Shown piece after piece: positions 1 through 64,000 of a DNA stretch of 64,000 bases. The DNA is from an uncultured Gammaproteobacteria bacterium. Its GTDB lineage: Bacteria > Patescibacteriota > Microgenomatia > PFEM01 > DATLAM01. The stretch spans positions 30,792 through 94,791 of the forward strand of contig CAZMIZ010000003.1 in the NCBI GenBank assembly GCA_964566925.1, in the 5' to 3' direction. Position 1 is the stretch's first letter. The number at the start of each line of letters is the position of its first letter. The position numbers were made by a program, and so were the translations under genes. The notes beneath the pieces are model-generated. The model saw only the letters and a list, made by a program, of their open reading frames with translations. It was not told the DNA's origin and did no database searches.

Positions 1-875
1 GAAATAAAATCGATCAATTATTGGGTCGTTGGGAAGATGGAAAACCAGTCGATGAGGAGGTTGCTTCTGGTGATGGAAGTGTCCTTGAAGAAAGTGCAAA
101 ATTAGATGGAGCTAATATTTGGGCGCTTAGCGGGTTTAACCATGGCGATCTGATAAAAACCGTCGTCGGCCAAAAAAGAATTCTCGAAATTTTAGGCATC
201 AATAATACAGAAATAACCGAACAGCCAAGCTTTTCTTTTGAACCCGCCCTGGTTCTTACTCTGGCTTCTCCGGCAACTTTGAGGGTAACTGACCCTTTAG
301 GTCGACAGGCTGGTGCCCAAATCTATCTCAGTGAAATTCCTGACGCTATATTCTCAACTCAAGAGAAGACAATCATTATTCCTAAAGCCAGAGATGGAAA
401 ATATAAAATTGAAGTTCTCGGAGAAAATGATGGCGGCTCCTATCAGCTTTTAATTGGACAGTTAACTTACGATCAGGATCTTTGGATTTCATATAAAGGT
501 AAAATTAAATCAGGTGATTCGAATGATTATGCTTTCATTTACGATGCCACTCTCCAAACAACAAGCTTCCATCTTAGCAAACTTGTCAATTTAAAAATTA
601 ATTCTCTCCTTCATCAAATCCGGAAACAAAAGATTAGATCCTACATTAAAGCAAGACTAACTGGTAAAGTTGTCAGAATTATTGGTAAAACATGGCCTTT
701 GCCCATGCTTTTGAATTTTGGAATGAATAAGCGAGCAGCTAAGTTTACCGAAAAAGCAATAATAAAAACTTCGGAAGCAATTAGGTATGCGGAGAGGTCT
801 AATCCTGATTCTCTTCCTAATCTCCGGGAAATAACGGATCTTCTGGCCCAGCTCCACCAGCTTTTGGGAGGTTAA
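1..875 (+). CDS. Hypothetical protein, 5'-partial; frame is open to window edge and the track ORF begins at a TTG at 21
   Basis: Long ORF in frame 3 with no upstream stop before position 1. No motif recognised. C-terminus ...LAQLHQLLGG. Confidence 0.5.
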   Translation, partial: NKIDQLLGRWEDGKPVDEEVASGDGSVLEESAKLDGANIWALSGFNHGDLIKTVVGQKRILEILGINNTEITEQPSFSFEPALVLTLASPATLRVTDPLGRQAGAQIYLSEIPDAIFSTQEKTIIIPKARDGKYKIEVLGENDGGSYQLLIGQLTYDQDLWISYKGKIKSGDSNDYAFIYDATLQTTSFHLSKLVNLKINSLLHQIRKQKIRSYIKARLTGKVVRIIGKTWPLPMLLNFGMNKRAAKFTEKAIIKTSEAIRYAERSNPDSLPNLREITDLLAQLHQLLGG

Positions 876-1211
876 AACTAAAAGGGCGACTTAAATTCCT
901 TGTAAATATTTGGTAAAATAACGTTATCTGATAAACTTAGAAGCCAGAGGAAGAGCCACCTGCCTTGGCTGCCGACACATGAGATATGCTCCAGTCGGGT
1001 CCCTTATGGACTGGGCTCGCTCACACCACGATAAATTAGACCATCCTCCTTATAAACCTTCTACAGAGCCGGACCAACACAGATCGTTCACTCTTGATCT
1101 GCCTCAACAGACCCTAGAGATGTCTGCTTCAGCAATGTTTGTAAGAATTGCGAACGAGAGAGAACTGCTACATGTGGAAAAATATTCTCCTTCTGGCGCC
1201 AAAGAATGAAG

Positions 1212-1280
1212 ATAACTACCAGCGAAGTCTTGAACCTCTTTGCCCAGCTCCACCAGCTTTTGGGGAATGATTATCTATGA
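1212..1280 (+). pseudogene. Degraded duplicate of the 3' end of the 1..875 gene (encodes ...EVLNLFAQLHQLLGNDYL*); the small ORF 979..1209 may be a frameshifted upstream piece of the same relic
   Basis: 24-nt exact nucleotide repeat gcccagctccaccagcttttggg at 847-869 and 1242-1264. Translated peptide AQLHQLLG is shared. Frame-1 peptide VRIANERE resembles AIRYAERS of the intact gene. Confidence 0.35.
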
Positions 1281-1891
1281 AGGGCCTGTGTCCAACCATC
1301 AAGGGTTATCAATTCTTTCTCATGAGCCTTACGTAAAGAGGAAAGGTTAATCGGCACCCTTAACTCTCTGGCTGCAACTGCGATATCCACAACTGATATT
1401 TTCTGACCAGAAAAAGGAACTAGTGCCCTATTAACTAATGGGTGACGGTCTGGATACCGGTCATCTTTAACACCAGGATATTCTTGAATTGTAGAACCAA
1501 GGATCCCAAAAATGTTCTCGTTCGTTTTATCCTGAGTCAGATAATAGGCCGCCAGAGCTTCTTCACTGGTAGCCACAAAGCCTGGTTTACTCTGAATTCC
1601 TACCTCTAAAACCTTACTCGCAATAACCAAGCCTGGAAGATCAAGGGAGTCATAAAAACCGAAAGCCTCAACGCATACCTTTCCTGCTTCATCCTGAATT
1701 CCCAAACCGCTTAAGATTCTCTCTTTTGTTCCAATAGTCATCCTTCTGGCTCCAATTACCACTCTCCCATCAATAACTCTTTCTTTTCCCCCCTCATCAA
1801 TCCGAATTTCTTGAGTTTCAGAAGCTGCCAGAACAATTGGCGGAGAAAAATATACTTCCTCTGTAGATCCTGCTGCTTCTCTTCGAACCAT
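1271..1891 (-). CDS. Hypothetical protein, 206 aa
   Basis: ORF with strong RBS (AGAGGGG) and a consensus promoter cassette upstream. No recognisable motif. Confidence 0.55.
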   Translation of the reverse strand: MVRREAAGSTEEVYFSPPIVLAASETQEIRIDEGGKERVIDGRVVIGARRMTIGTKERILSGLGIQDEAGKVCVEAFGFYDSLDLPGLVIASKVLEVGIQSKPGFVATSEEALAAYYLTQDKTNENIFGILGSTIQEYPGVKDDRYPDRHPLVNRALVPFSGQKISVVDIAVAARELRVPINLSSLRKAHEKELITLDGWTQALHR

Positions 1892-1963
1892 AACCCCTCT
1901 TTAAAAAAACAGCTGCCCTTGAGGCAGCAAGGTTTTTATAACATTATCCTTTCGCTTTGTCAA
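1892..1963 (-). promoter_or_regulatory. Promoter cassette: -35 TTGACA (1958-1963), 17-nt spacer, -10 TATAAA (1935-1940), then perfect hairpin GCTGCC-CTTGA-GGCAGC (1912-1928) plus T7 run and RBS
   Basis: Read directly. About 88% identical over 61 nt to the cassette at 2549-2609. The hairpin lies 16 nt after the stop of the upstream gene, so it could also act as its terminator. Confidence 0.55.
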
Positions 1964-2531
1964 TTTCTGCGTAATAATCCCTAATCGTCCTTCTCTCCGC
2001 TTTCGCCCAATTTTTCCCGTCTTTTCTCCATCTTCTAGTTATTCGGTCGTAAGCAGTCTTTCCCATATTGGTGGTAAAAGCGTCGATAAAAGCCGCGGCG
2101 ATAATCACAAAACCTCTCCTACTGTCCCTAAGGCTTCTGTATCTCCTTGCTACCCAGCACGACAAAGGAAAACGTTCTTCAAAAGTCATTCCCTGAATCC
2201 TATCTTCTGTTGCCCATTCGATTCTCTTCTGAACTTCTTCCCCGCTCGGCTCCCAAACCAGAGTGTAACTTTGCCCTGTTTCAGGGTGAGAGACTTCCAC
2301 TTGACCGCGCTCGCTAACATAGATAGGAAGCCTTGGAGGCGTTAATGGCTCTTCAAAAGTCACCTCACCCTCTATTGTTTCTTGGCTTTTTACTATTACC
2401 CCAGAGGTAGGCAATTCTAAATAGCCACTTTTTGCATCCTCGCCTACATTGACAATCACTTGAGGTTCTTCGATTAAAACAGAACGGCCTAAGGGAAGTT
2501 CTCTCTCTCCTTTTATACTGATCGGTGGCAT
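1944..2531 (-). CDS. Hypothetical protein, 195 aa, basic C-terminus
   Basis: ORF with RBS AAAGGA and the same promoter cassette upstream. No recognisable motif. Confidence 0.55.
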   Translation of the reverse strand: MPPISIKGERELPLGRSVLIEEPQVIVNVGEDAKSGYLELPTSGVIVKSQETIEGEVTFEEPLTPPRLPIYVSERGQVEVSHPETGQSYTLVWEPSGEEVQKRIEWATEDRIQGMTFEERFPLSCWVARRYRSLRDSRRGFVIIAAAFIDAFTTNMGKTAYDRITRRWRKDGKNWAKAERRTIRDYYAEIDKAKG

Positions 2532-2609
2532 TTATTTTTCCTTTCTCTAAAAAAATGGCTGCCCTTGAGGCAGCAAGCTTTTTATAACACTATCCCTTCT
2601 ACTTGTCAA
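2532..2609 (-). promoter_or_regulatory. Second copy of promoter cassette: -35 TTGACA (2604-2609), 17 nt, -10 TATAAA (2581-2586), hairpin GCTGCC-CTTGA-GGCAGC (2558-2574), T/A runs on both sides
   Basis: Read directly; near-identical to 1903-1963. Confidence 0.55.
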
Positions 2610-2641
2610 GAAAGTTATCAAAAAATAAAAACCTTTACCCC

Positions 2642-2670
2642 TTGACCTTATAGTAAAAAACTATTAATAT
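2642..2670 (+). promoter_or_regulatory. Divergent promoter TTGACC-17-TAATAT for the 2682 gene; near-leaderless (ATG about 5 nt after the predicted TSS, no SD)
   Basis: Hexamers and spacing read directly. Confidence 0.45.
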
Positions 2671-2681
2671 CTTCCCAAACC

Positions 2682-3368
2682 ATGAGAGAACCAGATCGGG
2701 GAGAAAAAGGGCTACCAGTATTGTCTCCTCTTGAAGCAGGAACAGTCTTAGCTATTCGTGTAGAAGGAAGGCTGTTTCCATCTCCTGATAGAGAAAGTGA
2801 TCTTTTTAGGGTAGTCCCTCTGGAACTTACCAAAGGAACCTTTTCACTTTGCCAAAGAGCCCTTTATAGAAATGCCAAAGACACTCTTGGCCGATATCCC
2901 AGCTTGATGGAAAATCCCTTGTTAGTTGACATTTCTCAAGCTGGATGGGATAGATTCGCAGACAGTCAACTTAGGGCGTCGATTTGGTGGAATAACCAGG
3001 CTCGAGAGGTTCTTTTTGGAAAACCAGTCTCAACTCCAGCTGATTGGCTAGAATTCGACAAAGAAAAAACAAATCTGGAAATTCCTATCAGGGGCGCTAA
3101 AGCCCTGGCCTTGGGGATCTATACTTCCATTTGTGAATTAGACGCTGTGGCTCCACAATCTAGTTCAAAGGATGAAGCTGAATCAAGAAGGGTGATAAAA
3201 ATCTTTTTGGGAGGTTTAGTGGATGTTTTGAATATCCTCGATGAACATAAAGTTTCTATTGATTCAGAGAAAATTGAAGTTTTGCAAGAAGTCCAGAGAG
3301 AAGTTCAAATTCATCCCTACGCCGCTTTCCCTCTTCAACCTAGGCTTCAGGCTCGTTTGGAGGAATAG
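2682..3368 (+). CDS. Hypothetical protein, 228 aa
   Basis: ORF only; no motif recognised. Confidence 0.5.
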   Translation: MREPDRGEKGLPVLSPLEAGTVLAIRVEGRLFPSPDRESDLFRVVPLELTKGTFSLCQRALYRNAKDTLGRYPSLMENPLLVDISQAGWDRFADSQLRASIWWNNQAREVLFGKPVSTPADWLEFDKEKTNLEIPIRGAKALALGIYTSICELDAVAPQSSSKDEAESRRVIKIFLGGLVDVLNILDEHKVSIDSEKIEVLQEVQREVQIHPYAAFPLQPRLQARLEE

Positions 3369-3940
3369 AAGTCCCGTCCGGTGGATTTCCTGGCTATTAA
3401 GTACCAATTAAGACCCAGTCGTCGAGACTCCATTTCTTCAAAGCCAATCTTTTCGCATCGCCTAAGAGCACCCTTGATCGCTGGACCAGAAATTTCAGAG
3501 ACGATTAGCCTCCCTCCTGGTTTCAAAAGAGGCAAGCTCTGATTAAGAACCTCTGGGCCGCCGCCATAGCTTTGGACAAAAACCAAATCAAAGGTTTCTG
3601 CTTGAAATGGAGGCTTATTCCCATCAGCCACAAAAAACCATTCCCTAGTTTCTCTCCTTAAAAACAGGTCAATCATCCGGCAAATTCTTCTTGAAGCTTT
3701 CTGAATGAAGGGATCAATATCAAGCGATATAAAAAGACCTTGCTCGCCGGTCTTTCTTGAGTAAAAGCGCCAGAGTGGATAGCCAGCCCCCATCTCTAAA
3801 ACTTTTTCTCCTTCCTGGATAGCAGCCACTTGGCCGATAGCTCGATGATAAAGCGGCCTGGCTTCAAATAAGCCAACCATCGGTAAGATAAACCGCCAAC
3901 CATAGAGGTCAATTTTAGCGTCTACCTCTTTACTCATCAA
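3347..3940 (-). CDS. Class I SAM-dependent methyltransferase
   Basis: Motif I VLEMGAGYP and post-I LKPGGRLIV, a Rossmann MTase pattern. Confidence 0.65.
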   Translation of the reverse strand: MMSKEVDAKIDLYGWRFILPMVGLFEARPLYHRAIGQVAAIQEGEKVLEMGAGYPLWRFYSRKTGEQGLFISLDIDPFIQKASRRICRMIDLFLRRETREWFFVADGNKPPFQAETFDLVFVQSYGGGPEVLNQSLPLLKPGGRLIVSEISGPAIKGALRRCEKIGFEEMESRRLGLNWYLIARKSTGRDFYSSKRA

Positions 3941-3946
3941 TCCCTC

Positions 3947-4504
3947 CTATTTTGTGTCTGTCATCCCGGTAACAGTTAGATAAGCACACCGCTTCATTCC
4001 CAACAAGAACCTATCTCCTCTTTTGCTCGCTACAGTTGCTTCGGCTAACAAGGTCTCTGGATCCTTGTCTAGGTCAGAAGGAATTATGGGGTAGCACGAC
4101 CAGCCAAATTCTGTTTCACTATCTTCAACTATTAAACGAAAAACTTCTTCGCCGTATCGAGTGTTTAACTCTTGAATCATTCTTCGGGTAGCTTTCTCAG
4201 CCTTCCCGCCTCCTCCGGGCATCAGAGGAATGGCTACGGCCTGAATCTTTCCCCAAATCTCAGAACTAAGCTCTCCATTAACCACCCAGCCTTGAGGCGC
4301 CCCTACTGATTCTAGGGGCCAGGCTCTTTGCCCATGGTATACCTGCGCAAAAGTTTGAGGATCAAGATATTCCTCTTCCGCTCTTTCGGGAGTAACGTCT
4401 TCCGGTTCTGACCATAAAAACCCCACTATTCTGGGCCCTTTATCTTGACCGCCAAGAGAATATACCGGAATACCCCGATTATCATTTTCTAAAGAACCAC
4501 TCAT
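3947..4504 (-). CDS. Hypothetical protein; weak resemblance to the LOG/SLOG Rossmann family (PGGGGKAEKATRRM resembles PGGxGTxEE). Start taken at MSGSL; the longer 4558 start would abut the tRNA
   Basis: ORF plus one motif-level resemblance only. Confidence 0.4.
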   Translation of the reverse strand: MSGSLENDNRGIPVYSLGGQDKGPRIVGFLWSEPEDVTPERAEEEYLDPQTFAQVYHGQRAWPLESVGAPQGWVVNGELSSEIWGKIQAVAIPLMPGGGGKAEKATRRMIQELNTRYGEEVFRLIVEDSETEFGWSCYPIIPSDLDKDPETLLAEATVASKRGDRFLLGMKRCAYLTVTGMTDTK

Positions 4505-4569
4505 TTTATCCTTCTTAAAAATTAAATTGGCAGGACGGGCTTTGGCGAGGCAGATCATTGACCTTTTTG

Positions 4570-4643
4570 TGGACGATGCAGGACTTGAACCTGCGACCCC
4601 TGCAATGTGAATGCAGTGCTCTGGCCAACTGAGCTAATCGTCC
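4570..4643 (-). tRNA. tRNA-Val (anticodon CAC)
   Basis: Minus-strand GGACGAT-TA-GCTC-AGTTGGCC-AGAGC-A-CTGCA-TTCACAT-TGCAG-GGGTC-GCAGG-TTCAAGT-CCTGC-ATCGTCC-A. Canonical cloverleaf with T-loop TTCAAGT. CCA not encoded. Confidence 0.85.
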
Positions 4644-4669
4644 ATAAAGTAATTTTACCAAATTCCCCC

Positions 4670-4699
4670 TTGCCAAGCAATTATTCTAGGGCATATAAT
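4670..4699 (+). promoter_or_regulatory. Promoter TTGCCA-18-TATAAT for lepB
   Basis: Read directly; the ATG is 8 nt downstream of the -10. Confidence 0.45.
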
Positions 4700-4706
4700 T
4701 AAAACA

Positions 4707-5258
4707 ATGAAAAGAGTAATCAAGCAAATCGGCGCCTTTTTTTTGGACATCATTGAAACCGTTGTCCTGGCCTTAGCTATCTTTGTTTTAGTCTATCTTT
4801 TTTTGGTCCAACCCCATCAGGTGCGCGGCAATTCGATGTACCCCACTTTCCATGATGGCGAATATCTCTTAACCGATAAGCTTTCCTATCGCCTGGGCGA
4901 GCCGGGAAGGGGTGATGTTATTGTTTTCCAAGCCCCCCAAAACCAAGAATATGACTATATTAAAAGGATTGTCGGCCTCCCCGGAGACCGAGTGAAAATC
5001 AAAAATAGCCAAGTCTACATCAACGGTGAGCCGCTTGATGAGTCTTACCTTCCTGGAGATTTTACTACTTCAGGAGGTAGTTTTTTAGGCGAAGATAAGG
5101 AAATTGTCATTCCCGAAGGTGAATATTTAGTTCTAGGTGACAATCGCAGTCACAGCTCTGATTCTAGAGAATGGGGTGACGTGCCGGTCGAAAACATTAT
5201 CGGCAAAGCCTTATTCCGATATTGGCCCCTAAATAAACTCGGGTTAGTTGGAAATTAA
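4707..5258 (+). CDS. lepB: Signal peptidase I (S26)
   Basis: N-terminal TM segment, catalytic Ser box GNSMYPT, and GDNRSHSSDSREWG box. Confidence 0.85.
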   Translation: MKRVIKQIGAFFLDIIETVVLALAIFVLVYLFLVQPHQVRGNSMYPTFHDGEYLLTDKLSYRLGEPGRGDVIVFQAPQNQEYDYIKRIVGLPGDRVKIKNSQVYINGEPLDESYLPGDFTTSGGSFLGEDKEIVIPEGEYLVLGDNRSHSSDSREWGDVPVENIIGKALFRYWPLNKLGLVGN

Positions 5259-6100
5259 GAAGACTTCCTGCCGCAAATTCCTTTGTAGATTTTCTGAAGA
5301 GGCTTCTCAGTTGCTTCAAGATCTCCCTTAAGAACAATCATCAAGCGGGTTTCGGCTCGAGAACGAGTTAATTTGACTCTTGCCTTTTTATCAATTCCTA
5401 AAGCTTGATGAATATCATCTCTAATCTTATCGATCTCAGCACTGATGATATGGGGCTGTTTACCTCTTTTACCTGCAGGCGGCTGACCGGCTGCTTTCCG
5501 CATTCTTCTGGCCAATTCTTCCGCTCGCCTAACGGAGCCTGACTCGCGTAAAACAATTTTATAGGCTTCAACCATTAAGCGGGTATCGCCAATCGCCGCT
5601 AAGGCCCGAGCGTGCCCTTCGGTAATTAAACTGGAAAGGAGCCCGTCTTTGAGGGCATCAGGCAAGGTTAGGAGCCGCAGAGAATTAGAAATAAAAGCGG
5701 GGCTTTTGCTTATTCTCTTGGCAATCTCTCGATTGGTCAGGCCAAACTCCTCCATCAGTCGGGTAAATGCTTGAGCCCGTTCAAGTGGATTAAGATCTTC
5801 TCTTTGGACATTCTCGACTAAAGCCATTTCCAACATTCCCTGAGGACTGGTTTCCTTGACTATGGCCGGGACGTCAGTCAAACCGGCAATCTTAGAAGCC
5901 CTCCAGCGGCGCTCGCCAGCAATTATTTGGTAACCCGCTGGCGTTTTGGCAATTACTAATGGCTCCAAAACTCCATGCTCTTTAATGGAATCAACTAAAT
6001 CAGCTAGTGATTCCGGGGTAATTAATCCCCGCGGCTGCAAAGGGTTTGGCTGAAGAGCATTAATCTCAATTTGAACCACTTGTTGAGCTTTTTTAGCCAT
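5255..6100 (-). CDS. parB: ParB/Spo0J-family partition protein; no adjacent parA
   Basis: ParB box GERRWRA and an N-terminal ParB domain pattern. Confidence 0.8.
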   Translation of the reverse strand: MAKKAQQVVQIEINALQPNPLQPRGLITPESLADLVDSIKEHGVLEPLVIAKTPAGYQIIAGERRWRASKIAGLTDVPAIVKETSPQGMLEMALVENVQREDLNPLERAQAFTRLMEEFGLTNREIAKRISKSPAFISNSLRLLTLPDALKDGLLSSLITEGHARALAAIGDTRLMVEAYKIVLRESGSVRRAEELARRMRKAAGQPPAGKRGKQPHIISAEIDKIRDDIHQALGIDKKARVKLTRSRAETRLMIVLKGDLEATEKPLQKIYKGICGRKSS

Positions 6101-6129
6101 CCTTCAATTCCTTTCAGGATAAATTTTAA

Positions 6130-6375
6130 TTAAGCTACACAAACAACTTTTGTTCCCTGACGCTTTTTGAAAAGGACCTTACCGTCTCTTAAGGCAAAAA
6201 GGGTATGATCGCGACCGATGCCCACTCCCTCGCCAGGATGAAAGCGGGTCCCTCGTTGACGGAGGATGATAGCGCCGGTTTTAATTTCCTGTCCGCCAAA
6301 AACCTTAACCCCCAAACGTTTGCCTGGTCGAGTCGTTTGCTGACTGGTTTTTCCTCCGGTTTTTTTATGAGCCAT
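6130..6375 (-). CDS. rpmA: 50S ribosomal protein L27
   Basis: [10 protein letters not shown]...[12 protein letters not shown] signature. Confidence 0.9.
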
Positions 6376-6378
6376 TTT

Positions 6379-6696
6379 CTAAGAAGAAAGTATAGACAAA
6401 ATTTTCACGCGTGTCAACTGTTGGCGATGCCCTTTGACTCGACGGTAGCGAGATTTGGCCTTGTAAGTGGCCACTCGGATCTTCTGGCCTTTAAAATGAG
6501 AAAGAACCTTGGCTTTGACCCGAGCCCCTTTTGCTTGAGGCTGTCCAATCTTAATTTTTTTATTATCAACCAGTAAAAGAACTTCGGCAAAAGTTACGAC
6601 TTTACCCTCGGGGGTGTCGATTTTTTCAATTTCAATCTCGTCTCCTTCCGAAACTCGATATTGCTTGCCGCCGGTTTTAATAATTGCGTATTTCAT
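6379..6696 (-). CDS. rplU: 50S ribosomal protein L21
   Basis: MKYAIIKTGGKQYRVSEGD signature; TATTATAAT -10 just upstream. Confidence 0.9.
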   Translation of the reverse strand: MKYAIIKTGGKQYRVSEGDEIEIEKIDTPEGKVVTFAEVLLLVDNKKIKIGQPQAKGARVKAKVLSHFKGQKIRVATYKAKSRYRRVKGHRQQLTRVKILSILSS

Positions 6697-6749
6697 AGTC
6701 CCTCATTAGCCTCTAGATTATAATATAGGTAGAAAGCAAGCGCAAGGGG

Positions 6750-7829
6750 TTACCTAATCTGGATTCCTTCTTGAGGTTTAGTTTGCCTAGCAACGCTTTC
6801 CACTAGGCCAAGGCTGACCAAGGTCGCCATCAAAGAACTGCCGCCATAGGAAACTAAAGGGAGGGTTAGGCCAGTGATGGGCACCAAACCAAGATTCATC
6901 CCGATATTAATAAAAACTTGAGAAATAATCAAAGTGAAAACACCAAGACAGATTAAGTAGCCCAACTTATCAATTGATTTCTGGCCTATTTGTAAAATCC
7001 GCCACAAAAGCAAACCGTAAGCAAGAATCAGCAAGACGGCTCCCAGAAAACCCAGTTCTTCAGCTAAAGAAGCAAAAATAAAATCAGTGTGCCTCTCAGG
7101 TAAAAAGCGAAGGTGCGACTGGGTTCCCCTACCCAATCCTCTCCCCACCAATTGACCGGAACCGACGGCAATGATTGCCTGAATCATATTGTAACCGGCG
7201 CCTAGAGGATCTGAAAGGGGACGAAGAAAAGTATAAATTCTTTCTCGTTGATAATCTTTAAGCAGGCGCCAAAAAATGGGCAGCGAAATAACAAAAAAAA
7301 GTAAACCGAAGGCTAGCCATTGCCAAGCTATCCCGCTAGCAAAAATGATCGCCATCCAAACAAAAACTACCACCAAGCTACTTCCCAAATCTGGCTGACG
7401 GAAAATCAAAAAAGCCGGGAGAAAAAACAAAAAAAGGTTTAAAAGTAAAGATTTAAAATCAAAATCCTTCTGAAAAGAAACAAAGGAAGCAAAAACTAAA
7501 ATTAGAAGCGGTTTAACCAATTCAGAAGGCTGAAAAGTAAAACCACCTATTTGGACCCAGCGAATTGAGCCTCTGGTTAAATGGCCAAAGAGAAAAGTAG
7601 AGAAGAGACCTAAAAGAGTAAAAGAAAAAAGGGGCCAAGTTAGCCGTTCAAAAATCCGATAATCAATCCGAGAGACAAGAAAGAAAAGAAAAAAACCTAA
7701 TAAGGCATAGACAAGCTGCTGAGGAAAAAGGGCCGTTGCCACGCTGCCAACGATGGCCAGGCCCATGAAGATCAAAACGATCATGGCTCCCACCATGAGC
7801 CAATCAAAGTTTTTAGAAAGACTCTTCAT
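6750..7829 (-). CDS. rodA: SEDS-family peptidoglycan polymerase (RodA-like; this copy lies outside the dcw core)
   Basis: Polytopic protein with SEDS signatures (GSGQLVGRGLG, PERHTDFIF). Confidence 0.75.
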   Translation of the reverse strand: MKSLSKNFDWLMVGAMIVLIFMGLAIVGSVATALFPQQLVYALLGFFLFFLVSRIDYRIFERLTWPLFSFTLLGLFSTFLFGHLTRGSIRWVQIGGFTFQPSELVKPLLILVFASFVSFQKDFDFKSLLLNLFLFFLPAFLIFRQPDLGSSLVVVFVWMAIIFASGIAWQWLAFGLLFFVISLPIFWRLLKDYQRERIYTFLRPLSDPLGAGYNMIQAIIAVGSGQLVGRGLGRGTQSHLRFLPERHTDFIFASLAEELGFLGAVLLILAYGLLLWRILQIGQKSIDKLGYLICLGVFTLIISQVFINIGMNLGLVPITGLTLPLVSYGGSSLMATLVSLGLVESVARQTKPQEGIQIR

Positions 7830-10747
7830 GAGGAACTAATCTTTAATTTTTTTCCAGAAATGATCTTTTTGGCTAAAGTTTTTCTTTTAAGATAATCTAT
7901 CAGCGATCCTGATTGAGGAATTTTGGGAAGGGAAACCACAATTGACTGATCAAGCCGAAAGCCCGCCTCTTTCCTTAGAGACTGAATTTGACGCACCAAT
8001 TCTCTTGCTTCCCCTTCAGCTTGAAGCTCTGGTGTCATCTTGGTATCCAGCTTAACCTCTGTCTCTTCACCTTTAAGCAATTCGACTTCTTTAACATTCA
8101 ACTCTTCTTTAACTAATTGAGCGAGGGCTTTATCCAGCTTTCCCTTTTCTATTTTACATCTTGCCTTTCTTAATGGCTGACGAACCTTAATGCCCTCTTT
8201 TTTCCTAGCGGCATGACCTAGCTCACAGATGTCCCGGACGAGGGCCATTTGGTTAAGCAGTTTCTGGTCTAAAACCTTCCTGGTTTTCACTTCAGGCCAA
8301 TCACTGAGATGAACTGATTCTTCACCGGTTAAATTTTGGTAGATTTCTTCCGCCAAAAAGGGAGTAAAAGGGGCTAAAGCTTGAGAAAGAACCACTAAAA
8401 CCGTATAAAGGGTCGAGTAGGTCAAATCTTTATCTTCTTTATTTTTGGCGGTCGGGCCCACTCGGTCTCGAGAGCGGCGAACATACCAAGTAGAAAGATC
8501 TTGAACAAAATCTTCGATCGCCAGAGTCGCAGTTTGAGGATCATAGTCATCCAGGCTTCCGGTCACCACAATCATCGTTTCGTCGAGGCGGGTGAGAATC
8601 CAAAGGTCAAGGTTGGTAGGCTTTTTCTTAAACTCAATTCGCGGTTTCCAGTGGTCAAGATTGGCATAGGTAACGAAAAAGTTATAAATATTCCATAAAA
8701 GAAGGTGAAATCTTCTTCTGACTTCATCACCAGCCCGAAAACCAAAATTAAGATTTAGTCTCGGATTTTGACTAAGATACATCCAGCGCATAACATCAAC
8801 GCCCATCTTCTCAGCCGCTTCATTAAACTCAATAGCGTTACCCTTGCTTTTGTGCATTTCTTCTCCTTTTTCATCACGGACTGAAGCATAACCTAAAAGA
8901 ATTTTAAACGGCTCTTTATCCTCTAAGACCGTACTCATGGCAATCAGGGAATAAAACCAGTTTTTAAACTGACCCGGGAAACACTCAGTCACAAAATCAG
9001 CCGGAAACCACTCATGCCAATATTTTTTATCACCTGAATAACTTACTTTGTTTGTCTTAGGTTCCACCAAGGTAGAGAAAGAGACAATGCCAGCATCAAG
9101 CCAAGGATTGCCAACATCGGGAATACGTGAAACCTCCTCACCACACTGAGAACACTTGATCTTAATCTGGTCAACCCAAGGCCGATGAGGACTATGGCCT
9201 TTGAATTTACTCCATCCTTTGGCGGCTCGTTTCTTCAATTCTTCTTTTGAACCAATCAATTCAAAATGGCCACATTTCTGACATTCCCAAATAGGCAAAG
9301 CCAATCCCCAATAGCGCTTTTTAGAAATCAACCAATCGTCCATGTTCCTTAACCAATCCAATTCCCTTTTTAAACCAAATCCCGGAATCCAATGAATCTT
9401 TTTCGCTATAGTTATCATCCGCTGACGATAGTTCTTGGCTGCTTTTTTATTCGTATCATCCATGGCAAGATACCATTCGTCAACCACCCTCCAAAGAAGT
9501 TCAGTTTTACAGCGCCAGCAAATAGGGTAACGATGAGTAAAATTCTCGACTAACCAATTTCTATCTTCTTTCTTTAAAAATTCAATCACCAGTTGAGAAA
9601 CCTTGTTTGCGGGTCGGCCAGAGAAATCCCCAAAACCTTCAAGATAAACACCTGCTTGATCTAGAGGTCCAACTACCGGCAGGTCAAATTCTTTGCCGAG
9701 ATCAAAATCTTCCTCGCCGCCACCCGGCGCGATGTGGACTAAACCGGTACCCTCTTCTTCAAGTACTTCTTTCCAGGGAATAATCTGATGTTCATATTGT
9801 GGCTTTTGGGCAAAGGCCTTTTTGACGGCTGGCAAATGGTCAAACAAACCTTGATATTTTCTTCCCACCAGCTCTTTCCCTTTAATTTTCTTCACCTTCT
9901 TAGCGTTTGGTGCGGTTCTCTTCATATAACTCTCAGTGGCGTAAAAAATTCCCATCTTAGTGGTAAACTTAACGTAATCAAGCTCCGGATTGACGGCGAT
10001 GGCCACATTAGCCGGAAGAGTCCAGGGAGTAGTCGTCCAAACTAAAAGAAACTCATCCTTAGCTCCTTTTAAAGGGTACTCAACGGCGATCGCCTGATGG
10101 GTTAGTTCCTTATAATCCTCAGTCAAAATCTCATGCTGAGAAATGGCGGTCCCGCAGCGAGGACACCAGGGGACTGAATCCCTCCCTTTATAAAGATTTC
10201 CATCTTGCCAGCACTTCTTCAAAAACGACCAAATCATATAGTTATTTTCATCACTCATCGTATAGTAAGAGTGGCCCCAGTCCATAAAATAAGCCAACCT
10301 TTTTGATTGCTCAGTCATTATTCTGGCAAATCTAAGAGTCCGTTCCTTACATTTATTAACAAATTTGGCGATCCCATATTTTTCAATATCCTTTTTGTCT
10401 TTAAAACCAAGCTCTTTCTCAACCTCGACCTCGACCCATAAACCTTGGTTGTCAAAACCATTTTGAAAACGCTGCTGGTAGCCTTGCATGTTTTTGTATC
10501 TTTGGAAAAGATCCTTATAGGTTCGGCCCCACGCGTGATGAACGCCCATCGGGTTATTAGCAGTAATCGGGCCGTCAAGGAACCGGAAGCGCTTTTTAGC
10601 CTTGCCTGCCTCGTCGGCAGACAGGCCACTAGGCGGGTCGTTTCGGTGAAGATATTTTTTGACAATTCCTTTCTTATCCCACCAATCCAAAAGCTTCTTC
10701 TCGAGCTCAACAAAGTCAGGTTTAGTTGTCGTAGGTTTAAAAGCCAT
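7826..10747 (-). CDS. ileS: Isoleucyl-tRNA synthetase, long form (973 aa) with Zn-finger Cys pairs
   Basis: WTTTPWTLPAN (IleS hallmark), HIGH-like GVHHAWG, KMSKS-like MHKSKGN, and CPRCG/CQKCG/CSQCG zinc knuckles. Confidence 0.8.
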   Translation of the reverse strand: MAFKPTTTKPDFVELEKKLLDWWDKKGIVKKYLHRNDPPSGLSADEAGKAKKRFRFLDGPITANNPMGVHHAWGRTYKDLFQRYKNMQGYQQRFQNGFDNQGLWVEVEVEKELGFKDKKDIEKYGIAKFVNKCKERTLRFARIMTEQSKRLAYFMDWGHSYYTMSDENNYMIWSFLKKCWQDGNLYKGRDSVPWCPRCGTAISQHEILTEDYKELTHQAIAVEYPLKGAKDEFLLVWTTTPWTLPANVAIAVNPELDYVKFTTKMGIFYATESYMKRTAPNAKKVKKIKGKELVGRKYQGLFDHLPAVKKAFAQKPQYEHQIIPWKEVLEEEGTGLVHIAPGGGEEDFDLGKEFDLPVVGPLDQAGVYLEGFGDFSGRPANKVSQLVIEFLKKEDRNWLVENFTHRYPICWRCKTELLWRVVDEWYLAMDDTNKKAAKNYRQRMITIAKKIHWIPGFGLKRELDWLRNMDDWLISKKRYWGLALPIWECQKCGHFELIGSKEELKKRAAKGWSKFKGHSPHRPWVDQIKIKCSQCGEEVSRIPDVGNPWLDAGIVSFSTLVEPKTNKVSYSGDKKYWHEWFPADFVTECFPGQFKNWFYSLIAMSTVLEDKEPFKILLGYASVRDEKGEEMHKSKGNAIEFNEAAEKMGVDVMRWMYLSQNPRLNLNFGFRAGDEVRRRFHLLLWNIYNFFVTYANLDHWKPRIEFKKKPTNLDLWILTRLDETMIVVTGSLDDYDPQTATLAIEDFVQDLSTWYVRRSRDRVGPTAKNKEDKDLTYSTLYTVLVVLSQALAPFTPFLAEEIYQNLTGEESVHLSDWPEVKTRKVLDQKLLNQMALVRDICELGHAARKKEGIKVRQPLRKARCKIEKGKLDKALAQLVKEELNVKEVELLKGEETEVKLDTKMTPELQAEGEARELVRQIQSLRKEAGFRLDQSIVVSLPKIPQSGSLIDYLKRKTLAKKIISGKKLKISSS

Positions 10748-10757
10748 TTCCTTGTCT

Positions 10758-10763
10758 ATTATA
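10758..10763 (-). promoter_or_regulatory. -10 TATAAT for ileS (short leader ending in AAGGA RBS)
   Basis: Read directly on the minus strand. Confidence 0.4.
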
Positions 10764-10794
10764 ATAAACTAAAAATCCCTTCTTGAGAAGGGAT
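10764..10794 (-). terminator. Rho-independent terminator (8-bp stem ATCCCTTC/GAAGGGAT, then TTTTTAGTTTAT) ending the ftsZ operon
   Basis: Perfect hairpin plus T-run on the minus strand. Confidence 0.6.
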
Positions 10795-10914
10795 AAGTGG
10801 CCAATTAAGATGCTTGAGCACCCCAAAAGGCCTAAGGGCTAATAATAATTTCTTGAACTAACGGTTTGCTTCCGCTAATTAACTTCCTCATCACAATTAA
10901 TTTTACCACCATCA

Positions 10915-11478
10915 TCAACGTTTAGGCAAGAAACGTCTCCTGCCTAAGAAACGGGGCGATAGTCTCCCTTCTTTAAACATTTGATCTTCAAATCTTTGAT
11001 AATATGCGGATGGAGTTAGCCTTCCGCCTTTCAAGTCGCGGATAAAAGCATCAATCAGAACAGGGCCTAAAAAGCCAAGATGGCTACAAACTAAAGGGTT
11101 GATCACTTCATGGTCTGAAGGAAAGGCAAAATGAAGCAATTTCCGTTCAGCCCTGGTACAGTCTTCGTTCAACTGAAACCCGCATAAGAGGATATCGTTT
11201 CCCATGTCACCAAAACGCTCTTTTTGGAGCCAAAAAATCCGACCCTTTTCCCTGTTAATGATACACACTTCCCAGTACTCATCACAGAGTTCATCTCCAT
11301 ATTGAAATAAATCATTAACCACAGCCGCTAAGTCTCTCAGGGAGTCGAGGGTCTTCTCGTCGGGGAAGCGACGAATCGAACCTTCTCTCGCGTAAGGAAA
11401 AAGTATCCGCCGGAGGTAACGGGGAAGATAGGTATTAAGAGAATGCGAAATATCGAGCGGGTATTCAGGGGTGAACAT
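10915..11478 (-). CDS. Hypothetical protein, 187 aa, Arg-rich tail; translationally coupled 3 nt downstream of ftsZ
   Basis: ORF abutting the ftsZ stop; no motif recognised. Confidence 0.55.
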   Translation of the reverse strand: MFTPEYPLDISHSLNTYLPRYLRRILFPYAREGSIRRFPDEKTLDSLRDLAAVVNDLFQYGDELCDEYWEVCIINREKGRIFWLQKERFGDMGNDILLCGFQLNEDCTRAERKLLHFAFPSDHEVINPLVCSHLGFLGPVLIDAFIRDLKGGRLTPSAYYQRFEDQMFKEGRLSPRFLGRRRFLPKR

Positions 11479-11480
11479 CT

Positions 11481-12632
11481 CTATCTCCCCTGCCTTAAAA
11501 AGGCGGGGATGTCCAGTTCTTCAAACTCTTCAGGCGGTTCTTCTTCTTTAGGGGGCTTAGCTTTCTTCTCCTCTTCCTCTTTTTTCTTCTTTTCCTCTTC
11601 TGGAACTTCACTCACGATTCCTTCTGGTTCGACTGGCTGAACAGGCTTAGTCATCAAACCGGCTAGCCTTACTCGGGCCTCATCAAAACCAGTGGCAATA
11701 ACCGTAATTTTAATCTGATCAACCATCTCTTCGTCAATGGTGGCCCCAAAGATAATATTGGCATCAGCATCAGCTGTCTGGGAAATGAGCTTAGCCGCCT
11801 CATCCACTTCAGCCATGGTTAAATCTTTACCACCGGTTATGTTGAAAAGGATTCCTTTAGCGCCTTCAATTGAGATTTCCAATAAGGGCGAAGCAATCGC
11901 GCTTCGGGCAGCAGTCTGAGCTCGGTTCTCGCCCACCCCGGTACCCATACCCATCAGGGCACTACCGGCATTACTCATAATCGCCCTGACGTCAGCAAAA
12001 TCAATGTTGATCAAACCGGGAACGGTAATCAAATCAGCGATCCCTTGAACTCCATGGGAAAGAACCGAATCGGCCACCTTAAAAGCCTCCAGGAGAGTCA
12101 TTTTCTTATCAACCATATCTAAGAGGCGCTGGTTAGGAATAACGATCAGCGTATCAACTTTATCTTTTATTTTGTCGATGCCCTCTTCGGCGACGACCAT
12201 TCGCCGGGTGCCTTCAAAATTGAACGGTTTGGTCACCACCGCCACGGTTAAAGCTCCTTGTTCGCGAGCAAGCTCAGCAATCACCGGCGCACCACCAGTT
12301 AAAGTCCCACCCCCTTCACCGCCAGTGATAAAGACCATATCGGTATCTAAAAGAAGCTCTTTTATCTTTTCTCGGGATTCCTCAGCGGCTTGCATCCCAA
12401 TTTCAGGGTCGCCGCCAGCCCCTAGGCCGCGAGACAAATTTTCGCCAATCTGAAGCTTGGTAGGCGCCTGGTTAACTAGAAGAGCCTGAGCATCGGTGTT
12501 AACGGCAATAAACTCCACGCCTTTGATTTGGCCTTCTTCAATCATGGAGTTGATCACATTACCACCACCGCCACCCAAACCAATCACTTTAATCTTAGCA
12601 AAGCGGGCAACATCAGGTTTAACCAGTGCCAT
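11481..12632 (-). CDS. ftsZ: Cell division GTPase FtsZ with a long charged K/E linker and C-terminal DIPAFLR peptide
   Basis: Tubulin signature GGGTGTG and conserved C-terminal FtsA-binding peptide. Confidence 0.95.
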
Positions 12633-12703
12633 TTATTTATCCTTTGGGCAGGAAATCGGCAGAAGTAAACTTATTATAACTTATACCACCAATTAGTCAA
12701 TCA

Positions 12704-14062
12704 CTAAGGCAGGAATGATTTTATCAGATCAACCGCCCGGCCGGCAAGTCCACGAACCGGAATCCGTTCCAGACTCTTGCCTAGAGAGGCTAAGGAAAAG
12801 CCGCCTTCTTGCCAGCCTTCCTCTTTACTGCCATGAAGGACTAAACCGGTTGAAGAGGCAAAATCCGGAGTTTGAACATCGTCAATCAAACCGGTCAAGC
12901 CAACAGGCGTCCCAATTCGAACAGGCATGGAAAGCGATCTTTTAGCCGCCTCTTTTATCCCTATGGTTTGGGCGCCACCACCGCAGATGACAATTCCGGA
13001 AGGAGTTAGGCCGGCAAAACCGCTTTTTTTAATTTCTATCCCTACCATGGTAAAAATTTCGTTCAACCGAGGCTTGATTATCCCTTCAACCAAAGTCTTC
13101 CGAGAAACAGTTCTTTTTTCTTCTAAAATTCCCATTTCGCTCAGATTAAGCTCGTCTTTGTCGCTCTTAGAATGGCCTTCGTCTTTCTCGGCCTCTTCAT
13201 CCTTTGTTTTTCCCTTTTTCTTTTCTTTATCAATGGTCTCTTCAGGTAAAAAGGGAGTAGTTATCTTTTTTGGCTGATCAGAAAGAGCTATTTTTATTTT
13301 TTCCGCCGCTTCTAAGGGCAACCTTAAACCAATGGCTAGATCGTTGGTCACATTTTTAGCCCCAATAGGAAGAACGGTGGTATAAGCCGGCGCTCCTTCC
13401 ACGAAAATAACAATATCGGTAGTGCCTCCCCCAACATCCACTAGAATAACCCCTAATTCTTTTTCTGTTTCCGATAAGACGCTCTCGGCCGAAGCCAAGC
13501 CCGAAGCCACTAAGCTTTCAATATCCGCTCCCACTTCGGAAACACACTTTGACAAATTTCTGATGGCGGTTGAAGAACCGCTGATGATATGAGTCTCTAT
13601 CTCAAGACGGACCCCACTCATCCCAATTGGATCTTTAATTCCCTCTTGACCATCAACCGTAAAATCACGTGGTAAAACATGAATAATTTCTCGCGAAGAA
13701 GGCAAAGAAATGGCTTGGGCCGCGTCAATTACCCGATTAACATCATCTCGGTTAATCTCCCCTTCTGGTTCGGCCACAGCCACCACTCCTTTTGAATTTT
13801 GAGAGGCAATATGAGGTCCGCCCACGCTCACTAGGGCTCGGGTAAGATTGTAGCCAGCCATCCTTTCGGCTGACTCAACCGACTCAACGACGCTATCCGC
13901 CGCCTCTTCGATATTGACAATCTGACCCTTTCTAATGCCCTGAGAAGGAATGTTGGCCGCCCCGATAATCTTGACTTTCTCTTCTTCGTCCACTGAGGCA
14001 ATAACGGTCGCTACTTTTGAGGAACCAATATCGATACCGGCAATAATCCGTGGGCGGGCCAT
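12704..14062 (-). CDS. ftsA: Cell division protein FtsA, with a ~45-aa charged insertion
   Basis: Actin-fold N-terminus IIAGIDIGSSKV and a C-terminal amphipathic tail. Confidence 0.9.
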   Translation of the reverse strand: MARPRIIAGIDIGSSKVATVIASVDEEEKVKIIGAANIPSQGIRKGQIVNIEEAADSVVESVESAERMAGYNLTRALVSVGGPHIASQNSKGVVAVAEPEGEINRDDVNRVIDAAQAISLPSSREIIHVLPRDFTVDGQEGIKDPIGMSGVRLEIETHIISGSSTAIRNLSKCVSEVGADIESLVASGLASAESVLSETEKELGVILVDVGGGTTDIVIFVEGAPAYTTVLPIGAKNVTNDLAIGLRLPLEAAEKIKIALSDQPKKITTPFLPEETIDKEKKKGKTKDEEAEKDEGHSKSDKDELNLSEMGILEEKRTVSRKTLVEGIIKPRLNEIFTMVGIEIKKSGFAGLTPSGIVICGGGAQTIGIKEAAKRSLSMPVRIGTPVGLTGLIDDVQTPDFASSTGLVLHGSKEEGWQEGGFSLASLGKSLERIPVRGLAGRAVDLIKSFLP

Positions 14063-14063
14063 T

Positions 14064-14819
14064 CTATTTTTCTATAATAACAGGCTTATCGAAACGCAGA
14101 TCAACGCGCTTCAATCTTTTGCCTTCTATTTTAGTCCGGGATAAAATCAGTTGTAAAGAGCCAACTTGGGCGGTGGCTTCTTTTTGAAAAGAGAAAAAAA
14201 CTTCCAGCTCATCCTTCAATCGAACTAAAATTCCTTTCTCTGAAACTTCGATTGTTTCTGGTTTAAGATCTAACTTTAAGAGCAAAACAATGAGGCTCAA
14301 AGTTTGGGTTAACTCTTTAGAAGTAATCTGTTGTCCCACGCTGATCCCCTCTAGGTTGGTTAATAAGATTCTAGGAAGATCCAAAGAGGAAGTCGTTTTT
14401 TGGAAAACCATTCCCTCTTCATCGGCGATAAAAAAATCAGCGGCGGGCATCGCCGATTCAGTCGACGATTCAATCTTCTGGGTAAAAGCGACGCTCGCTT
14501 TCCTTAGTTTAAGGGAAAACGCCAAAGTTTCAGGTAAAATTTTAGCTACGGCCACCTCGCCAATCTGAGGAAAAGAAACCCTGATTTCCTCCCCTAGGGG
14601 GCGTTGATGAAAAAAGAGGATATTTTGGCCGATAGACAGACTTAAAAGTTTTGTCCAAATTTCTCCGGGACAAGCTGCCTCGCCGATTAAACAATTCACT
14701 TTTTTAATTTTGAAAAAGTCACCCTTAAGGATAAAAAAAGAGCTGGTGACGAGGAGACCAAAGACGGCAACAACGACAATCACCTTTAAGAATAAAGAGA
14801 GGTATTTTCTTCTCCTCAT
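14064..14819 (-). CDS. ftsQ: Cell division protein FtsQ/DivIB
   Basis: Single N-terminal TM segment with POTRA-like region; position between murG and ftsA. Confidence 0.7.
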   Translation of the reverse strand: MRRRKYLSLFLKVIVVVAVFGLLVTSSFFILKGDFFKIKKVNCLIGEAACPGEIWTKLLSLSIGQNILFFHQRPLGEEIRVSFPQIGEVAVAKILPETLAFSLKLRKASVAFTQKIESSTESAMPAADFFIADEEGMVFQKTTSSLDLPRILLTNLEGISVGQQITSKELTQTLSLIVLLLKLDLKPETIEVSEKGILVRLKDELEVFFSFQKEATAQVGSLQLILSRTKIEGKRLKRVDLRFDKPVIIEK

Positions 14820-15913
14820 AACTTTTCAACCAATTCAACCATCCTCTCAACCGCATCCAGTCTTACTAATTTTTGGGCTTTGGCCCGATTCTTCTTATAT
14901 GAATCCAGCTTGACCATCATTTTCTCAATTAACCGGGCAAGTTTTTGGCTGGTAAGATTCTTCTGAGAAAGAATCTCGGCCAAACCCACTTTAGTAAGCA
15001 TCTTAGCGTTCTTTTCTTGCTCTTGAGCATAACTAAAAGGGAGGGGAATAAAAAGGGCTGGCTTACCTAGAGCCGCCAATTCATAAACGATATGGGCGCC
15101 AGCTCGGGTAACCACCAGGTCAGCAGCCGCAAAAACAGCCCCAATCTCTGGTTGAAAAATATAGTCGTAAACCAAATAGCGATTTCTAAGCTCTAGAGGA
15201 AGTTTCTTTTTAATTTTTCTTAAGCGGGCAAAGTCATTATAAACAGTGCTACTCCCGGACTGGTGAATTAAATTATATTTTTTAAGTAAATTCGGAAGGA
15301 GTTTAGCAATGGTCAAATTGAGGGTATGAGAACCTTGTTTCCCACCGGTAATATAGATGATAGGTAAATCATTTTTGAAACCAAACCTGCCCCTGGACTG
15401 CTTGAAAATACCCGACCTTAAAGGTAAACCAGTAAAAACCACTTTTTTAAAAGGGAAATGCTGGCAAGAGTTTTTCCAAGAAACAAGAATTTTTTTGGCA
15501 AAAGGCTGGATAACTCGGTTAGCCAAACCATAGACTACCGTCTGCTCATGAGTTAAACTGGGAATCCTTAAAAGCCAACCACAAATGACCACAGGAACAG
15601 CTAAATAGCCGCCAAAGGAAAGAATCAGGTGAGGCCGAAATTTAAGCAGATAATAAGATGCTTGGAGAAAACCAAGCGGTAAACGAACCAGGTTGAGAAG
15701 ATGATAAGGGCGGTGCCCCTTGCCAGCCTTAATCTCAATAAACTTAAAGCCGGCCTTAGTAACCTCACGATATTCCGCTCCTGGCTTTTTATCGCCCCAC
15801 ATGGTAAATCTATGGCCAAACCAAATTATTTCGTGACCCCGTTTTCTTAATTTTTCGGCTACGACCAAAGCGCTATTGTGGTGCCCACCGGTAATAACAA
15901 TTCTTTTTTTCAC
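14816..15913 (-). CDS. murG: UDP-GlcNAc:lipid I GlcNAc transferase MurG
   Basis: N-terminal ITGGHHNSAL glycine loop and GT28 C-terminal pattern. Confidence 0.85.
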   Translation of the reverse strand: MKKRIVITGGHHNSALVVAEKLRKRGHEIIWFGHRFTMWGDKKPGAEYREVTKAGFKFIEIKAGKGHRPYHLLNLVRLPLGFLQASYYLLKFRPHLILSFGGYLAVPVVICGWLLRIPSLTHEQTVVYGLANRVIQPFAKKILVSWKNSCQHFPFKKVVFTGLPLRSGIFKQSRGRFGFKNDLPIIYITGGKQGSHTLNLTIAKLLPNLLKKYNLIHQSGSSTVYNDFARLRKIKKKLPLELRNRYLVYDYIFQPEIGAVFAAADLVVTRAGAHIVYELAALGKPALFIPLPFSYAQEQEKNAKMLTKVGLAEILSQKNLTSQKLARLIEKMMVKLDSYKKNRAKAQKLVRLDAVERMVELVEKL

Positions 15914-17034
15914 TTTTTAACTACTCGATGTTTAGAAATATTAACTAAAATTCCCATCCCTGCCAAGGCGACGATTAAAGAAGAGCCGCCATAAGAGATA
16001 AAGGGTAAAGGAACGCCGGTAAGAGGAACTAGGGCAACCATTGCCGCCAAATTAATCAAAGCTTGTAAGCCAATCCAGGCAGTGATTCCCACTGCCAAGA
16101 GTCGACCAAAACGATCGGGTGCTTCTTGAGCGACTTTAAAACCCCGCCAAATAATGATTAAAAAAGCGAGCAGAATTAAGCCGCCAGCAAGAAAACCAAG
16201 TTCTTCAGCAATGACTGCAAAAATAGAATCGGTCATCACCGCCGGCAAATATTCATATTTTTGGCGGGATTGGCCTAAGCCTAAACCCCAAAGACCACCG
16301 GAGCCTAAAGCTAAAAGTATCTGGCGGATATGATAAGAAGCGCCTAGGGGATCGCGGCCTGGGTCAAAGAAGGTTAAAAGCCGTTCACGACGATAGGGAG
16401 AAAAATAAATCAGACCTAAGCCGCCCAAAAGACCCAAAAAAACAAAGACGAGAATCGCCAAAAGCGGCGCCCCTGAGGCAAAATAAACAACCAAACCGCT
16501 AGCCACGATAACCACGGTTGTCCCTAGATCTGGTTCCAACATAACCAAGCTCACGATTAAGGCAGAAAGGATCAAAAAAGGAAGAGCCTTCTGCTTATTA
16601 CCTAAAAAAGCGGCTAGATAAAGAACAAAAGCTAGTTTCGTTATCTCGGCTGGTTGAAATCGGAAACTCCCAAGAATAAGCCAACGTCGAGCACCACTAA
16701 TTTGGGTCCCTATGCCTGGAATAAGAACTACGGCTAAAAGAAAAATCGCCCCTAACATGATAAAAGGCGCAAACTTTTCTAAAAGAGAATAACGAAAAAA
16801 GGAGGCCAGGGTGAAAGCCAAAATTCCTAGAGCCGCCCACTGGATTTGAAGTTTCAAGTAATAATATTTGTCGCCAAAATCCCGAAAAGCCTCAACCACT
16901 GAAGCATTACCGACCATGACTACGCCAAGAACGGTTAACCCTAAAGCCAAGCCCGCAAGAATGAGATCTGGCTTCCTGATAGGTTTTTTGAGAATAATCT
17001 TTCTTGACTTTTTCTTTTTCCTTTTGGAACGCAT
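15910..17034 (-). CDS. ftsW: SEDS-family lipid II flippase/polymerase FtsW
   Basis: SEDS signatures; position between murD and murG. Confidence 0.85.
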   Translation of the reverse strand: MRSKRKKKKSRKIILKKPIRKPDLILAGLALGLTVLGVVMVGNASVVEAFRDFGDKYYYLKLQIQWAALGILAFTLASFFRYSLLEKFAPFIMLGAIFLLAVVLIPGIGTQISGARRWLILGSFRFQPAEITKLAFVLYLAAFLGNKQKALPFLILSALIVSLVMLEPDLGTTVVIVASGLVVYFASGAPLLAILVFVFLGLLGGLGLIYFSPYRRERLLTFFDPGRDPLGASYHIRQILLALGSGGLWGLGLGQSRQKYEYLPAVMTDSIFAVIAEELGFLAGGLILLAFLIIIWRGFKVAQEAPDRFGRLLAVGITAWIGLQALINLAAMVALVPLTGVPLPFISYGGSSLIVALAGMGILVNISKHRVVKK

Positions 17035-17046
17035 TGGTTTAATTAA

Positions 17047-18369
17047 TTAAAGAGAGTTGACGAACTGTTTAAATTGATCTCCTCTTTCAAATTCATTTTT
17101 AAACATCCCAAAAGAGGCACAGGCTGGTGAAAGTAAAACAATTTCTCCTGGTTCCGCCAACTTTCGGGCAGTCAAAATCGCTTTTTTAAAATCATTAAAA
17201 CGGCCGGCCACCAGCTCTTGGTTCAAAACCCTTTCCAGCTTATCGGTAGCTGATCCCTCTAAAAGGACAACCGCTTTAACGGTTGAGGCTTTGATTTTCC
17301 GGCCGAGCTGACTAAAATTCAATCTCTTATCGGCGCCGCCGGCAATTAAGACAACTGGTTGGTCAAATGTTTCTAAGGCGGCCATGGTCGCCTCAGGAAT
17401 AGTTGCACAGGTATCATTATAATAGGCAACCCGGTTTACCTGACGAATAAACTCTAACCGATTAGGGACGCCTTTAAACTCTTTAACTGCCCGCTGAATT
17501 ATTTTTGGCTCCACCTTCATGATCTTGGCCGCCGCCATAGCGGCAGCAATATTTTCCAAATTATGCTTGCCTTTAAGTTTTACTGAAGCAGCCAAAGAGC
17601 TCGAAAGTTGAGAAGGAGAAAAGTAAACCACTCTACTTCGGGCTAAATCAGCCATTTTTTTGGTTAGTTGATTGTCGCGATTTAAAATCAGATAGTCGGT
17701 CGGCTTTTGGAAAGCAAAGATGAGTTTCTTCGCTTCAAAATAATCAACCATTGAAGAATAGCGATTCAGATGGTCGCGATAGAGATTGGTAACAACAGCA
17801 ATATGGGGACTAATTTGATGACCAGCCAATCCCTCAAGTTGCCAAGAGGAAAGTTCTAAAACAATCATTGTCTCAGGCTTAATTTTAGGAAGAAGGGCGA
17901 GGGCGGGTTTTTCCGGAATATTGCCCCCCACTACCACCTTAAAACCGGCCTCCTTAAGAATTTCACCAATTAAGAGGGTAGTGGTTGTTTTACCTCGAGT
18001 ACCAGTGATGCCAATCAGATTTTCAGACTTAATCTGGGCGAGTAAAAAGAAAAGGCCAATTTCCATTTCAATAGGAATCCTTTTGCCCTTGGCCATTTTC
18101 AAAAACTTCGAATTTTCCGGGACAGCCGGATTACGGATAATCAGCTCGCTGTTAAGAAAATCTTCTTTCCGGTGTTTGCCCAAAACATATTTGATAGGCA
18201 ATCCTTCTAGCTTTTTGAGACTGGGTGCCAAATCCTTAGCCGTTCTTAAATCGGTCACCGTCACCTTCGCCCCTTGTTGAGCCGCGACTTTAGCGGCCCA
18301 AAGGCCTTGGCCTTGGAGGCCTAAACCCATGACCGTCACTTTTTTTCCTGAAAGATTAATCTTTTTCAT
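17047..18369 (-). CDS. murD: UDP-N-acetylmuramoylalanine--D-glutamate ligase
   Basis: Rossmann N-terminus VMGLGLQGQG and P-loop GITGTRGKTTTT. Confidence 0.85.
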   Translation of the reverse strand: MKKINLSGKKVTVMGLGLQGQGLWAAKVAAQQGAKVTVTDLRTAKDLAPSLKKLEGLPIKYVLGKHRKEDFLNSELIIRNPAVPENSKFLKMAKGKRIPIEMEIGLFFLLAQIKSENLIGITGTRGKTTTTLLIGEILKEAGFKVVVGGNIPEKPALALLPKIKPETMIVLELSSWQLEGLAGHQISPHIAVVTNLYRDHLNRYSSMVDYFEAKKLIFAFQKPTDYLILNRDNQLTKKMADLARSRVVYFSPSQLSSSLAASVKLKGKHNLENIAAAMAAAKIMKVEPKIIQRAVKEFKGVPNRLEFIRQVNRVAYYNDTCATIPEATMAALETFDQPVVLIAGGADKRLNFSQLGRKIKASTVKAVVLLEGSATDKLERVLNQELVAGRFNDFKKAILTARKLAEPGEIVLLSPACASFGMFKNEFERGDQFKQFVNSL

Positions 18370-19169
18370 AGTTTGTCTAAACTGACCTCTTTTATTCTAA
18401 CACGCCCCAAATCCCCAGCAAATTTCTCTAAACTTCCCAAACCTTTATAAGAAATATCGGTAAAATAGAGCTGATGGGCTGGTTTTTGGGAGTTTCCTTG
18501 AAGTTTGTTTCTAGCTAAAAACCGTTTCAAGGCAAAAGCGGTGGCTCTTCCCGGATTGATCAAAGTCACCTTCCCCACTACCTCTTTAATTGTTTTTTGG
18601 AGGAGAGGATAATGGGTGCAACCCAGAATTAAAGTATCAATTCTTTTCTTTAATAAAGGCCGAAGGTATTCTTTAGCTAAGATTCGGGTTACCCGATGAT
18701 TGACCAATCCTTCTTCGACTAGAGGAACAAAAAGAGGACAAGCAACAGAAAAGACTTTTATTTTAGGGTTGGTCTTTTTTAATGCTTTGCTCCAGGCACT
18801 GGCCTTAATAGTGGCCTGAGTGCCGATAAGGCCAATCCTTAGATTTCTACTTCTTTGGGCTGCTTCGCGGGCGCTAGAATCAATCACTCCTAAAAGCGGT
18901 TGACTAAATTCCTTTTTTAAGCTTAATAAGGCCACACTTGAGGCGGTGTGACAAGCGGCCACAATTACCTTAATCCTTTTTTTTACTAAAAAATCAGCTA
19001 GTTGGTGAGAAAAATTAATAATCGTCTTTTTTCCTCTGGTTCCCCAAGGAACCCGGGCGGTATCACCAATAAAGATAATTCTCTCTTGGGGGAGGATTCG
19101 AATAATTTCTTTGACAACCGTCAAACCGCCCACTCCAGAGTCAAAGACGCCAATAGGCCGCTTATCCAT
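18366..19169 (-). CDS. murI: Glutamate racemase
   Basis: IGVFDSGVGGLTV and two Cys-containing catalytic boxes. Confidence 0.85.
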   Translation of the reverse strand: MDKRPIGVFDSGVGGLTVVKEIIRILPQERIIFIGDTARVPWGTRGKKTIINFSHQLADFLVKKRIKVIVAACHTASSVALLSLKKEFSQPLLGVIDSSAREAAQRSRNLRIGLIGTQATIKASAWSKALKKTNPKIKVFSVACPLFVPLVEEGLVNHRVTRILAKEYLRPLLKKRIDTLILGCTHYPLLQKTIKEVVGKVTLINPGRATAFALKRFLARNKLQGNSQKPAHQLYFTDISYKGLGSLEKFAGDLGRVRIKEVSLDKL

Positions 19170-19195
19170 TGGGGTTTATTATAGCAAAATGAGGA

Positions 19196-20227
19196 TTAAA
19201 TCACTGCTAGCCAAAGGCCAAAAAGGGCCAAAATAATTCCCGCCAGCCAGGCGCGGGCCACCACTTTAGGCTCTTCCCAACCTCTGTTTTGGAGCCAAAG
19301 ATGAGCCGGAGCCACTTTGAAAAGTCTTTTTTTCAGGAATTTTTTAGAAAGAATTTGAAAGAAGCTGGAAGCGCCTTCGACCATAAAAAAGCCGCCGATT
19401 ACCCCCAAAGCGACAATCTTGCCAATCAAAAGGCCAACCACTGCGAGGGTGGCCCCAAAAGCCAGGGCGCCGACATCACCCAGCCAAATACGAGCTGGAT
19501 AAACATTAAAATATAAAAAGGCGATCAAAGAACCCAGCCAAAGAGCCAGAAAGACCGATAAGGTTGTATCCAGGATGGAAGCCGAGAGAGCCCAAAAAGC
19601 AAAAAGGCAGACCATTAACAAACCGCAAGCTAGCCCATCTAAACCATCGGTGATGTTAAAAGCATTGGCAAAAGCGACAATCACAAAGGCACTGAAAGGA
19701 ACATACCAACCACCAATCTTGAGGGTGCCTAAAAAGGGAATATGGACAAAGTCAATCCCCAGATTTTGCCAAAGTAAAAGGCCGATGACAAAAGCTAAAA
19801 TCCACTGAATAACAAACTTATGGCGGAATCTTAAGCCAAAGAAGCCGGTCTGGGCAAAACCAAAGAATTTCATTAAATCATCATAAAGCCCTAAAAGGCC
19901 AAAAGAGATAAAGGAGAAAAAAAGAATATTCAACTCGTCTTTAATCGGGTAAGCGGTGGTAATGTAAACCCCAAGAAAAGAAATTAAGGGAAAGAAAAGG
20001 ACGTATAAAAGACTAACGACGGCAATGATTAAAAGCCCACCCCCGACCGGCGTGCCGGCTTTATGGGCGTGAAGTTTATCAAAGATTTTTGTTCGCCAGC
20101 CTAAAAGATCTTTGGTAATCTGCTTTTGGCGTAAGAATCTCAGGTGATAAAGAAGATTGATAAAGGGAACAATCAAAATACCGGTGAAGATAAAAGAAAA
20201 AATTAAAAGTCCGAGAATAAGAGCCAT
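19196..20227 (-). CDS. mraY: Phospho-N-acetylmuramoyl-pentapeptide transferase
   Basis: NAFNITDGLDGLA and DD-containing loops; polytopic. Confidence 0.9.
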   Translation of the reverse strand: MALILGLLIFSFIFTGILIVPFINLLYHLRFLRQKQITKDLLGWRTKIFDKLHAHKAGTPVGGGLLIIAVVSLLYVLFFPLISFLGVYITTAYPIKDELNILFFSFISFGLLGLYDDLMKFFGFAQTGFFGLRFRHKFVIQWILAFVIGLLLWQNLGIDFVHIPFLGTLKIGGWYVPFSAFVIVAFANAFNITDGLDGLACGLLMVCLFAFWALSASILDTTLSVFLALWLGSLIAFLYFNVYPARIWLGDVGALAFGATLAVVGLLIGKIVALGVIGGFFMVEGASSFFQILSKKFLKKRLFKVAPAHLWLQNRGWEEPKVVARAWLAGIILALFGLWLAVI

Positions 20228-20243
20228 AGGTTAGATATTAGTT

Positions 20244-20271
20244 AATAGGCATTAGGCAATAGGCATTAGGG
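20244..20271. repeat. 14-nt tandem duplication aataggcattaggc/aataggcattaggg at the dgkA 3' end; the second copy supplies the TAA stop
   Basis: Read directly. Confidence 0.6.
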
Positions 20272-20629
20272 CTAGAATTTTTGGGCCAAAAATCAAAAAA
20301 CCGACAATAACCGAGCCGATAACGGCAATCAAAACCATCCCTGAAGCCACATCCTTAGCGATTTTGGCATCCTGCCGCCATTCATAGGTAACCAGATCGG
20401 TGATTGATTCAACCGCGGTGTTAATCAGCTCGGACAACATAACAATAAAAATAGCGGCGATAATAATCGTGATTTCAATCCGGGAAAGCTGAAGTAAAAA
20501 TGAGGTGATTAAAACTAAGATGCCAATAACGACCATCAGGCGAAAGTTGGGCTGGGTGCGAAGGCAATAGCGAAGGCCAGCAAAGGCGTTTTTAAAGGAG
20601 ATCTGGTGATTTTCGTTGTTTTTAGGCAC
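20252..20629 (-). CDS. dgkA: DgkA-family lipid kinase (diacylglycerol/undecaprenol kinase)
   Basis: SFKNAFAGL and ELINTAVESITD motifs; 3 TM segments. Confidence 0.8.
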   Translation of the reverse strand: MPKNNENHQISFKNAFAGLRYCLRTQPNFRLMVVIGILVLITSFLLQLSRIEITIIIAAIFIVMLSELINTAVESITDLVTYEWRQDAKIAKDVASGMVLIAVIGSVIVGFLIFGPKILALMPIA

Positions 20630-20677
20630 AATCAGCCTCTATCAAACTTCGCCATATCGATCGAGTGATTTCTTCAA

Positions 20678-21925
20678 TTATAACCCCACCTGCAAATAGG
20701 GGCAAATCGGACACTGATGGTAGTGGTGGCAAACAGTTTTTTGGCAACTCACTTTTTTACCTTGGAGAATGAGCATCACTCGCTCCATGTGTCTCAGGAG
20801 AGAACCTTTAAGATAAACCAAATCGTCTTTTTTAAGAATCTTTTTTAGGATTTCGGCCGCTGCCTGAACATCTTTAACCCAAAAAACTTTATCTGGGTTC
20901 ATTCCGTTTTTTTTGGCCTGTCCAGCCACTAATTTCTGTAAAGGACCAACGCTAATTAGATAATCAAGTTTAAGTTCGGCCACCTTCCTGCCTACCTCTC
21001 GATGACTGGTTTCCGCCAAATCCCCTAGCTCGCCCATTTCCCCTAAAACAGCAATCCGGTGACCTTTAACAGGTAAATCGGAAAGGGTCTCTAACCCGGC
21101 TATCGTGGAAGCCGGATTGGCCCGGAGGGCATCATTAAGAAGAACTGAACCCCGCGGTCCTTTTTCAACGCTCATCCTTCCCTTTAGGGGCTTCAGTTTT
21201 GCCAATCCCTTTTTAATTTCTGACCAGCTTAAGCCTAAATTTCTGCCAACCGCCGCCGCCGCCAAACACTCATAAACAAAATGCCGCCCAATCAGCCCGG
21301 TTTTAATCTTACACAATTTTGTCCTTAAGGATAATTTTGTGTAACTTAGCTTGAAACTTGTTCCTGAAAAATCAACCTCGATGTCTTCTGCTCTAAAATC
21401 ACAGTTTTCGGCGGTTCCATACCAAACAACTTTGGCTTTGGTTTTTTTCGCCATTGGCCGCACTTTTTGATCATCATAATTTAAAACCGCCAAGCCATTT
21501 TTAGGCAAAGCTTCAACCAGTTTCCCTTTTTCCTTAATGACCCCAGCCAAAGAGCCTAAAAGCTCTGGATCTGAATGAGTTGGGTTGATGCCGGTGACCA
21601 CCCCGATTTGGGGCTTAACCAAGCCAAGATGAAAATCCATTTCGTTCTTATGATCAACCCCGTATTCTAAAACCAAAATCTGGTGACCGGGACGGAGTTT
21701 TAAAAGGGTAATCGGCAGATTATAGACCGTATCCAGGTTGAGATCGGTTTGGAGGGTGTGGTGTCTTTCTGAAAGAACTTGGGTAATCGCCCGAGCGGTA
21801 TTGGTTTTACCGTAACTGCCGGTAATCCCAATAATCTTAACTTGGGGATTCAGCTTGAGCCAAAGTTTGGCGACCAAGCGGCGCGTTTGATGAAGGGGTT
21901 GTTTCCAGGCTGAAGTCTCGGCCAT
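20678..21925 (-). CDS. murF: UDP-MurNAc-tripeptide--D-Ala-D-Ala ligase MurF with an unusual Cys/His-rich C-terminal tail. Start uncertain: the ATG at 21925 is preferred, while the longer 22012 start would overlap the upstream gene by 55 nt
   Basis: P-loop GITGSYGKTNT and Mur ligase middle/C domains; tail CQKTVCHHYHQCPICPY. Confidence 0.8.
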   Translation of the reverse strand: MAETSAWKQPLHQTRRLVAKLWLKLNPQVKIIGITGSYGKTNTARAITQVLSERHHTLQTDLNLDTVYNLPITLLKLRPGHQILVLEYGVDHKNEMDFHLGLVKPQIGVVTGINPTHSDPELLGSLAGVIKEKGKLVEALPKNGLAVLNYDDQKVRPMAKKTKAKVVWYGTAENCDFRAEDIEVDFSGTSFKLSYTKLSLRTKLCKIKTGLIGRHFVYECLAAAAVGRNLGLSWSEIKKGLAKLKPLKGRMSVEKGPRGSVLLNDALRANPASTIAGLETLSDLPVKGHRIAVLGEMGELGDLAETSHREVGRKVAELKLDYLISVGPLQKLVAGQAKKNGMNPDKVFWVKDVQAAAEILKKILKKDDLVYLKGSLLRHMERVMLILQGKKVSCQKTVCHHYHQCPICPYLQVGL

Positions 21926-21957
21926 GAACTCTATTCTACCACGGGGGAGTGAAGAAT

Positions 21958-22311
21958 TTAAGCTTCTGTCTCTGTTAGTTCTTTTTTCTTGAAACCAAAT
22001 TTCTCTCTCCATTCATCAGCTTCTTCAGCCGTCAAGTTTCCTTGCGCCACTCCCAGATCAATTTCTCTTTTTACTTGACTGAAAAAACCTACTAGGTGCC
22101 CTTCTTGTAGAGATAAGTTAAATCTCTCTTCAAGCTCCGCAGGAGAAAGTTCGCTTGCTTCTTCAGCTATAACAACAAGCTCTCCTTGTCTCTCTGGGGA
22201 ACATTCAGACCCTCGGAAATAGCCTTGACTATTTTCATAGACCTCTTTAAAATAGGTCCCATCAAAATCTGACTTCCCTTTTACAGGTGTCGAGTTTTCT
22301 TTATCTTCCAT
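21958..22311 (-). CDS. Hypothetical acidic protein, 117 aa
   Basis: ORF only. Confidence 0.45.
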   Translation of the reverse strand: MEDKENSTPVKGKSDFDGTYFKEVYENSQGYFRGSECSPERQGELVVIAEEASELSPAELEERFNLSLQEGHLVGFFSQVKREIDLGVAQGNLTAEEADEWREKFGFKKKELTETEA

Positions 22312-22372
22312 TTCAGTTTTTATGAGCTTCTTCCAAAAAAATTATATCATTCTAGGCTAAATTAGCAAAAGG

Positions 22373-23026
22373 TTATGCTTCTATTGTCCCTAATTTAGAT
22401 ATGGCCTGCACCGCCTCTCTCTTTTGGATGATCCTCCCCTTTTTCCTATCGATAATTGATTCAAGTTCGGCCTTGGGTGCACCCTGGAAAAGGGCGGCTG
22501 AGAAAATATTGGCTAAGCCTTTGATACTCCTTACCCACCCTTTAAACTCCTCGCTTTTTCTATCAACGCCAATTTGGCCAGCGTATTCTCCTGAAAGAAT
22601 GTCCAAACAATTGTCAGCAACCTCAATTGCTTGGTCAAGGAAGCTTTGAGCGTGATGAACTTTTATTGGATCTTTTGACCTAGCTTTAGCTTTCTCAAGC
22701 TTTCCCAAATCTCGGGAATCAACATCAACTCTTAAACGGCTACCTTCTTGATACCTTGCATTCTTTAATAATCTCTCAGTCAAAGCCAGCTCGAAAATCG
22801 CCCCTTCAATGGGTAAAAAATCGTCTGGAGTAACAGGAAAAAATTTACTTCTCAACTCTTGTGCCTTATCAAGATGCTCTTTGGCTTTCTCCCAAAATAT
22901 TCCCTTTTTGTCTTCCAGCGCCGGGAAATAGGTTTCCTCAACCCTTTCTATAGCCAGAAAACCGCAGAGGACCTCCTCTGTTTTACTCAAGCTGGTTGTG
23001 GAAAACTTTTCGCGTTCAAACTTCAT
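22373..23026 (-). CDS. Hypothetical protein, 217 aa
   Basis: ORF only; overlaps the upstream GNAT gene by 11 nt, suggesting an operon. Confidence 0.5.
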   Translation of the reverse strand: MKFEREKFSTTSLSKTEEVLCGFLAIERVEETYFPALEDKKGIFWEKAKEHLDKAQELRSKFFPVTPDDFLPIEGAIFELALTERLLKNARYQEGSRLRVDVDSRDLGKLEKAKARSKDPIKVHHAQSFLDQAIEVADNCLDILSGEYAGQIGVDRKSEEFKGWVRSIKGLANIFSAALFQGAPKAELESIIDRKKGRIIQKREAVQAISKLGTIEA

Positions 23027-24023
23027 TGTTTCCTCTCTGTCTTAACTCCTGGGCGTATTGGCTGTAAAAATCTAATTCTTCGAATGCGCGGATATCTCCC
23101 ATGGCTGCAAAAGTCTGCATTTGCCTTCTCTTAAGCTCTAAATAACGATCCAGCTTGCCATCTCGATAAGCCATTTCCAAGGCTCTCCGAATCGCCTCAT
23201 AATGATCCGGACCAAAAGAATCGACCTCTCTCTTCCATCTGGTTAGCCAAAGTTCCTGGGCCTCGTGTTCAATCTCATAAGGAATGCAGTCTGTAAAATC
23301 CTCACCTAGTCCTCTCTTATAATGGTCGTAATTTATCACTATTGTCCTAATAGGGTCATTCCCCAACCTAAAGGCGGCGGCTCCGGCAAGTGGTTCTTCA
23401 CCAAGATATTCCCTGGTAATCATCACAAACTCTGGAGCCTCTAAAATTAGAGCTCTTTCTCTTTTTTTGGCTAAATACTTTTCTTCTAGTCCTTTTGACC
23501 AAAAGTAAAAAAGGTGATCTCCCCGGTCTTGGACCGGAAAATAACCAGCTCTTTCCAAAACCCTGGCTGAGGCCAGGTTATCTTCATGAACCTTAGCAAA
23601 AAGATCAGTATAACCCAGCTCATCAGAAACATAGGCGCTTAAAAGACGCACCGCTTCGGTCATGTATCCCTGACCCGTGAATTGGGAACCAAGATAATAG
23701 CCAATTTCCGCCCTGTCAGGGGTCAACTCATCTGGGGTCAAGTCAATGCTCCCGACCATCACCCCTTCTTGATTACGGATCGCTAACCAAAGATTTTTGG
23801 GATTCGGAGGATCAACGATGCTGTTAAGGACGAGCTCTAACGTAGGATACTTAGCGGCCGTCTGATCACCATATTGCGAGAGATGAGGCCTGTTAGCGTC
23901 AATCAAAGCAAAAATTTCTTCGGCGTCCTCTGGAGAGAACTTAACCAGGCGCACCCCCGAGTTGGGGGATAAAATCTCAAGAGGAACGGTAGAACCAGTG
24001 TTTCGCAAATCTTCTGCACCCAT
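23016..24023 (-). CDS. Two-domain protein: N-terminal GNAT N-acetyltransferase (RimJ/RimL-like) plus a C-terminal uncharacterised domain
   Basis: GNAT core pattern (IGYYLGSQFTGQGYMTEAVRLL...ARVLERAGY). Confidence 0.6.
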   Translation of the reverse strand: MGAEDLRNTGSTVPLEILSPNSGVRLVKFSPEDAEEIFALIDANRPHLSQYGDQTAAKYPTLELVLNSIVDPPNPKNLWLAIRNQEGVMVGSIDLTPDELTPDRAEIGYYLGSQFTGQGYMTEAVRLLSAYVSDELGYTDLFAKVHEDNLASARVLERAGYFPVQDRGDHLFYFWSKGLEEKYLAKKRERALILEAPEFVMITREYLGEEPLAGAAAFRLGNDPIRTIVINYDHYKRGLGEDFTDCIPYEIEHEAQELWLTRWKREVDSFGPDHYEAIRRALEMAYRDGKLDRYLELKRRQMQTFAAMGDIRAFEELDFYSQYAQELRQRGNNEV

Positions 24024-24094
24024 AGAAAAGTGAAATCAATTATATCTAGAAAGAAGCGAAAGATCAATGTTATAGGATATATATTGGCCAAGGA

Positions 24095-24562
24095 ATGGTA
24101 AAATTAATAAAAGAAATGGCCAGATCAGAAAGTTATTTTTATTTTGGCAGATTTTTAGAAGATTCGGAACGGAATAAGGAAATAATCCTGGCAGGCGAAT
24201 TCCTTAAACCCCTCCGGGTGGGAATCGAACACGGATATATTCAAACCGTGGACGATTTCTACGAAGAGCTGGAATCAGATCAGCAACTGGTTGGAACAGA
24301 GATTAATCTCGCTATCTCATTCGCTATTGTCGCTGTAGAAATGCAAGATGCTCTTGAAGAGAATCAGGCTGGCCAACCGCCTCTTGATTTTTGGGAACGC
24401 TACCATCTTTTTTCTCTCATCGGCAAAGCAATTGCCGACGATGAAAGAGTCTTTCTGCAATCAAACTTCCAGCCAGGAAAAGAAGAGGATGAAAAATTTA
24501 TAGAAATAGTGAGAAAAGTAATGGGAAAGGTTGAGGCGGAGATAAGCCAAATCGGCGACTAA
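24095..24562 (+). CDS. Hypothetical acidic protein, 155 aa
   Basis: ORF only. Confidence 0.45.
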   Translation: MVKLIKEMARSESYFYFGRFLEDSERNKEIILAGEFLKPLRVGIEHGYIQTVDDFYEELESDQQLVGTEINLAISFAIVAVEMQDALEENQAGQPPLDFWERYHLFSLIGKAIADDERVFLQSNFQPGKEEDEKFIEIVRKVMGKVEAEISQIGD

Positions 24563-24650
24563 GCTTCCTTTCATCTTTTTTCCAATTCCTTTATATTTCA
24601 CTTCAACAATTCTATCAAATCCAGAGGGAAATTTTCCGAGCCATTTTTAG

Positions 24651-25445
24651 TCAGATGGAGGAGATGGGTGCTGATAATAATCTCTCGAGAACTCTAGGAT
24701 TTTCTTTACTCGAAGAATAAAGTCCGAGATTAAAATCCTGGGCTACCCTGACGTCTAAATTTAAAATTTCTAGAGGACGCGACCTCGACAAAAGTTCTTC
24801 TCCTGAAATCTCCGGTTTCTCCTTTTTAATCTCGGCCAACGCTTCTCTTTGACTTAGCATGTTTAATTGGAGTAAATAAGGTTTGAGCTCATCATGATGA
24901 CGATCTAACGAAATAGAGCCCTGGCCAGTCTCTAAGGATTTAAGAACAAGCATCAGGTTTTGTTCAGAAACTACGGCCATCAAAAAGTCTTCCAAATGGC
25001 TAAAATAATCCGAGTAACCAAGAAAATAAATTAAGTCTGATCTACTTAACAAAGCCGGTCTATCATAAGCATGAGGATGGACTGTTCCTAAAACGACAAA
25101 ATCATATTTTCTGATTGTCCGCTTGCTGGCCTTTTCCAATTTTATCCACGTTCTTCCAAAATCAGGCCTACCCCCTCGTTGACCAGCAACAATACCAAAA
25201 CCCGGTTTATAAAAGAGGGGTTTGTAAGTTTCCATGCGCCTATTATCGAGTGAATATTGAAGTTCTTGTTGGAAAAAGCTTTCCAGTGTTTCATTTAGAG
25301 TAATCCGGAGAGGCAAAGAATCAAATGGGGGAAAAACTCCTTCCCGTAAACTTTCAAAAATGTCGTGAAGTTCGACCGGAGGGGCACCCGCAAATTCATA
25401 CCCTCTAGGAATTTTTATTTCTTGTGAAGGAGATTCATTCGTCAT
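24651..25445 (-). CDS. Hypothetical protein, 264 aa; contains HPHAYDRPALLSRSD, loosely JAB/MPN-like (HxH..S..D)
   Basis: ORF; the motif is off by one residue from the canonical JAMM spacing. Confidence 0.45.
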   Translation of the reverse strand: MTNESPSQEIKIPRGYEFAGAPPVELHDIFESLREGVFPPFDSLPLRITLNETLESFFQQELQYSLDNRRMETYKPLFYKPGFGIVAGQRGGRPDFGRTWIKLEKASKRTIRKYDFVVLGTVHPHAYDRPALLSRSDLIYFLGYSDYFSHLEDFLMAVVSEQNLMLVLKSLETGQGSISLDRHHDELKPYLLQLNMLSQREALAEIKKEKPEISGEELLSRSRPLEILNLDVRVAQDFNLGLYSSSKENPRVLERLLSAPISSI

Positions 25446-25508
25446 AAGATAAATGACCTTTTGGGCAGTCAGTAATTATACCACGAGGCATAGTTTTGGA
25501 GTAAAATT

Positions 25509-25769
25509 TTAGGGAAGTTCTCCTCTAGACATTCTTTTGCTGGCGTCTCCGGAGGTTCCAGTCCCTGGGGTACCTGATCCAGGCTGTGTTTCCTCAAGCT
25601 CGGTTTCAAGTCCCTCCTCTTTTTCCAATAAGTCCATCAGTTCTTCTCCTCCCGCAGTGCTCAGTTGACTTCTAACTGAGTCTAGCTCTTCAAGAAGTTT
25701 GGCCCTTTTTTGTTCGGGCGTCAATTTTCTCTTGCTTTTTAGATCTTCCTGCTTTTCTGAAAATGCCAT
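25509..25769 (-). CDS. Small acidic coiled-coil-like protein, 86 aa
   Basis: ORF only. Confidence 0.35.
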   Translation of the reverse strand: MAFSEKQEDLKSKRKLTPEQKRAKLLEELDSVRSQLSTAGGEELMDLLEKEEGLETELEETQPGSGTPGTGTSGDASKRMSRGELP

Positions 25770-25810
25770 TTCCCCTCCACGATAGGATTTTAAGTTTAAC
25801 GGACTGACGG

Positions 25811-26008
25811 CTACCTGGTTAATTTTCTATATTGGAGACACCTTCTCGCAAACTCAGCCCCATAGATTAAGGTCGGTCCTAAGGCTACTGGCCAATATCG
25901 GGAAGCCATCGCGCCGCCAAGTAAAAAAAGCCCAGAGATGGCCGTTTTCTCGTAGGCTCTTTTTTGCTCAAGATCGTTGCTGCTTGTTGGTGCCTGCTCT
26001 TTTCCCAT
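25811..26008 (-). CDS. Small protein, 65 aa, with a hydrophobic segment
   Basis: ORF only. Confidence 0.3.
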   Translation of the reverse strand: MGKEQAPTSSNDLEQKRAYEKTAISGLFLLGGAMASRYWPVALGPTLIYGAEFARRCLQYRKLTR

Positions 26009-26009
26009 T

Positions 26010-26027
26010 TGTGAAAATTATATCACA
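26010..26027. promoter_or_regulatory. Palindrome TGTGA-N8-TCACA in the divergent promoter region (CRP/FNR-like half-sites with non-canonical spacing)
   Basis: Read directly; a TTGACT-16-TATATT promoter for the 26111 gene lies 50 nt downstream. Confidence 0.35.
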
Positions 26028-26110
26028 AGGCAGGGTTTTAGGGGCCTAAATTAGCTGACAAACTAGCTAAATCTTGACTTTAACCTCGGAAATGATATAT
26101 TGGACCCAAG

Positions 26111-26449
26111 ATGATTCGGGTAGAAAACCCAATTTCCTGGTTCCGCCCCAAAAGACATTACCAAAAATTCGAAGAATTTGCTCAAGGATTAGACAATCAA
26201 GCGCTGGTTGAGAAAAGAGAAAAATACGACCACACTCTTCGGAATACAGCCATCATCTCGGGCCTAGGAGTAGCTGCTGGCGTTGGCGTGCTTGGGGTTT
26301 TAGCCCCTATCATTCCTGAAATTTGGTTGACAAGTGGCCTAATGGCTGGTGGTGTAAGTGCCATTGGACCTACAAGACATACCATTAGAGTGGGAGAAAA
26401 GGCCATCCTCAACGAAGAAATAGAAATAAGAAATTTACCTCAGAAATAA
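26111..26449 (+). CDS. Small membrane protein, 112 aa
   Basis: Gly/Ala-rich TM segments. Confidence 0.45.
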   Translation: MIRVENPISWFRPKRHYQKFEEFAQGLDNQALVEKREKYDHTLRNTAIISGLGVAAGVGVLGVLAPIIPEIWLTSGLMAGGVSAIGPTRHTIRVGEKAILNEEIEIRNLPQK

Positions 26450-26457
26450 ACATCTTT

Positions 26458-27045
26458 ATGGCAGAAACAAAAGGTTTAGCTCCAGCACCCCCAAAAGACC
26501 TCCAGCCTCTCCCAGAAATACCAGATCTTCAACAAAAATTTGAAGACCTTTTACAACAGTTTGTTTCTGAAGGGGGCAATCAAGAGGTTAGACAAGAAAT
26601 CGAAACATTTCAAGATGTAAATGAAGAGGGGGTTGAGCAAGCAATGTTCGTGGCGCCAGGTTGGTCAAAAGAAAGTCCTCCTAATGTTGGTGTCGCTTTT
26701 GAGGTTAGCCGAGGTCGCGCCAGCTACACCGGTAAATTTTATGAAAGCAATCCTCCCGCTTACGGAAGAGTAACAGCCAGTGAATTTCATTTCGATTCAG
26801 AAGGGGAAGGTAAAGGCATTTCAGGACCGCCAGGAATATTCGACCCACTAGGAGAGACATTAACTGATCGGTATGATGCTCCAATCATTCAAGCAGTAGC
26901 CAACGTTTTTAAAAAGAGAATCTTACATTCTTTAGAGGCTCGGGATCAAAAGAGAATAAGGGAACTAGTTCAAAAGGGTTATCGGCGCCGAAAGGGCTAT
27001 CCTCAAGTCTTCGATAAATTCTACGAACCCCAACCTGGCAGGTGA
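26458..27045 (+). CDS. Hypothetical protein, 195 aa
   Basis: ORF 9 nt after the previous gene. Confidence 0.45.
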   Translation: MAETKGLAPAPPKDLQPLPEIPDLQQKFEDLLQQFVSEGGNQEVRQEIETFQDVNEEGVEQAMFVAPGWSKESPPNVGVAFEVSRGRASYTGKFYESNPPAYGRVTASEFHFDSEGEGKGISGPPGIFDPLGETLTDRYDAPIIQAVANVFKKRILHSLEARDQKRIRELVQKGYRRRKGYPQVFDKFYEPQPGR

Positions 27046-27071
27046 AAGCAAGATTTTAATTTCTCAAAAAC

Positions 27072-27602
27072 TTAACCACCTGGACAGATATCTTCGGCCC
27101 AAAGGCCGCGGTCATTTTCTCTTGCCTCCTGTTCGGCTTCTCTAAATAACTCTTGATATTTGACATCCGGCGGATAGGTGGCGGTTTGAGCGTATCCCTG
27201 CCTTACCAGATAATCGTTGACGAATAAGTTATCCACATAGACATAGCGCAAAAGCCGATGATACTGATCCGTTTCGGAAACATCCTTTTCTAGCCTAACC
27301 TCTTTGCCTTCAACCAATTCTTTGTTCTTTTCGGTGGCCTCATCAGCCAAACAGCCGCTTTCCGGCGTATCAATGCCAATATAACGCACTCTTTCCCCAC
27401 CCTCGACTTCAATCGTATCCCCATCAATCACCCGAGTAACTGTGAATGTCTGTTCTTCAACCGGAGACGTCTCGATTGTCGGAGTTGGCTCTGAAGTAGT
27501 TTCTTTTGGACTAAAACCCTGGCCAAGAGCAAACCCAATAAGGAGCAACGCCCCACCAAGGATTACAAAAAGGATTTTCTTAGGAATCTTCACCTTAGTC
27601 AT
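27072..27602 (-). CDS. Membrane-anchored thermonuclease (staphylococcal nuclease/SNase family)
   Basis: N-terminal TM segment, then VTRVIDGDTIEV...RVRYIGIDTPE SNase core. Confidence 0.75.
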   Translation of the reverse strand: MTKVKIPKKILFVILGGALLLIGFALGQGFSPKETTSEPTPTIETSPVEEQTFTVTRVIDGDTIEVEGGERVRYIGIDTPESGCLADEATEKNKELVEGKEVRLEKDVSETDQYHRLLRYVYVDNLFVNDYLVRQGYAQTATYPPDVKYQELFREAEQEARENDRGLWAEDICPGG

Positions 27603-27885
27603 TTTTCTCCGCTCGACGGAGCTTAAGTTTTAGTTTTTTGAAAAAAAGAACGAAAGAGAAAATGACATACAAATAAACAACAATAACCCAATCGTCGTAT
27701 AAACCTCGAAGTGTAGGGGGCGTAACTAAAATGAAAAAGAATAATGCAAGGGGGAGATTCAAAAATGCGAATAAATTGATAATTCGCACTCTATTCATTG
27801 GGTATATAATAACATTTTTCGCGGAATTCTTACTTTTGCCATTTTTAGCCCCCGAATTTACACTGAGTTTGCCAAAGTGCCACAA
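27595..27885 (-). CDS. Small membrane protein, 96 aa, overlapping the thermonuclease start by 8 nt
   Basis: ORF with a TM segment. Confidence 0.4.
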   Translation of the reverse strand: MWHFGKLSVNSGAKNGKSKNSAKNVIIYPMNRVRIINLFAFLNLPLALFFFILVTPPTLRGLYDDWVIVVYLYVIFSFVLFFKKLKLKLRRAEKND

Positions 27886-27894
27886 TTTTAATCT

Positions 27895-28815
27895 CTACCT
27901 GTCTGGAGCGACTTCGCAGGATTCCTTAACAATTTCTAAAATATAATTAATCTTTTCCTCTTTTAAGACATCAATCCACCAAAGAGGAGTTTTCCCCCAT
28001 TCATAAGAAGCTGGGACTCTCTTAAAAAGCTTCTCCTTGTCTGATTTAAGCTTTTTCTTCCTGACATAGATTCTAAGTTTGTTTTGGTATACGTGAATAG
28101 AGGCAAAATTGTACCAATTAAATTTGTAACCGATGTAAAACTTAACTGGCTTTTCCTTGATATTCTCATCAATAGAGAAAATCTTTTCTCTTAACTTCTC
28201 AAACAACTCCCTAATTTTAGGCGAGGCCTTTTTCCTGTGATCTTCGATTGTATATTCTCTCACCTCACGACTAACGGTGGCGACGGCCTTACCTTTGGTT
28301 ACTGTTTTGATAGATTCTTTAGCTTCAGGGGATTTAAGTTGATTGAAAAGAATAAGATTATCTTCAAAAATTTCCACTTCCCACAACTCTATTGGCAAAT
28401 CCTTAAAACCAATTGCCCCTCGTTGATGAGGGGTAAAAGAAGGGGCGACGAATAAAACCCTGGATTGAGACCAGTCGACATCGCCGCGCTTTAGATTCTT
28501 TTTCTTCTTTTCATTGTATTCAAGAATGAAATCGGACTTATTATTGAGCATCAAGGAGAGATAGTTCAAACCTTGATCAACAACACTAAAACTTTGATCT
28601 CTCTTATATTCGATGACAACAAAGGAGCGCGTTTCTGAATCAAAAGCTAGGGTATCGATGTAGAAGTTATGGATTCCGAATTCACTGCTGATAAATTCTA
28701 AACCAAAAATTATTTCAAGGTTTTCCTCGGTTAGTTTCTGTAAATCCTTTTCAAAATCAAATTTCTTTTCTTTAACCTGGCTGAGTTTCTTATTCTTTAT
28801 CTGAAAAATCGGCAT
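27895..28815 (-). CDS. Putative PD-(D/E)xK-fold nuclease-like protein, 306 aa
   Basis: N-terminal FYIDTLAFD...(16 aa)...VVIEYK matches hh-D...ExK; Lys-rich C-terminal half. Motif-level only. Confidence 0.45.
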   Translation of the reverse strand: MPIFQIKNKKLSQVKEKKFDFEKDLQKLTEENLEIIFGLEFISSEFGIHNFYIDTLAFDSETRSFVVIEYKRDQSFSVVDQGLNYLSLMLNNKSDFILEYNEKKKKNLKRGDVDWSQSRVLFVAPSFTPHQRGAIGFKDLPIELWEVEIFEDNLILFNQLKSPEAKESIKTVTKGKAVATVSREVREYTIEDHRKKASPKIRELFEKLREKIFSIDENIKEKPVKFYIGYKFNWYNFASIHVYQNKLRIYVRKKKLKSDKEKLFKRVPASYEWGKTPLWWIDVLKEEKINYILEIVKESCEVAPDR

Positions 28816-28847
28816 TTGGGGATATTATAGCATGAGCAGGGTGGAAG

Positions 28848-29624
28848 TTAAGAGATCTTTTCTTGAATCATTGGCCCAAGCTGTTCAACCTCATACAAAA
28901 TCTCAGCGTTATTATCAGTAGTAATTTTATATCTCGCGTTTTGAATCTCAACGATTGTGGAAAAGCTTAACTTCCAAGCCTCCTCTCCCTCCGTTTTTAT
29001 GAAATTTATGACAGGAATGTTTGGAAGAGCATTGTTTTCTATGGCAAGGCCTATTGCCTTTGACACCCTTCGCTTTCGACGATCTCTCCATTCCTGTAGC
29101 CTAACCTGTTCTTCGTAAATAATTGTTGCAGTAAGAACAGTAAGGATTATTACAAGGATGTAGATTATTGCCTGTAAATATGTATAAAAGAGTGGAGGGT
29201 TCATTGACAAAGACATCCCAAGCCAAATAAAAATTAAGCCCAAAAATAGTATAGCCACTATAAAAATGAGAACCAGCCTATGATGATCTATTCTAAAAGG
29301 CGGCCCAACTCGTTTAACTTTCTTAATCTCTTCCGGTGTATGTCTTTGAGGGTTTATACGATCAAGATAGTCTCTGTATTTTTTATTCTGCCACCAAAAT
29401 GGCTGAATCGAAATAAATGGTCTCTGTCTATACCAGAAAATTACAAGAAATGAGACTAACAGCGTCAAAACTGACGCCGCTAGAAATACTTCTCTATTTA
29501 AGAATATTCCAGCCGTAGTACCTGGAAACAACAGATAAAAAAACTGAATCAGCGGGAGCGCATAAGAGAGAAAGCCGGCTAAGCTTTTAGAAATTTCATT
29601 TACACTTTCTTTTGTTTTGTCCAT
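28848..29624 (-). CDS. Membrane protein (about 4 TM) with a cytoplasmic C-terminal domain, 258 aa
   Basis: Hydrophobic segments; no motif recognised. Confidence 0.5.
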   Translation of the reverse strand: MDKTKESVNEISKSLAGFLSYALPLIQFFYLLFPGTTAGIFLNREVFLAASVLTLLVSFLVIFWYRQRPFISIQPFWWQNKKYRDYLDRINPQRHTPEEIKKVKRVGPPFRIDHHRLVLIFIVAILFLGLIFIWLGMSLSMNPPLFYTYLQAIIYILVIILTVLTATIIYEEQVRLQEWRDRRKRRVSKAIGLAIENNALPNIPVINFIKTEGEEAWKLSFSTIVEIQNARYKITTDNNAEILYEVEQLGPMIQEKIS

Positions 29625-29635
29625 TAATTTATTAA

Positions 29636-29667
29636 ATCAAAAAACAAAGCCTGCTTTCTGAGCAGGC
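29636..29667 (-). terminator. Rho-independent terminator after the RM gene (stem GCCTGCT/AGCAGGC, then TTTGTTTTTTGATTT)
   Basis: Hairpin 29649-29667 plus T-run read on the minus strand. Confidence 0.6.
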
Positions 29668-29773
29668 AACTTGATTGTACACTTTAAGTTATTAAAGGTC
29701 AACTTTTCGTAATTCCAATTTCTCGATTTAAATCAAATTTTTCTCAACTTCCGGGTGAAGTTTGGCGAGTTGG

Positions 29774-32287
29774 CTATGTCGTTATATCGCCGAATTCACT
29801 TCTTAGCTTTTTAATAGCTTGTTGTGCCCCCCATTTCTTTCCAAATGCTTGGCGTATTCTTTCCGAAATATATTTTCTTTTTTTACGACTTTTAGAGACG
29901 GGTAGATAAATTTCTTTCCATCTATTCCCAATATTCGGAAGAGTTGTTTCTATAAAGATTTTGTTGCGCAGCTGTTTTTGGGCTAGTTCATGAGATAGTA
30001 AATAAATTAAGTAGTAAGGGTTTATATCCCACTGGTTCTTATCATTGATTACCCTGATTACAAGCAATTCCCTGGTTAATAAAATTTCGTTTTCGTCGGG
30101 AGAAACCATCGCTACTGTGCCAATTCTGTAACTTCCTCTTCTAACGAAAATAATATCTTTTTCTTTAAGGCTAACTCCGCTGCCCTTTATCTTTAAATAC
30201 ATCTTTCGGGGAATCAAAGACGTCGGGTTTTTGTAAATCTCCCAATTAACAATATCCTTAACCCTTATATACGGAACTTCCCCTCTGCCTTTATAATGTC
30301 CAGGAGGAGAACCATGTCCATCGGAATATTCGACTACTTTATGCCTAATTAATTTCGATAAGCCTACCATCTCAAAACTTCCTTCCTTGGCAATTTTTTT
30401 CAGCTCTTTTTCTCTTTGCCCCCAATAATAGCGAGGAATGTAGATGTCCGTTTTAATTGCGGAGGTGTTGATAGCAAAAAGATTTTTATTACCTTTTTTA
30501 TCTGGGTTGTTTATTTCTTCCCTTATTATTTCTGTGTCGTCCCATAATTCTTCTGTAAAGCCTTTTGTCTTTTGGTCAAATCTATATATTGGCTTGCCGT
30601 TGTGGTCATGTCCAACCTCCTCGGCTACTGCCATGATAATTTTCTCTTCTTGGGGTTTGTTTTTTTGTAACACTAAAAGCATAGTTTTAGCATTACAGTG
30701 GGGTCTAAATGTATTGTGTGCAAGATCAATAATTGCTTTTATATTGTGCTTTTTTAGAAATTGTAAGATATAGCGGGTCTTTGGCGCATGGAAATATGTC
30801 TCAGGTAAAACTATGCCCAATATACCCCCATCTTTAAGAAGTTGTAAGCATCTCTCAATAAAGAGAATTTGAGGTTCCTCGCTATCTTTAAGTTGGGCTG
30901 TTTTCGCATAGCCTGTCCCTGATTTTTTCCACCGGTAAGCAAGGTCATATTGTTTAAGTTTTTCTTCTCCTTCTACTTTTATCTTTGAACCAAAGGGAGG
31001 GTTAGTCAATACAATATCAAACGAGCCAAGCTGTATTTTGTCTCTAGCTTGCATATCCCAATTTTTGGGACTATCAAGGCTGTCTTCACAAAAAATACCG
31101 CCTTTTCCATCCCCAACTATCGCCATATAAGCCTTAGTGACTTTACTCAAGAAATAATCTTTATCGACGCCCTTAAAATTAGAATTGGCCACTGTTAGCT
31201 TTTCTAGCTCGATATTAGTTTTCTTCCATTCATATCTTTTCCCTTGATTCTCAATCTTATTCCATACATACCTTAAACTGTCAATCAAAAATCCTCCTGA
31301 CCCACAAGCAGGATCAATGATAAGATGTTTTGGCGAGGGATCAACTAATCTTACAAGGGTTTGAATCACGTTCCGCGGAGTAAAAAATTGTCCCTGAGAT
31401 CCCTTTAACGCTGGGCCTATAAAAACTTCAAAGGCCTCAGCTATAACATCCCTCTCTGCGTCCGTTAAACAGAAGTTTTGCAGTTCACCCACAATGTAAG
31501 TTAAGGATCGGGCATCCAAATTTAGTGAGTCGCCTACATCTATAATCTCGGGGTATCTTTTCTTAACTTTCTTAAACAGGTGAAGAATTCTTTCTTTTAC
31601 TTCTCCAGTGCTCTCTTTTATTCCAGCCCTGAATTGTACTATATTGTCTTGTTTAGTAAATTTTTCATCATAAATCTTGCAAAAAATAACGTTAATCAAC
31701 TGTTGAGCAAGAACCTCGTCTCTAGTAGCGCCCACAGCCATTCCTGCTAAATAATTCCTCATAGCATTAAACGTAGATTTTAAGTTACGAGGAGGCTTTA
31801 AGTCTTTCCTTTTAAACAAGCCTATATCTGCTATTCTTTGGCCTGCTCGAGGGATAATTGGAATCTCCTCGAAGTAAACTTTTCCCTCTTTCTCTGTTTT
31901 TTTGAGAAAGAGCCTTTCCTTTCCGTTAAACCAAACACCTAGTTGAGCTTCGGACAGTCTCAGGTAGTCTTTCAACTGTGATTCTCCGTCTTTTCTAGTC
32001 TTTTTTTTACATTCAACTATTATCCATAAATTATCATCGATCTTTCTCTCTGACTTAAAAACAGCAATATCTACCGGGTATTCTTTCTTTTTATCAGAAG
32101 GTCTTGCTTTTACTCTCCATTGGGAATGGGTCTGTATTTGTGTTTTCTTATAGCCATAATCTTCGACAAGGGATTTAGCGAATACCTGAACAGCCTCGAT
32201 TTCTTCTGGAGTTGCCTTTACCCACTTATTAGTAATATAGTCTTGGATGTGCCCTTCCTTAGTTTCAACCCTTTTCTTCTTTGCCAT
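29774..32287 (-). CDS. Single-chain Type IIG (MmeI-like) restriction-modification enzyme: N-terminal PD-(D/E)xK endonuclease, gamma-class N6-adenine MTase, and a C-terminal target-recognition region
   Basis: VDIAVF...IIVECKK nuclease motif, MTase motif I IDPACGSGGFL, motif IV NPPFG, about 380 aa after motif IV. Region markedly AT-rich. Confidence 0.65.
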   Translation of the reverse strand: MAKKKRVETKEGHIQDYITNKWVKATPEEIEAVQVFAKSLVEDYGYKKTQIQTHSQWRVKARPSDKKKEYPVDIAVFKSERKIDDNLWIIVECKKKTRKDGESQLKDYLRLSEAQLGVWFNGKERLFLKKTEKEGKVYFEEIPIIPRAGQRIADIGLFKRKDLKPPRNLKSTFNAMRNYLAGMAVGATRDEVLAQQLINVIFCKIYDEKFTKQDNIVQFRAGIKESTGEVKERILHLFKKVKKRYPEIIDVGDSLNLDARSLTYIVGELQNFCLTDAERDVIAEAFEVFIGPALKGSQGQFFTPRNVIQTLVRLVDPSPKHLIIDPACGSGGFLIDSLRYVWNKIENQGKRYEWKKTNIELEKLTVANSNFKGVDKDYFLSKVTKAYMAIVGDGKGGIFCEDSLDSPKNWDMQARDKIQLGSFDIVLTNPPFGSKIKVEGEEKLKQYDLAYRWKKSGTGYAKTAQLKDSEEPQILFIERCLQLLKDGGILGIVLPETYFHAPKTRYILQFLKKHNIKAIIDLAHNTFRPHCNAKTMLLVLQKNKPQEEKIIMAVAEEVGHDHNGKPIYRFDQKTKGFTEELWDDTEIIREEINNPDKKGNKNLFAINTSAIKTDIYIPRYYWGQREKELKKIAKEGSFEMVGLSKLIRHKVVEYSDGHGSPPGHYKGRGEVPYIRVKDIVNWEIYKNPTSLIPRKMYLKIKGSGVSLKEKDIIFVRRGSYRIGTVAMVSPDENEILLTRELLVIRVINDKNQWDINPYYLIYLLSHELAQKQLRNKIFIETTLPNIGNRWKEIYLPVSKSRKKRKYISERIRQAFGKKWGAQQAIKKLRSEFGDITT

Positions 32288-32356
32288 ATTCGGGTTTTGT
32301 TCGTATATCTAGACTACCTTCTTTAAGAATCTTTGTCAAGAGCTAGTCTCGTCCTA

Positions 32357-32389
32357 ATTCTACCTTATAAATTTGCTTTCAGCAACTTA
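32357..32389 (-). promoter_or_regulatory. Promoter/operator module copy 1 (TTGCTG-17-TAGAAT, with inverted repeat TTGCT-TTC-AGCAA over the -35) upstream of the RM gene
   Basis: 29-nt repeat 32361-32389 identical at 28 of 29 positions to 32736-32764. Confidence 0.5.
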
Positions 32390-32437
32390 TCACGTCAGAC
32401 GTGACAAGCAGGCCAAGCCACGCTTGTGTTAGGGTAT

Positions 32438-32472
32438 GATGTATGATTTAAGATTTAAGATTGAAGATTGAT
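32438..32472. repeat. Five tandem degenerate heptamers: GATGTAT GATTTAA GATTTAA GATTGAA GATTGAT
   Basis: Read directly; lies between the small regulator ORF and the RM promoter. Confidence 0.5.
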
Positions 32473-32500
32473 GAGGTTCTTGATTTCCTTAATCTCGTGC

Positions 32501-32713
32501 CTATTGAGGCCATTCAGAATAGGGTAACTGAGCGTCCAAGTAAGTGTCTTCGGGAGCCGCATCGGGAAATCTAATTCCTGCCGGTCCTTCTAATTTCGGT
32601 CTGAAAATCTTTCCTCCCTTAGTAACTAACTCCACAGCTGCCAAATTTAAAAACTGGCTTGCAGGAACAATCATACCAACAACTCTTCCTCTCTCTGGCC
32701 CTTTTTCTGGCAT
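32501..32713 (-). CDS. Small AbrB/MazE-like (swapped-hairpin) DNA-binding protein, about 70 aa; candidate controller of the RM system
   Basis: RGRVVGMIVPASQFLNLAAVELVTKGGKIFRP parallels MazE/AbrB (GNSPAVRIPATLMQALNL..DEV....GKLIIEP). Own copy of the promoter/operator module and a GAGGTG RBS. Confidence 0.4.
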   Translation of the reverse strand: MPEKGPERGRVVGMIVPASQFLNLAAVELVTKGGKIFRPKLEGPAGIRFPDAAPEDTYLDAQLPYSEWPQ

Positions 32714-32731
32714 CTCTTTCACCTCGCTCTT

Positions 32732-32764
32732 ATTTTACCCTATAAATTTGCTTTCAGCAACTTA
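32732..32764 (-). promoter_or_regulatory. Promoter/operator module copy 2 (TTGCTG-17-TAAAAT with the same TTGCT-TTC-AGCAA palindrome) upstream of the small regulator ORF
   Basis: See copy 1. Confidence 0.5.
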
Positions 32765-32807
32765 AAGGGCAGGCCATACCATGATTAAGGTTTAGTGTCT
32801 AGAAGGG

Positions 32808-33128
32808 TTAGAAAAAGTGTTTTTGAAGTTCAATCAATTTCTCACAGCGATATTCATCACAATCTTTACAATTTTTAATCTTTTTCTTCAAGCCACAGTT
32901 TCTCACTTCACAACTATGGCAATAAAAATAAACAGCATCTTTAGACAAACAACCATGACAGTTAATCTCCTCTGGTTTAACCGGAGGCCGATTGCGGCTG
33001 GTAACGTACCTTTTCGTCCACTCTTTGGCCGTTTTTTCTCTCAGTTTATGATCGTTGTTTTTGGTGGCAATAAAAGCCGGACAAGAAGAGCAATCTAAAC
33101 CACACATGGCAAGGTGTTTTTGGGCCAT
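32808..33128 (-). CDS. Cys-rich DUF3795-family protein
   Basis: MCGLDCSSCPAF...CHGCLSKD...CHSCEVRNCG...CKDCDEYRCE, the typical DUF3795 Cys pattern. Confidence 0.6.
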   Translation of the reverse strand: MAQKHLAMCGLDCSSCPAFIATKNNDHKLREKTAKEWTKRYVTSRNRPPVKPEEINCHGCLSKDAVYFYCHSCEVRNCGLKKKIKNCKDCDEYRCEKLIELQKHFF

Positions 33129-33204
33129 CTTGAGTTAATTTTATCCTTTTCTTGCAATAACCTCAAGGTAAACTACTTAAGAAGGGGGAATGAAGATTTT
33201 TCGC

Positions 33205-33552
33205 CTACATTCTTTCTGGGCCTTTGGGGGTAGAGGTTTCTAGGGAAAGGGTACCCTCAGCCATCTGTTCTTGGTAATTACGAACAAACTCTACTGCCGC
33301 GGGAACTCTGGTCCCTCCCTCTCTTACCGCTTCAACGAAACTATCAATGATTGCTTGTTGTTGTTCTGGAGAAAGACTCCTGACCATCCTGACCCAGGAA
33401 GCGCCTCTTTTGTTACGAACAATTATTGGCTCTTTTAACTCTTTGCCAGGCCATCTCTCCTTTTCTTTAAGTCTTATAATTCTAGTGCCAACATCACAAG
33501 GCCTAACCCCAATTCCTTCTGCAAATTCAGCGACAGTGGTCATTTGAGCCAA
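33205..33552 (-). CDS. Hypothetical protein with a putative N-terminal HTH (excisionase/MerR-like: TTVAEFAEGIGV)
   Basis: ORF; weak HTH pattern. Confidence 0.4.
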   Translation of the reverse strand: MAQMTTVAEFAEGIGVRPCDVGTRIIRLKEKERWPGKELKEPIIVRNKRGASWVRMVRSLSPEQQQAIIDSFVEAVREGGTRVPAAVEFVRNYQEQMAEGTLSLETSTPKGPERM

Positions 33553-33578
33553 TTATAACCTATAGCGTCAAAATTTTC

Positions 33579-34619
33579 CTATTTCTTTAAAGCCAGTTTA
33601 ATGATCCGGTCAAGAAGCTTAGGATAGCTGATGCCGGCCGCAGCCGCTTCTTTAGGTAGTAAAGAAACAGGCGTTAACCCCGGAATGGTATTGATTTCCA
33701 AAACATAGGGCTTGCCTTGAGAAATAATCATGTCTACCCTGCCAAAACCCTGGCATTCAATCGCCTGGAAAACTTTGATCGCCAACGCCTGGACTTTTTT
33801 GGTTAATCTTTTAGCAATTCTGGCTGGGACAATCTCATCACACTGAGTTTCATCATATTTAGCCTGATAATCAAAAAATTCTCTTTTGGGCAGGATTTCA
33901 ATCACCGGCAAAGCAACCGGGTCTTCGTTACCCAAAACCCCGCAGGAAACTTCAATCCCTTTAAGATATTTTTCAATAATAATCTTTGAACTATAGGAAA
34001 AAGCCAGTTTTAAAGCCGGGCCCAACTCTTTTTGATTATGAACCAGGCTAATGCCCACGCTGGAACCCTGATCGCTGGGTTTGATTACAAAGGGAAATTT
34101 AAATTTTTTCAGGATTTTTTTGATAGGATCTTTTTTAGTCAAGACTAGGTAGTCACCAATCGGGATGCCTTCCTGCTCCATGACCTTCTTAAACATGATT
34201 TTATTCATGCCGATGCTCGAGGCCATCACGCCAGCCCCGGTGTAGGGGATTCCCGTTAATTCGAGCATCCCCTGAATCGTCCCGTCTTCGCCAAAAGGTC
34301 CATGCATGGCTATAAAAACTACCTGAGGCGATTGGCCAGGGATTTGTAAAGGCAAGCGCTTACCGCTAGGCAAAAGGGCTTTGCCGCCTTTAATCTTTTT
34401 CTTATGATCAGTTTTCTCTACCCCGGCAGGGGAGTGGAGTAAAATTTGGTTCGGGCTTTTGAGCTGCCATCTTTCCCCGTCTCGGGAAATAACCACCGGC
34501 ATCACCTGATATTTCCGCTTATCCAAATGGCGAACCACTTCCCTACCGGAAACCAAGGAAACTTCATGCTCCGGGGTTTTACCCCCCATCAAGACAATCA
34601 CTCTTGTTTTTCCCATCAA
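33579..34619 (-). CDS. ddl: D-alanine--D-alanine ligase
   Basis: N-terminal EHEVSLVSG and ATP-grasp pattern. Confidence 0.85.
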   Translation of the reverse strand: MMGKTRVIVLMGGKTPEHEVSLVSGREVVRHLDKRKYQVMPVVISRDGERWQLKSPNQILLHSPAGVEKTDHKKKIKGGKALLPSGKRLPLQIPGQSPQVVFIAMHGPFGEDGTIQGMLELTGIPYTGAGVMASSIGMNKIMFKKVMEQEGIPIGDYLVLTKKDPIKKILKKFKFPFVIKPSDQGSSVGISLVHNQKELGPALKLAFSYSSKIIIEKYLKGIEVSCGVLGNEDPVALPVIEILPKREFFDYQAKYDETQCDEIVPARIAKRLTKKVQALAIKVFQAIECQGFGRVDMIISQGKPYVLEINTIPGLTPVSLLPKEAAAAGISYPKLLDRIIKLALKK

Positions 34620-35755
34620 ACCACCTTTCTCGGTAAATAAGGGTTAATTTGGGTGACCACTTCGTAATTGATGGTCCCGATTTTGGTAGCCAGTTCTTCA
34701 GCCGGGATTTCATTTCTCCCCTGCTTACCCAAAAGAACCACTTCATCCTCAATTTTAACCTGAGGAATATCGGTGACGTCCACCAGTACCATATTCATGC
34801 AAACCCGACCGACTACCGGCGCGAATTGGCCTTTAATTAAAACCCGACCGGCATTAGACAGCTTCCGATCATAACCATCCCAGTAGCCGACTGGTAAAAC
34901 GGCAATTTTAGTTTGCCGATTGGTTCTAAAGGTTCGGCCATAACTAATAGTCTCGCCTTTTTTAACTATTTTTATTTGAGCCACTTTGGTTTTCCAGGTT
35001 AAAACCGGCTGAAGATTGATTTTAATCTTGTTTTCTTGGGCAGAAATCTTGGTTTCCCGCGAAGGCCAAAGCCCATAAAGACCAATCCCTAAACGAATTA
35101 GATCAAAAATTGTTTGATCAAAGAGGGTGGCGGCCGCGGTACAGGCCGTATGCTTAACCGGGATTTTAATCTTTGCTTTCTCGAGGAGCTTAACAGCTTG
35201 CTTGAAATTCTCCAGCTGTTGTAAGGGATAAGTGTGGTCCAAAGTGTCTTCGATGTTCGCATAATGAGTGTAAATTCCTTCCAGGAAAATATTTTTCTGT
35301 TTCAAGCAAGTCTGGGCAAAAGAAACAAGTTGGTTGACCTCAATCCCCTGCCGATGGGTGCCGGTCTCCACCTTTAAATGAACCTTGGCAGTCTTGTTTA
35401 ATTTTCCCGCTTCTTGATTGGCTTTTTTAACGGTCTCTTGGTTGTAAACCACAAAACTTAAATCGGCCTTAATCGCCTCTTTGATTTTGGCTAAAGGCAG
35501 ATAACCTAAAACCAGAATCGGTTGATTGATTTTGAGCTGTCTTAAGAAGAGGCCGCCCTCCAAGCTATTCACCCCAAACCAGTCAGCCTGATTTTTAACC
35601 ACCTGGGCTACCTCCCCCACCCCATGACCATAGGCATTGGCCTTGACCACCGCCATTACTTTCGCTTTTGGTCCCACCCTTTTCTTAAATTGGTTAAGGT
35701 TATAGATTAAAGCCTTTTTAGAAACTTCCACTCTGGTTAAAGATGAACTAATCAT
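34616..35755 (-). CDS. alr: Alanine racemase
   Basis: PLP-site AVVKANAYGHG. Confidence 0.85.
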   Translation of the reverse strand: MISSSLTRVEVSKKALIYNLNQFKKRVGPKAKVMAVVKANAYGHGVGEVAQVVKNQADWFGVNSLEGGLFLRQLKINQPILVLGYLPLAKIKEAIKADLSFVVYNQETVKKANQEAGKLNKTAKVHLKVETGTHRQGIEVNQLVSFAQTCLKQKNIFLEGIYTHYANIEDTLDHTYPLQQLENFKQAVKLLEKAKIKIPVKHTACTAAATLFDQTIFDLIRLGIGLYGLWPSRETKISAQENKIKINLQPVLTWKTKVAQIKIVKKGETISYGRTFRTNRQTKIAVLPVGYWDGYDRKLSNAGRVLIKGQFAPVVGRVCMNMVLVDVTDIPQVKIEDEVVLLGKQGRNEIPAEELATKIGTINYEVVTQINPYLPRKVV

Positions 35756-37524
35756 TTGACGGTCACACTTTTGGCAATGTTTCTTGGTTTATCAACATTA
35801 TGATTAAGTTCGACGGCTAGATAATAGGCCAGCAGCTGAAGGGGGATAATGTTGCTGATGGCACTCGTTTCGCCTAGATCAGGCACCTTAAGATGGAAGT
35901 CAAAGCTTTGATGATTATCTGACGAAATTCCGATCACTTCTGCCCCTCGAGCCTTAACTTCACTAACCGCATTTAAGATATCTTTTTTAACCTGGTCATT
36001 AGAGAGAACAAAAATAACCGGTACTCCCTTTTCTATCAGGGTAATGGCATAGTGTTTCAAATCGCCGGCCGGAAGGGCATGAGCATGAAGATAGGAACCT
36101 TCAATAATTTTTACCATTCCCTCTTTAATGATTTGTAAATTCTGGGCTTTGCTTAACAAAAAGATATCCTTTTTCTTAGCTAATTTTTTAGCCAGTTTCT
36201 TTATCAGTCGGTGATTTTTCTTATTCTTTAGATATTTCTTAATAAGAGAAGCGGTTCTGGCTAGGTTTTTAGTCCCCTCTTCTAGTTTATTCTCAACCGC
36301 CTTTGAGACTAAATAACCCCAAGCTAAATGAGAAACAAAAATCTTGGTAGACATCACACAAATCTCCGGCCCGGCTTGGGACATAAACTGATAATCGGAA
36401 ATTCTAGTTATCATTGAGCCCGGCATATTCACCAAGGAGGCAATTTTAACTCCTTTTTCTTTGGCTATTTCCAGGACCTCCAAAACATCAGCCGTTTCTC
36501 CGCTTTGAGATAGGGCAATGATCAAATCGCCTTTTTGGAACAGCTGGCCATACTCTTCGGCCTCAGCCCCAATCAGGCTAACGCTAAAAACCCCACCAAA
36601 CTCCCTTAGATAAAAAGCCATCTGAGCCGCTGAGGCCCCAGACGTTCCCGAGCCAATGGTATAGACATTTTTGGCTTTCTTGATCGTCTTGGCAAATTTT
36701 AAATAGTCGCCTTTGTTTTGCTTGAAGACTCTTTCAATAGCAAAAGGAGCCTCATTGATCTCTTTAATCATAAAATGCTTGTATCCTTCTTTATCAACCC
36801 GGCTGTCCCGAATGTTTATTTTTTCTAAACGGTAGGCAATCTTTTTCCCAGTTTTAGCGTCAAGCAATTTTATTTTTTGAGGCTGACAGATAGCTATCTG
36901 ACCATTATCTAAAAAAATAGTTTTTTCTACGTAAGGAGCAAAAGAAAGAGTGTCGGAGGAAATATAAATCTCGCTAAGGCCTAGTTTAACCCCAATTACC
37001 AAGGGAGAGCCGTTTCTAGCAGAAATAATCTTCCCATCTCTGGTTAAAATGATGATGGTATTTCTACCCTCAAGTTCTAGGAAGGCTCGCCTGACAGCCT
37101 CTTCCAGGCAATTCTTATCTTTAAATTTCTCTTCAATCAGCCGGACAATGACTTCAGTATCTGTCTCTGTTTTAAAGCGAACCTTTTTCCTTTTAAGTCT
37201 TTTTTTAAGCTCTTGATAATTTTCCACAATGCCGTTATGAGCCAGAATAAAACTTTTATCTGAAGAAAAGTGGGGATGAGCGTTGGTATCGTTTACCGCT
37301 CCATGGGTGGCCCAACGAGTATGGCCGATCGCCATTGGACTTGAAGAGAGCTTAACTCGAGCCTCACTAATTTTACCAGCATGTTTATTAACTAAAATGG
37401 CTGAGCCATTTTTGATGCCTATTCCCCAACTGTCATAACCTCGATATTCAAGTCTCTTTAAGCCAGAAAGGACTGCCTGGGTGGCGTCCTCTTTGCTGCC
37501 AATGTAGCCAAAAATGCCACACAT
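35752..37524 (-). CDS. glmS: Glutamine--fructose-6-phosphate aminotransferase
   Basis: MCGIFGYIG Ntn start and two SIS domains. Confidence 0.9.
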   Translation of the reverse strand: MCGIFGYIGSKEDATQAVLSGLKRLEYRGYDSWGIGIKNGSAILVNKHAGKISEARVKLSSSPMAIGHTRWATHGAVNDTNAHPHFSSDKSFILAHNGIVENYQELKKRLKRKKVRFKTETDTEVIVRLIEEKFKDKNCLEEAVRRAFLELEGRNTIIILTRDGKIISARNGSPLVIGVKLGLSEIYISSDTLSFAPYVEKTIFLDNGQIAICQPQKIKLLDAKTGKKIAYRLEKINIRDSRVDKEGYKHFMIKEINEAPFAIERVFKQNKGDYLKFAKTIKKAKNVYTIGSGTSGASAAQMAFYLREFGGVFSVSLIGAEAEEYGQLFQKGDLIIALSQSGETADVLEVLEIAKEKGVKIASLVNMPGSMITRISDYQFMSQAGPEICVMSTKIFVSHLAWGYLVSKAVENKLEEGTKNLARTASLIKKYLKNKKNHRLIKKLAKKLAKKKDIFLLSKAQNLQIIKEGMVKIIEGSYLHAHALPAGDLKHYAITLIEKGVPVIFVLSNDQVKKDILNAVSEVKARGAEVIGISSDNHQSFDFHLKVPDLGETSAISNIIPLQLLAYYLAVELNHNVDKPRNIAKSVTVK

Positions 37525-37526
37525 AA

Positions 37527-38846
37527 TTAATTAATTCTTTTAATCTTCGCTCCCAACTGTCTTAAACGACCATCAAGATCTTCATACCCCCGATCAATAT
37601 GCTCAATGCCCGATAAAATACTTTCTCCTTTGGCAATCAAAGCGGCTAAGGTCAAGGTGGCTCCGGCCCGGATATCCGGAACGCTGATTTCGGCCCCCTG
37701 AAGGGGGGTTGGCCCTAAAACATGAGCGCCGTGGCAATATTCAGGTCGATCATCTTTAAGGTTGAAATTATAAAAGCGGTCGGGGTGAGCCGGTTGAGGG
37801 TTAAAAAGCTTAATCTTCGCCCCCATCCTAACAATTTCTTTAGTAAACTCGAGCCTGTTCGTATGAATGGTTTCCACGACCTTACTTTGGCCTTCGGCCT
37901 GGGTCATTAAAACTGTCCAAAGAGGCTGCCAATCAGTCATAAAACCCGGATAAGGGGCGGTGGTGATATTGGTGGCTTTCAGCTGATCTTCATACCAAAA
38001 CCGAATGGTCGCCTTGCCTGTCTCATAATTTCCTCCGGCTTCTTTGATTTTTTCTAAAAAAGCGGTTAAATGTTTTTTCTCGACATTTTCAATGATAATT
38101 TCTCCTTTGGTCCCTAAAGCCGCACAGGCAAAAGAAACCGCTTCGTTGCGGTCCGCCATGATTTGATGGCTAGTCCCTTTAAGTTTTTTAACTCCCTCAA
38201 TTTTTATTTTCCGATTGGGTAGCCGCTTAATCTTCGCCCCCATCTTATTTAAAAAACTGATTAAATCATCAACTTCTGGTTCTAAAGAAGAATTTTCTAA
38301 AGTGGTTATCCCTTCAGCTAAAACCGCGACCATCATCAAATTCTCGGTACCCGTATGGGTGTTTTTTGGGAAACGATAGTGGCCACCTTTAAGCTTCTGG
38401 CAATTTAATTTAATCATCTCTTTCCCACATTTAACTTTCGCTCCTAAGGCCTTTAGGCCCTCTAAATGACGTTCGACCGGGCGAGCTCCAATCCTGTCCC
38501 CACCCGGAAAAGGAATCGTGGCTTGGCCAAAGCGAGCCAGCAACGGCCCAGCGAACATGATTGAAGCTCGGGATTTCTCGCCAATCGCCTGGTCAATCTG
38601 ATGCCTTTTGAGGCCACGGGGATTAATCAAAACCCTTTGGGGGAACTGAAAAGTAACCTTCGCTCCCAAACTATCAATGATTTTCTTGGTTAAGACAACG
38701 TCGCCAATCTTGGAAACATTGGCGAGGCGAGACTGACCATCAGCTAAAAGCGAAGCGATCATCAACTTAAAACTGGCATTTTTAGCCCCACCCAAACGAA
38801 CGCTGCCTTTTAGGGAGGTGCCGCCTTGAATTAAGAATTTGGCCAT
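37527..38846 (-). CDS. murA: UDP-GlcNAc 1-carboxyvinyltransferase
   Basis: LGGAKNASFKLM N-terminal pattern and EPSP-synthase fold length. Confidence 0.85.
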   Translation of the reverse strand: MAKFLIQGGTSLKGSVRLGGAKNASFKLMIASLLADGQSRLANVSKIGDVVLTKKIIDSLGAKVTFQFPQRVLINPRGLKRHQIDQAIGEKSRASIMFAGPLLARFGQATIPFPGGDRIGARPVERHLEGLKALGAKVKCGKEMIKLNCQKLKGGHYRFPKNTHTGTENLMMVAVLAEGITTLENSSLEPEVDDLISFLNKMGAKIKRLPNRKIKIEGVKKLKGTSHQIMADRNEAVSFACAALGTKGEIIIENVEKKHLTAFLEKIKEAGGNYETGKATIRFWYEDQLKATNITTAPYPGFMTDWQPLWTVLMTQAEGQSKVVETIHTNRLEFTKEIVRMGAKIKLFNPQPAHPDRFYNFNLKDDRPEYCHGAHVLGPTPLQGAEISVPDIRAGATLTLAALIAKGESILSGIEHIDRGYEDLDGRLRQLGAKIKRIN

Positions 38847-38849
38847 AGA

Positions 38850-39758
38850 CTATCCCTGTATTTTATCAAAGCCGACAAGTTTAATCTCTTCCTTAAGTTC
38901 GGTACCAAACTTCTCTTTGACTTTTTCTTTGGCTAATTTGATTAATTGAATAACGTCATTAGCCTTGGCTCCACCTAAATTAATAATAAAATTAGCGTGT
39001 TGGGGCGAAATTTGGACCTGACCGATTGTTTTTCCTTTTAACCCCGCCTGGTCAATTAATCTCCCCGCTAGCTTTCCCGGAGGATTTTTAAAAATACTGC
39101 CCGCGCTTTTTCCTTTTGGTTGATCTTTCCTTTTGGCGAAAATTGCCTCGGTTCGCTCTCTAATCTTTTCAGGATCATCCTTCCTAAGAACCAAAACTAC
39201 TCCGAGAATGATTTCTTTTGTTTTTTTGAATCGACTCGTTCGGTAGCCAAACTGACAATCTTTTCTGGTCAGTTTTTGAATCCGATTGTCTTCATCAAGA
39301 ATTTCAACTGACTCAATCAGATTATCAAACCACTGATCAGCCGTTCCCGCATTCCCGACAATCGCCCCACCCACTGTGCCGGGAATACCAGCGCAAATTT
39401 CCAAACCAGCAAGAGAATTATCAACTGCCGTCCTGACCAGCTCTCCAAGGGATGTCCCTGCCTCAGCCGTAATCTGCGCACTTTTGACTTTTGACTTTTG
39501 ACTTTTGACTTTGATTACCAAACCTCTCCATCCCTGGTCGCTGACCAAGAGATTAGAGCCGCCACCTAAAATAAAAAATCGCACCCCCAGCTGGCGACTT
39601 AATTTAACCGCCTTAATCAGCTCTTCTTTATTTCTTGCCTTATAAAACAAATCCGCTGGCCCACCAATACCAAAAGTGGTCTGCTTGGCCAACGACTCAT
39701 CCAGCTTGACCCGGTCTTCACCTAGGCCTTCAATGATTTGAGAATATCCTTGTGCCAT
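38850..39758 (-). CDS. murB: UDP-N-acetylenolpyruvoylglucosamine reductase; contains an in-frame repeat-encoded K/S-rich insert
   Basis: FAD-binding FGIGG...ILGGGSNLL. Confidence 0.8.
   Translation of the reverse strand: MAQGYSQIIEGLGEDRVKLDESLAKQTTFGIGGPADLFYKARNKEELIKAVKLSRQLGVRFFILGGGSNLLVSDQGWRGLVIKVKSQKSKVKSAQITAEAGTSLGELVRTAVDNSLAGLEICAGIPGTVGGAIVGNAGTADQWFDNLIESVEILDEDNRIQKLTRKDCQFGYRTSRFKKTKEIILGVVLVLRKDDPEKIRERTEAIFAKRKDQPKGKSAGSIFKNPPGKLAGRLIDQAGLKGKTIGQVQISPQHANFIINLGGAKANDVIQLIKLAKEKVKEKFGTELKEEIKLVGFDKIQG
39481..39515. repeat. Heptanucleotide tandem repeat cttttga x4 plus one degenerate unit inside murB
   Basis: Read directly; encodes KSKVKSQKSKVKS. Confidence 0.7.
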
Positions 39759-41134
39759 AAAAAGATATCACCGGCTCCCATGGTAATAATAAGATCATCA
39801 GGCTTGGTTTTCTCAGCTAAATACTCTATCACTTCTTTTTTTCCCGGACAATAAACCGCTTGGGGATGATATTTTTTGGCTTCTTGGGCTAAAAGCCGAG
39901 AGTTAACTCCAGTCAGCGGTTTTTCTCTGGCTGAAGCATAAATATCGGTAAAGATCACCGCCTCGGCCCGAGAAAAAGCCCGAGCAAACTGATTAAAAAG
40001 CGCCTTGGTTCGGGAAAAGGTGTGGGGTTGGAAAATAACGATCAGCCGCCGGCCAGGAAGCCAGGCTTTGGCTGCCTCTAAGGTTGCCTGGATCTCGGTA
40101 GGGTGATGAGCATAATCATCATAAACTCTAATTCCCTTGACCTCGCCAATCAACTCAAACCGGCGCTTGGTGCCCTCAAATAATTTTAAACCTTCTCTTA
40201 ATTTTTCCGCCCCAATGCCTAAATAAGTCCCGACCGCAAAAGCAGCCGTGGCATTTAAAACATTAAATTTGCCAGGAACATTCAGTTTTAATTCTCTAAC
40301 CGTCATCCCTTGATGGCTTAGGTTAAAAAGAGTCTGTTCTTGGCTAAAGTGGACTTTTTCAATCTGCCAATCAACCTTTTGAGAAAAACCATAAGTTTGG
40401 GTGGGCACTTTAATTTTGGCAAGAAGATAGCGAATATTCTGATTATCAAGACAGGCGACCAACAACCCACCATCAGGAATTTTTTGGAAAAAGCTAGTGT
40501 AAGCGGCCATGGTTGATTCAAGATTGGGATAAACATCAGGATGATCGTGCTCAATATTGGTCACAACAATCACTTTTGGCTTTTGAAAAACGAATTTAGG
40601 TCGATTATCAATCCCCGGAGAAGCCACGTATTCATCAGCTTCAGCCACAAAATGTTTCCCTCGATCATATCGGCCGGGCGCACCCAAAGAAGGAATCTGG
40701 CCGGCGCCAATAGCAAAGCTGGGTTGGAATTGGGCTTTCTTTAAAATGGTGGCGATCATCGCCGCGGTCGTCGTCTTCCCACCTACCCCACTGGTAGAAA
40801 TGCCAATTTTCCCCTCCATAAAAAAGCCAAGGGCTTCACCCTGGGTAATTGTTTTTATTTTCAAGCTCACGGCTGTTTTCGCTTCGGGATTAGCCAAACC
40901 GCCATGAGCACCGGTGGTAATCACTAAATCCGGCTGGCCAAGAAGATTTTCTTTTTTAAAACCTTTTTTCCAGTGAATTTTTCGTTTTTTCAAAATTTCG
41001 TCGGTGACAAACTTCTCTTCAATATCGCTCCCGGTTACCTTAATGCCTAAATCCTGGGCACAAAGAGCCAAAGCGGTCATCCCCACGCCTTTAATGCCAA
41101 CAAAATGGATGTGTTTCAGTTTTTTTAGTTCCAT
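39722..41134 (-). CDS. murC: UDP-N-acetylmuramate--L-alanine ligase
   Basis: HFVGIKGVGM and P-loop GVGGKTTT. Confidence 0.85.
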   Translation of the reverse strand: MELKKLKHIHFVGIKGVGMTALALCAQDLGIKVTGSDIEEKFVTDEILKKRKIHWKKGFKKENLLGQPDLVITTGAHGGLANPEAKTAVSLKIKTITQGEALGFFMEGKIGISTSGVGGKTTTAAMIATILKKAQFQPSFAIGAGQIPSLGAPGRYDRGKHFVAEADEYVASPGIDNRPKFVFQKPKVIVVTNIEHDHPDVYPNLESTMAAYTSFFQKIPDGGLLVACLDNQNIRYLLAKIKVPTQTYGFSQKVDWQIEKVHFSQEQTLFNLSHQGMTVRELKLNVPGKFNVLNATAAFAVGTYLGIGAEKLREGLKLFEGTKRRFELIGEVKGIRVYDDYAHHPTEIQATLEAAKAWLPGRRLIVIFQPHTFSRTKALFNQFARAFSRAEAVIFTDIYASAREKPLTGVNSRLLAQEAKKYHPQAVYCPGKKEVIEYLAEKTKPDDLIITMGAGDIFLWHKDILKSLKA

Positions 41135-41871
41135 CCGATTACTCCCAGCATTTCGCCATATGTTTTCTGATTGTCCTGACGATAAGAAAAGAAATCATTA
41201 TTTTGGCAGGCCGTACAAATTAAGGGTACCTCAATGTTTTCTCTTCTTATCCCTGATTTAATTAATTGAACTAGAGTTGGCTTTAGCAAATCAAGATGAA
41301 TCCCCTTTTTATCTTGAGAAATCATTTTAGCTAAATTGCCAAATTCTTTTCTAAACTTTTTAACCAAATCGTCACCAACCAGATAACAACAACTCCCAAT
41401 ATGAGGGCCGATGCCCACGATGATCTTTTGAGGATCAGCGCCTCTCTCCTTCATTTCGCCAACCATCTTTTGACCAATCCTTGATAAAATTCCTTCCCAG
41501 CCGGCGTGGGCAATGCCGATTATCTTTTTTTGGCGATCATAAAAAAATAAAGGCAGACAGTCAGCCGTATTCACCCCCAAGAAAATCCCTTTTTGGCTGG
41601 TAATTAAGCCGTCAACGCCTTTAATCACTTTCCCTTGGTCACCATTACCTACTATTTCAATCTGGTTACCATGGACTTGTTCCATCATCACTAAACGACC
41701 TTTACCGATCTTTAGCTTAGATAAAAATTGGTCTAAATCCTTATTTGAATTCAAAAATGATCTTACCTTTAAGTTGCCTGATTTCCGGGTCGAAAACCCT
41801 TGAATTAACCCAGGTTGATTGGCAAAACTTTCTAAAATCCAATAGCCATCAGCTTTTTTCATCTTCTTCAT
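41125..41871 (-). CDS. pgeF: YfiH/PgeF-family (DUF152) purine nucleoside phosphorylase/peptidoglycan editing factor
   Basis: Conserved His/Cys positions and the C-terminal CTAC...FFSYR motif. Confidence 0.7.
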   Translation of the reverse strand: MKKMKKADGYWILESFANQPGLIQGFSTRKSGNLKVRSFLNSNKDLDQFLSKLKIGKGRLVMMEQVHGNQIEIVGNGDQGKVIKGVDGLITSQKGIFLGVNTADCLPLFFYDRQKKIIGIAHAGWEGILSRIGQKMVGEMKERGADPQKIIVGIGPHIGSCCYLVGDDLVKKFRKEFGNLAKMISQDKKGIHLDLLKPTLVQLIKSGIRRENIEVPLICTACQNNDFFSYRQDNQKTYGEMLGVIGWN

Positions 41872-43184
41872 TGAATTTTCTGCCTCGCTTTCTCTTTTGC
41901 CTCACTCCCTAGGAGTAACGACCTTTTGTCTTTTCTGATGACTAAAGATTGTTTCAGCCGACAAAATTTATTTTCCGGTAAATCTCTTTCGACGATCACT
42001 CCGGGGCCAACAAATGAATTAGCGCCGATTTTAATACCCGGCATGACACTCGCATTGATACCCACTTTCACTTTATCACCAATAATTGCCCCTAATTTTT
42101 CTAAGCCGGTAGCCACTTTTTCTCCTTTGATTTCTGAGTGGACGGTTCTCTCGTCAAACCGCAAATTAGCCAGAACAGCGCCGGCGCCAAGACTAACGTC
42201 ATTTCCTAAAACGCTATCACCGACATAATTACCATGGAACCAGCAATTATTACCAAGGTAACTTCTGGCGATCTCTGTACCATAGCCGATAACGCAATTG
42301 TTGCCAACCATTGATTCGCGGACAAAGGCATTGTTCCCAATAATAGTCCCCGCCCCAATATAAGCTGGCCCCTTTACTTTCGCTCCCTCCAAAATCTTGA
42401 CACCCTTCTCAAAAATTACTGGTCCGGTAATGGTCGCTTTTCGGCTAATGGCCGGTTTTTGGCCTTTTCTTTTGGGAAACCGGTGTTTAAAAAACAGTTT
42501 CATCGCCTTTAAAATATCCCAAGGATACTTAATTGATCCCCAATAGCCTTGATACTCAACCAGACTAATATCCAAGCCGTCTCTGATTAATCTGTTTATC
42601 GCCTCCTCAAAGAGGTTATCTTTTTGCGTTTTTACCTTTCGAATCGCCTCTAGTAAGAGATCGGCGTTTTGGAAATAATCAACATCCAGCTTAACTAAAT
42701 TACTAGGCTCTTTTCCAGGAGAAGGCTTCTCGATGATCTTTTTTATTTTGCCTCCTTTTACTTGGAGATAGCCGCCTGAAAAATAATCCTTGACTTTAAC
42801 GGCGGGAATAACCACCTTCTCTTTCTTAGCTGACTCTAAAACCATCTTTACTAGACTCGAATTAAAGATATCGTTAGCGTTAACAATCAAAATCTCTTGG
42901 TCTTTAATTAATTTCGCTGCTTTCAAAAGAGCATCAGCTTGACCAAAGGGTCGAGGCTGGAGAATAACGGGGATCTTTAGAGAAGCAACCAGCTTTTTCA
43001 CTGAAGCAAAGCTGTCAGGGGTGGTCACGATGATCAAATCATTGATCCCTATTTTTTTAATCCGCCTAACATTATCCAGGAGAAGCGGAGAGCCAAAAAA
43101 AGGCAGAAGCAATTTATTGGTCTTAATGGGCCACATTCTCTTACCAATGCCGCCGGCAAGAATAATTGTCTTCACTTTTTTCAT
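41868..43184 (-). CDS. glmU: GlmU-like bifunctional protein: sugar-1-phosphate nucleotidyltransferase plus left-handed beta-helix acetyltransferase
   Basis: N-terminal LAGGIGKRMWP and C-terminal hexapeptide repeats; placement next to glmS. Confidence 0.6.
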   Translation of the reverse strand: MKKVKTIILAGGIGKRMWPIKTNKLLLPFFGSPLLLDNVRRIKKIGINDLIIVTTPDSFASVKKLVASLKIPVILQPRPFGQADALLKAAKLIKDQEILIVNANDIFNSSLVKMVLESAKKEKVVIPAVKVKDYFSGGYLQVKGGKIKKIIEKPSPGKEPSNLVKLDVDYFQNADLLLEAIRKVKTQKDNLFEEAINRLIRDGLDISLVEYQGYWGSIKYPWDILKAMKLFFKHRFPKRKGQKPAISRKATITGPVIFEKGVKILEGAKVKGPAYIGAGTIIGNNAFVRESMVGNNCVIGYGTEIARSYLGNNCWFHGNYVGDSVLGNDVSLGAGAVLANLRFDERTVHSEIKGEKVATGLEKLGAIIGDKVKVGINASVMPGIKIGANSFVGPGVIVERDLPENKFCRLKQSLVIRKDKRSLLLGSEAKEKARQKIQ

Positions 43185-44443
43185 TTAAGCCTTTTTAATA
43201 GTTTTCTCGTCACTCCCTGGTCACTCCAGGGATACTCAATTCTGCCAAAACAGATACTTTTCTCATGGCCTTTACCGCCAATAACCAGAATGTCGTCTTT
43301 TTTTGCTTTCTTAATTGCTCGGCCAATTGCTTCGGCCCGATCCGGCACCCGAAAAAAAGTTTTCCCTTCAACTCCACCTGCTTTTAAGCAGCCTTGGGCA
43401 ATTTGATCAATGATTTCGTTGACGTCCTCGGTGCGGGGATCCTCGGCAGTCAAGACGGCTAGATCGGCCAGCCTGGCGGCAATCCTTCCCATTTTGGGTC
43501 GTTTTTCCTTATCTCTTTCCCCGGCACAACCAAAAACAACAATCAGGTTTCTTTTTTTCTTCTTCTTAAGACTTTTCAAAACATTTTCTAAACCATTAGG
43601 AGTGTGAGCAAAATCAATATAAACTTCAAAATCCTGACCTTCATCCAGCTTCTCCATCCTCCCCTCTAAACCCTGAAAAGAAGCGACCGCTTTTTTAATT
43701 CTCTCAGTTGGAATTCCCAGCGAAGAAACCGCGGCGATGGCCGCCAAACAATTAGCTTGATTATATTCTCCGGGAAGATTAGTCTTAAAACCAAAATTTC
43801 TGGGGGTAAAATCAGCCTTATTTTTAATCCCGTAGGTAACCACTTTTGCTTTTCTGGGAACCACCGATTTCAGATAACTGAACGATTGATCATCTTTATT
43901 TAAAACGGCGATCTTCACCCTCCGAAAAAGCCTGGCTTTGGCCTGAAGATAGTTTTCGAAAGTCTGGTGATAATCAAGATGTTCACGGGTAACATTAGTG
44001 ATTACGGCCACCAAAAAATTACTTCCGAAAAGGCGGTACTGATCTAACCCGTGAGAGGTTGCTTCAAGAACCAGATATTGATAGCCTTGATCAGCGATTT
44101 CCCGCAGAAGGCGCTGTAACTTCCAGGGGTGGGGCGAGGTGACATGAAAACCGGTCGGGATTTGCTGAGAGCCGATCTTGGCGGCCACGGTGGAGATTAA
44201 GGCTGCTTTCTTGCCTGATTTTGATAAAAGGTGATGAATTAAGGTCGCCGTGGTAGTTTTGCCGTCGGTTCCGGTAACTCCAATCACCTTTATTCGTCTG
44301 GCCGGATAACCGTAAACCAGGCTAGCTAAAAATGCTTGGGGAAAATGATAGAAAAGATTAACCAGCCTATTAGGGAACAAAGAACGGAGGGCTTCCCCTA
44401 AGAAGCTATGACGAAAGGATACCCATACCTTTTTAATCATCAA
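43181..44443 (-). CDS. murE: Mur ligase, probably UDP-MurNAc-L-Ala-D-Glu--diamino-acid ligase MurE, with a short N-terminal domain
   Basis: P-loop GVTGTDGKTTT; the only Mur ligase left unassigned. Confidence 0.65.
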   Translation of the reverse strand: MMIKKVWVSFRHSFLGEALRSLFPNRLVNLFYHFPQAFLASLVYGYPARRIKVIGVTGTDGKTTTATLIHHLLSKSGKKAALISTVAAKIGSQQIPTGFHVTSPHPWKLQRLLREIADQGYQYLVLEATSHGLDQYRLFGSNFLVAVITNVTREHLDYHQTFENYLQAKARLFRRVKIAVLNKDDQSFSYLKSVVPRKAKVVTYGIKNKADFTPRNFGFKTNLPGEYNQANCLAAIAAVSSLGIPTERIKKAVASFQGLEGRMEKLDEGQDFEVYIDFAHTPNGLENVLKSLKKKKKRNLIVVFGCAGERDKEKRPKMGRIAARLADLAVLTAEDPRTEDVNEIIDQIAQGCLKAGGVEGKTFFRVPDRAEAIGRAIKKAKKDDILVIGGKGHEKSICFGRIEYPWSDQGVTRKLLKRLK

Positions 44444-44494
44444 TTAACTGATTATTACACTGCGCCTAATGGCTTGTATAATTTCCATTATAGT

Positions 44495-46249
44495 CTATCC
44501 CGGCAAAATTCCGAAGTAATCAAAAACCTCTTTGGCAATATCAAACCAGAGAGGGGCAGCCGTTTCTGAGCCCCAAGGAGAGGAAGTGGGTTCACGTAAG
44601 GTAACCAGCATCACAAACCGGGGATCATCGGCAGGAGCAAAACCAACGAAAGAGGCGATTGTTTTTTGCTCGTCATAATGACCCGCTACCGGGATTTGAG
44701 CCGTCCCGGTTTTCCCCGCAATCCGGTAGCCGGCGGGTTTAGCCCACTTTGCCTCACCATTATCGGTGGCATTAACCATCATCTCGGTCATCAGCCTAGC
44801 AGTAGTTGGGCTAATCACTTCTCTGATAATTTTTGGCTCAACCTCCATTTCTCCTTCTTCACCAACGACGCGCTTCACCAAAAACGGCCTCATCAAAACT
44901 CCGTTGTTGGCGATCGCCCCCACGGCCCGAACTAATTGGATTGGGGTTACGGCAATCCCCTGCCCAAAAGTAGCGGTGGTTAGATCAATCTGCTTCCAAG
45001 CATCTTTAGGTCTTAAATCTGGGCTCGCTTCCTCTTCTAAGTCAATCCCGGTAAGCTGACCAATACCAAAGTTTTGCAAATAACCAACTAACTTTTCTAT
45101 CCCCAGCCTTTCGCCAACAAAAACCATGCCGACATTATTGGACTGCTGAATCACTTCAATCATGGTGGGCTCGGTCGGATATTCGTTATTCCACGTGCGG
45201 ATCGTATAACCAGAAATATTACGAGGACCGTCACACTGACGACAACGAGTGTCGGGTTTAACAGCCTCGGCGTCCAGAGCCGCGGCCATCACCAACACTT
45301 TAAAAACCGAACCGGGTTCAAAAGAGTCGGCCACCACCGGATTAGCAAATAATTCTTTATCAAATTGGTTAAACTTAACCGGGTCATAGGCCGGCAGAGA
45401 AGACATCGCTAAGATAGCGCCAGTTTTGGCTTCCATAATGACCACTGAGCCACTGATTGCCCCATATCTTTCTAAGCCTTTTTTAAGTTTTTCTTCCACC
45501 ATAAACTGAACCGCCCGGTCAAGAGTTAAAAAGAGATTTCGCCCATCCCGCTTTTCTTCAGCGCTTGCCTCGCCCACCAAAATCGGCTGACCGGCGGCGT
45601 CTTTTTCGCGGCGCAAGAGACCAGTCTTGCCTCTAAGCTCAAGATTATAAAACCCCTCCAGCCCAAAATAGCCCTTATCCCGACCATTGATATCACTTCC
45701 CACAAACCCCAAAAGATGGGCGGCCGATGAAGCTTCCGGATAAGCTCTTTGCTCCTCTTCTTCAAAGCCTATCCCCTCAATAGCCAACATCTCAATGGCT
45801 GCTTTAACTTTTCTATCGATTTTATGTTTTAACGGCACCCAAACTAAATCTTCTCTTCCTAAGCGTTCTTTTAGTTCCTCTTCGGTGTTTTTTAAAAGTT
45901 GCCACCTTTCTTCTTTAGCGCTCGAATCAGTTGCCATTTTTTGCTCATCCAGCTCGGGGGTTAATAAAGGCGCCAACTTAGCCGCAATCTCGGCTGGTTT
46001 TTCTTTTAAATCGGGCAGCGAAGCAAAAACCAAAAAAGCTTCTTCGCTGGTAGCTAAAGGAAAACTATCCGAGGCAAAAATTTCTCCTCTTTTAGCCGGA
46101 ATTTCAAAAGAGACTTGATGTTGTTTTTCGGCGGCGGCGGCCAGATAATCTGAAGCAATTACCTGCCAATAAAAGAGGCGACCACCTACCCCCATCCCGA
46201 GGATTAAAAACCAAATCAGAAGAAGTTTAATTCTTAAGGTGGACTCCAT
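44495..46249 (-). CDS. ftsI: Class B penicillin-binding protein (FtsI-type transpeptidase)
   Basis: N-terminal TM segment, SVFK (SxxK), SNN, KTGT. Confidence 0.85.
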   Translation of the reverse strand: MESTLRIKLLLIWFLILGMGVGGRLFYWQVIASDYLAAAAEKQHQVSFEIPAKRGEIFASDSFPLATSEEAFLVFASLPDLKEKPAEIAAKLAPLLTPELDEQKMATDSSAKEERWQLLKNTEEELKERLGREDLVWVPLKHKIDRKVKAAIEMLAIEGIGFEEEEQRAYPEASSAAHLLGFVGSDINGRDKGYFGLEGFYNLELRGKTGLLRREKDAAGQPILVGEASAEEKRDGRNLFLTLDRAVQFMVEEKLKKGLERYGAISGSVVIMEAKTGAILAMSSLPAYDPVKFNQFDKELFANPVVADSFEPGSVFKVLVMAAALDAEAVKPDTRCRQCDGPRNISGYTIRTWNNEYPTEPTMIEVIQQSNNVGMVFVGERLGIEKLVGYLQNFGIGQLTGIDLEEEASPDLRPKDAWKQIDLTTATFGQGIAVTPIQLVRAVGAIANNGVLMRPFLVKRVVGEEGEMEVEPKIIREVISPTTARLMTEMMVNATDNGEAKWAKPAGYRIAGKTGTAQIPVAGHYDEQKTIASFVGFAPADDPRFVMLVTLREPTSSPWGSETAAPLWFDIAKEVFDYFGILPG

Positions 46250-46257
46250 AAGCTTTT

Positions 46258-46560
46258 TTATTGACCTAAAGCCACGGGAATCTGAGGAGTTAAATGTAAA
46301 ACTTGAGTGGCCCTCTCTAGGCCCAGTTTGGCTGCCTCTGAAGAAACCCGAGAAAGCGAACCCATTTTACTAATTTCCTCTCTCAGTAAAGTATTTTTTT
46401 GAGAGAGGTTATTCGTCTTCACTTCAAGCGCTTTAACCTTTTCTCCGGCCGTGGCCAGGCGATGGGAAACGATCAGTTGGGTAAGGAAAAGAAAAAAGAT
46501 AAGGGTAAAAATCGACCCCAGCAATTTTCTTGATCTCGATTTAGTTTGAGTTGACTTCAT
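46258..46560 (-). CDS. ftsL: FtsL-like small bitopic division protein (start taken at MKSTQ)
   Basis: Single TM segment plus coiled-coil; position between rsmH and ftsI. Confidence 0.6.
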   Translation of the reverse strand: MKSTQTKSRSRKLLGSIFTLIFFLFLTQLIVSHRLATAGEKVKALEVKTNNLSQKNTLLREEISKMGSLSRVSSEAAKLGLERATQVLHLTPQIPVALGQ

Positions 46561-46561
46561 T

Positions 46562-47482
46562 TTAAAGTTTTTCTCCTGCCCGCAGACAAGCACTTCTGCT
46601 CAAAGGATTATCTTTTATTTCTTCGGCTGTTGGCCGAACCGGTTTTTTGGTCAGAATGAGCCACTCTTCTTTCTCGGCTTTGGTTTTCAAAAAATTCTTG
46701 GCCAATCTATCTTCTCCCGAATGAAAGCTAATGATCACCAAACGTCCCCCTGATTTTAAAAGTTCACTGGCGGGCGGCAAGGCCGTTTTTAAATTTTCAA
46801 GCTCGCTATTAACCGCGATTCGTAAAGCCTGAAAAACCTGAGTCGCTGGATGGATTTTTTTAAATCTTTTTCTTTTTTGGTAAACCTCAGTGACCAAATC
46901 TGCCAGCTGGCTCGTTCTGGTAATCGGCTTCAGATGACGGGCGCTGACAACAGCATGAGCAATTGGCCTAGCCAGCTGTTCATCAGCCATTTTTTTAAAA
47001 AGCTCATCTAGCTCTCCTTCGCTCAGGCTATTAATTAAATCAGCGGCGGTGACCCCTAAACAAAGATCCAGCCGCATATCTAGGGGCCCATCAACCTGGA
47101 AGGAAAGCCCGCGTTGAGCATCGGCCAGTTGAAAACTGGCCACTCCCAGGTCAAAGAGAACCCCGGCGATGTTTTCAAAGTGATACTCTTTGGCAATCCC
47201 TTTTAAATCAACAAAATTGCCTTGAACTACCTGCCATGATGAAGCGCTTGGAGAAGCCTGAACCGATTGGTTCAGACTAGAGCAGACTGATCTCAAGCGC
47301 CTCTTCGCGTAAGCCACTGCCTTTGGATCCTGGTCAATTCCTAAAACGCTTCCCCCTCGTCTTAAAATCGCTTCAGCGTGTCCCCCCTCCCCAACAGTGG
47401 CATCAAGGTACTTTTCTCCCTTTTCAATTTGTAAAAACTCTAAAACTTCTTTTAAAAGAACTGGCTTATGACGCTTTTCCAT
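46562..47482 (-). CDS. rsmH: 16S rRNA m4C1402 methyltransferase RsmH (MraW)
   Basis: HKPVLLKEVLE start and SAM-binding pattern. Confidence 0.85.
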   Translation of the reverse strand: MEKRHKPVLLKEVLEFLQIEKGEKYLDATVGEGGHAEAILRRGGSVLGIDQDPKAVAYAKRRLRSVCSSLNQSVQASPSASSWQVVQGNFVDLKGIAKEYHFENIAGVLFDLGVASFQLADAQRGLSFQVDGPLDMRLDLCLGVTAADLINSLSEGELDELFKKMADEQLARPIAHAVVSARHLKPITRTSQLADLVTEVYQKRKRFKKIHPATQVFQALRIAVNSELENLKTALPPASELLKSGGRLVIISFHSGEDRLAKNFLKTKAEKEEWLILTKKPVRPTAEEIKDNPLSRSACLRAGEKL

Positions 47483-47606
47483 TGATGGCTTTCAGCCGAT
47501 ATTCTTTTTCCTCTCTTCCGTTTTTCTTGACTGCTGTTTGCTTAAGGATTTTTTCTAGCTTCTCTCTCATCTCTTCGCCATTAAGACGGACCACGATTGC
47601 CTCCTT

Positions 47607-48038
47607 TTAAATTCCTAGTTCGGTCAATCTTTCGGCAATTGATTCACTCTGACTTTCAATCTTTTTAAGATAATGATTAAATTGTTTTTTGCCCCAAATT
47701 TCAATTCGATCTAGGGCGCCGGCAACGATTATCTTTTTTTCAATTTGAGCCATTTTTCGTAATCTTTCCGGAATTAAAATTCTGCCTTGACGATCCAACT
47801 CAACATCAAAAGCGCCAAAAGTTAAAAGTCGAGCAAAAGCCCGGGCATCTTTCCTGGTCAAAGGGGCGGCCGCGAGCTTTTTGGCTAAAATCTCCCATTT
47901 CCTTTTAGAAAAAAGGAATAAACAGCCGTCAAGTCCCTCAGTAAGAACACCTCCGGTAGCCAACTCTTTCCGAAACTTTTTCGGGATCGAGAGCCTCCCT
48001 TTAGCTTCAAGATGGTGTTCATAATGGCCGAGAAACAT
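47607..48038 (-). CDS. mraZ: Transcriptional regulator MraZ
   Basis: MFLGHYEHHLEAKGRLSIP and duplicated MraZ domains. Confidence 0.9.
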   Translation of the reverse strand: MFLGHYEHHLEAKGRLSIPKKFRKELATGGVLTEGLDGCLFLFSKRKWEILAKKLAAAPLTRKDARAFARLLTFGAFDVELDRQGRILIPERLRKMAQIEKKIIVAGALDRIEIWGKKQFNHYLKKIESQSESIAERLTELGI

Positions 48039-48059
48039 TTGTCCTATAATTTTCTTTTC

Positions 48060-48089
48060 TTACCACTTCTTACCACTTTATACCATTTT
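48060..48089 (-). promoter_or_regulatory. Three 10-bp direct repeats (minus strand: ATGGTATAAA GTGGTAAGAA GTGGTAAGAA), the likely MraZ operator
   Basis: Read directly; matches the known GTGG(G/T)-type MraZ repeats with 10-bp phasing, 20-50 nt upstream of the mraZ ATG. Confidence 0.6.
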
Positions 48090-48276
48090 GAAATACTTTT
48101 ATACCTCTTGTCAAGCCCCAAAACCAGAACAAAGTTCGGTTTGGGGCGCAGACCCCTCCAAAATCGCTCTTCGAGCCGTATTCGAATAGAATTAAAAAGG
48201 CGAGAAGTAAGATTGGTGGGGTCAAGAGGCAATTTTCATGAAACAAATAAGAGAGAGCGAGAAAAACTATCCGAAG

Positions 48277-49071
48277 CTATTCAGGAGCAACAACGATAAA
48301 GGTCGCCAGCTTGGCTACTTCAGCCGAGACAGTGGTCCCTTTAATTATCAAACCTTCAGTCTCTTTTTGCCAGGCCGTGCCTGTCCAACTTAAAAGCTCA
48401 ACTTCTTCGGCTTCTTCTGTCAAAGCCAGATTTACTTCTCCGCTTTTGATCGTCTCCTGACCAGAAGTGAAAAAGCCGTAGGGTCCACCGATAACTTTCC
48501 CTTCCACCTCATCTGGTAAACCCACGGTCGGCATCGTTAGATAAAAATCGCTGGTGGCCAGCTTGCCGCTTAAAGAAAGATCATTGTCAATTGAAGTTAA
48601 CTCGCTTTCTCCTTGCTGAAGATGAAACTCAATGATAAATTTTCTTACCCCTTCATCGCTCCGAAAACGCAAAGTGAGTGTTCCCTCAGTGACCCCCTCG
48701 TCGTAGCGATAGTGACCTCTTGATTCGGTTCCCAAAAGAATTTTCTTAGTGTAACTCGTTTCTCCTTCAAGGTCAACGGCATTAGTGCTACCTTGAGTCA
48801 CTCCACTGGCAGTATCGTAAACCAGCTCATATTCAACCGAGTCCCCATGTCTGATCCTGGTGATTTCTAAAGTCAACCAATGACCGTCCTGGCTGGGAGT
48901 GAGGGTAACATAAGGGCGTTCTTCAAGGGGAGTTTCAATTAATTTTCCTTCAGGGGTGGGTGTGGGAGTGGCCGAACCGCCTTGGCCTTTGCCTCTTAAA
49001 TACCAAAATCCCCCGCCTAAAAGAGCCAAAACAGCAACGACCACCAGAATGATTGTTAACGGCTTTTTCAT
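48277..49071 (-). CDS. Secreted or membrane-anchored hypothetical protein, 264 aa
   Basis: N-terminal TM/signal segment and a TPTPTP linker. Confidence 0.5.
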   Translation of the reverse strand: MKKPLTIILVVVAVLALLGGGFWYLRGKGQGGSATPTPTPEGKLIETPLEERPYVTLTPSQDGHWLTLEITRIRHGDSVEYELVYDTASGVTQGSTNAVDLEGETSYTKKILLGTESRGHYRYDEGVTEGTLTLRFRSDEGVRKFIIEFHLQQGESELTSIDNDLSLSGKLATSDFYLTMPTVGLPDEVEGKVIGGPYGFFTSGQETIKSGEVNLALTEEAEEVELLSWTGTAWQKETEGLIIKGTTVSAEVAKLATFIVVAPE

Positions 49072-50402
49072 TGGTTTAGTTTATTCTGAAAAGAATTTTT
49101 TAATTTGTCAACCTTCAATCTGGTTTGTTTCATTGAGTCCCTGTCTCGAATCGTGACCGTATCGTCCTTTAAAGTCTGATAGTCGATAGTTAAACACCAA
49201 GGGGTCCCAATTTCGTCTTGGCGCCGGTAGCGTTTACCAATATTTCCAATGTCATCCCAGGTGGAAGCAAAATAAGGTTTAAGGGTTTCATAAACTTTTC
49301 TGGCCTTTTTCACTAACTCTGGTTTGTTGGCCAAAAGGGGGAAAACGGCTATTTTATAAGGCGCCAGTAATGGATTGAGTGATAAAACTACTCGAACACC
49401 ATCCTTACCCTGTCCCGTGTTCTGCGCAGCAGAATTTACGGGAGCCTTTTCCTCATGATAAGCATCAATAATCAAAGCCAAAAGCATCCGCTCAACTCCT
49501 AAAGAGGGTTCCACCACATAAGGATAAAACTTCTTTCCTTTTTCGTCTTGGAAATGTAAATCCTTGCCTAAAAACTTTGAATGATTTTTAAGATCGAAAT
49601 CGGTTCGATTGGCAATTCCTTCTAGCTCGGCCCAACCAAAGGGGTATTGGTATTCGATATCCACCGTCCGCTTGGAATAATGGGCTAAAGATTTTTTGGG
49701 ATGTTCAAAATAGTGTAACTTTTTCTGGCTAAGGCCTAATTCCAGATGCCATTTCAGCCGTTCTTTCAACCAATATTCAAACCATTTCTCATCAGTTCCC
49801 GGCCTAACAAAATACTCTAGTTCCATCATGTTAAACTCTCGATCCCGGAAGATAAAATTGCCGGTCGTGATTTCGTTGCGGAAACCCTTACCAATCTGGG
49901 CAATCCCAAAAGGAAGTTTGGGTTGAACAGAGTCCACGACATTGGCAAAATTAATAAAAATTCCTTGACAGGTTTCCGGCCGGAGATAAGCCTTGTTGGC
50001 CGTCTCTTTAGCTGGACCAACAAAGGTTTCAAACATTAAGTTAAATTGCTTGACTTGAGCTAATTCCCCACCACATTCAGGACAGCGGTTGCTCTTAAGA
50101 TGATCAGCCCGAAAGCGCCGATGGCATTTTTTACATTCCCTTAAGGGGTCGGTGAAAGAAAGAGTGTGACCGGAAGCCTCCCAGACCCGAGGGTTATGAA
50201 TAATGGTTGAATCCAAGCCAAAAACTTCATCCCGGTGGCTAACGATCGTCTTCCACCAATGCGCTTTGATATTTTTCACTAGTTCCACCCCTAGCGGGCC
50301 AAAATCCCAAAGCCCACCGATTCCTCCGTAAATTTCAGAGGAAGGAAAAATAAAACCCCTTCTTTTACAGAGACTAACCACTTTTTCCATTAGATTAGCC
50401 AT
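49068..50402 (-). CDS. glyQS: Glycyl-tRNA synthetase, dimeric alpha2 type, with a Zn-ribbon insertion (alternative longer start at 50453)
   Basis: RRGFIFPSSEIYGGIGGLWDFGPLG class II motif; CKKCH...CPECGG. Confidence 0.8.
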   Translation of the reverse strand: MANLMEKVVSLCKRRGFIFPSSEIYGGIGGLWDFGPLGVELVKNIKAHWWKTIVSHRDEVFGLDSTIIHNPRVWEASGHTLSFTDPLRECKKCHRRFRADHLKSNRCPECGGELAQVKQFNLMFETFVGPAKETANKAYLRPETCQGIFINFANVVDSVQPKLPFGIAQIGKGFRNEITTGNFIFRDREFNMMELEYFVRPGTDEKWFEYWLKERLKWHLELGLSQKKLHYFEHPKKSLAHYSKRTVDIEYQYPFGWAELEGIANRTDFDLKNHSKFLGKDLHFQDEKGKKFYPYVVEPSLGVERMLLALIIDAYHEEKAPVNSAAQNTGQGKDGVRVVLSLNPLLAPYKIAVFPLLANKPELVKKARKVYETLKPYFASTWDDIGNIGKRYRRQDEIGTPWCLTIDYQTLKDDTVTIRDRDSMKQTRLKVDKLKNSFQNKLNQ

Positions 50403-50503
50403 ACTCTTAATATCCTTCGGACCCCTCATTGGTCTCGATATTTTTCGTTTCACTCTAAATATAACCCATCCACGCTCAGCAAGTCAAACCAGAGAGAAAT
50501 AAA

Positions 50504-51049
50504 CTAACTAAGTCGGCGGAGAATCTTAGGAGACTTGATCTTGGCTTCAATAATCGTCTCAATATAGTTTTTAAGGCTCTCTGAACGATTCTGAAGCGCC
50601 TCAGGCACGCCGAAACCTAATTCATTAAGGAGCTGTTCTTCAAACCCCCTGACCAGCTCTAAAAGACGCTCTTGGCCAATCTCGGCCAGAGAATCTTTTA
50701 AAAGCTCAAAAACGGCTCGGTTTTCCTGGCCTTCTGGGGTCAATCTATCCACTAACTCGCAAAAATAATAGGCCACCCCCACTTTCTTCAAATCCTGGCG
50801 CCAATTTTTATAGGAGTTTAAAACCTGGGCTTCAGAAAGAAGATCAAAATTCCTGCCTCGAGATAAGAAAAGAGCGACATGATTAAAAACTTCAACATTC
50901 CCCCCTCTTCGGCTGGTTATTTTACGCACCCCTTTGGCAATGGCTTTAATTTTTCCGTAGTGTTTAGTGAAGATGGTGAGGATCCGATCCGCTTCACCAA
51001 TATTAATTCTTTTGAGGATAACGCCTTCGGTTCGATAGGTTTTCCCCAT
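50504..51049 (-). CDS. recO: RecO-like recombination mediator, short (181 aa)
   Basis: N-terminal OB-fold pattern EGVILKRINIGEADRILTIFTKHYGKI. Confidence 0.6.
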   Translation of the reverse strand: MGKTYRTEGVILKRINIGEADRILTIFTKHYGKIKAIAKGVRKITSRRGGNVEVFNHVALFLSRGRNFDLLSEAQVLNSYKNWRQDLKKVGVAYYFCELVDRLTPEGQENRAVFELLKDSLAEIGQERLLELVRGFEEQLLNELGFGVPEALQNRSESLKNYIETIIEAKIKSPKILRRLS

Positions 51050-51050
51050 C

Positions 51051-53051
51051 CTAAATTCTAAACCGGAGCTCTTTGTCTGTTTTCAGTTCAAAGCTCTCTT
51101 CTTGGCCATCAAGGACCACCTGGTACTCATAGCCATAAGTTCCTGGCTGTTTTTGGATAAGAAGTTTATATTCTGAGCCTGACTCTACTTGGAAAGGCAA
51201 CTTATACTTAAAAACTAGCTGGGTTTTCCCTAGCGGCCGTAAGGCCGTGTTGGAGGTTAGGCCATAAAAAGCCTCAAAAACGGTCTTACCCAGCTCCTCA
51301 TAGGTTTCGACCTCCACTTCTGAGCCTTGGGATTCAATCAACTCGCTGCCCTGGGGAACGTAAACTCTGACCCAATCTCGATAAAGTCCGTTAAGGCAGA
51401 GTTCGCCACTTTCCAGGTTACAATCCGAAGCCGGTTCAGGATTTTTGTAGTCAATGGTGATCGTTTTGATTACCTCTCCATTAGAACCAATCTCAATTTT
51501 TTGTTCCACCGTCTCGCGGATATACATGTTCGATTTTGCCCCAGCAAAATTAGTATCGTTAATATGAAGATAGTCACCATCAAAATCTTTAAGATGACCA
51601 GAGGCATTTAAGGCCTCCATTCCCTCCTGAATATCTTCTTCAAAAAAGTAGAAAAGGAGATGTTTCTCCTGAATCGCTGAGAGGGCAACATTAAAGAATT
51701 CCGGCCATTTCTTTCGCGGTGAACCCATGATGTTTAAGAGAATTGAGTGCATTAACGGCCCAATAATTCCCTTTCGATCCTCTCTTAAAGTGCCCACCGG
51801 CTTGTCGGCATAACGCTCAAGTTCATAGAAAACCTGAGGGCAATTACAGCGAGGATCCTCTTCGGCCGAGAAATTGCCAAACTCGGGAACACCAATCGGC
51901 CCCAAAACCTTTATTAGTTCTACCAAAAATTGGGTATCGACAGCAATAATCGCGTCGGCTTCAATCGATCCCGAGGTTAATTGATAGTTTTCCCAAAAAG
52001 TATCCATAGAAACCGTAAAATCAGGCGAAAGGTTCATATCCCGAAGGTACCAATAAGGAACATTAGGCAGATATTTAAGAATCGCTTCTGGCGCCTTAAT
52101 CCGTTTAGAAAAACGGGCGTCAAGAGCATAGATATCATGAGAAGAAACTAAATTAAACTTACCGTTATGAACCGAAAGAATCGCGTAAGCAGTCATAAAA
52201 CCACCGGTCGGTCGAAGTTCGGCATCGTTTTGAAAAAGGAAGAAATATTTTTTCTCGTCAGGAACGCCTAAAAGCGGCCGAAGATAACTAACCACTGGCT
52301 TAATCTCGCTAGCAAGTTGGGCCGAACTGTCAATCATCTTCACCGCCGCAACAATCTTCTCTCGAATTTTTTTACCAAAAAGCGTCTCTGGATAGCGATC
52401 GGGGTTGATCTGATCAATCTCTTCTCTGGCAAGATCCAGTTTTTCACTAATCTGGTCAAGGCTAGGCTGAAGTTTATCTAAAGTATCTAAGGCCAACATT
52501 AACCGCTCTTCGGTGGTCATTTCTTCAGGTTTTTTTACCTCTCCCTCCCCTTCTCCTTCCAAGCCAAGAATGTCAGCATAAGGCTGAAGCGCTTCGAGGG
52601 CGATATCACCGGCCTCTAGGAGATATTCACCACCACCGATAAGATGCTGGCCGTCTTGATAAAAACCTCCCAGGAAGGGGATTGGTTTCAACCAAATTAA
52701 TTTATGGTAATCAGCTTTTACCTTTTCCAGTCCCGCCTTAGTGGTGGCCAGTCTTTCTACTGACTGATTAAAATTCTGAGACTGAATCCCTTCGGCGATC
52801 CCTTTCGCCTCTTGAGTAAGTTGGTTAACATCGTTTTTAATTTGGATTAAGGGTATTAGCCCAAAAAGAACGCCAAAAATCAAAAGGACACCCAAGACGC
52901 CCCCAACAACCAAAAGCTTCTTTTTGCTAAATTTTGGCCGCCAACTCAGCTTTTGTTTAAAACGTTCTTTTAAAGAAAGAACAGGAGTCTCGGTTTCTTT
53001 AGATAATTCGATTTTCTGGTCTAGTGGATCAGCCATTTTGAATCCTCTCAA
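51051..53051 (-). CDS. DUF4012-like membrane-anchored extracytoplasmic protein, 666 aa
   Basis: N-terminal TM segment; LFQNDAELRPTGGFM resembles the DUF4012 core. Confidence 0.5.
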   Translation of the reverse strand: MRGFKMADPLDQKIELSKETETPVLSLKERFKQKLSWRPKFSKKKLLVVGGVLGVLLIFGVLFGLIPLIQIKNDVNQLTQEAKGIAEGIQSQNFNQSVERLATTKAGLEKVKADYHKLIWLKPIPFLGGFYQDGQHLIGGGEYLLEAGDIALEALQPYADILGLEGEGEGEVKKPEEMTTEERLMLALDTLDKLQPSLDQISEKLDLAREEIDQINPDRYPETLFGKKIREKIVAAVKMIDSSAQLASEIKPVVSYLRPLLGVPDEKKYFFLFQNDAELRPTGGFMTAYAILSVHNGKFNLVSSHDIYALDARFSKRIKAPEAILKYLPNVPYWYLRDMNLSPDFTVSMDTFWENYQLTSGSIEADAIIAVDTQFLVELIKVLGPIGVPEFGNFSAEEDPRCNCPQVFYELERYADKPVGTLREDRKGIIGPLMHSILLNIMGSPRKKWPEFFNVALSAIQEKHLLFYFFEEDIQEGMEALNASGHLKDFDGDYLHINDTNFAGAKSNMYIRETVEQKIEIGSNGEVIKTITIDYKNPEPASDCNLESGELCLNGLYRDWVRVYVPQGSELIESQGSEVEVETYEELGKTVFEAFYGLTSNTALRPLGKTQLVFKYKLPFQVESGSEYKLLIQKQPGTYGYEYQVVLDGQEESFELKTDKELRFRI

Positions 53052-53070
53052 ACGAGATCGTCTTCATTCG

Positions 53071-53110
53071 TGGTTGCACTACTCCTGCCCTTAGCAGGAG
53101 CGCCTGGCAA
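53071..53110 (-). promoter_or_regulatory. Nested stem-loop (GTTGC...CTCCTGC-CCTTA-GCAGGAG...GCAAC) between the PGT gene and the DUF4012 gene
   Basis: Perfect 7-bp inner stem plus 5-bp outer stem; no T-run. Confidence 0.35.
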
Positions 53111-53118
53111 CCGATAAA

Positions 53119-53757
53119 TTAAAGCGCTCCCTTCCCTGAAAGCATCACCCAAGGTGTTTTGAAAATAATGGTTAAATCATGAAGGATTGAGCGCCTTCTT
53201 ACATAGTCTACATCCATTTTGACTCTCTTGTCAAAATTAATTTCACTCCTTCCAGTGACTTGCCAATAGCCGGTAATGCCTGGCTTAGCCAGAAGAAGTT
53301 CTTTGACATACCGACGCGTCTTCGGGTATTTCTTTTGTTGCTCTTTTAATTCATCAGGATAATAAGCGCGGGGGCCGACAACACTCATTTCCCCCTTGAG
53401 GACATTAAAAACCTGAGGTAATTCATCTAAGGAAAACCGACGCAAAAAGGTGCCCACTCTAGTTACCCGCGGGTCATCTTTAAGTTTATAGCTGTTTTTT
53501 TTGTATTGCTCGTAGAGGCGGCGAAAGTGGGGATCGGTTCTTAGAAGACGATGGGCGTCGGCAATCATCGAGCGAAACTTATACATACGAAAGCCTTTTT
53601 TATCTTTACCCACCCGCCTGGGAATTTCGGCAAAAACCGGACCCGGCGAATCGAGCTTAATCAGGATAGGAATGAACAAAAGGATAGGAGAGAAAACAAT
53701 AATCAAAACTATTGCTAGCAGAATGTCAATCAGTCTTTTTAGGACGTCATATAACAT
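53119..53757 (-). CDS. Small polyprenyl-phosphate phosphoglycosyl transferase (Bac_transf family)
   Basis: KFRSM...PQ...VVGPR C-terminal catalytic pattern and one TM segment. Confidence 0.8.
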   Translation of the reverse strand: MLYDVLKRLIDILLAIVLIIVFSPILLFIPILIKLDSPGPVFAEIPRRVGKDKKGFRMYKFRSMIADAHRLLRTDPHFRRLYEQYKKNSYKLKDDPRVTRVGTFLRRFSLDELPQVFNVLKGEMSVVGPRAYYPDELKEQQKKYPKTRRYVKELLLAKPGITGYWQVTGRSEINFDKRVKMDVDYVRRRSILHDLTIIFKTPWVMLSGKGAL

Positions 53758-53787
53758 TTTGGGCAGTCAAGATTATAGCACACGCTC

Positions 53788-54906
53788 TCAAAGATATCCG
53801 TTCTTCCCGAGTTTCTTAATCTTTTGGACCAGCTTTTTAACTTCTTCTGCTTTCTCTTTTGGACAAATCAAAAGGGCGTCTTTAGTGTCTATGATTACCA
53901 TTCCCTCAACGTCCACCGCCGCAATCAGTTGATCGTCAAAATGAATCAAACTATTTCTGGTATTAATACCGATAAACTCTCCTCTTTTCCCAAATTGGAT
54001 AACCACATTTCCGTCTTTGTCTTTTTTAGATTCGTCATAAACTACCTTCCAATCTCCAATATCAACCCAGCCAAATTTCCCTTCCACCATTAAGAAATTC
54101 TTTGCCCTTTCGGAAACAGCATAATCAATGGCAATTCCCGTCACTTGTTGATAAACCTTTTGGATCGTTGCCTTTTCATCACTTCGACCAACAGCTGCTT
54201 CTATTCTCTCTAGCCCTTTCCCGATTTCTGGTTCATGTTTTCTAAGGGCTTCAAGAATCGTGTCCGCTCGCCAAACATATTCATTGGCATTCCAAAAATA
54301 ATGACCACTTTCAGTAAACTTTTTGGCTGTTGTCAAATCCGGTTTTTCAGTAAAAGACTCAACCTTGTAAATCGGCATTTTGTCTATTCTTTTAATTACC
54401 TTCTTAGCCTTGATGTGCCCCATTCCGGTATGGGGATAGTCTGGTTTAATCCCAACGGCCACCAACCAATCGCCATCATAGGCAACTTGACTGGCTACCA
54501 AAAGAGTCTTTTGATAGAGGCGTAAATTCTGGATGGGGTGATCAGCACTCTCGTTGAGAATGACCGCTTCTGGGTCAATCTTTTTTATATAAACGGCTCC
54601 TAAACCATGGGCAATGGCCGTATTGCGACGCATTGGTTCAACGATAATATTTTTCTTGGGAATCTTGGGAACCTGCTTCTGAACAATTCGGCCGTAATCA
54701 GCAGTGGTGGTCACCACGAAAATTCTATCCCAAGAGATAAACTCTCCAAACCGCTTGGCGGTTAATTGAAAAATGCTTTCCTTGCCTGTTAATCTGGCAA
54801 ACTGTTTTGGAAATTTATTTCTAGAACGAGGCCAGAGACGAGTTCCTCCTCCACCACAGAGAATCAAGGCAAACAAATGTTTTTTTACTGCCTCCATTTT
54901 CTCCAT
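53788..54906 (-). CDS. manC: Mannose-1-phosphate guanylyltransferase
   Basis: ILCGGGGTRLWPRSR nucleotidyltransferase loop. Confidence 0.75.
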   Translation of the reverse strand: MEKMEAVKKHLFALILCGGGGTRLWPRSRNKFPKQFARLTGKESIFQLTAKRFGEFISWDRIFVVTTTADYGRIVQKQVPKIPKKNIIVEPMRRNTAIAHGLGAVYIKKIDPEAVILNESADHPIQNLRLYQKTLLVASQVAYDGDWLVAVGIKPDYPHTGMGHIKAKKVIKRIDKMPIYKVESFTEKPDLTTAKKFTESGHYFWNANEYVWRADTILEALRKHEPEIGKGLERIEAAVGRSDEKATIQKVYQQVTGIAIDYAVSERAKNFLMVEGKFGWVDIGDWKVVYDESKKDKDGNVVIQFGKRGEFIGINTRNSLIHFDDQLIAAVDVEGMVIIDTKDALLICPKEKAEEVKKLVQKIKKLGKNGYL

Positions 54907-55979
54907 TCTTCCTCGACTATCTTTTTAAATTTAATTTTAAATCTTTCTTGATCAAATCTGGCTGCGCTTTTTCGGCATTCAACTGGATCGTAATTTTCAG
55001 ATTCAAACCTTTTTAAGGCTTTTACTAAGGCTTCAACTGTCTGGGGGTAAAAAAAGCTTCCGGTCACCCTCCTAACAACGCTTTCAAGGGCTCCCCCACC
55101 CTGATAGGCAATTACTGGTCGGCCGCAAGCTTGAACCTCTAAAGGTACGAGGCCGAAATCTTCCTCTTGAGGAAAGATTAAGGCACGACATCCTTGATAG
55201 TAACCTAAAAGCTGGTTGTCTGTCAATTGGCCAAAAAATTCGATGTTTTTTTTGGCCATTCTTTTGAGCCGCTCCATCTCCCGGCCAACCCCAATAATTT
55301 TTAAAGGCCAACCCAACTGGTTGAAGGCCTTAATGGCGAGCTCAACCCGTTTATAGCCAAAATCCAATCTGGAAATAAGTAGAAAATAGGGTTCTGCCTG
55401 CGGCCTTTGGTTTCCTGTTTTCCATTTTTGAGTATCAACTGGCGGATAAACCACTTTCGACTCTCTCCCATAATATTTTTTAATCCTGCCAGCCACATTT
55501 TTGGAAATAGCCAAATAAATATCTGGCCTTTGGGCAGCTACTTGGTCCCAGCGCCGAAGATAAGCCACGATTGGTCTGGTTAGAAAACGGAAAGTTTTGT
55601 TTCGAAAATAATCCTGGTAGCCGCTCCAAAGATAACGAGTTGGCGTCAGGCAATAACAAAGATGTAAAGTTTGGGGTTTAGTAATAATTCCCTTGGCCGC
55701 TTCGCTGGTAACGGAAATAACCAAATCATATTGGTCAAAAGTAAAGGACTCAAAAGCTAAAGGCATTAAAGGGGCTAAGATTTCGTGTTGGGTTTTAACC
55801 AAAGGAAAGCGGTTTAAAAAAGAAGGGATTACCTTGAATTTTTCTGCCCACGGGGCTGTTTGGGGATGATAGACAGAGGTATAAAGGGGCGCTCCTGGCC
55901 AAATTTCATGAAGAACCCCTAGGACTCTTTCGGCTCCTCCGATTTTATTGACTCGATCATAAACTAAAGCAACTCTCAT
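54885..55979 (-). CDS. GT4 glycosyltransferase
   Basis: EDFGLVPLEVQACGRPVIA. Confidence 0.75.
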   Translation of the reverse strand: MRVALVYDRVNKIGGAERVLGVLHEIWPGAPLYTSVYHPQTAPWAEKFKVIPSFLNRFPLVKTQHEILAPLMPLAFESFTFDQYDLVISVTSEAAKGIITKPQTLHLCYCLTPTRYLWSGYQDYFRNKTFRFLTRPIVAYLRRWDQVAAQRPDIYLAISKNVAGRIKKYYGRESKVVYPPVDTQKWKTGNQRPQAEPYFLLISRLDFGYKRVELAIKAFNQLGWPLKIIGVGREMERLKRMAKKNIEFFGQLTDNQLLGYYQGCRALIFPQEEDFGLVPLEVQACGRPVIAYQGGGALESVVRRVTGSFFYPQTVEALVKALKRFESENYDPVECRKSAARFDQERFKIKFKKIVEEEWRKWRQ

Positions 55980-57081
55980 AAACTCCTAGGGTTTGTTTGG
56001 CCATTTTCTGCCAACTGTATTTTTTAACCTGCTTCAAACCTTGTTTTTTCAACCGCTCTCTTAATTTCTTCTTTTGAATCACTTTTTTGATTTTTTTGAC
56101 AAGATCTTCTATATCGGTCGGGTCAAAATATAAAGCGGCCTCACCGTAAACCTCTTTTAAGACCGGAATGGCTGAAGCAAGAACTGGACAACCAGTAGCC
56201 ATCGCTTCTAAGCCAATCAGGCCAAAACCTTCAAGCAGCGAAGGTAAAACAAAGGCTTCCGCCTTTTGATAAAGAGCGGCGAGTTCGTTATCGGGGATAA
56301 AACCGGCAAAATTGACAAACTTCTCGGCCTCCAGGTGGGCAACCTTTCTCATAAACCTCTGGTAAAAAATGCTTCTGGCGCAAACCACCACCAGAACTAA
56401 ACGAAGACGCTTAGCCGCCCTGACTAAGCGCTCAACATTCTTGTGGGGATAGAGGCTGCCAGTATAAATGAGAAATGGCTCCTGAATATCGTATTTTTCC
56501 AAAATCCCATTTGCTTCTCGAGGACTCATGTTGGGCTTCCAAAAAGACTCCCCCACCCCTTCGTAAATAGCGACCACCTTTCCCTGGGAAAGCTTGTATC
56601 GGCTGATCAATTCGCTTTTCCACCACTGGCTGGGAACAACGATTTTAGCCGCTCTTTTAATGGCAATGGCCATCACCAATTTGTAAACCCAATATTTTAA
56701 CCAATAAAATGGTCGCCAACGAGTGGTTGTTTCTGAACCCTTTGACTGATGTTTAATCAAATCATGAATGGTCACCACTTGTTTTCCCCACCAAAAGATC
56801 GGCACATTGAAATGAGGAAAATGGGCCAAGTCAGGTTTCAGTTTAATTAATTGAAGCGGGAGGAAAATTTGCTCTTTAAATGAATAATGGGAATAATCAG
56901 CTAAAATTTTTTTAAACCTTTTATTCTTAAACCTTAAGGCGCGAAAGTATTTTTTTCTTAAGAGGATCAGATAATCATTATTTTTATCCAGCTTTTCAAT
57001 CTGGTTAACCAAATTCATTACATACCGGCCAATACCGGCATGCTCTAATCCATACATCCTAGCATCAATAAGAATTTTCAT
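55957..57081 (-). CDS. GT4 glycosyltransferase
   Basis: EGFGLIGLEAMATGCPVLA. Confidence 0.75.
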   Translation of the reverse strand: MKILIDARMYGLEHAGIGRYVMNLVNQIEKLDKNNDYLILLRKKYFRALRFKNKRFKKILADYSHYSFKEQIFLPLQLIKLKPDLAHFPHFNVPIFWWGKQVVTIHDLIKHQSKGSETTTRWRPFYWLKYWVYKLVMAIAIKRAAKIVVPSQWWKSELISRYKLSQGKVVAIYEGVGESFWKPNMSPREANGILEKYDIQEPFLIYTGSLYPHKNVERLVRAAKRLRLVLVVVCARSIFYQRFMRKVAHLEAEKFVNFAGFIPDNELAALYQKAEAFVLPSLLEGFGLIGLEAMATGCPVLASAIPVLKEVYGEAALYFDPTDIEDLVKKIKKVIQKKKLRERLKKQGLKQVKKYSWQKMAKQTLGVYESCFSL

Positions 57082-57091
57082 AAAAATTTCG

Positions 57092-58027
57092 TCAACGTGA
57101 AGCTTTTAATAATCTTATTTTTTCAAGCAAACCAATTCCCTTCATGACCAGCCAGGCAATAATCTTCGGATATCTATTCTGATAGTGTTTCTGGTAAAAG
57201 ATTCGCATCACCTCAGTCGAAGATCGAGCGGCGCGCATTTTTGTTTCTTTTGTCGCCGTCGTCAATTCTTGAGATTGCTTTTTCATTCCAGAGGCCACCC
57301 CTTTATAATGAATAATTTTTACCTGAGGGAGAAAATAAACCTGCCAACCTTTTTCTTTTAAGCGATAACAAAAATCTAAATCTTCACCATACCAAAAGTA
57401 GTCTTCATCCCACCAATCTATCTGGTCGCCGGCCCGACGACGAACCATTAAAAAGGCGCCACAACCAGAATCAATTTCATGAGCTTTATCTAAGGGAAGA
57501 TATCCCAGTGAGTAACCAGAAAAGAATTTAATTTTAGCCAAAGCTTTGTCTAAACCCAGAAAATGAAAGAAGGCATTGCCAGGAGTGGGAAAGCCGCGGT
57601 GACAAGCGTCATCAAGTTGGCCATCAGGAAGCTCCACCCGACAAGTAGCCGCACCTACCCGGCAATGTTGATCCATAAACTCAATCATTGTTTTAAGGGT
57701 CTTGGCCGCTACTTTAGTATCCGGGTTTAAAAAAAGAAGGTAACGCCCTCGTGAGCGGGGAATTCCCAGGTTGTTGCCAGCGGCAAAGCCGATATTTTTT
57801 TTGCTTTCAACCAGCTGGACCGCTTTAAATTCCTTTTGGACCATGGCCGCTGACCCGTCAGAAGAAGCATTATCAACAACAATTATTTCATCGCTGATGA
57901 CTGATGATTGATGATTGATGGTCAATGATTGATGGTCAATGATTGATTTCAAGCATTGCCTAAGAAAATCTTTGGTATTGAAATTGAGAATGATAATCGA
58001 TAAATCAAGTTTTTTATTTTTCATCAA
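57092..58027 (-). CDS. GT2 glycosyltransferase with a repeat-encoded insert near the N-terminus
   Basis: LSIIILNFN...EIIVVDNASSDGS. Confidence 0.75.
   Translation of the reverse strand: MMKNKKLDLSIIILNFNTKDFLRQCLKSIIDHQSLTINHQSSVISDEIIVVDNASSDGSAAMVQKEFKAVQLVESKKNIGFAAGNNLGIPRSRGRYLLFLNPDTKVAAKTLKTMIEFMDQHCRVGAATCRVELPDGQLDDACHRGFPTPGNAFFHFLGLDKALAKIKFFSGYSLGYLPLDKAHEIDSGCGAFLMVRRRAGDQIDWWDEDYFWYGEDLDFCYRLKEKGWQVYFLPQVKIIHYKGVASGMKKQSQELTTATKETKMRAARSSTEVMRIFYQKHYQNRYPKIIAWLVMKGIGLLEKIRLLKASR
57895..57950. repeat. Tandem repeat block inside the GT2 5' region: 14-mer tgattgatggtcaa x2 flanked by tgattga/tgatga partial units
   Basis: Read directly; encodes IDHQSLTINHQSSV. Confidence 0.7.
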
Positions 58028-59207
58028 CGATCTTTTGAAAAACCTGTTCTAGTTTCTGGCCGATTTTTAACCAATCATAAAGTCTCTCTACCAAGGCTCG
58101 GCTGGATTTCCCTAACTGTTGACAGCGAGCTCTATTGGTTAATAATTTTACCACTTGATTGGCAAATTCTTGAGGTTCATTGGCAACCAGAACCTCTTTA
58201 TCTTTCTTTGCCCTAATACCTTCAACTCCCACTAAGGTGGTCACCACTGGCAGGCCGGCGGCCATGGCTTCTAAAATCTTAATATTCGTGCCGCTGGCCA
58301 CCCGGATAGGGGCGACAAAGATATCGCCTCGATCCAGCAATTCGTTAGCGGAGATTTTTTCCTGAACGAGCTCAATTGAGGAATCAGTCAGATATTTTTC
58401 TAACCAACCGGGCTTGAACCAACTGACTAAAATAAATTTGACGTTTTTTACTCTTCTCTTAATTTCGGGGTAGATTTGTTTAAGAAAAAATTTCATCGCG
58501 TCATTATTGGCTTGATAAATCAGGGTGCCAATAAAAATCAGCGTCCTATCTCCTTGGTGAGTCTTAATCTTTCTAAAAGCCTGAAAATTAACTCCATTAG
58601 GAATAATAAAGCAATTATCCCCGGCGACTTGCCTGATGATCTGAGCCTCTTCCTCAGACAAAGCTAAATTAAGATCGGCTTGACACCAGAGCTTCTCTTC
58701 AAAAAGACGCATCTTGAAAACCTCCAATTTTAATAGCCAACGGAGAAGTGAAAACCTCAATGAGTCGGTATAGCGTCGATAAACCCGATATTCAATATTC
58801 TCATTTCCCATCACTGTCTTTACCCCCAGCTTCTTGGCCACCGGCAGATAAAGGGCGGGGTAAAAAGATTCAAAATGAACCAGATCATATTGTTCCCTTT
58901 GTAATTCCTCAATTAAAGCCTTTTCCAGCAGCGGCGAATAGTAAGTGGCGGCCGGGAAAGGGAGAGACGTTAGCAGGCTTCGCAAGACATTCTGCCAGGA
59001 CCAGGCTTTTTTTCTCTTAAAGAGGCGAATTTGGCGGCAAGATTTTTTCAGTTCAGGAAGATATTTCTTCTGCTCTTCATCCCGGTAATAAGAGAAAAGG
59101 GTAATCTCGTGTTTCTTGGCCAACCCCTTAATCAAATAGTAAGCCCTGATCTTGCCCCCGGAGATCAAAGGATAGGGTAAGTCATAAGTAAGAAAAAGAA
59201 TTTTCAT
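58014..59207 (-). CDS. GT4 glycosyltransferase
   Basis: N-terminal LTYDLPYPLISGGK and EGFG-type C-terminal domain. Confidence 0.7.
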   Translation of the reverse strand: MKILFLTYDLPYPLISGGKIRAYYLIKGLAKKHEITLFSYYRDEEQKKYLPELKKSCRQIRLFKRKKAWSWQNVLRSLLTSLPFPAATYYSPLLEKALIEELQREQYDLVHFESFYPALYLPVAKKLGVKTVMGNENIEYRVYRRYTDSLRFSLLRWLLKLEVFKMRLFEEKLWCQADLNLALSEEEAQIIRQVAGDNCFIIPNGVNFQAFRKIKTHQGDRTLIFIGTLIYQANNDAMKFFLKQIYPEIKRRVKNVKFILVSWFKPGWLEKYLTDSSIELVQEKISANELLDRGDIFVAPIRVASGTNIKILEAMAAGLPVVTTLVGVEGIRAKKDKEVLVANEPQEFANQVVKLLTNRARCQQLGKSSRALVERLYDWLKIGQKLEQVFQKIVDEK

Positions 59208-60616
59208 TGGAGTTTAACAATCACATAATTATTTGTTTTTTCTAAAATTTCATGATTATCCATCACCCACTGGGTTTCTTGATCAAAATTAATGTTAACG
59301 TAGTAATCCGCTCCTAAATTTTTGAACTTTTCAATTTCAATCCCTATTGGCCACCCCTGCCGATTGGTTTGGTACAAAAAGGCGGTATCGCCTCCATAAG
59401 GAGCAATCACCTTGGCTCCCGGGGGCACCAATCGGTCAACCGCCTTACCCGCCTCAACGATAACGGGATTATTGACATTGAAAAAATCGCGGACCTGGAA
59501 CCAAGAAAAAGCAAACATAAACAAAACAACACTAATTAGTAATAGACGACTGGTAATTCGGGAAAAAGATGGCCGGGGAGCCATTAAGAGAAAATGGGCT
59601 CCCTTGGCAAGAAAAACACAAATAAGAGGAATAGCTAAAATTTGATAATAATCATGGCGGACGTTGCCTCCGGCGATGATCACAAAATAGGCAAGAATTG
59701 CCATTAACCACGAATAGAAAAACCAGCCTTCCTTTTTGTTTGGCTTGGCCATTAGTCCTAACCCTAAAAGAATTAATCCCCAAAATCCCAAGATCAATTT
59801 GCCAAGTCTCTCAGCAAAGATCCAATAGAAAAAGGCCCCCTTTAGACGAATCCCGCCTTCATTAAAAAGCCAACCATAAGCCGGGATTCCTTCTGGATAA
59901 TGGCTTATCCACCAACGCCAGAGAAAAAAAGGAAGCAAGGCTATTAAGATATAAAGATATAAGGAAAAATATCTTCTGTAATTAAAACGCCACCTTCTCC
60001 AGGCTAAATAAGTAATCGGTAAAAGCAAAATGAGAGTGAAGGGTTTAATCAGGAAAGAAAAGACGGCGAAGATCCAAGCTAAAATTAACTCTAGGAATCG
60101 CGAATTATTCCCTATCCATTGGTCAAAAAAATAAATCATCCCTAGACTGGTAAAGAGCATCATTGGTTCAGGTAAAATCACTCGACTGTAGTAAATATTA
60201 AAAGGTAAAACAGCAAAGAAAAAAGCAGCTAAAAGAGCCGTCTGCTCGCTTAAATAATGCCTGGCTATTAAATAAAGAAAAAACAAAGATCCCAATGAAA
60301 AAAGAATAGAAACTAGCCTTCCCCAAACTTCCAGGCTGACTACGGGCGCGGCCTTAAAGATGGCTGCTTGGAGAAAGTTATAGATTGGAAATTCAACAAA
60401 CCGATAACCCTCTGGATTTTCCAGTCCAGAAGGCACGTTAGAAAGGTCGTCAAATCTCGGATGGAGAAGATCAAAACCATTTTTAACAAAATTCCGGGAA
60501 ACAGCACTAGTATCCGCCTGACGCCAAGAATGCCAATCAGCTAAAGGTGAATTAATTCGATAAAGCCGTAAACTAAAAGCCAAGACAATAATTAAAACGA
60601 GGGCTAACTTCTTCAT
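59204..60616 (-). CDS. GT-C membrane glycosyltransferase, ArnT/PMT-like (GT39/GT83)
   Basis: N-terminal ADWHSWRQADT loop and about 10 TM segments. Confidence 0.65.
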   Translation of the reverse strand: MKKLALVLIIVLAFSLRLYRINSPLADWHSWRQADTSAVSRNFVKNGFDLLHPRFDDLSNVPSGLENPEGYRFVEFPIYNFLQAAIFKAAPVVSLEVWGRLVSILFSLGSLFFLYLIARHYLSEQTALLAAFFFAVLPFNIYYSRVILPEPMMLFTSLGMIYFFDQWIGNNSRFLELILAWIFAVFSFLIKPFTLILLLPITYLAWRRWRFNYRRYFSLYLYILIALLPFFLWRWWISHYPEGIPAYGWLFNEGGIRLKGAFFYWIFAERLGKLILGFWGLILLGLGLMAKPNKKEGWFFYSWLMAILAYFVIIAGGNVRHDYYQILAIPLICVFLAKGAHFLLMAPRPSFSRITSRLLLISVVLFMFAFSWFQVRDFFNVNNPVIVEAGKAVDRLVPPGAKVIAPYGGDTAFLYQTNRQGWPIGIEIEKFKNLGADYYVNINFDQETQWVMDNHEILEKTNNYVIVKLQ

Positions 60617-63615
60617 CGCTTGATTTCTTTTAATTCTTTATCTTCGTAAAGGAAAACGTAAGTCTTAGGCTTATCTTCAGTCAGCTTAAGAGTTTGATCA
60701 AGGTCGTCAGTCCTCTTGACAACTAAAGTTTCATCTCGATAGATAAACCACAAGCCATCTTCTAGTCCCACAGGAAAAACCCAAGCTCGACTGAGCCGAA
60801 GAGGGAGATTGACAAAATAGAGAACCGCCTCTTGAGGAAACTCAGCGTAATTCGAGCTTAAAGCTAAAAGGGTTTGGTTGGAGAGCTCGCCGGCTTGACG
60901 CCAATCCTCCTTAACCCTAGTAAATTCCCGATTATAAAACCCAGCCAAGAGGCCGATTAACAAGCTGGCAATCACTAAACCGAAGATAAAATGGCGCTTC
61001 TTGAGAGTTTGATAAACCCAGTTTATCCCCAGACCAATCAAAATAAAAAACCCTAGGTTGGCTAAATAAACATACCTCTCGGCGATGTTCCCTAAACCCA
61101 AGAAGGGTAAAAGGAGGATGATCAGCCAGCCGATTGAGAAAAGAGTCAATTTCGTCAACTTCAAACGGGAGAGAAAAAGCTTGACTAGAAAAAGGCCAGC
61201 GATCAACAGGGCGACAGCCATTAGTTTATGAGACCGCAAAGAGACACGGGTAAGATCATAGACCGGCAGAAAACGAAAACCAGCGATGAGCTCACCAAGA
61301 TAGCCAAAAAGATTCCCAACAAAGTTAAGGGCAAAATACCTAAGATTGTAGCTATAGTCTCCACTTAACCAATGGGCCTGGGCAACATTGTTTCTGAGCC
61401 AAAAATAAACTACTGTTAAAAAACCAAAAGGCAAATAGGGAACCATTTTCTCTAACCAGCCAACTGATTTTTTAAACTGATGAAAAAGAAAATCATAAAG
61501 AAGAAGCAATAGAGGAAAAACAACCATCAGTTCATGTGAGGCTAAACCAAAGATAAAAGCTAATAAAACGGCAACGAAGAGAAACGGTTTCCATTTTTTC
61601 TGGCTCTGGCGCCACTGGAGATAAGCAATAAATCCCCAAAGAAGGAAGAAGCGGGCCAGAAGAATTGAAGTCGAAGAGATCCAGAGGACGGCTTCCGAAT
61701 TAACCGGATGGACCAGAAAAATCAGGCTGGCAATAAAGGCAACCAGTTTTTTCTTAGACAGGCGCAGCGTTAAAAGATAGGCGCCAAGAACACAACCAAA
61801 ATGGAGAGCAAAATCAAATAAATGATAACCGGCTGGGTTGAGGCCAAAAAAGGGCTTAACTAAAAGGAAATAGGTTTTGGCTAAAGGCCGATAGAAAAAA
61901 CCCTCAGCCGAAAGAAAGAACTGGGGGATATCAGCTATCCTTGAGGTGGCTGCCCACCGGAGCCAGGTAAAATCGTCGCCAACAAAATAGTTAGCCAAGC
62001 CGGTTAAGAAAACCAGGAAGGTTAAGAAGGCGAAAAAAACAATAGGAACAATCGGCCAATTGATAACTTCAATCGCCTCTTTGACCAAAGATTTTCTTCT
62101 GGGAAGATAAAAATTAATTGTCCCAACGGTAATGCCTAAAAGAATCCAAAGGGAGAAGGCTACTTTTGAAGCCTCAAAAACATCAATCAAAACCGCGTTC
62201 AGCATTAAACCTAGAACGCCGGCAGTCATCCCAATGACCATGCTTCGGCCAAAAAGAGCCTTAATCCTGGCTAAACCCTGCTTGGCTAAAAGCCCCAGAC
62301 TGAAGAAGAGGCCTAAAAAGGCAAAAAAACCTAAAAGGCCCGTCTCGCCTAAAGCCCGAAGATAACTACTATCAGTGCCGACATCGATAGCCGAATAGCC
62401 AGAGCCTAAAAGGGGATTACGTTGAAAAGCTTTATAGGCTCGAGGCCAAGTTCCTTGAAAGCGAGTGGTGAAGGAAATATCATAAACAATCGCCCTTTGA
62501 ATTAAAAACTGGCCTGAAATGGTCGCGATTTCCGAGGACATGGTGGCTGTTTTCAAGGATTTTCTGATCATCGCCACTTCAGTCGCCTCAGGCGCTTCCT
62601 TTTGAACTAACGGTAACTGGATGAAGCCCGTTCCTAAAGGCAGTTCTTCTACTTCCTGAACCGCTTCTTCTTGGACAGCGGCAATTGGTTTACCGGTGCG
62701 AGCATCATAAACCACCTCCTCTACTCTGAAAGTTTTTCCGAAGCGTCCTGAAGCTCCGGAAACATAACTCATTAGAATCAAACTAATTAAGACCACCGGG
62801 ATAATCAGCCATTTCTTTTTCTGGAGATATAAAACAAGAGAAATGGCCATTAAATAAACCATAAAAGAGATTCTAGACGCCGTAAAAAGGAGGAGGATAA
62901 AACTAGCAAAAACCAGAACCAGGAGAGGAATTTTTAAGGCCCATCTCTTTAAACCGAAAAAAAGACTCCCAAAAAGAGCAATCACTAAAACCAAATAGGC
63001 AGCCAGGTCATAGTGGCCAGCAAAGGTAGAGGTAATCCTGGCGGTCTCGGGTAGATATAAAGGCACGCCCTTGGCAAATTCCTCATTCATCGTCAGAAAG
63101 GCGGGCCAGCCCAAGAATTTTTGCCCAAAACCGTAAAGACAAACCGCCCCTAGAGCGACGGCGGCAACCAAGAGATATCTTTTTACTCTCTTGATATCTT
63201 TGATGGTGGAGGCGGCGACAAAGAAAAGAATCATGTATTCAATCCGCCGGAGATAGTGAAGAATGGCTAAATGAGGGAAGAAATTAGCTAAATGAGTCCT
63301 TAAAAAAATTAATGAAAAGAGAACAGAAATACCTCCCACCAACCAATAAACTCCAATGGGGATAACCAAGGGGGGCTTGAAAGTCACTTTCCGTCGCCAA
63401 AGCTGAATCAGCCAAAAACCAACCACGGCCGCCACCAAAACATCTTCAAGCCTGACATAAACCCAAGTATTACTGACATCCACTAAGGGAAGCTTGGGAT
63501 AAAGAGGAATAAAAAATAAAAGAAAGCTAACCCCAATCTCTAAGAGATGTTTATCAAACCACGAAAAAAATTTAGAAAATTTAAACGTGGCAGGCCATTT
63601 TAAAAGCTTTTGCAT
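60613..63615 (-). CDS. 1000-aa polytopic membrane protein: O-antigen ligase/polymerase-like N-terminal half fused to a GT-C (PMT-like) C-terminal half
   Basis: More than 20 predicted TM segments; domain assignment by overall pattern only. Confidence 0.5.
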   Translation of the reverse strand: MQKLLKWPATFKFSKFFSWFDKHLLEIGVSFLLFFIPLYPKLPLVDVSNTWVYVRLEDVLVAAVVGFWLIQLWRRKVTFKPPLVIPIGVYWLVGGISVLFSLIFLRTHLANFFPHLAILHYLRRIEYMILFFVAASTIKDIKRVKRYLLVAAVALGAVCLYGFGQKFLGWPAFLTMNEEFAKGVPLYLPETARITSTFAGHYDLAAYLVLVIALFGSLFFGLKRWALKIPLLVLVFASFILLLFTASRISFMVYLMAISLVLYLQKKKWLIIPVVLISLILMSYVSGASGRFGKTFRVEEVVYDARTGKPIAAVQEEAVQEVEELPLGTGFIQLPLVQKEAPEATEVAMIRKSLKTATMSSEIATISGQFLIQRAIVYDISFTTRFQGTWPRAYKAFQRNPLLGSGYSAIDVGTDSSYLRALGETGLLGFFAFLGLFFSLGLLAKQGLARIKALFGRSMVIGMTAGVLGLMLNAVLIDVFEASKVAFSLWILLGITVGTINFYLPRRKSLVKEAIEVINWPIVPIVFFAFLTFLVFLTGLANYFVGDDFTWLRWAATSRIADIPQFFLSAEGFFYRPLAKTYFLLVKPFFGLNPAGYHLFDFALHFGCVLGAYLLTLRLSKKKLVAFIASLIFLVHPVNSEAVLWISSTSILLARFFLLWGFIAYLQWRQSQKKWKPFLFVAVLLAFIFGLASHELMVVFPLLLLLYDFLFHQFKKSVGWLEKMVPYLPFGFLTVVYFWLRNNVAQAHWLSGDYSYNLRYFALNFVGNLFGYLGELIAGFRFLPVYDLTRVSLRSHKLMAVALLIAGLFLVKLFLSRLKLTKLTLFSIGWLIILLLPFLGLGNIAERYVYLANLGFFILIGLGINWVYQTLKKRHFIFGLVIASLLIGLLAGFYNREFTRVKEDWRQAGELSNQTLLALSSNYAEFPQEAVLYFVNLPLRLSRAWVFPVGLEDGLWFIYRDETLVVKRTDDLDQTLKLTEDKPKTYVFLYEDKELKEIKR

Positions 63616-64000
63616 AAGTCTTTTTAAGGTATTGATTGTTGGTTAAAACGCCTATCAGCCAGGCTCCGGCGGCTTTAACCTTTAAGCAAAATTTTAACAC
63701 ACTCAGCTGCCAGGGGGCAAAGTGTCTTTGGTAAAAATAAATCAAGCCTTGATAAATTCCCCAGACGGCTTTTTGTCTCCCCTGCCAACTGTCGGCAGAA
63801 CTCCCCCGAACTAAATGATAGATTTCCGCCTCAGGACAGAACCAAACCTGCCAACCCGCTTGCTTAAACCGATAACACCATTCGACTTCTTCCATATACA
63901 TAAAAAACTTTTCGTCCAAAGGGCCAGCTTTTTCAAGCGCCTCTTTTTTGACTAATAAGGCCGCCCCCATCAACCAATCCACTGGGGTAGCCTTAGCCGG
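63581..64000 (-). CDS. GT2 glycosyltransferase, C-terminal part only (gene continues beyond the window)
   Basis: FFMYMEEVEWCYR motif. Confidence 0.6.
   Translation of the reverse strand, partial: PAKATPVDWLMGAALLVKKEALEKAGPLDEKFFMYMEEVEWCYRFKQAGWQVWFCPEAEIYHLVRGSSADSWQGRQKAVWGIYQGLIYFYQRHFAPWQLSVLKFCLKVKAAGAWLIGVLTNNQYLKKTYAKAFKMACHV

What the first reader, a model, noticed from the sequence alone, without database searches (positions are those of the whole stretch)
32357..32764. RM promoter/operator duplicated in front of a small AbrB/MazE-fold ORF: a non-canonical controller circuit
A 29-nt element recurs 375 bp apart: taccYtataaatttgctttcagcaactta at 32361-32389 and 32736-32764. On the minus strand each copy reads as TTGCTG-17-TA(G/A)AAT, with the palindrome TTGCT-TTC-AGCAA overlapping the -35. 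One copy drives the Type IIG RM gene. The other drives a 70-aa ORF whose sequence (RGRVVGMIVPASQFLNLAAVELVTKGGKIFRP) resembles the swapped-hairpin MazE/AbrB fold. Known RM controller proteins are XRE-type HTH proteins, so an AbrB-fold regulator sharing an operator with the RM gene would be unusual. Alternatively the ORF is an antitoxin-like element.
Basis: partly seen in the sequence, partly recalled or inferred. Interest (0 to 1): 0.7.

Follow-up and report, generated by a model that had tools for sequence, protein, structure and literature searches.

The report
Duplicated promoter beside a swappable restriction gene
The repeat is real and looks like one promoter present twice, once before a tiny gene of unknown function and once before a horizontally acquired restriction-modification gene. 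The tiny protein shows no sign of being an AbrB/MazE-type regulator or a dedicated controller of that gene, so this is a modest case of promoter reuse at a variable defence-gene site.

Summary
A 42-nt direct repeat (37/42 identical; core 29 nt with 1 mismatch) lies at 32348-32389 and 32723-32764, and nowhere else in the 64 kb. On the minus strand each copy reads TTGCTG-17-TA(A/G)AAT.

The interpretation mostly fails.
- The 70-aa ORF belongs to a real but tiny family: 9 clusters among 5.8 billion proteins.
- Only 2 of 9 family lineages sit directly next to an RM system.
- None of 84 loci encoding homologues of the RM enzyme carries the small ORF or the repeat.

What is there is a two-promoter module. 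P1 is the small gene's own promoter. P2 heads a cargo slot that holds a Type IIG-like RM gene here, a BsaWI-type RM pair in one relative and a DUF3800 gene in another. A conserved 36-nt hairpin segment closes the slot in the two RM-bearing genomes.

The -35/spacer half of the two promoters is identical within the genome (24/24). The -10 half of P1 matches P1 of other genomes. This points to local copying or gene conversion. Co-regulation by a shared factor is possible but untested.

The parts
32723..32764 (-). Promoter copy P1 (repeat copy 2): -35-like TTGCTG 32760-32755, 17-nt spacer, -10 TAAAAT 32737-32732. This is the native promoter of the small ORF.
   Evidence: Repeat. Sequence. GTAAAAT and the following ~10 nt are conserved in front of the small ORF in other genomes. 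Its -10-proximal 17 nt match P1 of L002 (16/17) and of L010/L014 (15/17), but its sister copy only 12/17.
32501..32713 (-). Small ORF of 70 aa (ATG 32713; SD GAGGTG 32725-32720). Member of a tiny uncharacterised family with the core motif G-R-I-V-G-x-I-V-P...A-x-E-I-V-A-x-G-G-K-I-F-R...G-I-R-F-P and a variable acidic tail.
   Evidence: 9 clusters in 5.8 billion proteins. It is the only frame open in all 9 loci, and its substitutions are the most conservative (mean BLOSUM62 +1.27 against <=0.57 in other frames), but pN/pS is about 0.6. AlphaFold gives beta13-16, alpha23-31, beta35-37, beta45-48. No family, PDB or defence-database match.
32390..32500 (-). Spacer between the small ORF and P2. It contains short AT-rich tandem motifs, a hairpin ACAAGC...GCTTGT (32427-32404) and a perfect 15-bp palindrome TCACGTCTGACGTGA (32404-32390) abutting P2. 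There is no canonical terminator.
   Evidence: Sequence. No terminator-like site. The palindrome is unique in the window. Relatives carry a conserved hairpin plus T-run (TAGAAC..GTTCTATAATTTTGAG) here, which the window has lost.
32348..32389 (-). Promoter copy P2 (repeat copy 1): TTGCTG 32385-32380, 17-nt spacer, TAGAAT 32362-32357. It forms the left edge of the cargo slot and lies 69 nt upstream of the RM start codon.
   Evidence: The upstream 24 nt are identical to P1. A P2 at the same position exists in L008 (driving DUF3800) and L005 (driving BsaWI RM). It is absent from all 84 loci encoding RM homologues, so it belongs to the host locus and not to the RM cassette.
32311..32339 (-). Second promoter-like site inside the RM leader: TTGACA (32339-32334), 17-nt spacer, TAGTCT (32316-32311). 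It may be the cargo's own promoter.
   Evidence: Read. It has 6/6 + 3/6 matches and falls below the scan threshold. Inference only.
29774..32287 (-). Cargo: 837-aa single-chain Type IIG-like restriction-modification enzyme (PD-ExK nuclease domain + gamma-class N6-adenine methyltransferase + C-terminal target-recognition region).
   Evidence: Pfam HSDR_N_2, N6_Mtase, Eco57I. PADLOC MTase_II / REase_MTase_IIG, and NCBIfam MAD2 below cutoff. There are >4900 homologues across many phyla, with the nearest at 71% identity. GC is 33-41%, against 42-50% in the flanking housekeeping genes.
29728..29763 (-). Right edge of the cargo slot: AAACTTCACCCGGAAGTTGAGAAAAATTTGATTTAA (hairpin AACTTC/GAAGTT followed by an A/T-rich run), starting 11 nt after the RM stop codon.
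   Evidence: It is 94% identical over 36 nt to the sequence directly after the unrelated BsaWI-type methyltransferase in L005 (2686-2721). It is absent from the loci of RM homologues.

Best explanation
The repeat is one sigma-70-type core promoter (about -41 to +1) present twice.

P1 (32723-32764) is the native promoter of a short-leader, monocistronic small gene. That gene belongs to a very rare, fast-evolving family of unknown function.

P2 (32348-32389) is a resident promoter at the left edge of an adjacent cargo slot. The slot's right edge is a conserved 36-nt hairpin segment (29728-29763). In this genome it holds a horizontally acquired single-chain Type IIG-like RM gene. In sister genomes the same position after P2 holds a BsaWI-type RM pair or a DUF3800 gene.

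The two promoters are old paralogues. Their -35/spacer halves have been made identical within each genome by local copying or gene conversion between copies 375 bp apart.

Functionally, the small gene and the cargo receive the same promoter input. In the window there is no recognisable terminator between them, so read-through from P1 probably adds to RM transcription. No dedicated controller protein is needed, because a single-chain RM enzyme has no separate R and M genes to time.

Shown: the repeat, the slot boundaries, cargo turnover, the mosaic identity pattern, and the absence of AbrB-like features.

Inferred: promoter activity, gene conversion and read-through.
For: 1. The repeat is exact and unique. 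Its limits coincide with a core promoter, and GTAAAAT is conserved in 8 of 9 lineages.
2. The same two-promoter layout occurs in L008 (P2 then DUF3800) and L005 (half P2 plus another copy, then BsaWI RE + MTase). L009 is an empty site.
3. The 36 nt after the RM stop codon equal the 36 nt after the unrelated RM pair in L005 (94%).
4. P2, the right edge and the small ORF are all missing from 84 loci encoding homologues of the RM enzyme. The RM gene is therefore the incoming cargo. Its GC is lower than its surroundings.
5. The identity pattern is a mosaic. The upstream 24 nt are 24/24 identical between P1 and P2, and an upstream segment containing them is <=68% identical to any promoter elsewhere. 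The -10-proximal 17 nt of P1 match P1 of other genomes (15-16/17) but its sister copy only 12/17. L008 and L005 show the same within-genome similarity with a different upstream sequence.
6. Both window copies share a derived insertion of about 9 nt relative to the ancestral promoter TGTGGATAA(C/G)TTGCGTGAA.AATGGTAAAAT seen in L010 and L014.
7. There is no terminator-like site between the small ORF and P2.
Against: - No transcription data exist. The -35 matches consensus at only 3/6, and a second promoter-like site (TTGACA-17-TAGTCT) lies nearer the RM start.
- Only five close and four distant lineages exist, so gene conversion is inferred from very short sequences.
- P1 is more conserved than the ORF it drives: 34/36 nt between L010 and L014, against about 75% in the ORF (read). 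Both promoters keep the same upstream half in three genomes. Selection for a shared operator would also produce this pattern.
- The function of the small protein is unknown.
Confidence: 0.55

Rival explanations
1. Shared-operator circuit with the small protein as regulator. The 70-aa protein binds the common -35/spacer element of P1 and P2, autoregulates itself and sets the expression of whatever cargo sits in the slot. This would be a new kind of defence-slot regulator, though not an AbrB-type one.
For: - The upstream halves of P1 and P2 stay nearly identical within each of three genomes while differing between genomes.
- P1 is more conserved than the ORF between distant lineages.
- The protein core (residues 8-50) is basic and predicted to fold.
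- The cargo in two genomes is RM.
Against: - No DNA-binding fold or family was detected.
- The protein is 74-82% identical between genomes whose upstream promoter halves are unrelated, apart from an inherited TGAAAG.
- Most family members have no duplicated promoter and no RM neighbour.
- A single-chain RM enzyme does not need R/M timing.
- pN/pS is about 0.6-1, so constraint on the protein is weak.
Confidence: 0.15
2. Shared operator for another host factor. Both promoters are controlled by a trans-factor encoded elsewhere. Candidates are DnaA in the relatives, whose -35 is covered by a perfect DnaA box TGTGGATAA, or the conserved 115-aa neighbour (33205-33552).
For: - Five of six perfect DnaA-box 9-mers in 109 kb of family loci lie exactly over the -35 of P1/P2 (about 0.8 expected).
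- The promoter is deeply conserved.
- The 115-aa ORF is conserved two genes upstream in the window and in L008 (31% identity, E 2e-13).
Against: - In the window the DnaA box is lost from P1 and degenerate (GTG-ATAAG) at P2.
- The five boxes share ancestry and are not independent.
- The 115-aa protein has no family match.
Confidence: 0.12
3. The module acts mainly as RNA. The ~330-nt transcript from P1 is a structured or dual-function RNA, or a long leader for the cargo, and the ORF is secondary.
For: - Synonymous sites are unusually conserved. Variable columns by codon position are 21/14/13 among close copies, and pN/pS in the ORF frame is no better than in two other frames.
- RNAalifold helices show 7 pairs with compensatory change, against 3.1+-1.1 in shuffles and 0-3 in slid controls.
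- The 3' flank is conserved beyond the stop codon.
Against: - The single-sequence fold is no better than shuffles (z +1.15).
- There is no Rfam match even at E<=10.
- The structure was derived from the same alignment it was tested on.
- The ORF, its SD and its ATG are kept in all 9 lineages, and all other frames carry stop codons.
Confidence: 0.1
4. The small ORF is an antitoxin-like element.
For: Small size, a folded basic N-terminal part with a disordered acidic tail, and location in variable, defence-rich regions.
Against: - There is no recurrent adjacent partner. Neighbours are RM, DUF3800, NUDIX, a 79-aa membrane-like ORF, a HicB-like gene and a 115-aa ORF.
- No antitoxin family or fold match was found.
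Confidence: 0.03

Closest known systems
Promoter propagation / putative mobile promoters (Matus-Garcia, Nijveen & van Passel 2012, PMC3488235; PMC3575422)
   Same: Highly similar promoter sequence upstream of two non-homologous genes in one genome. It is proposed to wire newly acquired or silent genes into host transcription.
   Different: - The repeat is 42 nt, below their operational threshold of >50 nt at >=80% identity.
- The two copies are adjacent (375 bp apart) rather than dispersed.
- They show half-promoter mosaicism.
Variable RM / defence-gene hot spots flanked by conserved sequence (own knowledge: allelic RM replacement at fixed chromosomal sites, e.g. in Helicobacter and Neisseria)
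   Same: Unrelated RM systems occupy the same position between the same short flanks in related genomes (window versus L005).
   Different: The left flank is itself a promoter copied from the neighbouring small gene. Only three occupied slots and one empty site are known.
C-protein (controller) dependent Type II RM systems (e.g. C.PvuII, C.AhdI, C.Esp1396I, C.Kpn2I; PMC6237814, PMC3488213)
   Same: A small ORF lies upstream of and on the same strand as an RM gene, and a palindrome overlaps the -35.
   Different: - The protein is not an Xre-type HTH.
- There is no C-box pair.
- The RM enzyme is a single chain with no R/M timing problem.
- The association is not conserved.
RptR, small repressor next to Type I RM defence islands (PMC12255303)
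   Same: A small gene at the head of an RM-containing defence island, with repeated elements in the promoter.
   Different: RptR is all-helical, binds TAGCTA repeats and is strongly and widely associated with Type I RM. The family here has none of these properties.
AbrB/MazE/SpoVT swapped-hairpin transition-state regulators and antitoxins (Pfam PF04014)
   Same: A superficial motif resemblance (GRVV..IP ... E.V..G.KI).
   Different: There is no significant sequence, profile or predicted-structure similarity.

Membership tests
AbrB/MazE/SpoVT swapped-hairpin domain | Match to Pfam PF04014 (MazE_antitoxin/SpoVT_AbrB) or related models | tested here: not met
   No Pfam family at E<=1 for the window protein. 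None of 9 family members hits PF04014 at E<=10.
AbrB/MazE/SpoVT swapped-hairpin domain | Profile-profile similarity to known members | tested here: not met
   hhalign of the family alignment A3 against A4: probability 0.7%, E 0.083.
AbrB/MazE/SpoVT swapped-hairpin domain | beta-beta-alpha-beta-beta monomer whose structure superposes on solved AbrB/MazE chains | tested here: not met
AbrB/MazE/SpoVT swapped-hairpin domain | Obligate dimer forming the interleaved barrel that binds DNA | not testable with these tools
   No multimer prediction or binding assay was available.
C-protein controlled RM system | Controller is a small Xre/lambda-cI-like HTH protein | tested here: not met
   No HTH family hit. 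The predicted fold has a single helix.
C-protein controlled RM system | C-box operators (paired inverted repeats) upstream of the C gene | tested here: not met
   There is only one 5-bp palindrome, TTGCT-N3-AGCAA, per copy. With up to 2 mismatches the motif is no more frequent in the window than in shuffles. Relatives have a different upstream sequence.
C-protein controlled RM system | Conserved genetic linkage of controller and RM genes | tested here: not met
   Only 2 of 9 small-ORF lineages are directly followed by RM. 0 of 84 loci encoding RM homologues carry the small ORF.
Type II toxin-antitoxin (antitoxin) | Adjacent, co-oriented toxin partner conserved across homologues | tested here: not met
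   Neighbours differ in every lineage.
Putative mobile promoter (PMP) | Homologous sequence upstream of non-homologous CDSs in one genome | tested here: met
Putative mobile promoter (PMP) | Alignment >50 nt with >=80% identity (PMC3488235) | tested here: not met
   42 nt at 88%.
Putative mobile promoter (PMP) | Actual promoter activity | not testable with these tools
   Only consensus (-10 5/6, -35 3/6) and cross-genome conservation of GTAAAAT are available.
Type IIG restriction-modification enzyme | Nuclease, methyltransferase and target-recognition parts in one polypeptide | tested here: met
   HSDR_N_2 (residues 34-143, with D...ECK motif), N6_Mtase 278-563, Eco57I. There is a weak HsdS-like match at 704-789 and PADLOC REase_MTase_IIG hits. 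Enzymatic activity was not tested.
Variable RM/defence hot spot | Unrelated cargo between the same flanks in related genomes | tested here: met
   The window (Type IIG-like) and L005 (BsaWI RE + N6_N4 MTase) share P2-type promoter sequence on the left and 34/36 nt on the right. L008 holds DUF3800, and L009 is empty.

The most novel reading that the evidence does not exclude
The small protein founds a new family of regulators. Through an unusually conserved promoter (with a DnaA-box-like -35 in relatives), copied in front of the neighbouring plug-in slot, it couples expression of whatever defence gene lands there to its own autoregulated, possibly replication-linked, circuit.
Probability: 0.1. 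Interest if true: 0.6.

Novelty: new member of a known kind. Interest (0 to 1): 0.3.

Why it matters
If the main reading is right, this is a tidy natural example of how a horizontally acquired restriction gene gets expressed in a new host. It lands in a slot that already provides a host promoter, copied from the neighbouring gene, and a terminator-like edge. The slot is reused for different defence genes in sister genomes.

That is useful for understanding defence-gene turnover in poorly studied uncultured bacteria, but it uses known processes.

The unresolved part is the small gene. It is kept in nine lineages, evolves fast at the protein level, and has a promoter more conserved than its coding sequence. 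It could be a regulator or a dual-function RNA, and it would be cheap to test.

Tried and rejected
- **Non-coding RNA gene between the repeats (RNase P-like guess from GGGAGGAAAG).** No Rfam hit at gathering score or at E<=10. The fold z-score is +1.15.
- **GTARAATWAGRRCGA as a genome-wide promoter signature.** It occurs only twice in the 64-kb window, both times in this locus. The looser TAAAATTAG hits are intragenic.
- **Giant-protein hits to the small ORF profile (P0005, P0007 and others).** P0007, the one inspected, is a low-complexity repeat protein, so these are judged spurious.
- **Weak YciO/YrdC two-segment match (E about 0.1).** Not significant, and the segments are in the wrong order.
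- **SNase synteny between the window and L002/L010.** Rejected.
- **The L014 115-aa ORF as a homologue of the window's 115-aa ORF.** Rejected.
- **Small ORF in viral contigs or in GTDB species genomes.** None found.
- **Antisense 73-aa ORF (32544-32765, + strand).** Other frames are interrupted by stops in the relatives.
- **afdb50 fold search.** The library was unavailable.
- **Source organism.** Not identified. A Patescibacteria/CPR origin is only a guess from gene content and promoter style.

Full report
**1. The observation**

The element exists exactly as described. TACCYTATAAATTTGCTTTCAGCAACTTA occurs at 32361-32389 and 32736-32764. There is no other copy in the window even with 3 mismatches, and none in 100 shuffles. 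The repeat extends to 42 nt (32348-32389 / 32723-32764, 37/42 identical).

On the minus strand each copy reads TAAG-TTGCTG-(17 nt)-TA(A/G)AAT-...CGAG, which spans roughly -41 to +1 of a sigma-70-type promoter. The -35 matches consensus at only 3 of 6 positions, so the generic scan lists neither copy. The promoter reading therefore rests on position and on conservation of the -10 (section 3).

The distal copy lies 9 nt upstream of GAGGTG-N6-ATG of a 70-codon ORF (32713-32501). The proximal copy's -10 lies 69 nt upstream of the ATG (32287) of an 837-aa protein. That protein has HSDR_N_2 (PD-ExK), N6_Mtase and Eco57I domains (PADLOC/NCBIfam), which is the make-up of a single-chain Type IIG-like RM enzyme.

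**2. Is the small ORF real, and is it AbrB/MazE-like?**

The word-index search found only three other clusters at 74-82% identity. Full HMMER over 1.84 billion representatives added four more distant small proteins of 62-70 aa. It also returned some giant repeat proteins. The one I inspected (P0007) is low-complexity sequence, and I treat those hits as spurious. A profile search confirmed nine clusters in total among 5.8 billion proteins.

The alignment has a protein-like pattern: G-R-I-V-G-x-I-V-P ... A-x-E-I-V-A-x-G-G-K-I-F-R ... G-I-R-F-P, then a variable acidic tail. The annotated frame is the only one open in all nine lineages. It also shows the most conservative substitutions (mean BLOSUM62 +1.27 against <=0.57).

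The selection signal is weak, however.
- Among close copies the variable columns fall 21/14/13 on codon positions 1/2/3, with pN/pS about 0.4-3.
- In the distant set pN/pS is about 0.6, no better than in two other frames.
- The neighbouring DUF3795 protein is 83% identical between the window and L014, whereas the small protein is only 50-56% identical.

So the gene is probably translated, evolves fast, and has unusually conserved synonymous sites.

None of the tests supports an AbrB/MazE fold.
- No Pfam hit for the window protein or for any of the nine members at E<=10.
- Nothing below E 0.09 in a PDB profile search, and no AbrB-type chain.
- hhalign against an AbrB/Abh/SpoVT/MazE/PemI/ChpS alignment gives probability 0.7%. 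One MazE-type protein came from locus L010.
- AlphaFold with four sequences was uninformative (pLDDT 51). With nine sequences it gave pLDDT about 82 for residues 10-50 and a beta-alpha-beta-beta unit.
- PADLOC, NCBIfam and PHROGs gave nothing.

The remaining loophole is that a swapped-hairpin fold forms only in a dimer, which I could not model.

**3. Comparative anatomy**

I recovered the DNA around every family member.

Close relatives of the window:
- L002: SNase(-) | small ORF | two small genes(-) | 86-aa gene | Trypsin_2 | methyltransferase | 359-aa gene | HerA.
- L005: DUF3800 | small ORF | BsaWI-type endonuclease + N6_N4 methyltransferase.
- L008: 128-aa ORF | DUF3800 | small ORF | second DUF3800.
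- L009: small ORF | NUDIX(-).

Distant members sit between SecDF and the CCA-adding enzyme (L010-13), next to a 115-aa ORF and DUF3795 (L014), or before a HicB-like gene (L016). L015 is a 1.5-kb contig that ends shortly after the small ORF. Only two of nine lineages have an RM system directly downstream.

Conversely, 80 loci encoding homologues of the 837-aa enzyme carry neither the small ORF nor the repeat. These loci come from many phyla and are <=61% identical to it. The two closest homologues (71% and 67%) also lack both. The closest one instead has a 51-aa ribbon-helix-helix-like ORF overlapping its start codon, and the next has an Xre-type HTH gene upstream.

**4. What the repeat is**

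Aligning the module DNA shows that homology between genomes begins sharply at the -10 (GTAAAAT). It runs through the ORF and continues 25-80 nt beyond the stop codon. That 3' region contains a hairpin plus T-run (TAGAAC..GTTCTATAATTTTGAG), which looks like the small gene's terminator. The window has lost it, and no terminator-like site is found between the small ORF and P2.

Upstream of the -10 the sequence differs between genomes but is duplicated within genomes.
- Window: TAAGTTGCTGAAAGCAAATTTATA, twice.
- L008 and L005: (G/C)TGTGG(A/C)TAACTCAT(CC/TT)TGAAAGTG, twice.

The ancestral form is kept in the distant L010 and L014: TGTGGATAA(C/G)TTGCGTGAA.AATGGTAAAATTAGAG. It is 34/36 identical between them, although their ORFs are only about 75% identical at the nucleotide level. 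Relative to this ancestral form, both window copies share an insertion of about 9 nt (CAAATTTAT). The insertion displaces the old -35 (TGGATA), brings TTGCTG to 17-nt spacing and creates the palindrome.

Within the window repeat the upstream 24 nt are 24/24 identical, but the -10-proximal 18 nt are only 13/18. The -10-proximal 17 nt of the small-ORF copy match small-ORF promoters of other genomes (16/17 with L002, 15/17 with L010 and L014) better than its own sister copy (12/17). The copies are thus old paralogues whose -35/spacer half was copied from one to the other after the lineages split. Alternatively, the half was re-duplicated.

**5. The cargo slot**

The 36 nt beginning 11 nt after the RM stop codon (29728-29763, AAACTTCACCCGGAAGTTGAGAAAAATTTGATTTAA, containing a hairpin) are 94% identical to the 36 nt that follow the unrelated BsaWI-type methyltransferase in L005. 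This segment is absent from the loci of RM homologues.

P2 on the left and this segment on the right therefore bound a slot that holds different RM systems in two genomes. In L008 the slot after P2 holds DUF3800. It is closed by a 122-nt segment shared with L002 (90%), and the insertion is flanked by a direct repeat of about 20 nt (GAGTAAA.TTCC..CCCCT). That sequence is single-copy in the empty site of L009.

The RM gene has lower GC (33-41%) than the neighbouring housekeeping genes (42-50%). It belongs to a huge, promiscuous family with >4900 homologues. The RM gene is the incoming cargo, and P2 belongs to the host locus.

**6. Most likely mechanism**

I read the locus as a two-promoter module. 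P1 drives a short-leader monocistronic small gene. P2, a copy of P1's upstream half joined to a paralogous -10 region, drives whatever occupies the slot.

Identical -35/spacer sequences mean that both genes see the same transcriptional input. In the window, loss of the intervening terminator probably adds read-through from P1. A second promoter-like site (TTGACA-17-TAGTCT, 32339-32311) may be the cargo's own promoter.

This matches 'promoter propagation/reuse' (PMC3488235, PMC3575422) at a variable RM hot spot. The repeat is shorter than the operational threshold in that work (>50 nt). A dedicated controller is not required, because a single-chain enzyme has no separate R and M genes to time (own knowledge of C-protein systems; PMC6237814, PMC3488213).

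Confidence is about 0.55. Promoter activity, gene conversion and read-through are inferred, not shown.

**7. Rivals**

- **The small protein as regulator of both promoters (0.15).** The within-genome identity of the upstream halves and the deep conservation of P1 favour this. Against it: the protein has no detectable DNA-binding fold. It stays about 80% identical between genomes whose upstream halves are unrelated. It usually occurs without a duplicated promoter.
- **Another trans-factor (0.12).** In relatives the -35 is covered by a perfect DnaA box, TGTGGATAA. Five of the six perfect boxes in 109 kb of family loci lie exactly there. These boxes share ancestry, and the window has lost the box.
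- **An RNA-level function (0.10).** Synonymous-site conservation fits this. So do RNAalifold helices with 7 compensatory pairs, against 3.1+-1.1 in shuffles. However, the structure was derived from the same alignment, the single-sequence fold is unremarkable and Rfam is silent.
- **Antitoxin (0.03).** There is no conserved partner gene.

**8. Novelty and verdict**

The repeat is real and biologically meaningful, but the unusual part of the claim does not survive. There is no support for an AbrB/MazE-fold controller sharing an operator with an RM gene. What remains is an instance of known processes: promoter reuse and RM turnover at a fixed slot. It sits next to an uncharacterised, very rare small gene whose promoter is oddly well conserved. 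Interest 0.3.

Noticed in passing
L005 659-667 and 983-991; L008 6308-6316; L010 7953-7961; L014 97-105: A perfect DnaA-box 9-mer, TGTGGATAA, covers the -35 (TGGATA) of the small-ORF promoter and of its P2 copy in relatives. These account for five of six perfect boxes in 109 kb, with about 0.8 expected. The window has lost it at P1 and keeps GTG-ATAAG at P2.
   Followed up: partly
window 27895-28815 (-): The 306-aa DUF5655/NucS-like protein matches the PADLOC candidate defence family PDC-S18 (E 1.8e-106). With the RM gene and a 258-aa membrane protein (28848-29624), it forms a low-GC defence island downstream of the slot.
   Followed up: partly
window 32580-32589 with 32649-32658, and 32663-32674 with 32679-32690 (minus-strand RNA): RNAalifold helices lie inside the small-ORF mRNA. 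Seven pairs show compensatory change, against 3.1 in shuffles. Synonymous sites are unusually conserved. The RNA may be dual-function.
   Followed up: partly
window 32390-32404: A perfect 15-bp palindrome, TCACGTC-N-GACGTGA, lies directly upstream of the RM-side promoter copy only. It is unique in the window, and its meaning is unknown.
   Followed up: partly
L097 523-678; L099 1567-1776: The closest homologue of the RM enzyme (71% identity) has a 51-aa ribbon-helix-helix-like ORF overlapping its start codon. The next closest (67%) has an Xre-type HTH gene and a serine recombinase upstream. This RM family may use different small regulators in other hosts.
   Followed up: no
window 33205-33552 (-); L008 4469-4855: A 115-aa ORF with no family match is conserved (31% identity, E 2e-13) two genes upstream of the small ORF in both the window and L008. 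Its N-terminus looks HTH-like by eye only.
   Followed up: partly
window 33138-33166 (-); L014 about 1069; L016 about 1433; L008 about 4976: Several accessory genes (DUF3795, DUF3800, HicB-like) have TAAAAT followed 9-11 nt later by ATG. These are leaderless-type promoters. The upstream parts of such promoters are shuffled between genes and genomes. For example, AGTTTACCTTGAG lies before DUF3795 in the window and before the small ORF in L002.
   Followed up: partly
L008 6258-6285 and 7105-7135; L009 445-482: The P2 + DUF3800 insertion in L008 is flanked by a direct repeat of about 20 nt (GAGTAAA.TTCC..CCCCT.AA). The sequence is single-copy at the empty site in L009, so it may be a target or att-like site. 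No recombinase gene lies nearby.
   Followed up: partly
L015 about 1385-1425; L016 about 1080-1130: A GC-rich double-hairpin element (GGGGCCGAAGGCCCTAAATCC..GCCAAGGCCCCGA..GGCTTTTTT) lies downstream of the small ORF in L015 and upstream of it in L016. It looks like a REP- or terminator-like repeat.
   Followed up: no
window 4570-4643 (-): The only Rfam hit at gathering score in the window is a tRNA (69.6 bits).
   Followed up: no
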